Origin: an uncultured Chloroflexota bacterium
Lineage (GTDB): Bacteria; Chloroflexota; Anaerolineae; Aggregatilineales; Phototrophicaceae
DNA length: 42,601 bases
Reading direction: 5' to 3'
Assembly: GCA_937927665.1 (NCBI GenBank)
Contig: CALBRY010000216.1
Coordinates: 1-42,601, forward strand
The notes under the pieces are model-generated. The model saw only the letters and a program-made list of their open reading frames with translations, did not search any database and was not told the origin of the DNA. Below, one piece after another: positions 1 through 42,601 of the stretch (its first letter is position 1; every line of letters starts with the position of its first letter). The translations under genes were made by a program, and so were the position numbers.

Positions 1-32
1 CTGCCCCCGAATCGCTAAAACGTAACCGATTG

Positions 33-67
33 AAAAAAGACCTATCGAACGCCGGTAGGTCTTTTTT
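33..67. terminator. Bidirectional intrinsic terminator
   Basis: AAAAAAGACCTATCG-aacgc-CGGTAGGTCTTTTTT hairpin flanked by A and T tracts, 7 nt past the stop of the 75..599 gene. Confidence 0.8.
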
Positions 68-74
68 GATCAGG

Positions 75-599
75 TTACACTTGCAGGAGCGGCGGCAGTG
101 ATGCTGCCCATGTGCGAATCGCATTCCAATCGCGGTGATCGCCTTCGCTCCACATGCCGAATAGGATACTTAGACGGAAGCCAAAGCGCGCGGCACGCTG
201 CGGTATCTTTTTGAGATCGAGCGCCCCCGCAAAATACCCTTCGGCAGCGGGTTTCACCAATGCCCGTACGGGATCAAGAAATTTCGATACGTCCGCCTGC
301 TGCTTCCACTGCGCGTTCTTCATCGCCAATGTCATGCACACGAGGAACGCCGCAAACGGCTTTTGTCTCAAGGCGGCTTGATGAGTCTGGACGAATGCCA
401 CCGCTTCAGGAAGCCATGCACTGCTTTGTATCGCGCTTCCTGCTACAACCGCGCTGTAAGCCGAGAGATCATGAACCTCGCGCATTGGGCGCAAATCTGT
501 CTCAAAGCCGTGTTCGTTCAACGTTTTAGCGATTGCTTCTGCAACGCCCGGAGTAGAACCAGTGACGGTTGCATAGGTTACGAGGATTCTGTTTGACAT
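75..599 (-). CDS. Flavodoxin-domain protein (HemG/Flavodoxin_5-like)
   Basis: ILVTYATVTGST FMN-binding loop, AVVAGSAI, and C-terminal GDHRDWNAIRTWA typical of this family. Confidence 0.85.
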   Translation of the reverse strand: MSNRILVTYATVTGSTPGVAEAIAKTLNEHGFETDLRPMREVHDLSAYSAVVAGSAIQSSAWLPEAVAFVQTHQAALRQKPFAAFLVCMTLAMKNAQWKQQADVSKFLDPVRALVKPAAEGYFAGALDLKKIPQRAARFGFRLSILFGMWSEGDHRDWNAIRTWAASLPPLLQV

Positions 600-600
600 G

Positions 601-695
601 AGGCTGCTCTTTGGGGTAGATGAATCAAGACCTTCGTAAAAACCGGATCAACATCGTTCCGAATCTTACGAAGGTCTCATGTTTTGGAACAGCCT
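601..695. repeat. Nested inverted repeat (MITE/REP-like element or structured leader)
   Basis: Perfect 12-bp IR AGACCTTCGTAA (628-639)/TTACGAAGGTCT (666-677) inside an outer IR AGGCTGCTC (601-609)/GAACAGCCT (687-695). Confidence 0.6.
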
Positions 696-713
696 ACCCA
701 TTGGGGGAACAGA

Positions 714-2012
714 TTACGCGGCGGCGCGCAGTGTTCCGTCAGACCCAATTTCGTACAGCGTGTTATCTTTGCCGACGATGCGCGGACGCGTCACACCGTT
801 GATCACTTCACCATCAATGATCACGCGGGCGATGTCCATATGACCCGGCACTTCAAACATCACATCCAGCAGCCGACTTTCGATGATCGAGCGCAAACCG
901 CGCGCCCCTGTACCGCGCTTGAGGGCAATATCCGCCGCCGCACGCAGCGCCGATTCCTCAAACACCAGTTCGACATCATCCAAGCCGAGAAGCTGTTGAT
1001 ACTGCTTGACCAGCGCGTTTTTCGGCTCAACGAGGATTCGCAGCAGCGATTCGAGATCGAGCGGGTCAACCGTCACAAGTACGGGCAGACGACCGACGAA
1101 TTCCGGGATCAACCCGAAATGCATCAAATCCTCGGCGCTCACCTGACGTAGAAGCGCGGCGCGATCCTTGTTGCTAATCAGCGCGGCTTGTTCCGGCGTC
1201 TTGAAGCCAAGCGAGCCTTTCATGCCGATTCGCCGCCCGATATGATCCTCAATCCCCGCGAACGTTCCGCCCGCGATGAACAGGATATTCTGGGTGTTCA
1301 CCTGCAAAAATTCCTGATGCGGGTGTTTACGTCCACCTTGCGGCGGCACATTCGCCAGCGTTCCTTCGATAATTTTCAGGAGCGCCTGCTGAACCCCTTC
1401 ACCGCTCACATCACGGGTGATCGACGGGTTGTCGTTCGTCTTGCGCGAAATCTTGTCGATTTCGTCGATATAAACGATTCCCTTTTCAGCACGTGCAATA
1501 TCGCCATCAGCGGCTTGTACGAGGCGAAGCAGGATATTCTCCACATCTTCGCCCACATAACCCGCTTCGGTCAGCGATGTTGCATCCGCGATGCAGAACG
1601 GCACCTTCAGGGTACGCGCCAGCGTTTGCGCCAGCAGCGTCTTTCCGCTTCCGGTGGGTCCCACAATCAGGATATTGCTCTTATCAAGCTCTACGCCGTT
1701 TGCCACGCCGCCATGATGAATACGCTTGTAATGGTTGTAAACCGCCACGCTCAAAACGCGCTTGGCGTATTCCTGCCCCACGACGTACTCGTTCAAAGCT
1801 GCCATGATTTCGCGCGGCGGCGGCAGATCATCAAGCTCAAATTCCGGCTCGATATCCCGTTCGCCAACCTGCTCATCATATAGAATGCGCTGGCAAAGAT
1901 CGACGCAGTTATCGCAGATGAACACGCCATCCGGACCCGCAATCAGGCGATCAACCTCATTGTGGGTACGACGACAGAATGAACAGCGCTGCGTGGGAGG
2001 CGGGTAATTCAC
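714..2012 (-). CDS. clpX: ATP-dependent Clp protease ATP-binding subunit ClpX
   Basis: CSFC...CDNC zinc finger, GPTGSGKT Walker A, YIDEIDK Walker B, GYVG pore loop, RKHP, LGF loop. Confidence 0.98.
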
Positions 2013-2653
2013 TTGGCGACAGCTCCAGAAGCTGCGGCGGCGGCAGTGGCGGCGGTTGCTTTCGCGCCTTCCAAAACGGCGTCAATCAAGCCGTATTCGA
2101 CTGCCTGCTGCGCGCTGAGATACACGTCACGGTCGGTATCACGTTCGATCACATCACGCTCGCGCTTGGTGTGTTTGACCAGAATTTCGAGCAGGCGATC
2201 CTTCAGACGCATGATTTCGTTGGCAGCGATGACAATATCGCTCGCCTGACCCTGTGCGCCGCCGAGCGGTTGGTGCATATGCACCGTCGCATTCGGAAGC
2301 CCATAACGCAGTCCATCCGAGCCAGCGGTCAGCAGGACAGTGCCAAAGCTGGCGGTCAAGCCAACAGCAGTTGTGCTGATCGGCGCGCTGATCTGCTGCA
2401 TCGTGTCATAAATCGCCAAGCCCGCGTAAACAACGCCGCCCGGTGAATTGATAAACATCTGAATTTGACGCTCTTGATCTTCGCGCTGCAAGAAAAGAAG
2501 CTGCGCGACAATCAAATTGGCAATCTGATCATTGATCGGCGTGCCGAGCATCACGATACGTTCTTTAAGCAGCAGGGAATAAATGTCGTAGGCGCGTTCA
2601 CCCCGGCTGCCCTGCTCGATGACCATTGGGATAAGGCTGGTTGGATGCTGCAT
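2009..2653 (-). CDS. clpP: Clp protease proteolytic subunit ClpP
   Basis: [26 protein letters not shown] (catalytic Ser), MHQP; start set at ATG 2653, which has an AGGAG RBS. Confidence 0.97.
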
Positions 2654-2660
2654 AAGCAAT

Positions 2661-4166
2661 TTATTCTCCTTGAACATCCGGTTGATCTGATGCTGCGGGT
2701 GCAGCGGCTTCCGAGCTTTCCTCGGCGGGCGTTTCCGCGACAGGCGCGGGCAGTTCAGGCGCTTCACCCTTGGCGATCACCACCACGCGATCCATCACCG
2801 TATTGGTGAGCAGATCATCAAGGAGGCTGGCGCGCATTTCAGGGCTTTGGAACAATTGACGGAATTGATCGCGCAAATTTTCGTCGTAGGACATCACGAC
2901 TTTTTCGATCTCTTCGTTCAAGCGTTCCTCGCTCACATCCACCTGTTCGGTGCGGAGCAGTTCGCGCAGCACGAGCGTTTGTTCCACACGGCGGATTGCC
3001 GCCGGACGGAACTGCTGATAGAGCATATTTCCGTCAATCTGCGCCAATTTGACATAGTCGCGCAGGGTCATCTGATTCTGCTGCTGAAGTTGTTGATCAA
3101 AGCGCTGGAGCGCCTGTTCAATTTCATCCCGTACGATATCTTCAGGATATTCCAACGTTGCGCCTTGAATCATCTGCTGGAGCGCTTCGTTCGCGTACTG
3201 GGATTTATAGCGGCGTTCGTTCGCTTCCACCAAATTCTGACGCGTCCGCACGCGCAGTTCGAGCAGAGTCAGCGGTTTTTCTTCAGTCGCCGTGATGCGT
3301 GCAGCCAACTCATCATTAAGCTGCGGCATGGTGAACTGCTCTACCTTCTTGATGGTGACTTCGAACTTAACCTTACGTCCGCGAAGTTCTGCGTCTTCTT
3401 CGGTTTCCGGGAAGCTGAGTTCAAATTCTTTGGTATCGCCCACGTTCATCCCGACCAATGTGTCATTGAAACCGGGGACGGGTTCATAATCCTCGTTGAG
3501 CAGGGTTTGGAAATCATGCTCATGGATGAAATGTTCCCCGTGGTGCGGATCGACACTTTCAAGATCGTGATCGTGTTCTTCGCCTTCTTCGTGATCATGA
3601 TCTTCTTCGTCGGCTTCGTCATCACCTTCTACGTGTTCATGTTCTTCCACGAAGAAACTGTGAATATCCATCGTCACGCGATTGCCGAGCGCGACCGGAA
3701 CAGAACTGTCCTCGATCACTGCCTGCTGTTCCTGAAGTTGGCGCAAGCTGCGGTCAACCGCCGCATCTTCGATTTCTGGCAGGGTGTACGGAATCCGCAC
3801 TTCGCGATATGCGCCTAATGAAACTTCAGGCTGAAGCGGCAGCACATAAACGAATGTCGGCGCGGGATCGTATTTGACTTCTTCAAATGCAACCGAACCG
3901 TACGGCTCAATTCCTGCATTCGGCAGTGCTTCTTTGTACACGTCCTCGACGAGCAGTTCGACCGCTTCTTCCTTGATCGCCTCCTCACCAACATACTTGA
4001 GGACAATGCGATACGGGGCTTTTCCCTTGCGGAAACCGGGAATGTTCAGCCGGTTGGAGAGCTTGCGCGCTGCCTGCTGCATTGCAGTTTCAAAGCGCGC
4101 GGCGTCCAGTTCGACACTCAGACGGGCAGTATGATTTTCTTGACGTTCAACTTGGAGTTTCAACAT
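2661..4166 (-). CDS. tig: Trigger factor with His/acid-rich insertion
   Basis: [10 protein letters not shown] ribosome-binding signature, FKBP-like [19 protein letters not shown], conserved tig-clpP-clpX order. Confidence 0.96.
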
Positions 4167-4281
4167 TGTACCCTTAGGGATGCTTGCGGTAAAAACGCAC
4201 TCTCCGCGCTAGATGCGCGATCAATGAGAACAGGAGTTCAATCGACAACCGTGTGGGAAGCACTGCGCGCGGACTCAATGA

Positions 4282-4363
4282 TGGGGAAGGAGAGACTCGA
4301 ACTCTCATGTCGTAAGACACATGATCCTAAGTCATGCGCGTCTACCAATTTCGCCACTCCCCC
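4282..4363 (-). tRNA. tRNA-Leu (TAG), CCA not encoded
   Basis: Reverse complement GGGGGAGTGGCGAAATTGGTAGACGCGCATGACTTAGGATCATGTGTCTTACGACATGAGAGTTCGAGTCTCTCCTTCCCCA folds to a cloverleaf with long variable arm, GTTCGA T-loop and TAG anticodon. Confidence 0.97.
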
Positions 4364-4377
4364 AAGCCTGCTTGTTC

Positions 4378-4406
4378 ATTATATGCGTGCAATATTCTGT
4401 TCACAA
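4378..4406 (-). promoter_or_regulatory. Sigma70-type promoter for tRNA-Leu (and possibly tig-clpPX)
   Basis: TTGTGA-17 nt-TATAAT on the minus strand, ending 14 nt before the tRNA. Confidence 0.7.
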
Positions 4407-4423
4407 GGGCAAAACACGCGCCA

Positions 4424-5023
4424 TCAGGTGAGGTCGATGCGCGAGATCTCTTCTACACCTTCTTCGCCTTGATTCACCCGTGCCAGCACCGCCGTGATGA
4501 TCAACTGCGCGAACTGAAACAGCCCCCGAAGCTGGGTAATGCGCGCGATATAATGCTCCGCCAATTCGCGATCTTCCGCGTTCATGGTGTCCATCTTCGC
4601 CTTCAGCAGGGCAACATTATCGGTCATCACATCGAGCGCGCGTCCAACATCGCGCATTTCGCGCCCTTTGAGAATGTTCGTGATAATCTGCCAGAAGTCG
4701 GTTTCGGCTTCGTAGTATTTGCGCCGCCCGCTGCTGCCCTTCACCCATACTTGACGCACCATCCCCAAATTTTCGAGCGTTCGCATGTTCATGCTCACGT
4801 TCGCTTTGGAAATATCCAACCGAACAACCAGATCATCCAGACACAGCGGTCCATCACTCAACAGCAGCGCGCCGTAAAGCTGCCCCATCACTTTGCTGAA
4901 GCCAAAATAGTCGAGAAGCTGCCCAAGACCATCCAGCATACTGTCGTGGACGGCGATCAGCGGATCGCGTTCGTGTTTGCCGTTCGGATTCACCACCATC
5001 GCCGCGCCTCGATTGCGCACCAT
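4424..5023 (-). CDS. GbsR/MarR-family transcriptional regulator
   Basis: FGFSKVMGQLYGALLLSDGPL..ISKANVSMNMRTL..RRKYYEAETDFW winged-helix pattern; start could be ATG 4999. Confidence 0.85.
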   Translation of the reverse strand: MVRNRGAAMVVNPNGKHERDPLIAVHDSMLDGLGQLLDYFGFSKVMGQLYGALLLSDGPLCLDDLVVRLDISKANVSMNMRTLENLGMVRQVWVKGSSGRRKYYEAETDFWQIITNILKGREMRDVGRALDVMTDNVALLKAKMDTMNAEDRELAEHYIARITQLRGLFQFAQLIITAVLARVNQGEEGVEEISRIDLT

Positions 5024-5050
5024 CCAATAAGCTTGATTGGGTTCATTCTA

Positions 5051-6283
5051 TCATTCATAACGGAGCGCATCAATCGGATTGAGCGCGGCGGCACGGTTTG
5101 CCGGATAAATACCGAAGAACAGCCCGATCGCGATCGATATTCCCGCCGCGAGTATGATGCTCCCGACTTCCGGCAGTACCGAAAGATCAGGCAGCGCGAC
5201 TGTCACGATGAGCGAACCGCCATACGCGATGGCGATCCCGATCAATCCCCCCACCAGCGATAACACCGTCGCTTCGATCAAAAACTGAATGACAATATCC
5301 TGACGTTGTGCGCCGCACGCCTTCCGTAAGCCGATCTCGCGGGTGCGTTCCGTCACCGTGACGAGCATGATATTCATGATGCCGATCCCGCCGACCAGCA
5401 GTGAAATTCCAGCGATGATCCCCAGAAAGATCGTCAGCAGCCCGGTGATTTGCCCCAACGAATCGAGCAGATCGGTCTGCGTGAAAATCTCAAAGGTATC
5501 TTCGTCGCGGAAACTGATCCCGCGCAGTTCGCGCAGTGTCTCGCGGATTTGGCGCGCCGCCGCATCGACACTATCACCATCCCGCGCCTGCACGAGCAAA
5601 CTCGAAATCGGGCGGTCGCCGGTCAGCACCCGTTCCCCTACCAAGCGCGTTTGCGCCGTCGTGATCGGCACGAAGATCAGATCGTTGTCATCACCGCCAA
5701 ATCCGCCGGTGCTGCCCGCCTCCGCCTGTACGCCGATCACGCGAAACGTGACGGTGCCAATGCGGATATTCTGCCCGACCGGGTAGACATCCGGGAAAAG
5801 TCGCTCGACCACCGTCAGACCGATCACCGCGACACGCGCCAACCCGTCCATCTCCGATTGATCGAAGAATCGCCCTGCTGCCATCGTCCGGCTTCGCATT
5901 TCCGGGAAGACTGGCGATACACCCCGAATCCGCCCCAGTGCTTCGCGTCCATTCGCGCTAATCGGCAGTGTCGAATTCAACTGCGGCATGACGTTGAGCG
6001 CATCCGGCACGCGTGCGAAATCCGCCAGCGCTTCCGCCTCATTCAACGTCAGCCGCACCGTTTCGCCGCGTTCGTTTTCGCCGTTGAACACGATGATCAA
6101 GTTTGTTCCCAAGCCGAGAAACTGATCGCGCACGAACGAATCGACCGCTTGACCGATCGACACCAGCACGATCACCGCCGATACCCCGATTGTGATACCG
6201 AGCATCGTCAGCGCCGAACGCAGTTTATTCGAGCGCAGCCCGATCAACGCCACGCGGACATTTTCCAGCACCGATGTGATCAT
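5051..6283 (-). CDS. MacB/FtsX-family ABC permease (copy 2)
   Basis: RSALTMLGITIGV, GGIGIMNIMLVTVTERTREIGLRKA, PANRAAALNPIDALRYE. Confidence 0.95.
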   Translation of the reverse strand: MITSVLENVRVALIGLRSNKLRSALTMLGITIGVSAVIVLVSIGQAVDSFVRDQFLGLGTNLIIVFNGENERGETVRLTLNEAEALADFARVPDALNVMPQLNSTLPISANGREALGRIRGVSPVFPEMRSRTMAAGRFFDQSEMDGLARVAVIGLTVVERLFPDVYPVGQNIRIGTVTFRVIGVQAEAGSTGGFGGDDNDLIFVPITTAQTRLVGERVLTGDRPISSLLVQARDGDSVDAAARQIRETLRELRGISFRDEDTFEIFTQTDLLDSLGQITGLLTIFLGIIAGISLLVGGIGIMNIMLVTVTERTREIGLRKACGAQRQDIVIQFLIEATVLSLVGGLIGIAIAYGGSLIVTVALPDLSVLPEVGSIILAAGISIAIGLFFGIYPANRAAALNPIDALRYE

Positions 6284-6286
6284 GGG

Positions 6287-7534
6287 CTATTCAAACCTCA
6301 ACGCATCGATCGGGCGCATACGGGCGGCGCGGCTGGCGGGATACAGCCCGAAAAACACGCCGATAAACGTACTCACCGCCGTCGCCAGAATGATCGAATC
6401 GACTGTGACACTCAGCGCGATATCTGAGCCTAATTGATTAATGATGAACGATCCCAGCAGTGTGAGACCGATCCCGAACGCGATTCCCATCGCGCCCCCT
6501 GCAACCGACAATACAAGGCTTTCGATCAAGAATTGACTGAGAATATCCGCGCCGCGCGCCCCAACTGCTTTCCGCAGTCCGATTTCGCGGGTGCGTTCGG
6601 TCACGCTCACCAGCATGATATTCATGATGCCGATCCCGCCAACCAGCAGCGAAATTCCGGCGATCAACCCTAAGAACACGGTCAAGATTCCTGTCACCGC
6701 GCCGAGTGAATTGAGCAAATCCGCCTGATTGATGATCGTGAAATCCTGCTCGCCTTGAAAAGCGATCTCATGCGCGTCACTGAGATAAGACTCGATTTCC
6801 AGCGTGGCGCGTTCCATCACATCTTCGCTGCGCGCTTGAATATGCAAAACCGAAATTTCATACCCGCCGTCACGCGCTCGAACACGATCAAGGCGCGTCT
6901 GTGCTGTCGTAATCGGAATAAACACGACTTCGTTTTCATCACCCAGAAAACCCGCCGCTTTTTCTTCCATCACGCCGATCACCGTAAACACGCGCTCGTT
7001 GATGCGGATCACTTCCCCGATCGGGTTCAGCGTTTTATCCCCGAACAACCGCTCAACGACTGTTGTGCCAAGCACCGCGACACGTCCTGCATCATCAACA
7101 TCGTATTGACTGATGAAACTGCCTTCGCGGATTGCCCATTGGCGCACATCGGTAAAATTCGGCGTTACACCGCTGACGGGCAGATTGACCGCTCGCGCTC
7201 CGGCTTCGACTGCGCCGAAAACATCATACTGCATCGCAACCTGCTGAATACTCGGCGCGACCATGGGATTAGCGAGTGACGCCCCCTCGCGGGTTGTGAT
7301 CGGCTGAATATCTGCCGCTGTGCCGTTCGCCGGAACCGACGAAAATACGAATAGGACATTCGAGCCGAGCGATTGAAACTCACCCGCGACGAAGTCTTCA
7401 ACGCCGCGCCCCAAGCTAACCAAGCCGATCACCGCGCCGACGCCGATGATGATCCCCAACGTGGTCAAGATCGAGCGCATGCGGTTGGTAAACAACCCAT
7501 TCAGCGCGATACGGAGATTTTCCATCACATTCAT
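6287..7534 (-). CDS. MacB/FtsX-family ABC permease (copy 1)
   Basis: RSILTTLGIIIGV, GGIGIMNIMLVSVTERTREIGLRKA, PIDALRFE; start trimmed to ATG 7534, downstream of the ATPase stop. Confidence 0.95.
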   Translation of the reverse strand: MNVMENLRIALNGLFTNRMRSILTTLGIIIGVGAVIGLVSLGRGVEDFVAGEFQSLGSNVLFVFSSVPANGTAADIQPITTREGASLANPMVAPSIQQVAMQYDVFGAVEAGARAVNLPVSGVTPNFTDVRQWAIREGSFISQYDVDDAGRVAVLGTTVVERLFGDKTLNPIGEVIRINERVFTVIGVMEEKAAGFLGDENEVVFIPITTAQTRLDRVRARDGGYEISVLHIQARSEDVMERATLEIESYLSDAHEIAFQGEQDFTIINQADLLNSLGAVTGILTVFLGLIAGISLLVGGIGIMNIMLVSVTERTREIGLRKAVGARGADILSQFLIESLVLSVAGGAMGIAFGIGLTLLGSFIINQLGSDIALSVTVDSIILATAVSTFIGVFFGLYPASRAARMRPIDALRFE

Positions 7535-7544
7535 CGTCACACGC

Positions 7545-8390
7545 CTAGTTGAATTCCTCTTGCTTGCCCGCCGCGTAGACTTCTTTGAGTATCGTTTCCA
7601 TTTCGTCCTCGGCGGATGGGCGCTCCGTATCTCCGGCAATCAACGGCGTGGCGACCGCCCGATCGGTGATCACCTTGCCGTCGCGCAAAATTACCACGCG
7701 GTTGGTATGCCGCGCGATCCATGAGTCATGCGTAACGAAAACGACAGTAATCCCCTGATCACGGTTGAGCCGCTGGAATATCTGCATTACTTCTGTGCCG
7801 CTGCGCGAGTCAAGGTTGCCCGTTGGCTCGTCGGCAAGAATCATGGCGGGTTCATTCACGAGCGCCCGCGCAATCGCTACGCGCTGCTGTTGACCGCCGG
7901 AAAGCTCACTCGGCAGGTGATCGAGCCGCTGCCCCAAACCGACCGACTCCAGCGCGGCTTTCGCCCGTTTGGTGCGACCGCTCACACCCGCGTAGATCAG
8001 CGGCAGTTCCACCTGACGCAGCGCCGTTGTCCGCTTGAGCAGGTTAAAGCTCTGGAACACAAACCCGATCTTCTTGTTCCGCACCCGTGCGAGTTCTGCC
8101 TCGCTCAAGCGGCTGACATTGACCCCATCAAGGAAATATTCTCCGCTCGTCGGTTGATCAAGCGCGCCGAGAATATTCATCAAGGTCGATTTGCCCGATC
8201 CCGATGGACCCATGATCGAGACAAATTCACCTTCGTAGATTTTCAGGTCAACGCCGCGCAGCGCGTGAACCTCGATATCACCCATTTTGTACATTTTGGT
8301 GATCTCGCGTATATCGATCACCAATTTCTTTTCCGGCGGCGCGTCAGCAGGGCGCGCGCTGGTTTTGCTTCTGCGAAACAAGTTCACCAT
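7545..8390 (-). CDS. MacB/LolD-type ABC ATP-binding protein
   Basis: [39 protein letters not shown]. Confidence 0.96.
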
Positions 8391-8395
8391 GCGCT

Positions 8396-9907
8396 TTACC
8401 TCGGTGGACCATCCATGAAATCAAACTGCGCCCGTGGAATCAGCACGATCCGCTGACCTTCTTCGACACCGCTCATGATCTGGCTCTGCGTCGTGCTTCG
8501 CAGTCCCAATTCGACCGGAATTTCTTCAAACACGCCGGGGGTGCTTTCAATCGTCACAAATGATTGTCCATTTGTACGGTCGATGCGGATAAATCGGTTT
8601 GGCACGATTAGCACATCCGCCAACGAATCTACGATAATCGTCGCGGTTGCACTCATTCCAAACCGGATAGGCGCATCGGTTGCACTAAGTGCCACCCGTA
8701 CCGGATAAGTCACCAGCGTTCCGATGATCGTCGGCGTCACCGCGACCCGCGTTACAGTACCGGTAATCTCGGTATCCGGCAGCGCATCCACGCGAAAAAC
8801 AACCGGCAAATCAGGCACAAGATCGATCACATCCGTCTCATCGATCGCCAAATCAATATACGAGGCGCTGTCATCAACCAACAGCGCGGCGGCGTTCTGC
8901 GTAGGCGGAAGTTCACCGACGGTTAGGTTCAATTGAGCGATCACGCCGTCAAATGGCGCGGTCAACACAAAGCGATTTAACCCCGCTTCGACTTGTGCAA
9001 CCGCGAGACGCGCTTGTGCAATTCCCGCCTCAGCGATTTGCAGATCGGTATCGGATGCGCCGTTTAAGAGTCGATCAAGGGCGACTTGTGCCGCAACCAT
9101 CGCCGCCTGTGCTTGCCCAATTCCGGCAATATCCCCCGGATTTGAAGCGGCGGCGGCATAATTCGCGTCCGCAATATCGACGCCATACGAGGCTTGATTC
9201 AGCCCGGCATTAAAACTATCCGCACTGATACCCGGCTGTGACGGGAATAAGCCATTCAGCGCGGCGTTGATTTCGTCGATAATATCCTGCGAAACTTCTG
9301 AACCATCCGGCAGCAGCCCGCTCACGTCTAACCCGAATCCGCTCGGTGCGCTGACCGAAATATCACGCTGAAGCTGTGCCTGCCATAAGCGATTTCGAGC
9401 GATTTCCGCTTGTAAGCGTGCAATTTCGGCAGCAGTCTCCGCGCTTGAGCCGGAATACGCTGCATACGCGGATGCTTCCGCCGTATCGAGCGCCGCTTCT
9501 GCTGCCGCGAGATCGACATCACGCGGCGCGGCGGTGATTGCCTCAAACGAGATCGTCTGCAAATCAAGCGCAAGCCGTGCTTCTTCGATCAGGCTTTCCA
9601 GTTCGGTTGTATCCAATCGCGCAATCACGTCACCTGCCGCCACACGATCACCTTCCGCGACGAGGATTTCGGCGACAGCGCCGCTTGCTTCAAATAGGAG
9701 CGCCACTTGACGCGCCGGTATCACTGCCCCGGTTGCGCTGATCGTCACGCTTAAATCGCCGCGTGTGATGGTCGTTTCATCGAGAATTTCCGACTCCGCA
9801 TCCGGTACGACTTCGCTGGAGCGGTTCAAGATCAAAAGCGCGATCACCCCTATGATGATGGCAATCACCATCAGGTTGATGAACGCGCGGAATAGTCGTT
9901 TTAGCAT
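8396..9907 (-). CDS. Efflux adaptor (HlyD/MacA-like membrane fusion protein) 2
   Basis: N-terminal TM helix, lipoyl halves (ILVAEGDRVAAGDVIARLD; LTAPFDGVI), long coiled coil, GMSATATI..VPNRFI. Confidence 0.9.
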   Translation of the reverse strand: MLKRLFRAFINLMVIAIIIGVIALLILNRSSEVVPDAESEILDETTITRGDLSVTISATGAVIPARQVALLFEASGAVAEILVAEGDRVAAGDVIARLDTTELESLIEEARLALDLQTISFEAITAAPRDVDLAAAEAALDTAEASAYAAYSGSSAETAAEIARLQAEIARNRLWQAQLQRDISVSAPSGFGLDVSGLLPDGSEVSQDIIDEINAALNGLFPSQPGISADSFNAGLNQASYGVDIADANYAAAASNPGDIAGIGQAQAAMVAAQVALDRLLNGASDTDLQIAEAGIAQARLAVAQVEAGLNRFVLTAPFDGVIAQLNLTVGELPPTQNAAALLVDDSASYIDLAIDETDVIDLVPDLPVVFRVDALPDTEITGTVTRVAVTPTIIGTLVTYPVRVALSATDAPIRFGMSATATIIVDSLADVLIVPNRFIRIDRTNGQSFVTIESTPGVFEEIPVELGLRSTTQSQIMSGVEEGQRIVLIPRAQFDFMDGPPR

Positions 9908-9910
9908 CTA

Positions 9911-11293
9911 TCAGCCTCCAAAGATACTCAGGCTGTCACCCGCCAGATCAACGCCGACAACCGCGCCTTCCGGCACGCCGCCTGTAATTTCGCTGACCTC
10001 TTCCCCTTGCAAGCCGAGCGTTACTTCGACTTCCTCAAGCTGCCCTGCCGCGTTGACCACGCTCACGAACGCGAGATTATTCGTACGGTCAAGCCGGATA
10101 TACAGGTTCGGCACGATCAGCACATTTTCGCGCCGATCCACCACAACCGCCGCTTCCGCCGTCATTCCGGCACGCACACGCGGATCATCTGCCTGTTCGA
10201 GCAGCACGCGCACATCGTAGCTGACGATTCCCGCATCGCTGCTGCTGATCAGCGCGATTTGTTCCAGTACTGCCGGAAAATCGACCCCCGGCAGCGCATC
10301 CAGCGAGACACGCGCCGTCATGCCTTCCCGAACCTGACGAATATCGATCTCGTCTACCTGCACAATGAGCCGCAGCGGATCGATATCGTTGATCGTAAGC
10401 GCGGGCAGTCCTGGCGCGGCAATGGCACCAACTTCGATTGTTTGCGCCGAAATGAACCCGTCGAACGGCGCGGTGATCTGCATCCGATCGAGCGCTTGCT
10501 GTGCTTGTTCAAGATTCAACTGTGCTTGAGCGATCTGTGCTTCGGCACGATCGATTTCTACCTGAGTCGCACCTGCCTGCAAGCGTTCGAGTTCAAGCTG
10601 TGCTTGTTCAAGGCGCGCATATGCCGCACCAAGCTGTCCTGTGGTTCCGGTTCGCAGTGATTCAAGCTGCATGCGCGCGATTTCGGCATTGAAGCTCGCC
10701 TCGCCTACACGCGCATCGAGCAACGCATAGGCAGCATCAGATTGACCGCCGGAAGCCGTCGCCCGCGCTTGTACTGCATCGGCGACCGCCTGCTGGGCGG
10801 CTTGATAAGCGAGTTCAGCGGCTCGAATATCTTCAGGCGTGACCGCATTCGCGACCGCCGCGACTGCCGCTTCTGCCGCCTCGACATTTGCCTCCGCGAT
10901 TTGAATTTGCCCCGCGTCCGGTCCTTCTAACAGCCGATCCCGCTGAATTACTGCTAGATCGACCGCAAGCTGTGCCTGTTCGACGGCGATCCGCTGGGTT
11001 TCGTCAATTTGCCGCGCCAACACATCCCCGGCAAGCACGTAATCGCCTACCTGAAAATAGACATCCTGCACCCGCCCCGGCGTGGTGAAGCTCAGGCTTG
11101 CCGATTGATCCGCCTCAATCGTGCCAAGCGCGGTAACGGTGACTTCAACAATGCCGCGTTGGACGACGGTCGTCTGAAGTTCGGTTACGGTCGTTTCCTG
11201 ATCTGCCTGCCGATTGGCGCGCACACCGAATGCGATCACCGGAATGAGCAGCATCAGCAAAAAGAGAACAATGATTGAACGACGGACACGCAT
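9911..11293 (-). CDS. Efflux adaptor (HlyD/MacA-like membrane fusion protein) 1
   Basis: N-terminal TM helix, VQDVYFQVGDYV, ITAPFDG, GMTAEA..VPN; start trimmed to ATG 11293. Confidence 0.9.
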   Translation of the reverse strand: MRVRRSIIVLFLLMLLIPVIAFGVRANRQADQETTVTELQTTVVQRGIVEVTVTALGTIEADQSASLSFTTPGRVQDVYFQVGDYVLAGDVLARQIDETQRIAVEQAQLAVDLAVIQRDRLLEGPDAGQIQIAEANVEAAEAAVAAVANAVTPEDIRAAELAYQAAQQAVADAVQARATASGGQSDAAYALLDARVGEASFNAEIARMQLESLRTGTTGQLGAAYARLEQAQLELERLQAGATQVEIDRAEAQIAQAQLNLEQAQQALDRMQITAPFDGFISAQTIEVGAIAAPGLPALTINDIDPLRLIVQVDEIDIRQVREGMTARVSLDALPGVDFPAVLEQIALISSSDAGIVSYDVRVLLEQADDPRVRAGMTAEAAVVVDRRENVLIVPNLYIRLDRTNNLAFVSVVNAAGQLEEVEVTLGLQGEEVSEITGGVPEGAVVGVDLAGDSLSIFGG

Positions 11294-11398
11294 TCTGTTT
11301 CCCCGTAGCGCTTTTCGTGATCTTATAGTAACTGCATCCACACATCTTTACGGTAATGGCGTGGTAAGTGTTTCATGGGTACTTCGTGAACACCTCTC

Positions 11399-11447
11399 TA
11401 GCGCCTTCGGAAGGATAATGGTAAGATGCGTGTGGGATTCTTCACAA
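11399..11447 (+). promoter_or_regulatory. rex promoter with downstream Rex operator
   Basis: TAGCGC-17-TAAGAT with extended TG, followed by GTGTGGG-ATTC-TTCACAA (11430-11447), compared with the Rex consensus TTGTGAA-N4-TTCACAA. Confidence 0.7.
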
Positions 11448-11498
11448 TTGTAATGATCAGATCATCGTCTTTACGGCTGCTCCAAGGAAAACCGCCTC

Positions 11499-12119
11499 AT
11501 GTCGTCTAATGACATCCCCGATATTGTGATAAGCCGTCTTCCGGTCTATCTGCGCGCATTGGAACGGCTGGCGCAAGAGGGTCATGAAGTCACATCTTCA
11601 CATGAACTGGGCAAGCGGCTTGGTATAAGTTCCGCGCAGATTCGCAAAGACCTGTCGCATTTTGGCGGATTCGGCAAGCAGGGTACGGGCTATCGCATCG
11701 CGTTTCTGCGCGAACAGCTCCGTCAGGTGCTGAAGGTCGAACGCGATTGGGAAATCGCGCTGATCGGCGCGGGTGATCTGGGCAGCGCAGTTGCCCGGTA
11801 TCGCGGCTTTGCCGAACGCGGTTTTCATGTCACAAGCGTGTTTGACAGCTCACCGGAAAAGGTCGGGCGGCATATCGGCAGCTTTAAGATTCAAGCTATC
11901 GATGAAGCGCCGCAGATCATCCGCCAGCGCGGGATCAAGATCGCGATGATCGCCGTTCCTGCCGAAAAAGCGCAGGAAGTCGCCGATATGGTCATCGCTG
12001 CCGGGGTCAAGGCAATCTTGAACTACGCGCCGATTAATCTGAATGTGCCGCCGGATGTCCATGTGCAGTACATCGACCCGGTGCTGCATCTTCAGCGGAT
12101 GACGTACTACCTAACCTGA
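11499..12119 (+). CDS. rex: Redox-sensing transcriptional repressor Rex
   Basis: RLPVYLRAL, SAQIRKDLSHFGGFGKQGTGY, GAGDLG NADH loop, ILNYAP. Confidence 0.97.
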   Translation: MSSNDIPDIVISRLPVYLRALERLAQEGHEVTSSHELGKRLGISSAQIRKDLSHFGGFGKQGTGYRIAFLREQLRQVLKVERDWEIALIGAGDLGSAVARYRGFAERGFHVTSVFDSSPEKVGRHIGSFKIQAIDEAPQIIRQRGIKIAMIAVPAEKAQEVADMVIAAGVKAILNYAPINLNVPPDVHVQYIDPVLHLQRMTYYLT

Positions 12120-13123
12120 CCTAATCTAAGCTGCATCAGCATCGACGGATCATTGAGTGCGCGTCCTGCGCCCACTGCCGCCGCGATCATCGCGTTATCA
12201 GCGCGGTATACCGGAACGCCTGTCTCTCGTGTCAGGTATTGGTCAATGCCGCGCAGAAGCGCGCCACCGCCTGTCAACACAATTCCACGATCGATAATGT
12301 CTGATGCGAGTTCCGGCGGCGTATTCGACAACACACGCTTCACCACATCGCTGATTTCGCGCAAAGGTTCTTGAATCGCTTCGACAACTTCGCTGGTGGC
12401 GATTGCGATCGTGCGCGGCATCCCGCTCACGTTATCGCGCCCCTGCACATCCATGCTCGTCTCTTCGACACCGGTCACCGCCGCGCCTACCTGAATCTTG
12501 ACGGATTCGGCGGTTGGCTGACCGATGCTCAGGTTGTACTTGCGCCGCACGTATGCGATCAAGGCGTCATCGATGCGTAACCCGCCGATTCGCCCACTTT
12601 CGGCGCGCACAATCGTATTCATGGTCAAGACCGCCGCTTCGGTGATTCCGCCGCCGATATTGACGATCATATCACCGGCGGGTGTGCCCACCGGCAGCCC
12701 TGCACCGAGCGCCGCCGCCAGCGGTTCAGCGATCAAATACACGCGGCTTGCGCCCGCATCGAGCGCGACTTCGTGGGCGGCTTTACGCTCCACACTGTTT
12801 GCGCCGAACGGAATAGTCATCATCACATGCGGCTTGAAAAAGCGCATGCGCCCGCCTACCTGACCGAAGAAGCGCTCTAACATCACAACCGTTACGTCGT
12901 AGTCGGCGATCACCCCATTTTGAAGCGGACGCACGATTTGAATGTTCTCGTCGTCCACCTTACCAAGCATCTCACGTGCAGGTTGACCGATCTCGACCAC
13001 CTGATCCGGTTCTACTGTGAGCGCTACCAACGACGGTTCACGCAGAACGATCTGTTCATTTTCATAGATCAAGCAGTTGATCGTTCCGAGATCGACGCCG
13101 AATCGTTTCTGGAAAAGTCCCAT
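12107..13123 (-). CDS. mreB: Rod shape-determining actin homolog (MreB/Mbl family)
   Basis: GVDLGT, RPLQNGVIAD, EPLAAALGAGL, TPPELASDIIDRGIVLTGGGALL; start trimmed to ATG 13123. Confidence 0.92.
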   Translation of the reverse strand: MGLFQKRFGVDLGTINCLIYENEQIVLREPSLVALTVEPDQVVEIGQPAREMLGKVDDENIQIVRPLQNGVIADYDVTVVMLERFFGQVGGRMRFFKPHVMMTIPFGANSVERKAAHEVALDAGASRVYLIAEPLAAALGAGLPVGTPAGDMIVNIGGGITEAAVLTMNTIVRAESGRIGGLRIDDALIAYVRRKYNLSIGQPTAESVKIQVGAAVTGVEETSMDVQGRDNVSGMPRTIAIATSEVVEAIQEPLREISDVVKRVLSNTPPELASDIIDRGIVLTGGGALLRGIDQYLTRETGVPVYRADNAMIAAAVGAGRALNDPSMLMQLRLGQVR

Positions 13124-13168
13124 ATTTGCTCTCGAAAGGCAGCGCCTTCTGGCGTATACACGGCGGGG

Positions 13169-13177
13169 ATTATAACA
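13169..13177 (-). promoter_or_regulatory. Extended -10 promoter for mreB
   Basis: TGTTATAAT on the minus strand, 45 nt upstream of the ATG. Confidence 0.55.
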
Positions 13178-13191
13178 CAATCAGCGGGCAC

Positions 13192-13225
13192 AAAAACGAA
13201 GGGGCAGCTTTTCGCGCCCCTCCGT
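13192..13225 (-). terminator. Intrinsic terminator of the atp operon
   Basis: Minus strand ACGGAGGGGC-gcgaaaagct-GCCCCTTCGT followed by a T run, downstream of atpC. Confidence 0.75.
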
Positions 13226-13250
13226 CTGTGCTGCGATAACCCGACGAAGG

Positions 13251-13709
13251 TTATTCGTCGTCCTTCTCGCGTTCTTCGATGATACGCATCACCTGTGAAC
13301 CGCGCGTTTGAATCTTGCGCTGGATTCGCAGCGCCAATTCGGCACGACGGAGCGCGAGTGTCGCTTCGCGGTTGAGTTCCGCAGGGACGCCTTCTTTGAC
13401 CATTTCGGCAGCGCGTGCGCGTGCCTGTTCGGCGGCTGTGACATCAATGTCATAGGATGATTCGGCTAAGTCCGCCAGAACAACAACTTTATCCGGGCGC
13501 ACGTCGACCACACCGCCGTAAATGGCGAAGCGTTCTTCGGCGCGCCCCTTGCGGACGACGAGTTCCCCAAAGCCGAGTGTGGTGAGGACAGGTGCGTGAC
13601 GCGGCAGCACACCCATCTCCCCTTCAGCGGCAGGGATCAACACCATGTCCGCTTCCGGCTCGCTGAATACGAGCCGTTCTTGCGTGACGATTTCGACCGC
13701 AATTGGCAT
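13251..13709 (-). CDS. atpC: F1 ATP synthase epsilon subunit
   Basis: VEIVTQER, GEMGVLPRHAP, GGVVDV; last gene after atpD. Confidence 0.96.
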   Translation of the reverse strand: MPIAVEIVTQERLVFSEPEADMVLIPAAEGEMGVLPRHAPVLTTLGFGELVVRKGRAEERFAIYGGVVDVRPDKVVVLADLAESSYDIDVTAAEQARARAAEMVKEGVPAELNREATLALRRAELALRIQRKIQTRGSQVMRIIEEREKDDE

Positions 13710-13720
13710 AATGATTCGCC

Positions 13721-15178
<1,458 letters not shown>

Positions 15179-15182
<4 letters not shown>

Positions 15183-16468
15183 TGTTCGCGCCCTGCGTTT
15201 AACTGATCTTGATACGCCTTCAACCCATCCCAATCGCCGCGCGCGGCAAATTCTGCTTGCCGTGCCCACGTCGGCAGGCTGGGTGAAAAGTTCATGCCCG
15301 CATTCTGGATTGCCGCCCGCAGTTCGCTTTCGCTGGCAGCAGCGACCTTATCAAAGGTGTCAATTCCGGCAGCTTTTAGCGCCGCTGACATCTTCTTGCC
15401 GATCCCTTCGAGCTTGGTCAGATCGTCGGTTTTTTCTGCGACAGCAATTTGCGCTGCGCCGCCCACCTGCTCCGTTTTGACCGGAGTCGCAGGCTTCACG
15501 CGCGGCTGTTCAGCGATTGCCAAACGATGCGCCTGAAGAATTTGTTCGGCTTCTGCATCAATGCTCGCCTGAAGCGCCTGAGCGCCGCCAACGATATCCA
15601 GAATTTCGTTGGTGATGCCCGCCTGACGCGCTTTGTTGTACACGAGCGTCAAATCTTCGATCAATCCGGCGGCGTTGTCGCTGGCGTTACGCATGGCGAC
15701 CATACGCGCTGAATGTTCACTCGCCTGACTTTCGAGCAGCGCTTGATAAAGCTGAAGCTGCGTAAAACGCGGGACAATTTCATCAAGAATGGCGGCGGGG
15801 TTCGGCTCATACTCGTAATCGCGTCCGCCGGTGCTGACCTGCGGCGCGTTCTTGATGTATTCTGCAGCTACTTGATCGCTCGTTTGATACGGGATCAGCG
15901 GCAGCAAGCGCGACACCACCGGGCGCTGAGTGAGCGTATTGACATAATCGGTATACGCGACAAACACTTCGTCCACGTTCCCCGATAGAAATTCATCCAT
16001 CACGATACGGGCAATCGGCATGATCGTCGCCAGCGTCGGCTCTTGCGAAATATCGCTAAATTCCGCCGCCAATGGCTGACCCGCACGGATGAGCGAATCG
16101 CGTCCTTTGCGACCGACCGCAACCCATTCGACCGGCATTTTTAGCCGTTCAGCAAAACGGCGCGCTACGCGGATGATATTGGTATTAAACGCGCCCGCCA
16201 GACCGCGATCGGATGTCACCAACACGATCTTGATCTTGCGGACTTCGTCACGCGGGGTCAGCAGCGGATGGAGCGCCGCCCCTTGCCCGCCCGCATTCTG
16301 CACATTCAGCAGGATTTCCCACGCTTTTTCAGCAAAAGCGCGGCTGGCAAGCACACGCGCTTGCGCCCGGCGAACTCTGGAAGCGGACGACGCCTCTAGA
16401 GCGCGGGTGATCTGCGCGATGTTCTTGACACTGCGAATGCGCTTGCGAATCTCTCTCGTCGATGCCAT
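15179..16468 (-). CDS. atpG: F1 ATP synthase gamma subunit with C-terminal helix-hairpin-helix domain
   Basis: IRKRIRSVKNIAQIT, SDRGLAGAFN, SEHSARMVAMRNASDNA, RQAGITNEILDIVGG, then 130 extra aa including DDLTKLEGIGKK. Confidence 0.96.
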
Positions 16469-16495
16469 GAGGGTGTCCCCTTTTCTCTGCGGGAC

Positions 16496-18022
16496 TTAGC
16501 CCAGGAAGCTCGTCGTAAAATCCATAATCGCCTGTTTCAGAAGCGCGTCAACATCCGGCTTGATATCGAGATCGGTCGTGATGCGTTCCGCAACTTCAGC
16601 ATACTGGCTGTGATATGCGCGCAGGAATGCCGACTTCCACTCGCTCACACGTTCGACCGGAACATCGTCGATCAAACCGCGTGTGCCTGCATACAGCAGC
16701 GCTACCTGATCCGCCAGCGAGAGCGGTTGATACTGCGGCTGCTTGAGAAGTTCGGTTAGGCGCAGACCACGATTCAACTGACGCTGAGTCGCCTTGTCCA
16801 AACCGCTCGACCCGAACTGCGCGAACGCGGCAAGCGAACGGAACTGCGCGAGGTCAAGGCGAAGACCGCCCGCGACCTTCTTCATCGCTTTGGTTTGTGC
16901 ATCACCACCCACGCGGCTGACGCTGATACCGACGTTCATTGCGGGGCGCTGACCGGCATTGAACAGGTCACTTTCAAGGAAAATCTGACCGTCGGTGATC
17001 GAAATCACGTTCGTGGGGATGTATGCCGACACGTCACCGAGCAAGGTTTCGATGAACGGGAGCGCGGTCAAGCTGCCACCGCCGCGCGCATCGCTCAACT
17101 GAGCGGCACGTTCCAAGAGACGGCTGTGCAGATAGAACACGTCGCCGGGATACGCTTCACGCCCGGGGGGACGGCGGAGGATCAAGGAAACCTGACGATA
17201 TGCCCAAGCATGCTTGCTCAGGTCATCGTACACAACGAGCGCGTCCATCTTGTTTTCCATGAACCACTCGCCGATGGCACAGCCCGAATAGGGCGAGATG
17301 TACTGAAGCGCCGCTGAGTCAGATGCCGACGCCACAACAACCGTCGTGTATTCCATCGCGCCCGCTTCTTCAAGCTGAGCGACCAAACGTGCCACCTCAC
17401 CGCGCCGTTTGCCGATGGCGACATAGATGCAGTAAAGGTTCTTGCCCTTCTGGTTGAGGATCGTATCGATGGCGAGTGCCGTCTTGCCTGTCTGACGGTC
17501 GCCGATGATGAGTTCGCGCTGACCACGCCCGATCGGGGTGTTCGCGTCAATCGTCATGATGCCTGTCTGCACCGGACGGTTGACGTTGCGCCGCGCCATC
17601 ACGCCGGGGGCGATACGCTCAATCGGGTAGTATTCCGGTTGAGAACCTGCTTCAACCGCAATCGGACCCTTGCCGTCAACTGGCTCACCGAGCGCATTCA
17701 CAACACGACCGACCAACCCGATCCCCACCTGCACAGACGCAATACGACCGAGCGGGCGCACTTCGTCGCCCTCGTTGATGCTGTCGTACTCGCCCAGAAT
17801 GATGCACCCAACGTTGTCACTTTCAAGGTTAAACGCCAAGCCAAGCGCGCCATTGGGGAACTTGACAAGGTCGCTGTAACCGATGTTATTCAAGCCGCGC
17901 ACACGGGCGATGCCGTCGCCTACTTCTTCAACAAACCCCACTTCAACCGCTTCAACAGATGGGGTAAACTGCTGAACACGCTGCAAAATTGAGTCAAAAA
18001 ATCCGTTGGTCACTTCCGCCAT
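16496..18022 (-). CDS. atpA: F1 ATP synthase alpha subunit
   Basis: [45 protein letters not shown]. Confidence 0.99.
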
Positions 18023-18073
18023 CGTGGGCTCCTGCTCATGTGAGGCTAATCTGTGCTGACTTTAATGTTCTGA

Positions 18074-18147
18074 ATTGTAACGGATGCACGTCTGTCTGTC
18101 CACTTTTTCACAATCATGATTGATCTTATTTGTGAAAGCGCTCAACC
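18074..18147 (-). promoter_or_regulatory. atpA promoter with two Rex-like operators
   Basis: TGGACA-17-TACAAT (18102..18074). TTGTGAA-AAAG-TGGACAG (18113..18096) overlaps the -35; GGTTGAG-CGCT-TTCACAA lies at 18147..18130. Confidence 0.62.
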
Positions 18148-18180
18148 ACCGTTCACCCCCGTCCGTGTAGCACAAACGTG

Positions 18181-19038
18181 CTAGCGCTCACCCTCCCCCC
18201 GGTTGTCGTGCGCCTTTTCTTGTGCGTCTCCTAACGACACTGATTTTTGATATGCTGCCCATATCGACCGCGAAAGCACCGTTCGCAAGCCGCCCTTCTC
18301 CATCTGATAAATCGCCTCGGCTGATGTGCCGCCGGGACTCGTCACCTGATTGCGTAACTGCGCCGGATGCAGCGACGATTGCAGTGCATAATCGACCGAA
18401 CCGCGCATCGTATATAAGACTAGGCGTTCGGCATCTTTGCGCGAAAATCCCATATGGACGCCCGCGTCGATCATCGCTTCCATGAACAGGAACACGTAAG
18501 CAGGACCTGTACCGCTCAATGCGGTTGCCATATCGAGATATTTCTCGTCGTCCATGTAGAGTTCTTCACCCAATGCGCCGAGCAAGCCTTTTGCTTGAGC
18601 GCGCATGGCTTCCGGCACTTCCCCTGTTGCCGTCCACACGGTGATTCCCTGTCCGATCTGTGCGGGCGTATTCGGCATGGCGCGCACGATACTCGGATTC
18701 AGCAACCCATCGGCAATGGTGCGAATGCGCACCCCGGCGAGAATGCTCAGGATCATTTTGGCATCGTGCGCCACGCGCCGAAGTTGAGGAACGACATGTG
18801 CCAACATCTGCGGCTTGATCGCAAGGATCAAGATATCAGCGCCGCTTGCTGCCTCATGGTTATCGGCGGTGTAGCGCAGCCCGTAGCGCTCGACCAGTTC
18901 CGCGCCGCGATCCGCGTTCGGGTCGGCAGCGATGATCTGATCAGCATTGAGGAGTTTTTTATTGATCAACCCCTTGATCATCGCCTCCGCCATCACCCCG
19001 CTGCCGATGAAGGAGACGGTCATATTTTGCAGTGTCAT
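18181..19038 (-). CDS. proC: Pyrroline-5-carboxylate reductase
   Basis: FIGSGVMA, AIKPQ, RAMPNTP, ALSGTGPAY, VTSPGGTS. Confidence 0.97.
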   Translation of the reverse strand: MTLQNMTVSFIGSGVMAEAMIKGLINKKLLNADQIIAADPNADRGAELVERYGLRYTADNHEAASGADILILAIKPQMLAHVVPQLRRVAHDAKMILSILAGVRIRTIADGLLNPSIVRAMPNTPAQIGQGITVWTATGEVPEAMRAQAKGLLGALGEELYMDDEKYLDMATALSGTGPAYVFLFMEAMIDAGVHMGFSRKDAERLVLYTMRGSVDYALQSSLHPAQLRNQVTSPGGTSAEAIYQMEKGGLRTVLSRSIWAAYQKSVSLGDAQEKAHDNRGEGER

Positions 19039-19054
19039 CGCTGCGCCCCTTTAT

Positions 19055-20209
19055 TTATACCGTATGATAAGGATACGACTGTTTCCACATCTCAGCCGCC
19101 GCCGCGATGCGATCCGACTGCACCTGCACGCCGATCCCTGCCCCCGCAGCGACCGCGATCCGACTTTCCGCGCCAAGCACAAATGGCGGCTCGGAAATAT
19201 CCTGCTTGAAATAGCGGCTGGTCGCAGAAATATCACACGGCAGTGTGACACCCGGCAGCGAAGCGAGCGCGAGATTTGCGGCGCGCCCAACGCCTGTTTC
19301 GAGCATCCCACCGATCCACAACGGCGTATTCGTCTCGACACACACCCGGTAGATTTCAAGGCTTTCGGTGTAGCCGCCCACGCGTGAAGGTTTCAGGTTC
19401 AAAATGCGACACGCGCCGAGTTCCAGCGCCAAGCGCAGATCGTCCGCCGATTTGATACTTTCATCAAGACAGATGGGGCTGGCAAGCTGAGGCTGTAACT
19501 TGCTGTGCTGGAAAATATCATCGTGACCGAGCGGTTGTTCGAGCATGAGCAGTTTGAATTCGTCCAACTGCTTGAGATGGTCCGCGTCATCGAGGGTGTA
19601 GGCGCTGTTCGCGTCCAGCATCAACAGAATATCCGGGTAAACGGCACGCACACCGCGCGCCAATTCGACATCCCAACCCGGCTGAATCTTCAGCTTGATG
19701 CGCTTGTAACCTTCGTTCACGCGCTTGGTGATGATGTCGAGCGTTGCTTCGACAGTCGGCTTGATGCCGATGCTCACGCCAACATTGGCGTACCCGCGTG
19801 AAGCGTGTCCGGCGGGCAGGTGCGCGGCGAAATAATCCGCCAGCGGCATGTTATTGGTTTTCGCGATTGCGTCCCATACAGCGGCTTCGACAGCGTGTTT
19901 TGCCATCGGATGACCGCGCACCGAACGGATCAAATCAGGAACTTCGGTCGCATCGCCAATCGTCTTACCCAGTAGGAGCGGCACGAGGAATTCTTGCAAA
20001 ATATGCTGCGCCGTCCCCATCGTTTCGCTGCTGTAACCGGGCATGATCTCGGCAGTGGCTTCTCCCCAGCCGATCACCCCGGCGTCCGTTTCCAATTCGA
20101 CCAGAATCGCAGTCTTGAACGGTTCTTCGCCAAAGCTGGTACGGAGCGGCTCAACAAACGGGAGCGCGACAGAATGCAGGCGAATGTTTCGTATCGTGAT
20201 AGCGCGCAT
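19055..20209 (-). CDS. menC: o-Succinylbenzoate synthase / N-succinylamino acid racemase (enolase superfamily)
   Basis: IKLKI, DAN, EQP, DES, KPSRVGG, WIGGMLETG; adjacent GNAT gene favours the NSAR/OSBS subfamily. Confidence 0.85.
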   Translation of the reverse strand: MRAITIRNIRLHSVALPFVEPLRTSFGEEPFKTAILVELETDAGVIGWGEATAEIMPGYSSETMGTAQHILQEFLVPLLLGKTIGDATEVPDLIRSVRGHPMAKHAVEAAVWDAIAKTNNMPLADYFAAHLPAGHASRGYANVGVSIGIKPTVEATLDIITKRVNEGYKRIKLKIQPGWDVELARGVRAVYPDILLMLDANSAYTLDDADHLKQLDEFKLLMLEQPLGHDDIFQHSKLQPQLASPICLDESIKSADDLRLALELGACRILNLKPSRVGGYTESLEIYRVCVETNTPLWIGGMLETGVGRAANLALASLPGVTLPCDISATSRYFKQDISEPPFVLGAESRIAVAAGAGIGVQVQSDRIAAAAEMWKQSYPYHTV

Positions 20210-20234
20210 GAGACTTCCTCAAAAGTGGTGGTGA

Positions 20235-21134
20235 CTAAAAAGTAAACTGCTCGGACTGCGGTCCGTCGTAGCTCAATACATAGAAGGCGCGGCTGCGTCC
20301 TTCATAGGTTTCGCGCAGGAAATCGGTCACGACGTAGCCTTGCGCGAATACGCTCGTGAATACGGCGCGAATGTGATTGCGCCACGCGATCGCCAAATCC
20401 GGGTTACGCTGCTGAATTTCCGGCGTATTGACGGGGATTTCCACAAGCGCGAGCGATGTTCCCGGCTGGTAAATCTCGTGTCCGGGTATGGGATCGTCGC
20501 CGTCGAACACGGGCGGATTCAAAATTGTCGTTTCCGCCTCGCGGTATTGACTCAGCACAAGCGGGGCGCGATTTCCTGAAATCCGCTCCTCGACGCGGCG
20601 GCGTGTCACCCACCATTCCACCAGCAGTCGATCCGATGAGCCGAGCGACGCAAGACCGCCTTCGGGACTACTGCCGTAGTAATCGACGAGATAGCGCGGG
20701 CACAATGCGCCGAGCTTACGAACGTTCAAATGTGCGTTGAGCGCCAACAACGGATCGAATGTCCACACAACCAACCGAATCCCCTGCCGGATCGCAATAT
20801 CGCGCTGTACCAGTTTCAAGCGGTAGCCGATCCCGCGACTGCGGTACTCTGGAAGGACAACCATACGCTTGCTGGCGATTTGAAGATTCGCCATCGCGGG
20901 ACGGGTGGCGTCTTCCATATTTGTCCCCAAGAAACCAACCAGCACGCCGACCGGTCTTTCGCCATCAAATGCCGTGAGCACATGCCCGCCGTAATTGGCG
21001 AGCGAAAACAACATATGCGCCGGAATGACCGATTCGAGATCTGTTCCCCAATAGCTCTTCTGAAGATCGACCACTGCCCGCATGTCATCGAGCGCCCGCA
21101 GCGGACGGATGGTTATGCCATCATCCTGACTCAT
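20235..21134 (-). CDS. GNAT-family acyltransferase (putative D-amino acid N-succinyltransferase)
   Basis: VLPEYRSRGIGYRLK acyl-CoA motif, WTFDPL..NAHLN..KLGA, SDRLLVEW. Confidence 0.85.
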   Translation of the reverse strand: MSQDDGITIRPLRALDDMRAVVDLQKSYWGTDLESVIPAHMLFSLANYGGHVLTAFDGERPVGVLVGFLGTNMEDATRPAMANLQIASKRMVVLPEYRSRGIGYRLKLVQRDIAIRQGIRLVVWTFDPLLALNAHLNVRKLGALCPRYLVDYYGSSPEGGLASLGSSDRLLVEWWVTRRRVEERISGNRAPLVLSQYREAETTILNPPVFDGDDPIPGHEIYQPGTSLALVEIPVNTPEIQQRNPDLAIAWRNHIRAVFTSVFAQGYVVTDFLRETYEGRSRAFYVLSYDGPQSEQFTF

Positions 21135-21136
21135 GT

Positions 21137-22084
21137 TTACACCACTTTCGGACGGCGGCGCAGCGCATATCGCATCATCGGGATGGTGTAGCGCCGACCA
21201 CGCATATAAGTTAATAGGGTGTCCTCCAAGCGTTTTGGACGAACACCGAAATAATGATAAAGGTTGCCCAACTTCGCGGCGCGGTTTGCCGCGAGAATAT
21301 CAAACCACTGCGGCGTGATCAGCGACCGGGATAGAATCCGCGATGTAAAGGCAGTGATTGCACGCATCAAATACGGCGGAAGTGGCACGATCACACGCGG
21401 CGCGCCGCTTACACGCATCACCGTGCGGATCAAGTCCTCAATGGTGATATACTCTGCTCCGCCGATTTCGATCACGCTGTCTACTACATCGATTGATCGG
21501 AGACTGGTAACAAGCGCCGAGATGACATCATCAATATGGATAGGATGAAGGACAACTTCACCTGTGCCGGGCATGAGTACATAAAACGGATTTGCGCGTA
21601 ACTGCATGGCGATATGATTGATAAATGCGTCGTCTTCGCCGTACACCACGCCCGCGCGAATGATCGTGTAGGCAAGCCCGCTGGCGCGGATCAGGTCTTC
21701 CACCTGCCCTTTGAATCGCAGGAGGGGATAGGCGCTTGAAGCAGCTGATCCTAATTGGGTCAATGTGATGATCCGCCCAACACGCGCGGCACGTGCCGCT
21801 GTGATCAACTGGCGTGTGCCGCCGACTTCGATCCGTTCAAGATCGCGGGGGCGACCCCACCAGAGCGCGTTTTCAAGATGAATGATGACATGCGCGCCCG
21901 TTGCGGCGCGAAACAGTGCCTCTTCATCCAGTATGGAACCGATCACAATTTCGGGCGGATTTTCCCACGGAAGCCGATCGGCTTTGTGTGCGGGAATCAA
22001 GCAGCGCACCGCAAAACCTTCCGCCATCAAACGGGCAACAAGGTGTCGCCCAACAAACCCGGTTGACCCGGTGACCAGTATCAT
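21137..22084 (-). CDS. Atypical SDR / NAD-dependent epimerase (NDUFA9-like)
   Basis: MILVTGSTGFVG, YTIIR..VYG.DD.F; start set at ATG 22084 because an extended -10 (TGATATAAT, 22130..22122) lies just upstream; the YxxxK Tyr appears replaced (LLRFK). Confidence 0.85.
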   Translation of the reverse strand: MILVTGSTGFVGRHLVARLMAEGFAVRCLIPAHKADRLPWENPPEIVIGSILDEEALFRAATGAHVIIHLENALWWGRPRDLERIEVGGTRQLITAARAARVGRIITLTQLGSAASSAYPLLRFKGQVEDLIRASGLAYTIIRAGVVYGEDDAFINHIAMQLRANPFYVLMPGTGEVVLHPIHIDDVISALVTSLRSIDVVDSVIEIGGAEYITIEDLIRTVMRVSGAPRVIVPLPPYLMRAITAFTSRILSRSLITPQWFDILAANRAAKLGNLYHYFGVRPKRLEDTLLTYMRGRRYTIPMMRYALRRRPKVV

Positions 22085-22247
22085 CCTGTCCGTACTCGTC
22101 GCTTTTATCTGAGGATGCGGCATTATATCATATTCGCGGGTGCAACCTGAGGCGTACAAGGGTGTTACACCTAGCAGAGAAACCCTTTTATGTTCGAGAT
22201 AAGCTGCACATAGACGGTTAAAAGTCGTCTCGCTGTGGAGGTCGATT

Positions 22248-23510
22248 GTGGAAAGACGGAGAGTAGTCGTTACCGGAATGGGAATTGTGTGTCCTACCGG
22301 AAACAGCGTGGAAGAAGCGTGGGGGAACGCCAAGAACGGTATTACAGGAATTCGCACGATTGAGCGGTTCGACACATCTCACATCGAGATTCACTTCGGA
22401 GGCGAAGTCCGCAATTTCGATCCTGAAGCATTTCTCGGACGCCGTGAGGCACGGCGCACTGACCGTGTGACGCAAATGGCGCTCTTTGCCGCCGAACAAG
22501 CGATGAAGGATTCCGGACTGCAAGTGACGGACGAAAACCGTTACGATATTGCGGTGTGCGTCGGGTCAGGGATTGGCGGGATCAGTTCCCTGCTTGAAAG
22601 CATTCGCACCTTTCTTGAACGCGGTGCGCGTGCGGTCAGCCCATTGATGGTTCCCATGATGCTGCCGGATTCGCCTTGCAGCAAGATTTCAATGGTGTAC
22701 GGGCTGCGTGGTCCGAACTTTGCGATTTCGACCGCGTGTGCGACGGGAAATAACAGCATCGGTGAAGCCACCGAAATGATCCGCCGGGGACAGGTCACGG
22801 TCGCGCTTGCGGGAAGCAGTGAAGCGGGACTGGTCGATGTGGCGATGGCTGGCTTCAATAACATGACCGCACTCAGCCAGCGCAACGATGAACCGGAACG
22901 CGCATCACGTCCGTTTGATGCGAACCGCGATGGTTTTGTGTGTGCGGAAGGGTCGGCGATCCTCGTTCTCGAAGATCTGGATCATGCCTTAGCACGCGGC
23001 GCAAAAATCTATGCAGAAATTCTGGGATACGGTCACACATCCGATGCTTATCATGTGACCGCTCCGCTCGAAACAGGTGAAGGTGCAGCCAAAGCCATTG
23101 AATTTGCGCTGCGCGATGCCAAATTGACACCCAAAGATATTGATTACATCAACGCGCACGGCACCAGCACACCGCTGAACGACAAGAGCGAAACGCTGGC
23201 GATCAAGCGTGCATTGGGTGAAACGGCGTATGAAATTCCGATCAGTTCCACAAAAGGCGTAACGGGTCATTTGATGGGCGCGGCGGGGGCGGTCGAAGCG
23301 GTCTTTAGTATCAAAGCGATACACGAAGACTTTGTTCCGCCGACGGTCAACCTTGAAGTCCAAGACCCGGCTTGCGACCTGAACTATACGCCGCTGGTCG
23401 GCAAACCGCATAAGATTCAGCGCGTGATGAGTAACTCGTTCGGTTTCGGAGGTCACAACGCGGTGTTAATCTTTGGCGAGTACACAGAAAACGGAAATGG
23501 TCACCAATAA
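22248..23510 (+). CDS. fabF: Beta-ketoacyl-ACP synthase II
   Basis: RRVVVTGMG, TACATG, NAHGTST, GHLMGAAG, SNSFGFGGHN; GTG start with GGAGG RBS. Confidence 0.97.
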   Translation: MERRRVVVTGMGIVCPTGNSVEEAWGNAKNGITGIRTIERFDTSHIEIHFGGEVRNFDPEAFLGRREARRTDRVTQMALFAAEQAMKDSGLQVTDENRYDIAVCVGSGIGGISSLLESIRTFLERGARAVSPLMVPMMLPDSPCSKISMVYGLRGPNFAISTACATGNNSIGEATEMIRRGQVTVALAGSSEAGLVDVAMAGFNNMTALSQRNDEPERASRPFDANRDGFVCAEGSAILVLEDLDHALARGAKIYAEILGYGHTSDAYHVTAPLETGEGAAKAIEFALRDAKLTPKDIDYINAHGTSTPLNDKSETLAIKRALGETAYEIPISSTKGVTGHLMGAAGAVEAVFSIKAIHEDFVPPTVNLEVQDPACDLNYTPLVGKPHKIQRVMSNSFGFGGHNAVLIFGEYTENGNGHQ

Positions 23511-24717
23511 TCGTGGGGGAACTGCCGCCGCGCCGGGGCGCATTTACGCGCATATCGTCGGCTGGGGTATGGCGGTTCCAGACCATGTCATGACAAATGA
23601 CGATATGGCGCTGCTTGTCGATACCACTGATGAGTGGATCACGCAGCGCACAGGCATCAAAGAGCGGCGGATCGCCGGGGAAACCGAAACAACGGCGACT
23701 CTGGGATTACGTGCTGCCCGTCGAGCGCTTGATGTGGCGGACATTATGCCGGAGTCGATTGATATGGTGGTGGTGGCAACCTCCACCCCCGATCACATCT
23801 TCCCCAGCACCGCCAGTTTGATTCAAGCGGGGTTGGCGGCAAATCGGGCGGGCGCGTTTGACTTGAGCGCCGCCTGTTCCGGTTGGGTTTATGCGGTTCA
23901 GATGGCGGCACAGGCGATTCAGTCCGGTTCGATCAAGATTGCTGTCGTGATCGGAGCAGAGACGATGAGCCGCGTCCTCGATTGGCAGGATCGCGGAACG
24001 TGCATTCTGTTTGGCGACGGTGCGGGCGCGATCGTTTTGCGGGGATCGCCCGAACCCGGCGGCGTGTTATCCGCGATTTTGCGCTCGGATGGGACAGGCG
24101 GGGATGTGCTCGGAATCCCCAGCGTCGGAACGATTGATTATGTGGGTGACGACGTGGAGCTGCCGGAACTGAACGGGCATAAATTCAACAAGATGCACAT
24201 GAACGGCACCGAAGTGTTCAAGTTCGCTACCCGCGTGATCGGTGAGAGCGTTTTACAAGCGCTGGAACAAGCGAATCTCACCATCCGCGATGTTAAGCTG
24301 ATCGTTCCGCATCAGGCGAACCTTCGCATTATCAATGCGGCGGCACGCGCGCTCAAAGTGGACGAGAGCTTGTTTATGTGCAATCTCGATAAATACGGGA
24401 ATACATCGGCGGCATCGATCCCGATCGCGCTGGTTGAAGCCGTCGAACAGGGGCGGGTTAAACAGGGTGATCCGGTTGTATTTGTCGGTTTTGGCGGCGG
24501 CTTAACATGGGCGTCTATGGTCGTCCGGTGGGGCGCGCCAATGCCGGAAGCAGGCGCGTTCAAGAAACAGCGCCGCGCGCTTTCCTACTCACTCGTGCGT
24601 CTGCGCTCTCGCATCGTGCGCTGGACACGTCAATTCAATCAGACATTCAGCCGTGTGCGACCGGAACAGGGGCGTATCGAGCGTCTCCGTCATCGTATCG
24701 ACCGGAAACTTCCGTAG
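23497..24717 (+). CDS. fabH: Beta-ketoacyl-ACP synthase III with basic C-terminal extension
   Basis: WITQRTGI, AACSG, FGDGAGA, PHQAN, GNTSAAS, FGGGLTW. Confidence 0.95.
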   Translation: MVTNNRGGTAAAPGRIYAHIVGWGMAVPDHVMTNDDMALLVDTTDEWITQRTGIKERRIAGETETTATLGLRAARRALDVADIMPESIDMVVVATSTPDHIFPSTASLIQAGLAANRAGAFDLSAACSGWVYAVQMAAQAIQSGSIKIAVVIGAETMSRVLDWQDRGTCILFGDGAGAIVLRGSPEPGGVLSAILRSDGTGGDVLGIPSVGTIDYVGDDVELPELNGHKFNKMHMNGTEVFKFATRVIGESVLQALEQANLTIRDVKLIVPHQANLRIINAAARALKVDESLFMCNLDKYGNTSAASIPIALVEAVEQGRVKQGDPVVFVGFGGGLTWASMVVRWGAPMPEAGAFKKQRRALSYSLVRLRSRIVRWTRQFNQTFSRVRPEQGRIERLRHRIDRKLP

Positions 24718-24741
24718 CCGATTACACGTTCAACCGCAATC

Positions 24742-24770
24742 AAAATGGGGGATCGCTTGATCCCCCATTT
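24742..24770. terminator. Terminator hairpin between convergent fabH and peptidase genes
   Basis: AAATGGGGGATC-gctt-GATCCCCCATTT perfect 12-bp stem. Confidence 0.75.
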
Positions 24771-24796
24771 GCTTGAATCCCGCCCTAGTGCGAGAG

Positions 24797-25483
24797 TTAG
24801 TCGCGGCGTGACCCCAAACTGACGTAATAGAGAAGCTGAAGCACTGCCTGAATTGCTGCCGCGAAGTAGGTGAGCGCCGCCGCTGTGAGGACAGCCCGCG
24901 CACCTGAGTAATCGCTTTCGACGGCGATCAATCCACTTTCGCGCAGAAGGCGCAAACCACGCGCGCTGGCGTCGATCTCGACGGGCAGCGTCAGAATCAT
25001 GAAGATCACCATCAAGCCGAATGCGAGGATCCCCAACCAGAACAACCCGGTGATGTTGAGTATCAACCCGAAGATGATCATCGCGTAGCCAATCGTTGGG
25101 CTAAGCTGCACTGCCGGGATGAGGAAATTACGCATCTGGATCAGAATCGAACCGTCCTGATGCTGCTGAGCATGACCTAATTCATGCGCGACAACCGCCA
25201 TCGCGGCAACGCTCGGCTGAGAAGCATTCGCTTGAGAAATTCGCACCGTGTGCGAACGTGGATCATAGTGATCGGTAAGCTGTCCGGGGACGCCTTCCAG
25301 CCCAACGCCGTGAACGTTCGTCCGGCTGAGAATGCGCTCTGCGACCTGTACCCCTGTCATATTGACGCCGTTCCGCACGTTCCCCCATTTGGCGTATGCC
25401 GACCGCACAAACAACTGTGCGAGAAGTGACAACACCAGCGCGGGGAGCGCAACGAACAGCAGATAGCTCGGATCGAAGAACAT
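24797..25483 (-). CDS. Membrane zinc metallopeptidase (YugP-like)
   Basis: LTDHYDP, AHELGHA (HExxH), TLPVEIDASAR, VLTAAALTY. Confidence 0.92.
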   Translation of the reverse strand: MFFDPSYLLFVALPALVLSLLAQLFVRSAYAKWGNVRNGVNMTGVQVAERILSRTNVHGVGLEGVPGQLTDHYDPRSHTVRISQANASQPSVAAMAVVAHELGHAQQHQDGSILIQMRNFLIPAVQLSPTIGYAMIIFGLILNITGLFWLGILAFGLMVIFMILTLPVEIDASARGLRLLRESGLIAVESDYSGARAVLTAAALTYFAAAIQAVLQLLYYVSLGSRRD

Positions 25484-25562
25484 ACGTCTCTCTCTTGAAC
25501 CAGTTAGATACGATAAAATCCTACGGGTCTTATGTCAGAAATAGATGAGAAACGCGGGTAAA

Positions 25563-26438
25563 CTATAGCATCCCCCCTAAAATGCGGGTGAGGTCATCGC
25601 GGTTATTCAGGTGAAGCGGCAGCAAACAGTTATCGATCAAGCGGGTTCGCCCTAAGCGAACCGCTGTTGAAATCAGCAGCGGTTGATCTTCCGCCTCGGT
25701 AAGCGGCGCAAGTGTGATTGGATCGTTGATCGACACGTACTCAACTTGAAGATCAGGCGCGAAGGCGTGGATTGCGGCATCGGTGAGCAGTTCAGCACGG
25801 CGTATTCCCTGATCATACGCGGCGGCGGCACTTTGAAGTCCGGCGTAGATCGTCCCGGCGTGGGCGCGTTCTTCTTCGCTCAGGTAGCGATTGCGAGAAC
25901 TCATCGCCAGCCCATTCGATTCGCGCAACGTCGGGCAAACGGCAATTTGAAGCGGAAAATTCAGGTCGCGCACCATCTTCTTGATCACAACCACCTGCTG
26001 CGCGTCCTTTTGACCAAAATAAGCGACGGTCGGCTGCGTGAGGTTAAAAAACTTGGCAACCACCGTCGTCACGCCGTCAAAGTGACCGGGGCGATGTTCA
26101 GCCTCTAAGCCATGTGTTTCAACGCTGATCCCCGTCGAAAAACCATCCGGGTACATCAAGGCGGGTGTAGGCGTAAATACCGCATCCACGCCCACACTTT
26201 CCAACATTGCGAAGTCTGCCAGAAGATCACGCGGGTAGCGATCAAAATCTTCGTTCGCGCCGAACTGAAGCGGGTTGACAAAAATCGTCACCAGCACATG
26301 ATCATTTTCGCGCCGCGCCGCTTCCACGAGCGATAGATGCCCGACATGGAGCGCCCCCATCGTCGGAACGACGCCAACTGTGCCACTTAATCGCCCGCGT
26401 GCTTCGCGCAGCGCGGGAATGGTTTCAAGAACGTGCAT
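25563..26438 (-). CDS. panC: Pantoate-beta-alanine ligase
   Basis: VPTMGALHVGH, FVNPLQF, RPGHFDGV, FGQKDAQQ, AMSSRN, RLIDN. Confidence 0.98.
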   Translation of the reverse strand: MHVLETIPALREARGRLSGTVGVVPTMGALHVGHLSLVEAARRENDHVLVTIFVNPLQFGANEDFDRYPRDLLADFAMLESVGVDAVFTPTPALMYPDGFSTGISVETHGLEAEHRPGHFDGVTTVVAKFFNLTQPTVAYFGQKDAQQVVVIKKMVRDLNFPLQIAVCPTLRESNGLAMSSRNRYLSEEERAHAGTIYAGLQSAAAAYDQGIRRAELLTDAAIHAFAPDLQVEYVSINDPITLAPLTEAEDQPLLISTAVRLGRTRLIDNCLLPLHLNNRDDLTRILGGML

Positions 26439-27291
26439 GTTCGCCTGTGCCGTTGTCGTTCATATTGAGCGCGCTAAAGACATCATCTTTCATGGCGAAG
26501 CTGTTCGCTTCGGTCGGGAAATCTCCGCTTTTGACTTCGCTCACATACGCGCTGATCGCCTCGCGCATCGTTTTCCCGATTTCGGCGTAACGTTTGGTAT
26601 GGCGCGGGATAAAATCATCAAAGATGCCGAGAATATCATGCCAGACTTGAACCTGACCATCACAGCCCACGCCAGCACCGATTCCGATGGTCGGAATCGA
26701 AAGTGAGTCGGTGATCATTTTGCCAAGCTGCCCGGGCATGGACTCCAACACGACGGCGAATGCCCCGGCATCTTGCACCGCGCGTGCGTCGCGGATCAAC
26801 TGCTGCGCCGATTCGAGATCACGCCCCTGCACGCGCATTCCGCCGAGTTGATTCACACTTTGAGGGATCAAGCCGATGTGCGCCATCACGGGAATACCGG
26901 CGCTCACGATCCGATCGATCGTTGGCGCGAATTTCTCCCCGCCTTCGAGCTTGACCGCCGTAACGCCGCCTTCCTGCATCATCCGTCCCGCATTCAAGAG
27001 CGCTTGTTCGATGCTGACGCTGTAAGTCATAAATGGCAGATCGCCCACGATGAGCGCGGTTTTGGCAGCGCGTGACACCATCGACGCATGATAGATCATA
27101 TGGTCAAGCGTCACCGGAATTGGCGTCTCGTGCCCCTGCACCACCATCCCAACCGAATCGCCGACGAGAATAATCGGCACGCCGACCAGATCGGCGATTT
27201 TCGCACTCGGCGCGTCATAGGCGGTCAGGACGGGAATGCGTTCGCCATCCACTTTCATTTTCGCAATATCACGCACCGTTAACCGAGTCAT
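26425..27291 (-). CDS. panB: 3-Methyl-2-oxobutanoate hydroxymethyltransferase
   Basis: LTAYD, LVGDS, GDLPF, VKLEGG, HIGLIPQ, IGIGAG. Confidence 0.98.
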   Translation of the reverse strand: MTRLTVRDIAKMKVDGERIPVLTAYDAPSAKIADLVGVPIILVGDSVGMVVQGHETPIPVTLDHMIYHASMVSRAAKTALIVGDLPFMTYSVSIEQALLNAGRMMQEGGVTAVKLEGGEKFAPTIDRIVSAGIPVMAHIGLIPQSVNQLGGMRVQGRDLESAQQLIRDARAVQDAGAFAVVLESMPGQLGKMITDSLSIPTIGIGAGVGCDGQVQVWHDILGIFDDFIPRHTKRYAEIGKTMREAISAYVSEVKSGDFPTEANSFAMKDDVFSALNMNDNGTGEHARS

Positions 27292-27304
27292 GAAGCACAT
27301 CCTT

Positions 27305-28156
27305 TCAAAGAAGGCGTTCTATCTCTTGTACCGATTTTCCACGCGCCTTGACCAACGGCAAGGTCGCCCGCGCAAGCTGACGGTATAACGCCGCCGCCGC
27401 CGGATTTGCCGCATCCAGCGCGGCGAGATGTGCGCTGATCGTGCCAATATCGCCGCGCACCAGCGGACCTGTCAGCGCGGCGGGTATACCCACCGACCGC
27501 AGATTCGCCACCGTGCCGCCCACCAGCGCGTTAAGCGCCTGTTCAGCGGCGGCGCTGTCCGCACCGATTCCTGTCAACAGATCGCGGGCAACCGCATACA
27601 GCGTCACGGTGTAGTTGCTCGCGATCACCAGCGCGGCATGATAAAGCGCCTTGCCGCCCGGTGGAATGAGCATCACAACGCCGTTGAGTGCCGCCGCCAT
27701 GCCGATCAGCCAACCGCGCAACCGCTCATCTTCTGCTTCGACCGCGAACGCAGAACCCGGCAGTCCTTTGAGCGCCGATTCGACATCCGCGAATGGATAG
27801 GCAGGATGAAAACTGCCAACATGCGCGCCGCGCTGCCGCAAAACATCCAGTACGCCAGCGTCCAACGCGCCCGATGTGTGAACGATGTATCTACCCTCAA
27901 TGTCGTTCGAGATCGTGTTCGCAACGGATGCGATCGCGTCATCCGGCACGGTGAGCAGGGTTATATCCGCCGCTGTTACCGCCCCAACCGGATCGCGCAC
28001 ATCTGCACCAACAAGCACCGCCACTGCCGCCGCTCGCTCTGTCGTTCGACTGCTCACAGCGGCAATACGATAGCCTTGTTGATGATATAGACGCGCCAGC
28101 GTTTCACCGACCTTACCCAAGCCGATCACGCTGAGCGAGGGTTGATCGGGCGTCAT
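27305..28156 (-). CDS. panG: Rossmann-like + DUF2520 protein, probable PanG-type ketopantoate reductase
   Basis: IGLGKVG, LTVPDDAI, HTSGA, FHP, YHAALVIASN, LTGPLVRGD; directly upstream of panBC. Confidence 0.8.
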   Translation of the reverse strand: MTPDQPSLSVIGLGKVGETLARLYHQQGYRIAAVSSRTTERAAAVAVLVGADVRDPVGAVTAADITLLTVPDDAIASVANTISNDIEGRYIVHTSGALDAGVLDVLRQRGAHVGSFHPAYPFADVESALKGLPGSAFAVEAEDERLRGWLIGMAAALNGVVMLIPPGGKALYHAALVIASNYTVTLYAVARDLLTGIGADSAAAEQALNALVGGTVANLRSVGIPAALTGPLVRGDIGTISAHLAALDAANPAAAALYRQLARATLPLVKARGKSVQEIERLL

Positions 28157-28959
28157 CGCGTCTCTGTGCCTAATGGTGTCGGCGTCGGTATTGGCTCACT
28201 CACATAAATATTGACCGTACACGCGGCGCGCATTGTGTTCGTCAGATCAAACACTGCCACACGGAACTGATACCAGCCGGGACGATAAAACGCCGGGACA
28301 AACTGCCCCAACATGCCCTGTGACGGGACAGGTTCGGTATAGTCGCGCTCCAAGGTGGCAAAATTACCCGATGTCTCACTGCCAAGCAGTTCAAAGCGGT
28401 AGTAGGCAAAGTCGGGAACAGAAGCGACACCGATCACCGCGAGCGGTTCGAATACAACCATGCCATTCGCCGGAATCATCAACTGAACCAGCGGGTTGTT
28501 ACAGTTGGCGGGTGCGGCATTCGGCAGAATTGTCCCGACGGGCGTCGGTGTGATCGTCGGTGTCGGCTGAACAAGGTCTGCCGGGTTTTGTTCGCCCAAA
28601 ATCACGCCGCTGGAATCGATCACGATGCCAGAGTCAACGGGCACAGGCGTAAATGTCGCAAAAATGCCGTCGTCAATTTCCATCGCTACCGAGATGGTCA
28701 GCGCTTCGGTTTCGCGCAGACGCGGCGCAACCACCCGCTGAAGCCCGATCACGATCAAGCCGACTTCCGCCAGCACCAGCACCGCTGTGAGCGCATTGCC
28801 GCGTTTGTTTTGAGCAAGACTGCGCTCAAGCTCAAACCGAGCCGAGCGCAAGCTCCATGTTGCGCGCCGCCACTGAAGGACGAACACGAGCAAGAACACC
28901 CCGACAAGGATATATATCCCCGTCGCAACCTGTTCTACCAGAAAAACAATACTGCTCAT
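28153..28959 (-). CDS. Hypothetical membrane protein (2 TM, PT-rich linker, beta-rich domain)
   Basis: Two hydrophobic helices, PTPTITPTP linker; ATGA overlap with the next gene. Confidence 0.8.
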   Translation of the reverse strand: MSSIVFLVEQVATGIYILVGVFLLVFVLQWRRATWSLRSARFELERSLAQNKRGNALTAVLVLAEVGLIVIGLQRVVAPRLRETEALTISVAMEIDDGIFATFTPVPVDSGIVIDSSGVILGEQNPADLVQPTPTITPTPVGTILPNAAPANCNNPLVQLMIPANGMVVFEPLAVIGVASVPDFAYYRFELLGSETSGNFATLERDYTEPVPSQGMLGQFVPAFYRPGWYQFRVAVFDLTNTMRAACTVNIYVSEPIPTPTPLGTETR

Positions 28960-28975
28960 ACCGTTTTCGCAGTCG

Positions 28976-29818
28976 CTATGCCATCGAACGGAGGACGCCG
29001 CGCACGATCACGCTCATCCGGGGGACGAGCAGCACCGCTGCGTCGAGAACTTCCGTGTGACTCACTTCGACATGATGATCAATCGAATGAATGCTTGCGT
29101 TCGTGATGCCGCTCATCCCTAATACACGCATTCCGGCATGACGGGCGACAAGGACTTCATGCACGGTGGACATTCCGACCGCATCACCGCCGATCATCCG
29201 CAAAAAGCGCACTTCTGCCGGGGTTTCGTAATTGGGACCGGAAAGACAAACATACACGCCTTCATGCAGCGTCAACCCTGCTCCAGCGGCGGCGGATCGT
29301 GCCGCTTCGCGCAGATGCGTATCATACGTCTGCACCATGCCGATAAACCGTGATGGTTCGCTCGTATCCGCGAACGATCCGATCAGCGGATTCATCCCCG
29401 ACATGCCGGGGAAATTGATGTGATCGTTGATCAACATCACATCACCTGCACTGAATGCCGGATTTAGACCGCCCGCCGCGTTGGTCACGATCAACATTTC
29501 CGTGCCGAGTTCAGCCATCACCCGAACAAGAAATGTGATCTGCGCTGGCGAGTAGCCTTCATACAGGTGTGTCCGCCCTTTTTGAACAGCGACGGGGACA
29601 CCTTCCAGCAGTCCGATCACGAGCCGTCCCGCATGACCGGGTACGGTCGATTCCGGGCAACCGGGAATATCCGCATAAGGAATAGAGATGGGATCGATGA
29701 GTTCGTCAGCAAGTCGATTCAAGCCTGATCCAAGAATCATGCCAACTTTTGGTGTAATGCTAATCCGTTCGCGCACGACTGCGGCGGCGGCTTGATAATC
29801 TGCCCGTGTCAGCGTCAT
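28976..29818 (-). CDS. punA: Purine-nucleoside phosphorylase (trimeric type)
   Basis: ILGSGL, STVPGHAG, GRTHLYEG, TNAAGG, GPNYETPAE, VGMSTVHE, ITN; AGGAG RBS. Confidence 0.95.
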   Translation of the reverse strand: MTLTRADYQAAAAVVRERISITPKVGMILGSGLNRLADELIDPISIPYADIPGCPESTVPGHAGRLVIGLLEGVPVAVQKGRTHLYEGYSPAQITFLVRVMAELGTEMLIVTNAAGGLNPAFSAGDVMLINDHINFPGMSGMNPLIGSFADTSEPSRFIGMVQTYDTHLREAARSAAAGAGLTLHEGVYVCLSGPNYETPAEVRFLRMIGGDAVGMSTVHEVLVARHAGMRVLGMSGITNASIHSIDHHVEVSHTEVLDAAVLLVPRMSVIVRGVLRSMA

Positions 29819-29976
29819 GATTTACTCCTTTTCATGAGCATAGCACTCGACTGTTTTTTATTCCAGCCGAGCGGGTTTCAACAATTCCTTGACAACTCAA
29901 CTGGATGCGCTTTTGCAAATTTCCAAGTAGAATAGGACTCTAGTACGGGTGTCTTTATCATTTTCATTGGACTGAC

Positions 29977-30210
29977 ATGCAGATTTCATTGGAACATGCG
30001 ATACACACATACGCGGATGTTTATCAGCGTGTCTATAAGCGTGCCCCTCGCAATGTTCACATTCTCGACAGCGAATGGGTCATGATTAACGGGGCGCGCA
30101 TGCGGATCACGGAGCTTGAGTATCTCACTCAACAGCTCGAATTTGAATACACCAAGGTGTTGGCACAGAAACGAAGCTTGGTCAACCGCCTTATCAACTG
30201 GTTCAAATAG
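29977..30210 (+). CDS. Small hypothetical protein (77 aa)
   Basis: Fills the gap between two minus-strand blocks, protein-like composition, TAGAAT -10-like element upstream, stop abuts the convergent stop. Confidence 0.7.
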   Translation: MQISLEHAIHTYADVYQRVYKRAPRNVHILDSEWVMINGARMRITELEYLTQQLEFEYTKVLAQKRSLVNRLINWFK

Positions 30211-31542
30211 CTAGGTTTGAGCGCGGCGGCGTTCCTCTTCGTACTGCTGCGGTGTATCAACATCCCGGAGAATGCCATCGTCCGTTACATTCACGTAGAC
30301 GATATCGCTGCTATGTCGGTTGATCACGTCTCGCGGCGCGCCGCCGTCCGGGAGCGCGTAAAGTTCCTCCCATAAACCCCGATCCAACAGAATCGGATGT
30401 CCCCGGCGCATGTCGTAACTCGGCGCGACAATTTGCACTGGGTGGCTCCAATAAGTACGCATCACCCGCTTGACCACTTCAGCGCGAATGCTCGGTTGAT
30501 CGCCGAGAACGATCATCGCCGAAGCAATGTGGTCCGGCAGTGCTTTTAAGCCCGCATTAACCGATGACAGCATTTCGCCCGCCGCATAATTGGCGTTAAA
30601 TACTGCCCTTGCTCCATGACGTTCCGCAATCGCGGCGACTTCTTCCGCATGATTCCCGGTAACGACGCACACCTCATCAACGCGCGCGTTTTGAAGCTGG
30701 CAAAGAATGTGATCGAGTATCGTCTCGCCGTTTGTCCATTCGAGCAGCACTTTGGGCGTTCCCATACGCGTTGACAGCCCTGCCGCCAGCACAATCGCCC
30801 CGATGCGTTTGACGACTTCAAATACAGGATCAGGATCACGCGCATCACCGATCACCACGCGATCGACACGCGGATTCTGAAGAATTTGCTGCGCGATAAA
30901 GCGAGCACGGGCGCGTGCATGCCCTTCACGCGGGACGCCATTGATGAACGGCATCACCCGCGCACCCGATGGCGCGCCTTTGAGTCCGCCGCGCGAATCG
31001 CGCATGACGGCGGCGATCATCCGTGACCGGATACGCTCACCGGGGAGATAGTCAAATGTTTCAATGATTCCGCCAGCGTTATATACCGAAACACTATCGA
31101 GGTGTTTACCAAGCACCCGAAACGAGACGATCGGAATTACAACGGTGGCATGTGCCGGAATGACGGGTTCATGTTCACGCGGCATTTTGAATAACAAACG
31201 GCGCGCCCCATCGCCTTCGACAAGTAAAACATCCGCTTGATCCGATAGTGCTTTTGTATCAGCGAGCGAGACACCATTCGCCTTGTCACGATCGATCGCT
31301 TTGTAAACAAAAATGGGCAGTGAGGCGTTCTCAAGCGATATTGCGCCATCAGGAGCGGCAGCCGTCGATGAGAATAATGGGAGTTCGTCTTTTGCGATGC
31401 GCGTTGTCGTGGTGGCAATCACGCGCAGATCAACGGAGGCGAGTTCATGCGCCAGCGCCGCCATTGTGCTGGTTTTGCCCCCCGCACCCACAAGCGCCGT
31501 CGTATCGCCCCGTTTTATGTCAAAAGCTTCTCTGAGTTTCAC
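30211..31542 (-). CDS. yqeC: YqeC-type selenium-cofactor protein fused to MocA-like Moco cytidylyltransferase
   Basis: N-terminal VGAGGKTS, TTTT, VEGDGAR, HEPVIP; C-terminal VLAAGLSTRMGTPK, LGDQP, GHPIL, DVDTP. Confidence 0.9.
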   Translation of the reverse strand: MKLREAFDIKRGDTTALVGAGGKTSTMAALAHELASVDLRVIATTTTRIAKDELPLFSSTAAAPDGAISLENASLPIFVYKAIDRDKANGVSLADTKALSDQADVLLVEGDGARRLLFKMPREHEPVIPAHATVVIPIVSFRVLGKHLDSVSVYNAGGIIETFDYLPGERIRSRMIAAVMRDSRGGLKGAPSGARVMPFINGVPREGHARARARFIAQQILQNPRVDRVVIGDARDPDPVFEVVKRIGAIVLAAGLSTRMGTPKVLLEWTNGETILDHILCQLQNARVDEVCVVTGNHAEEVAAIAERHGARAVFNANYAAGEMLSSVNAGLKALPDHIASAMIVLGDQPSIRAEVVKRVMRTYWSHPVQIVAPSYDMRRGHPILLDRGLWEELYALPDGGAPRDVINRHSSDIVYVNVTDDGILRDVDTPQQYEEERRRAQT

Positions 31543-32360
31543 CGCTCACTCCATCCCAGCCGCGCGCGAATTTCGCCGCGCGTCATGACTGCTTCAAGCA
31601 CACCGCCGCCCACCGCAAGCGACTTATCCGAGATGGTGAAGCAGTTTTCAGGTTCAATACGGGGATCAAGATCACCGATCTTCATGCCCGTGAATACATC
31701 AACATTCCGGTGAATCAAGCCGCGCAAGACCCCCGCAAACGGTGCGATCACGGGTTCACCGCTGACATGAGCGATCGTTTGTCCGACGCGGATCATCTCA
31801 CCGATGGCGGTTTCCGGCTCAACATGCCCGTTTGATGGGGCGCGCAGCACCCGTGTATGGGTGTGACTACCAATGCTGCCGGGTTCAGCGGTATTCGGCT
31901 CTGCGCCGCCTGTCCAATAGACCCGCCCCAAACGATGCCCGCGATTTGTTTCGATGATCGCATGTGCGTGAACACCCGCCAAATAACCGGGTCCGAGCGC
32001 GATCACCAGCGGCGCATCATCGATCGAGCAGTCGAGCGGCTGTTTTTCCATGCGCGCGTCAACAACGATCAGCGGATCGAGCGCCTTGAGAAGATTTCCG
32101 TCAGGATCAACCAAAACGGGTATTTCTCCCTGTTCGATGATCTCCTGAGCCGCGTCAAGGTCGTCAACACAATGTGCGGTTAAGCCTTCAACGGTGCGCG
32201 TGCCTTCGTAGACTGCATCACCAAAACAAACGGTACGCCGCACAAGCAGCGGCGCACCGAGTTCAAATACAATTACGTGCAGCCCTGACCTGACCAAGCG
32301 CGCAATCGCGCCGCTGGCGAGATCGCCGCCGCCGCGCACCAGTACGCCGTTAAAACCCAT
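31539..32360 (-). CDS. yqeB: Selenium-dependent molybdenum hydroxylase system protein YqeB
   Basis: VRGGGDLASG, VRRTVCF, ETNRGHRLGR, KIGDLDPR, ISDKSLAVGGGVLEA. Confidence 0.92.
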   Translation of the reverse strand: MGFNGVLVRGGGDLASGAIARLVRSGLHVIVFELGAPLLVRRTVCFGDAVYEGTRTVEGLTAHCVDDLDAAQEIIEQGEIPVLVDPDGNLLKALDPLIVVDARMEKQPLDCSIDDAPLVIALGPGYLAGVHAHAIIETNRGHRLGRVYWTGGAEPNTAEPGSIGSHTHTRVLRAPSNGHVEPETAIGEMIRVGQTIAHVSGEPVIAPFAGVLRGLIHRNVDVFTGMKIGDLDPRIEPENCFTISDKSLAVGGGVLEAVMTRGEIRARLGWSER

Positions 32361-34581
32361 CGATCCCACGCGCTCGCAGCGCCGCTACTACCCGATCAGG
32401 AATAAAGGGCAGATCGTCCAACCAGATGCCAACCGCATCATGTACTGCTGCCGCGATCACCGGAGCAATCGGAACAAAGGGCATTTCTCCCATGCCGCGT
32501 GCGCCGAAAGGTCCAATCGGGTCGGCATATTCCAGAATGACCGATTTGACTTCCAGCGGCACATCAAGAATGGTCGGGATGAGGTAGGTCGAAAGATACG
32601 GGTTGAGCAACCGCCCCTCACGCGAAATCAGATTCTCCATCACCGCGTAGCCAATCGCCTGTATGACTGCGCCTTCGATTTGCCCCTGCACCTGCTGAGG
32701 ATTCAAGGCGCGTCCGACATCGTTTGCTGAGACGATGCGGCGCACATAAATGAGTCCTGTCTCAATATCGACATCGACTTCGGCGGCTTGCGCGACATAC
32801 CCGTACGCGAAATTCGGCTCGGATTTGCCCGTCATCGGATCATAGGGTGTGGTTTTCGGCGGGCGATACTGATAGGTTGCGATCGCGGGACGTTCTTCAG
32901 CTTTCCACTGCTGGAGCGCCATTTCCGCCGCGCCCTTGATGGCGTTGCCTGCCATAAAGGTCATGCGCGACGCGGACGAACTCCCCGCCGTGAGCGTGTG
33001 CGCGGTATCATGCCCAACAAAGTGAACTTTTTCGAGCGGCAGATCCAGCGCGGCGGCGGCGATCTGCACCATCACCGTATGCGTTCCCTGCCCAACTTCA
33101 GCGCCGCCGTGATGCACAACTGCGCGCTCGATTTCAGCGCGTCCGTGAAGTTCAACGGTTGCCCAGCTTTGCTCCGGGAAACCGAAACTGTAGCCGATAT
33201 TCTTGAAACCGCACGCGAAACCAATCCCGCGCCGCAGGGCTGAATCTTCTGGCTGCTCAATCCGATTTTTCGCCCATGCGCCGCCGGACTGCGTCCAGTA
33301 ACTTTCGCGCGCCGCCGATTCAATCACCTGCGGCATGGTCACGCCTTTGGGGAGCGGCGTCCCAACCGATAGGATGCTGCCTTCGCGTACTGAGTTCTTC
33401 AAGCGGATCGTGATCGGGTCGATTCCGAGCGTTTCCGCGAGTCGATTCATCATGCCTTCGGCGGCGAATGCTGCTTGAGGAGCGCCAAACCCGCGAAATG
33501 CGCCGGTCGGGATGTTGTTGGTCAATACGCCGTAGCTGTCAATATGAACGCTGGGGATTTCATACGGACCGGTCACCATCAAGTTGGCATTCGCCAAGAC
33601 TTTTGTCGTTGTGTAATTGTACGGTCCCGCGTCGGCGATCACTTCCGCTTCGATGGCTGTCACCGTGCCGTCACGTTTCGCGCCCCATTTTGTCTTGATG
33701 CGGAACGGGTGGCGTTTGTGGTGATACAGAATCGACTCGTGACGACTCCATAGAATTTTGACAGGGCGCTGAAGTTTCCATACGGCAAGCGCCAACACGA
33801 TCTGAACAGACATATCCTCGCGTCCGCCAAACGCGCCGCCGATTGCCGGATAGATCACACGGACTTGTTCTTCGGGGATGTTCAGCGCGTGCGCGATCAA
33901 ATACTGATCTTCGTGCGTCCACTGCCCCGCGACGACGATCGTGATGCGCCCTTCTTCATCGATATATCCCAGTCCGGCTTCTGGCTGTAAATAGGCGTGT
34001 TCCTGATACCCGGTTGTGAACTCACCTTCGAGGATCACCTCTGCCGCTGCCCATCCCGCTTCCATATCGCCGTGACGGGTGCGGTAGCGCACCAGAATAT
34101 TATTCGCCAACCCATCTCGAATTTGCGGCGCGCCATCCGCCATTGCTTCGACGGGATCGAACACGGGTGGAAGGTCTTCGTATTCGATGCGGATGCATTT
34201 CGCCGCTTCTGCCGCGATCTGCTCGGTTTCAGCGACCACGAGCGCGACGTTATCCATATAACAGCGAACTTTTTCAGCGCCGGGGATCGTGCTCCCCGGT
34301 CCACACAGCACCGGTTGATCTTTCATCACCAACCCGTACTCGTTGACCGGAATATCGCGCGAGGTGTAAACCGCGACCACGCCGGGCATCTGAAGCGCTT
34401 CGCTGGTATCGACGCTCACAACGCGCGCATGTGCGCGATCGCTGAAGCGAATTTTCATGTAAAGCTGGTTTTCCATATCGAAGTCGCCGGGATACGACGC
34501 TTCGCCAGTGACCTTGCCGCGCGCATCAATGCGCGTGATGCTTTGCCCCAATACCTGCCGGGCGTTCTCTTGATCGACCAC
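32350..34581 (-). CDS. Xanthine dehydrogenase-family molybdopterin-binding subunit
   Basis: KVTGEA.Y, QEHAY, GGAFGGR, AFRGFG, EVGQG, QIEG, GARGMGE (catalytic Glu). Confidence 0.93.
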   Translation of the reverse strand: MVDQENARQVLGQSITRIDARGKVTGEASYPGDFDMENQLYMKIRFSDRAHARVVSVDTSEALQMPGVVAVYTSRDIPVNEYGLVMKDQPVLCGPGSTIPGAEKVRCYMDNVALVVAETEQIAAEAAKCIRIEYEDLPPVFDPVEAMADGAPQIRDGLANNILVRYRTRHGDMEAGWAAAEVILEGEFTTGYQEHAYLQPEAGLGYIDEEGRITIVVAGQWTHEDQYLIAHALNIPEEQVRVIYPAIGGAFGGREDMSVQIVLALAVWKLQRPVKILWSRHESILYHHKRHPFRIKTKWGAKRDGTVTAIEAEVIADAGPYNYTTTKVLANANLMVTGPYEIPSVHIDSYGVLTNNIPTGAFRGFGAPQAAFAAEGMMNRLAETLGIDPITIRLKNSVREGSILSVGTPLPKGVTMPQVIESAARESYWTQSGGAWAKNRIEQPEDSALRRGIGFACGFKNIGYSFGFPEQSWATVELHGRAEIERAVVHHGGAEVGQGTHTVMVQIAAAALDLPLEKVHFVGHDTAHTLTAGSSSASRMTFMAGNAIKGAAEMALQQWKAEERPAIATYQYRPPKTTPYDPMTGKSEPNFAYGYVAQAAEVDVDIETGLIYVRRIVSANDVGRALNPQQVQGQIEGAVIQAIGYAVMENLISREGRLLNPYLSTYLIPTILDVPLEVKSVILEYADPIGPFGARGMGEMPFVPIAPVIAAAVHDAVGIWLDDLPFIPDRVVAALRARGIDGF

Positions 34582-34605
34582 GATGGTTAAACCCGATATT
34601 CTAAA

Positions 34606-36390
34606 CTAGCGCAGCCCATTCATCGCCGCAATTTCCTGCGGAACGGTTTTTGCATTCACCCGCACCCGCACCGCTTCGCGGCTCATCAACCGCTGAAGGA
34701 TGGCGACGGCTGTCGCATAGGTCGGGTCAACGCCAATATAGTTCAAACTTCCCGCGCCGAGGTTATGCCCCTTGGTGCGCGGCGTATCGCTCGCGTAATG
34801 CAGCACGCCAATATCGAACGGTGCATGATGCAGCGTCACGATCTCGTTTAGCGGGTGACGACGCGGGCGAATGACTTCGTAAATCGCGCTCAGATACGGT
34901 CCGGCTTCCATTTCGAGCACGGTGTACCCTTCGCGGTAAAACACATCCATATAGCGCGAGTTTTGCAGGAATGTCCCTAACGCGCTGATCGCCTTTTGAT
35001 TATCCAACACCTGCCCCATCGAAAGGAACGGCGCGACATCCTGCGCCGTAAAACAGTTGTTGAAAAGATAGCTGTTGCGCGAATGCTCATCATGCACCAC
35101 ATTCGAGATCATCACGTCGCCGATGCGCGCATTGAGTGTCGCCGCTTTGCCCATCACATACACGCCGAGCAAGCGTTCCACGCGTTCGCTTAAACGCGCC
35201 AATATTTCGTACGCACCCAATCCGAGCGGATAATCGATGTTGATGATGATCGCGTCGGTTTGCTGAAGCCATGCGAAATCGGGTTCTGTGTGCAAGCGCG
35301 GATCGAGCCATTCCGGGCGGAGTTTATTCAACTCGATCACCTGTGTTTCAAGTTCAAACCCGTGGCGACTGGGGATGCGATGAATGCCGAGTGTCGTTTC
35401 GTCACGCCGCATTTCCCCGCGTACTTCCCCACGATCCGCTGTATCGAGATACTTGCGGAGGACATAATACAGGAAGTTGCTTCGGCTGCTAACGCTTCCC
35501 TCTTTTTGAAGCATGTGATATTCCGCCAGCAGTTCCGCGTGTTCGCCGCCTTCTTCCATGTATTCGATCAGCGTCTTTTCTTCACGCAGCGCAAACCCGG
35601 TGAGCAAATTCACCATCGAATGCGTGTTGCTGCTCACGAAGTAGACCGGGCGATCTTCCAGATCAACAAGCGAGTGAAGCTGTTCTTTGATTTCGTCCCA
35701 CCACTGCGCGGTTGCACGGCGGTAATCGGCTTGTGAGCCGCCGATCAGACGCACACCAAACGATTTACGCGAGCGAGCAACCTTAATCAGATTTGCGACA
35801 AAATGCAGTCCCCACGCCGACTCAAGCCGCCGAACATCATTCGGCGTCATATGGGTTGTCATGGCGAGCAGTTCGATTTCGCTTTCCGTCAGCTTTTGCA
35901 CACGCTTTTCGTTGTGCGTCAGGAACAACCGCGCCGCCTCCGCTTGGAGCAGATTGTGCAGCTTGTTCCATTCGATCTGGTAGGCGGTGAGCATCGGCAG
36001 TAAGTCGTCAATATCGGATCGACTTACTACAAACACCGCCAGCGTGGATTTCCCGTCAAAATGGGTGCGGCGGCGGCGACCCGGCGCATACACCCGTTCC
36101 CACTCATCCACCGGATGTCCGGCATCTGCGAAGGACTTTTCCACCTGCCCGATCAGGATCAAATCCACATCGGCTAGGCACGCGGGCAACCGTTGACTGC
36201 TGTAAGAAAGCGCGGCAGTATCGGGCACCGTTTCATCCCGCGCATGCACATGCAGTGACGAATCCAGTGTTAGATAACTCTCCACGAGGGTTTCGATCTG
36301 AATCGTGTGCGTGGAGCGCAGCAGCGAGTAATACGTACGCATGTACAGTTCAAGTTCTTCACTTCCCGTCGTCGGAACGGTGCGATCCAT
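34606..36390 (-). CDS. Uncharacterised 594-aa protein (recalled as DUF6909-like) with a nucleoside-phosphorylase-like C-terminus
   Basis: Long in-operon ORF with GGAGG RBS; motifs YVMGKAATL..IGDVMI, LEMEAG, YASDTP. Confidence 0.75.
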   Translation of the reverse strand: MDRTVPTTGSEELELYMRTYYSLLRSTHTIQIETLVESYLTLDSSLHVHARDETVPDTAALSYSSQRLPACLADVDLILIGQVEKSFADAGHPVDEWERVYAPGRRRRTHFDGKSTLAVFVVSRSDIDDLLPMLTAYQIEWNKLHNLLQAEAARLFLTHNEKRVQKLTESEIELLAMTTHMTPNDVRRLESAWGLHFVANLIKVARSRKSFGVRLIGGSQADYRRATAQWWDEIKEQLHSLVDLEDRPVYFVSSNTHSMVNLLTGFALREEKTLIEYMEEGGEHAELLAEYHMLQKEGSVSSRSNFLYYVLRKYLDTADRGEVRGEMRRDETTLGIHRIPSRHGFELETQVIELNKLRPEWLDPRLHTEPDFAWLQQTDAIIINIDYPLGLGAYEILARLSERVERLLGVYVMGKAATLNARIGDVMISNVVHDEHSRNSYLFNNCFTAQDVAPFLSMGQVLDNQKAISALGTFLQNSRYMDVFYREGYTVLEMEAGPYLSAIYEVIRPRRHPLNEIVTLHHAPFDIGVLHYASDTPRTKGHNLGAGSLNYIGVDPTYATAVAILQRLMSREAVRVRVNAKTVPQEIAAMNGLR

Positions 36391-36417
36391 CGCTGCCTCC
36401 CTCTTTCGCTGAAAACC

Positions 36418-36837
36418 TTACGACCGTCGATCGTCAAATCGTTCGCGGTTCGTATCGGTGCGTGCCTGAACTTCTTCACGCATCTGGCGGTTCAATTTCC
36501 GCTGCCGTTTCTTTTCGTATTCCTTGGACTGCATCATCTGAAGGCGTTCTTTGGTCAAATCCGTCTCTTTGACATTCATCGCCTTTTTTGGCGTTGCCGC
36601 GCCGATGATCAACCCGATAATCGTGATCAACACAAGGAAAATCATCACCGCGAAAAACAACCGCAGCGTTGTTTCGTCCATGCCGCGCCCAAACGAGCGG
36701 TTTTGCGATTGCGCCCATTCAACGACACTTGGCGCTGCAAACCAACCGAGAATCAAGCACGCTGCGCCAAGTACTAACCCGATGACGGGGCGCAGCCCTA
36801 CGCGCTTTTTCTTTTCCTTGATGATAATCTGAGACAT
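36418..36837 (-). CDS. Hypothetical membrane protein (2 TM, basic coiled-coil tail)
   Basis: Two hydrophobic segments; 1-nt gap from the upstream gene; GAGGAG RBS. Confidence 0.8.
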   Translation of the reverse strand: MSQIIIKEKKKRVGLRPVIGLVLGAACLILGWFAAPSVVEWAQSQNRSFGRGMDETTLRLFFAVMIFLVLITIIGLIIGAATPKKAMNVKETDLTKERLQMMQSKEYEKKRQRKLNRQMREEVQARTDTNRERFDDRRS

Positions 36838-36838
36838 G

Positions 36839-38269
36839 TTATTTCTCCTCTACGCGGCTTGCATCCAACACTGCTTGTATGATTTTATAATATCCGGTAC
36901 AACGGCACAGATTCCCACTCAGGCTCTGTTCCACCTGTGCCTGAGTCGGATCGGGTGTTTCTTCGAGCAGTTTTGCCCCCGCCATCAAGAATCCCGGTGT
37001 GCAGTAGCCGCACTGCACAGCACCTTGATCGACGAATGACTGCTGAATTGGATGCAGTTCACCATCCTCCGCCAACCCTTCGACCGTGATGATTTCCGCC
37101 TGATGCGCACGCGGCGCGGGCACAAGGCACGCCATCACCGCCGCGCCATCGAGAAAAACAGTACATGCGCCGCACTCGCCTTCGGCACAGCCTTCTTTTG
37201 TCCCCGGCAGCCCAACATCTTCACGCAAGAAGCGGAGCAGCGTCTTGTTAGATGCGCCGCTGACAACAAATGTTTCGCCGTTGATCGTCGTCGTAATCGG
37301 CTGGTCAGATTCGCCGTCTGAACTGTGCGCAATGCTGGCATCCAGCGCGTGCGCGGCATGCCCATGATGCGCGCCCCACAACATCGGCGGGTGATCCGGG
37401 AAGCGCTGGCGTGCTGTTCCGGCGGCAAGCGCCTTGAGCGCACGCCCAACTAATACACGCACCATCTCGCGGCGGTAATCCGCTGTGCCACGCACATCGG
37501 TGATCGGGTCAACGGCAGCCGCCGCCAAACGCGCCGCTTCACGGATTGCATCGAGTGTGAGCGGACGCCCCACCAGTGAATGTTCTGCAACGAGCGCATG
37601 AACGATCGTCGGTGCGACACTGCCGAGCGTAATCGCCGCCTTCGTAACCGTCTCGCCGTCCATTTCGAGGATCACCGCCGCATTGACGACTGAGATCGCT
37701 TGTGCGCGGCGCAGCCCCAATTTGAAAAACACGCCGCGCTCGTTTTGCGCCAGCGCCGGGAAAGTGATCGCCGTGAGCAGTTCATCCGGGCGCATGATCG
37801 TTCGCCGCACACCCGTATAGAAATCGCGCAGCGGAACTGTCCGTTCGCCTTCCAGTGACGCCAGTTTGACCTGTGCGCCGAGCGCCATCAGCGGTGAAAT
37901 CGTGTCGTTCGCCGGTGAACCTGTGATCACGTTACCGGCGACGGTCGCCCGGTTGCGAATCTGCGGTGCGCCAACTTCCCAACAAGCTTGTGCCAACGGG
38001 AGTGCGCGTTCGATCATGAGCGGATGATCGACAACCTGATTGTGGGTGACGAGCGCTCCCAAAGAAATCTCATCGCCGTGCAGGGTGATGCCGTCCAAAC
38101 CGGGGACGCGGGTGATATCGATCAACACCTCAACGCCGGTGCGTATCTCCCGATCAAGTTCAATGATCAAATCCGTACCGCCCGCGATGATACGTGCCCG
38201 CTCACGATACTGCGCGAGGAGTTCCAAAGCTTCGGCGGTCGTGCTAACGGTGAAATAGTGTGACCACAT
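36839..38269 (-). CDS. Fused FAD-binding and 2x[2Fe-2S] subunit of a Mo hydroxylase
   Basis: IAGGTDL, QIRNRATVAGN; C-terminal GCAEGECGAC, QCGYCTPG, NLCRCTGY. Confidence 0.92.
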   Translation of the reverse strand: MWSHYFTVSTTAEALELLAQYRERARIIAGGTDLIIELDREIRTGVEVLIDITRVPGLDGITLHGDEISLGALVTHNQVVDHPLMIERALPLAQACWEVGAPQIRNRATVAGNVITGSPANDTISPLMALGAQVKLASLEGERTVPLRDFYTGVRRTIMRPDELLTAITFPALAQNERGVFFKLGLRRAQAISVVNAAVILEMDGETVTKAAITLGSVAPTIVHALVAEHSLVGRPLTLDAIREAARLAAAAVDPITDVRGTADYRREMVRVLVGRALKALAAGTARQRFPDHPPMLWGAHHGHAAHALDASIAHSSDGESDQPITTTINGETFVVSGASNKTLLRFLREDVGLPGTKEGCAEGECGACTVFLDGAAVMACLVPAPRAHQAEIITVEGLAEDGELHPIQQSFVDQGAVQCGYCTPGFLMAGAKLLEETPDPTQAQVEQSLSGNLCRCTGYYKIIQAVLDASRVEEK

Positions 38270-38271
38270 GA

Positions 38272-38895
38272 TTATTCCGGCTCGATCTCTAGCAGTGTAA
38301 CAGGATTGATGTTGATGATCTTGGTATCGCCATGCTGCGTTTCGGTTTGGACGCGGCGGTCATAGGTATGAACATGTCCATGTACCATGTAGCGAGGTCG
38401 ATACCAGTCGAGGAACTGTAAATACGCCTTAAAGCCGCGATGCGGCAGGTCTTCTGCATCATGAATGCCGAAAGCAGGTGCGTGTGTGACAAATATATCA
38501 ATCGGGCGCTTGTTCGTCAGCTTTCGCAAGTAAATCGACAGCCCCGCTTTCACAACCATACTCCTCATTTCGGATTCCGTGTATTGAATCGGACTCTGGT
38601 TATACCGAATTGATCCCTCAATTCCGTAAAAAGTGAGTCCTTTGTAAGTGAACAACCGCTGATGCAGGTTTTCGCCGCCCGGTGGGCGTTCGGTGTACCC
38701 AACATCATGATTTCCACGCACATACAAAAGCGGCACATTCATCACGCTTGTGACAAATTCCAGATACGTCACAGGCATATCGCCACAGCTAATGATAAGC
38801 TCAACATCGTGGTAGCGCCGCCGCAAGTGTGCCGCGTTTTCCATCTGCTGCACGACGGTATCACTGATACATAGAATTTTCACAATACAACCCAT
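38272..38895 (-). CDS. Calcineurin-like metallophosphoesterase
   Basis: ISD, CGD, GNHD, THAP, HGHVH motifs; start uncertain (38883-38901). Confidence 0.88.
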   Translation of the reverse strand: MGCIVKILCISDTVVQQMENAAHLRRRYHDVELIISCGDMPVTYLEFVTSVMNVPLLYVRGNHDVGYTERPPGGENLHQRLFTYKGLTFYGIEGSIRYNQSPIQYTESEMRSMVVKAGLSIYLRKLTNKRPIDIFVTHAPAFGIHDAEDLPHRGFKAYLQFLDWYRPRYMVHGHVHTYDRRVQTETQHGDTKIININPVTLLEIEPE

Positions 38896-38911
38896 AATCA
38901 AAAACGAAAGA

Positions 38912-39733
38912 TCACACGGAGTCTTTGGACTCCATTTTCATAGATTCTCCTGTGCCGCCGCGCCGGATCATGATCAGTTCCGCTAAAATGCTCACGGCGA
39001 TCTCTTTCGGCGTTTCGGCATTGAGTTCCAACCCAATCGGCGCATGAACGCGCGCAAGCTGAGCATCAGTTAATCCGCGTTGTTCGCGGAGTTCTTTCAT
39101 CGTGAGCGCCCACCGGCGGCGGCTGCCGATCACGCCGATATACGCGGCGGGCGTAGTCAGTAAAACGGGGATCAGGTCAACATCGACGGGCAGCCCGCGT
39201 GTGACTGCCGCAATATACGTAGAGGATGTAATCGACACATGGCGCACCACATCGGCGGGTTTGCTGATCGTGTAGCCATCCAGCCCCGGCGCATATTCAG
39301 GATTGCAGAATTCGGGGCGATCATCGCTCAAAATTACGCGCCAGCCTGACCACTTGCCCAACTCTGCCAACGCCTTACCGACATGTCCGCCGCCGATCAC
39401 AAGCAGCGTTGGCGCGGGATTCAGCGGTTCAATAAAGACTTCGACCGTGCCGCCGCAAACCCCCGGATCGCCCGCCTGAATATCATTCAACGCATAGGAT
39501 ACGGTACGAGACTCTCCGCTGGCAATCACGGTGAGCGCCTCAGTGATCGCCAAATTTTCCATTTTGCCGCCGCCAATCGTGCCGACAAACGAGCCATCGG
39601 CGCGCACCAGCAGCTTGCTCCCCGTATGGCGTGGGACACTCCCCTGCACACGGATGATCGTCGCAAGCGCCGCTGTTTCCCCGTTATCGTGCGCCGCGAT
39701 CAGCGCTTCGTAAACCGCCCGTGTATCATCCAT
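38912..39733 (-). CDS. xdhC: XdhC/CoxI-family Moco-insertion accessory protein
   Basis: GSVPR, GTIGGG, CGGTVEVFIEP, GGGHVG, YIGVIGSRR, APIGL..AETPKEIAVSI. Confidence 0.92.
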   Translation of the reverse strand: MDDTRAVYEALIAAHDNGETAALATIIRVQGSVPRHTGSKLLVRADGSFVGTIGGGKMENLAITEALTVIASGESRTVSYALNDIQAGDPGVCGGTVEVFIEPLNPAPTLLVIGGGHVGKALAELGKWSGWRVILSDDRPEFCNPEYAPGLDGYTISKPADVVRHVSITSSTYIAAVTRGLPVDVDLIPVLLTTPAAYIGVIGSRRRWALTMKELREQRGLTDAQLARVHAPIGLELNAETPKEIAVSILAELIMIRRGGTGESMKMESKDSV

Positions 39734-39742
39734 GACAAACCA

Positions 39743-42265
39743 TTACTGGAGTACAAACTCCCCGATCCAGTATCGATTTTCTTCGTCGCCGTCAGAAGGG
39801 GTTAAGCGCGCAAACGTGACCGGATCATACAACCCGATCGCGACGCGATACCTTCCGGCGGGAAGATCGCCTACGTTGATCCCAATTGTGTCACGAAATG
39901 CGCCCGGTAGCCAGTTCCCCGGAGGGAGCATTCCAGCGCCGGGGCGAGAATCCACCTGCGTGACGACGCTTGTCAGATCATCCGCCGGGTAAATATGAAT
40001 GAAATAGGCGTAATCGCCGGATGCGGTGTTTGGCGTGTACCATGTCAGCCGCAGCGTGAGTGCGCCATAGATCACCCAATCAGGATTGTCACGCGGATCG
40101 ATCGCGCCGCTGGCATCGCGCACCGCCAATTCGATCGCGCCATCCTGAAATGTGGTTGAGGGCGCATCGGGCATCGTCACAGGCGGATAGTAACTGGCGA
40201 ACAGCCAATGATAGTATGGCTGATATGCGCCGCCGGGGATGTTTGGCACAATGCGGATCGTCACCTGATCCGCTGTGATCAGCGCGCCGGGGATAAATGT
40301 CGCCACTTCAAACCATGAACCGGGCAGATCAGGGATCACCCGTGTGCCAATATGCGTATCATTCGCGTAGACATCGAATGTGCCGCGATTGGCGGCATGA
40401 ATGCGCGAGATCAATACGGCATCTTCGCCTGCCCGCGCTGTAAGCGTGAATTGTTCCTCGCCTGTGATGCGCCGTCCGCCGTCCATTACCGAGCAGGTGT
40501 AAAGCTGACAGCCGAACGTCTGGAACTGGTAAAATTCGGTTGGAAAGCCGCCGAGCGCCCCGTTTGCCGTCCAGCGGTAGCCGTTGGCACGTTCAGACTC
40601 TAAATCCGCCACGTTGAGCGAGTCGATCCAGTTCATATTCGAAAAGACATCGAGGTATAACCCCGGCAGCGCGTCGAGGTCAGCCTGATGTGACGCTGTA
40701 TCATACTGCGGCTGATAAATCCCCTGATCGGCGGCTGCAAGGGCGACATTGCGCGTATGATCGAGTTCAACGGTGTAGCCGATCCGCCGTGAGGCATAGA
40801 GATCGGTTTCCGCCAAATACCCTAAACCGAGTCCATGCCCTTCCCCATATGAGGCTATCATGTCCGGTTGTTCGCGCAAGATGAACTCCCCGACTGAGCC
40901 GGGTCCATTGCGCCAATAATCCGCCGCGCCGGGGGTGGTCAGTCCGACAATATCAAGCGTGGTATGTCTGCCGATGTAACGCATCATGCCGACGTCATGC
41001 ACAGCGATCACCGAATCAGCGGGCGCATTTTCGCTCAGCCACTCTGCCATTTGATACGGTTGGCGGTACACACTGCTCACATTGACGGCGTAGCTTTGCA
41101 AGAACCACTGCGCCGACATCAACGCAAGCACCGCGCCGCCCATCAGCGCGATTGGTTTCAGCCATACGCGCCGTGTCAGCACCGCGCCGCCCATCACCGA
41201 CAGCGCAAACAACCCCGCGATCAACGGCATTTGGTAGCGCTTAAAATGCCAGAATGCGGTATCGAGCGTGCTGATCGCCGCCATTGAGCCGATGAGCCAC
41301 AAAATCAGGAGCAGAGCGATCCCGCGATGCGCTTTGCTGATCAACAAATAAAGTAATCCGCCAAGCGCCAGCAGTGCCGCCGCCGTGCCGAGATAAAATG
41401 GGAGATCGGGAATTAGCGCGAACCATTCCGCGAATGCCCGCGTGAAATTCTCCCATATGCGGGTGATCGTGTAGCCGAGATCGGACGGAACAACGCCAAA
41501 CAGGGATTTCGCGGCGTTTCCGGTCGCCACTGCCGATCCGGTGACAATCACATTCACAAGCGGCTGAACGATCACCGCCGCCAGCGGCACGAACCACCCC
41601 CAGCGGATCGGCTGTTTTGCTCGGCGCGCGTTCACGATCATGTAAGCTACGACGAGCGCCGCAAGAATCGCGCCTTCCGGACGGATCAACGCGCTCAACG
41701 CCGCACCGCTCAACGCCGGACTGTTGTGTTTTGAAGTCAGCCCATAAACGGTGAGCAAGACGAACGTAATCACCAAGCCCGTTTCCATCCCGCTCATGAA
41801 GTGCCACGCAGTCGCGCCGTTGACGATGAAAATCAGCGCGAACCCGAACGCGAACCCTTCCCCGCTAAAGCGCCGCCCAATCTGCCAGATCAAGCCGCCG
41901 CTGATCGCCAGTGCCAGCGCGCCGATTCCGGTCGCCCAGTAACCGAGCGCCAGCCCGCGAAAGCCGATCCAATCGCCAACAGCAAGCAGATAGGGATAGA
42001 GAAAGCTGGTTGCGCCGCTCGTCGGCGGCAGACCGGGGTTATAGGCGTACGGCTGTCCGGTCGCAATGCTGCGGGCGTATTGAAAGTGGATGTAGGCGTC
42101 ATCGAGCGGCAGAATCGGCTGTCCCTGCTGCGATCCCAGTGCCATGTACAAGACATAGACGCTTAACGCCAGCATGAGGCACACCAGCGCATTATAAAGC
42201 GAGCGCCTCTGAGAGACGCTCGCTTGAATGCGCTGCACATCGTCAGTGCTAATGTGAATAGCCAT
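39743..42265 (-). CDS. Multi-TM GT-C-type glycosyltransferase-like membrane protein with extracellular C-terminal domains
   Basis: [12 protein letters not shown] after TM1, SGMET, RPEG, many TM helices, DVGMMRY..DIVGL; C-terminal beta-rich domain ([14 protein letters not shown]). Confidence 0.75.
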
Positions 42266-42601
42266 GCGCGAACGTATCGATCATCAGGCGCACGTCATCC
42301 CCGAGCGGGTACAGGATCGGGCAGGTTGCCCCATACTGCACGTACTCGCGCACCTTCGCCCGCACTTCGTCCGGCGTACCCGACGCGGTGATCATCTGCA
42401 CGACATCGTCGGGGACGAGACGCATCGCCTGTTCGATCTGTTCTTCGGTCGCTGGCCACGTCAGCACCTGCCCGATTTCGTCCAGCAGTTCCTGGCTTAC
42501 GCCGCTGGCCTTCATAATGTGAGGCTGCTGGCCAAGGTACTGCGTCACCAGCTTGCGCGCATTGTCGAGCGCCTTCTTGCGGTCATTGTCGACCGAGCAC
42601 A
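42249..42601 (-). CDS. LLM-class flavin/F420-dependent oxidoreductase (Mer-like), 5' end outside the window
   Basis: Frame is open to the window edge; [49 protein letters not shown] resembles an LLM C-terminus. Confidence 0.75.

Follow-up and report, generated by a model that had tools for sequence, protein, structure and literature searches.

The window (i.e., the whole stretch of 42,601 nucleotides that we analyzed) carries the F1 genes of an ATP synthase as their own operon (atpA-G-D-C), apart from the Fo genes (Table 1). The atpG frame runs on for 130 residues beyond the gamma models, starting at position 15571, and ends in a folded helix-hairpin-helix (HhH) module. PF00231 covered atpG residues 3 to 299, up to its final profile position (303 bits; cutoff, 39.9), and TIGR01146 covered residues 1 to 299 (model positions 1 to 286 of 286; 300 bits; cutoff, 194). 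The initial annotation had placed the end of the gamma core at about residue 299, with 130 amino acids following in frame, and the start of the added domain at 15427. Both placements were confirmed, as the two models stop at residue 299 and D348 begins at 15427. The gene lies between atpA and atpD and is the sole gamma gene in the genome; its product is an F-ATPase gamma subunit. It shares the full core and the operon order with known F-type gammas, including that of Chloroflexus (9itj_G), but differs from them by the 130-residue extension with its folded domain. All 24 of the solved gamma sequences that matched ended their alignment at or before query residue 302.

Table 1. Features of the F1 locus and of the Fo-encoded b subunit (positions are those of the window unless another contig is given)
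Feature	Position	Strand	Remarks
atpA (alpha)	16496..18022	-	N terminus ordinary, no delta piece fused
atpG, gamma-HhH fusion, 429 aa + stop	15179..16468	-	One open frame; junction bridged by contigs from 4 runs
Gamma core (canonical), residues 1-299	15572..16468	-	PF00231 3-299, E 2.8e-90; aligns to C terminus of Chloroflexus gamma 9itj_G
Helical extension, residues 300-320, predicted continuation of gamma C-terminal helix	15509..15571	-	AF2 helix 224-320
Pro/Ala/Lys flexible linker, residues 321-347	15428..15508	-	pLDDT <50 at 321-344; mean pairwise identity 0.18 (22 fused genes)
HhH module, residues 348-429, 82 residues, five helices	15182..15427	-	HHH_5 match; AF2 model pLDDT 92.5
atpD (beta)	13721..15127	-	
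atpC (epsilon), 152 aa	13251..13709	-	Tail also in plain-gamma kin
mreB-family gene directly downstream of atpC, same strand	12107-13180	-	
rex	11499-12119		
Promoter-like conserved element of stand-alone F1 operon, overlapping Rex-like site	18074..18113	-	In fused and plain kin
b fused to delta C-domain, without delta N-domain	L071:775-1704 (G000:C73)		One protein: b 68-197, 27 residues later deltaC 225-288

In the AF2 model, the C-terminal helix of gamma extended to residue 320, residues 321 to 344 were disordered, and the module was folded (pLDDT, ~90). Mean identity among 22 fused genes was 0.75 for the core, 0.41 for the helix, 0.18 for the linker, and 0.59 for the module. HHH_5 (PF14520) matched residues 348 to 385 with 27.7 bits (cutoff, 27), or 30.8 bits when the tail was searched alone. 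The module had been described as HHH_5/DUF4332-like; the first half of this description stands, whereas DUF4332 (PF14229) stayed below its cutoff of 23.2 (18.4 to 20.3 bits). The spacer between the core end and the module measured 27 to 99 residues in 52 fused loci and 28 to 104 residues in 120 proteins, 10 of which carry two module copies on gamma. Three seeming spacers of 2 to 21 residues proved to be envelope artefacts. The aligned linkers showed no obvious conserved motif resembling a cleavage site.

The junction at position 15572 was bridged without any listed indel in contigs from four of four DNA runs, which came from four studies and one of which may be the source sample (X1, 14900-16121; X4, 15490-15860; X5, 15361-16366; X6, 15140-15634). 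RNA runs gave matches on atpG only from related strains or as short pieces. A lost stop codon or an assembly error is ruled out by this bridging together with the fused kin. Nor did the gamma loci read in plain kin contain a separate HhH gene downstream.

We confirmed the fusion as real, conserved, and lineage-wide; the named relatives are records from the Anaerolineae, Aggregatilineales, and Phototrophicaceae. In the genus, 24 of 52 genomes carry it (22 intact genes and 2 that are in frame at the junction but have breaks upstream in the core); the other 28 are plain, and all 28 plain gammas have an extension of 18 to 30 residues. Of 151 genomes of the family, 148 gave a gamma match; 66 of these matches, from 24 of the 41 genera, extend into the module (tallied from the match table, except G008 from its own locus, with five long frames uninspected). 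The order's other families contributed 16 genomes, none of them fused, and 0 of 145 nonfamily rows among the matches listed in a class sample (all but the 20 lowest-scoring rows) extended beyond query residue 341. The best 150 of 1.84 billion representatives included 126 gammas, 5 of them with the module and with cores 60 to 79% identical to the query core, and every one of the 120 best clusters (90% identity) had the module. More generally, 112 of 121 gamma clusters read end no more than 14 residues from the canonical end.

On the gamma-core tree (64 rows; broken genes left out), the fused and plain states require at least five changes, and a single clade of fused gammas was rejected (AU test, P = 0.005; 36 rows). 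The most economical reading is one early gain, with the module then lost several times; several separate gains are a further possibility. In nine fused pairs, dN/dS was 0.03 to 0.28 for the module and 0.01 to 0.17 for the core, and mostly 0.4 to 0.9 for the linker where computable, with synonymous sites close to saturated in some of the pairs. These values indicate purifying selection on the module.

Epsilon has a full C-terminal domain. Its extended tail, pointed out in the initial annotation, is real, but we rejected it as part of a fusion system because plain-gamma kin share it, matching the tail almost to its end (query residues 146 to 151 of 152). Upstream, the conserved element TTGTGAAAAAGTGGACA overlaps the -35 box of atpA. 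This element is Rex-like, with three mismatches to the Rex consensus; the genome holds 273 sites of this kind. Similar Rex-like sites precede rex (window position 11430) and the Fo genes (G000:C73:5694).

No delta gene was found between atpA and proC. The Fo genes on the other contig encode a, c, and b-deltaC, and the sole OSCP match in the genome (profile positions 101 to 171) lies at the end of this b subunit. For the delta N-domain (delta-N), a profile built from 30 phylum loci returned nothing better than an E value of 0.079 in the genome's open reading frames. An OSCP match was present in 38 of 40 relatives. Among 30 loci that we read, 29 have deltaC directly continuing b; the remaining one has a separate delta piece, in a genome also containing a b-sized frame. 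In a phylum sample, 12 of 13 genomes of the same class looked alike (weak matches in frames of 240 to 326 amino acids), and most other classes have a full delta. Apparently, b-deltaC without delta-N occurs across most Anaerolineae (relatives L082-L111), and the enzyme is a candidate natural multi-stalk synthase with a high H+/ATP ratio. The Fo genes lie behind a nuoN-like gene (L081:1060-5624) and away from the F1 genes. Their subunit a, 449 amino acids long, contains a large insertion, and the N terminus of b bears an additional hydrophobic and acidic segment.

The sections available of two papers place the delta N-domain in the central concavity, along the rotor axis, and state that its deletion exposes the concavity and permits up to three stalks (PMC12229609, PMC12002316). 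With no delta-N and with b fused to deltaC, the F1 top is therefore predicted to be open. The gamma tip had been pictured as sitting below where delta binds; this does not hold here, given the missing N-domain and the b-deltaC fusion. We compared gamma ends in the 40 of 56 genomes read. The extension was at most 6 residues in 26 of 26 full-delta genomes, and gamma ended within 11 residues of the canonical end in 5 short-delta genomes. Cap loss is not sufficient for the fusion, because nine b-deltaC genomes outside the order have extensions of only 2 to 8 residues, nor is it clearly necessary, because a yeast gamma-GFP fusion assembles with OSCP present. It looks permissive, and it amounts to one evolutionary event.

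The module has a single intact G-I-G hairpin (residues 355 to 357), a conserved Lys359 after it, and a near-invariant W-x-x-Q-A. The hairpin was kept in 44 of 45 rows and the following Lys in 40 of 45, and W401, Q404, A405, and a terminal G-R were conserved to the same degree as the hairpin. The second HhH position lacks G-h-G, and the module thus differs from (HhH)2 DNA-binding domains, which have both hairpins. The module is slightly acidic (median net charge, -3; range, -8 to +3; n = 120). Fold matches were of the HhH/SAM-like type and modest (best Z, 7.3; rmsd, 2.3; 61 aligned; none at Z of 8 or above). The top ones (Z, 6 to 7.3, short of a decisive level) were POLQ HhH, AF1548, NusA AR, and Rad51-N; proteins that handle nucleic acids and the protein-binding NusA AR/SAM domains scored about equally well. 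Foldseek returned no match to the module at an E value of 0.001 or better, and the ESM Atlas matches were only unnamed HHH_5/DUF4332 clusters. Self-association received a complex prediction score of 0.00, which is evidence for neither outcome.

Regarding other hosts, the best NCBIfam match of the tail was the phasin PhaH (E, 1.9e-9), followed by L21, NuoE, and S2, in agreement with the initial annotation, which had named the latter three. The best matches among solved chains were protein-O and Urf1 of RC-LH1. In close kin, the module ends bL27 and many proteins in which one or two membrane helices are combined with an acidic linker. Among 112 new matches (a sample, with 7,997 candidates scored), a membrane segment was predicted ahead of the module in 89, the module was C-terminal in 105, and tandem copies, up to 16, were present in 49; bL21 and COX1 were among the hosts. 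Most genus genomes have a separate membrane-anchored copy, and no second copy was found in G000, G001, and G002 (atpG's own genome is 86% complete). In a weakly resolved module tree, copies from gamma are interspersed with those from membrane proteins and bL27, the tree being too short for settling origins.

We tentatively favor, at a little less than an even chance, a reading in which F1Fo would serve as the membrane anchor of a freely swivelling nucleic-acid tether formed by the gamma HhH module. The ~21 extra helical residues (~31 Å at 1.5 Å per residue) would carry the chain through the central concavity normally filled by delta-N, and the module would exit at the uncapped F1 top. Single bonds in the linker would absorb rotation; with the linker swivelling, rotation would therefore continue. 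The swivelling has a sound basis: in E. coli F1, a gamma285-alpha280 cross-link is reported to keep 100% activity (PMC3536650, available in part). The module would contact the nucleic-acid backbone whatever the sequence. The precedent is the HhH domain of PhaH; according to the portion of a review at hand, PhaH uses it to bind DNA nonspecifically and spaces PHB granules on the nucleoid (PMC13052382). The target would most likely be the chromosome, held loosely by the membrane-bound enzyme. The module is usually borne by one or two transmembrane helices, and F1Fo would give it a further abundant anchor in the membrane; the gamma copy would therefore be partly redundant, which would explain its repeated loss. 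The two copies on some gammas would suit avidity for a polymer.

Such a tether is suggested by the purifying selection on the module, a spacer never shorter than 27 residues, the open cap, the membrane-anchored module kin, PhaH DNA binding, and the conserved hairpin and Lys. Weighing against it are the acidity of the module, its one G-h-G hairpin, the tied fold matches, and the 28 of 52 genus members without the module. The evidence on PhaH is also second-hand; the related protein-O C-domain is untraced in the RC-LH1 map and its function called obscure (PMC12079452, sections available), and Urf1 of Rhodovulum is described as cut in its Ala/Pro linker (PMC13066640, likewise in part). Finally, the link to cap loss comes from one lineage.

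The main rival reading takes a protein as the ligand. The net acidic charge, the W401, Q404, A405, and terminal G-R positions conserved like the hairpin, the mostly large host assemblies, a NusA profile match at an E value of ~1e-3, and the high place that NusA AR2/AR1 takes in the fold comparison (Z, 6.5; rmsd, 2.7; 65 aligned) would suit a NusA-AR/SAM-type docking domain, linking F1Fo to a partner (RNA polymerase, ribosome, scaffold, or chaperone) shared with the bL21, bL27, NuoE, COX1, and Urf1 copies. We consider docking rather doubtful, although worth keeping in view, given the conserved HhH hairpin and Lys, the DNA binding ascribed to PhaH (the sole relative with a reported activity, in the source as available), and an F1 operon in which no partner gene travels with the fusion. 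That gamma is a mere carrier is unlikely. Here selection on the module would concern a function elsewhere, with production at ATP synthase levels, and the module would be clipped off or left dangling, unconnected with what F1 does or where it sits. This accords with the rejected single clade, the minimum of five changes, the near-neutral linker, the Urf1 cleavage, and the separate membrane-anchored copies in the genus. However, the fusion is in frame across 24 genera with a spacer of always at least 27 residues, the module is doubled in place in 10 of 120 proteins, G000, G001, and G002 yielded no other copy, and the linker shows no apparent conserved cleavage-like motif.

Two further roles concern the enzyme itself; the initial annotation had put forward a brake and RNA autoregulation, besides a sensor. 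As a regulator of the motor, the module would dock on the exposed crown or the deltaC domains instead of delta-N and there either brake hydrolysis or restrict how many peripheral stalks are present. It is predicted to lie where delta-N is missing, and the fusion was seen only in the capless lineage. Nevertheless, a disordered spacer varying from 27 to 104 residues would not carry torque, E. coli F1 is not stopped by a gamma tip fixed to the stator, the module occurs on non-F1 hosts and shows no sign of F1 specialization in the weakly resolved module tree, and epsilon already has its full C-terminal domain. The brake fares poorly on these points, and we regard motor regulation as quite improbable. 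Least probable is autoregulation, in which unassembled gamma would bind its own mRNA via the module and repress the F1 operon. Balancing could be useful with the F1 operon separate from the Fo genes, and the module also occurs on ribosomal proteins. However, neither the leaders (36 from fused and 24 from plain genomes) nor the intergenic spacers (47 fused and 21 plain loci) showed an element confined to the fused group, which is a weak test; the sole shared motif was the promoter/Rex-like site, present in both groups, and the window contained no Rfam family except a tRNA.

The favored tether can be set beside several known systems. In yeast, gamma-GFP (Prescott 2003) likewise shows that a folded domain on the gamma C terminus is tolerated, although direct fusion is described as detrimental (PMC3155378, in the part available). 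That fusion is artificial and coexists with OSCP, whereas the atpG fusion arose naturally, is under selection, and has its domain set off by a helix and a linker. The Caulobacter phasin PhaH (NF045508) has the same arrangement of anchor, linker, and C-terminal HhH, and the tail matches model positions 128 to 228 of 234. Its anchor, however, is a PHB granule-binding part and not gamma, and atpG scores 38 bits against 250 for the full model, over the C-terminal part only. Urf1, protein-O, and protein-3h of RC-LH1, together with NuoE, bL21, bL27, uS2, and COX1, share the C-terminal module, a flexible linker, and membership in large complexes, but these hosts do not rotate; in the available descriptions, the protein-O domain is untraced and that of protein-3h is cleaved off.

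As for the cap, the central concavity is likewise freed or altered in the engineered PS3 deltaC-alpha FoF1, the b-deltaC of N-ATPases, and the two-stalk Chloroflexus FoF1, with no gamma appendage described in the parts of those reports at hand. Here, deltaC is on b of what is apparently the main F-ATPase. The N-ATPases share b-deltaC, but atpG fails their gamma model (TIGR03323; 75.9 versus 282 bits). Absence of the delta N-domain is shared with the multi-stalk PS3 deltaC-alpha type, as read from a genome 86% complete and from 29 of 30 relative loci. The string "Anaeroline" does not occur (0 times) in either of the two main texts that we searched. A 2026 preprint, in its accessible part, reports b-delta fusions and shortened delta in Chloroflexota, and its supplementary figure may include the Phototrophicaceae lineage. 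A paper on cultured Phototrophicus gives AtpG without its length and contains no proteomics. Our literature searches, which covered subscription journals thinly, found no natural gamma-HhH fusion, in line with the initial annotation, which knew of no characterized natural gamma of this kind. Databases already pair the two Pfam families. The components are known, and the gamma-HhH architecture is apparently undescribed in the literature found.

A natural, selected folded domain at the gamma tip would show that the F1 top can be a functional exit port. The fusion also points to an unstudied capless enzyme resembling the engineered low-pmf multi-stalk synthase. Close relatives differ in whether they carry the module, so gamma offers a clean test case for the HhH module of complex I, RC-LH1, ribosomal proteins, and phasins. 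If the tether were true, this would be a natural rotor-to-DNA link and a member of a widespread, unstudied HhH tether family. The fullest version is a speculative one that we think will probably prove wrong in some part: Anaerolineae of the Phototrophicaceae type would have a capless, possibly multi-stalk synthase whose rotor emerges through the F1 top and grips the chromosome via a swivel, as one of many HhH tethers linking respiratory complexes, photosystems, ribosomes, and granules to the nucleoid.

P0199 is a distant gamma, at 43% identity, whose C terminus is prolonged by 83 residues weakly resembling the delta C-domain (OSCP E, 0.0025); it lies on a single short contig and may be an artefact. 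P0152 (a cluster of 4), a gamma-HhH fusion, falls outside the family (94/90) and has a different module subtype, closest to a bL27-borne copy (61%). A second, independent fusion there is possible but not established (AU test, P = 0.24). In P0038, P0182, P0201, P0137, L032, and L054, the module occurs in arrays of 16 to 26 tandem copies, mostly behind an N-terminal hydrophobic segment, or in COX1- and bL27-borne copies.
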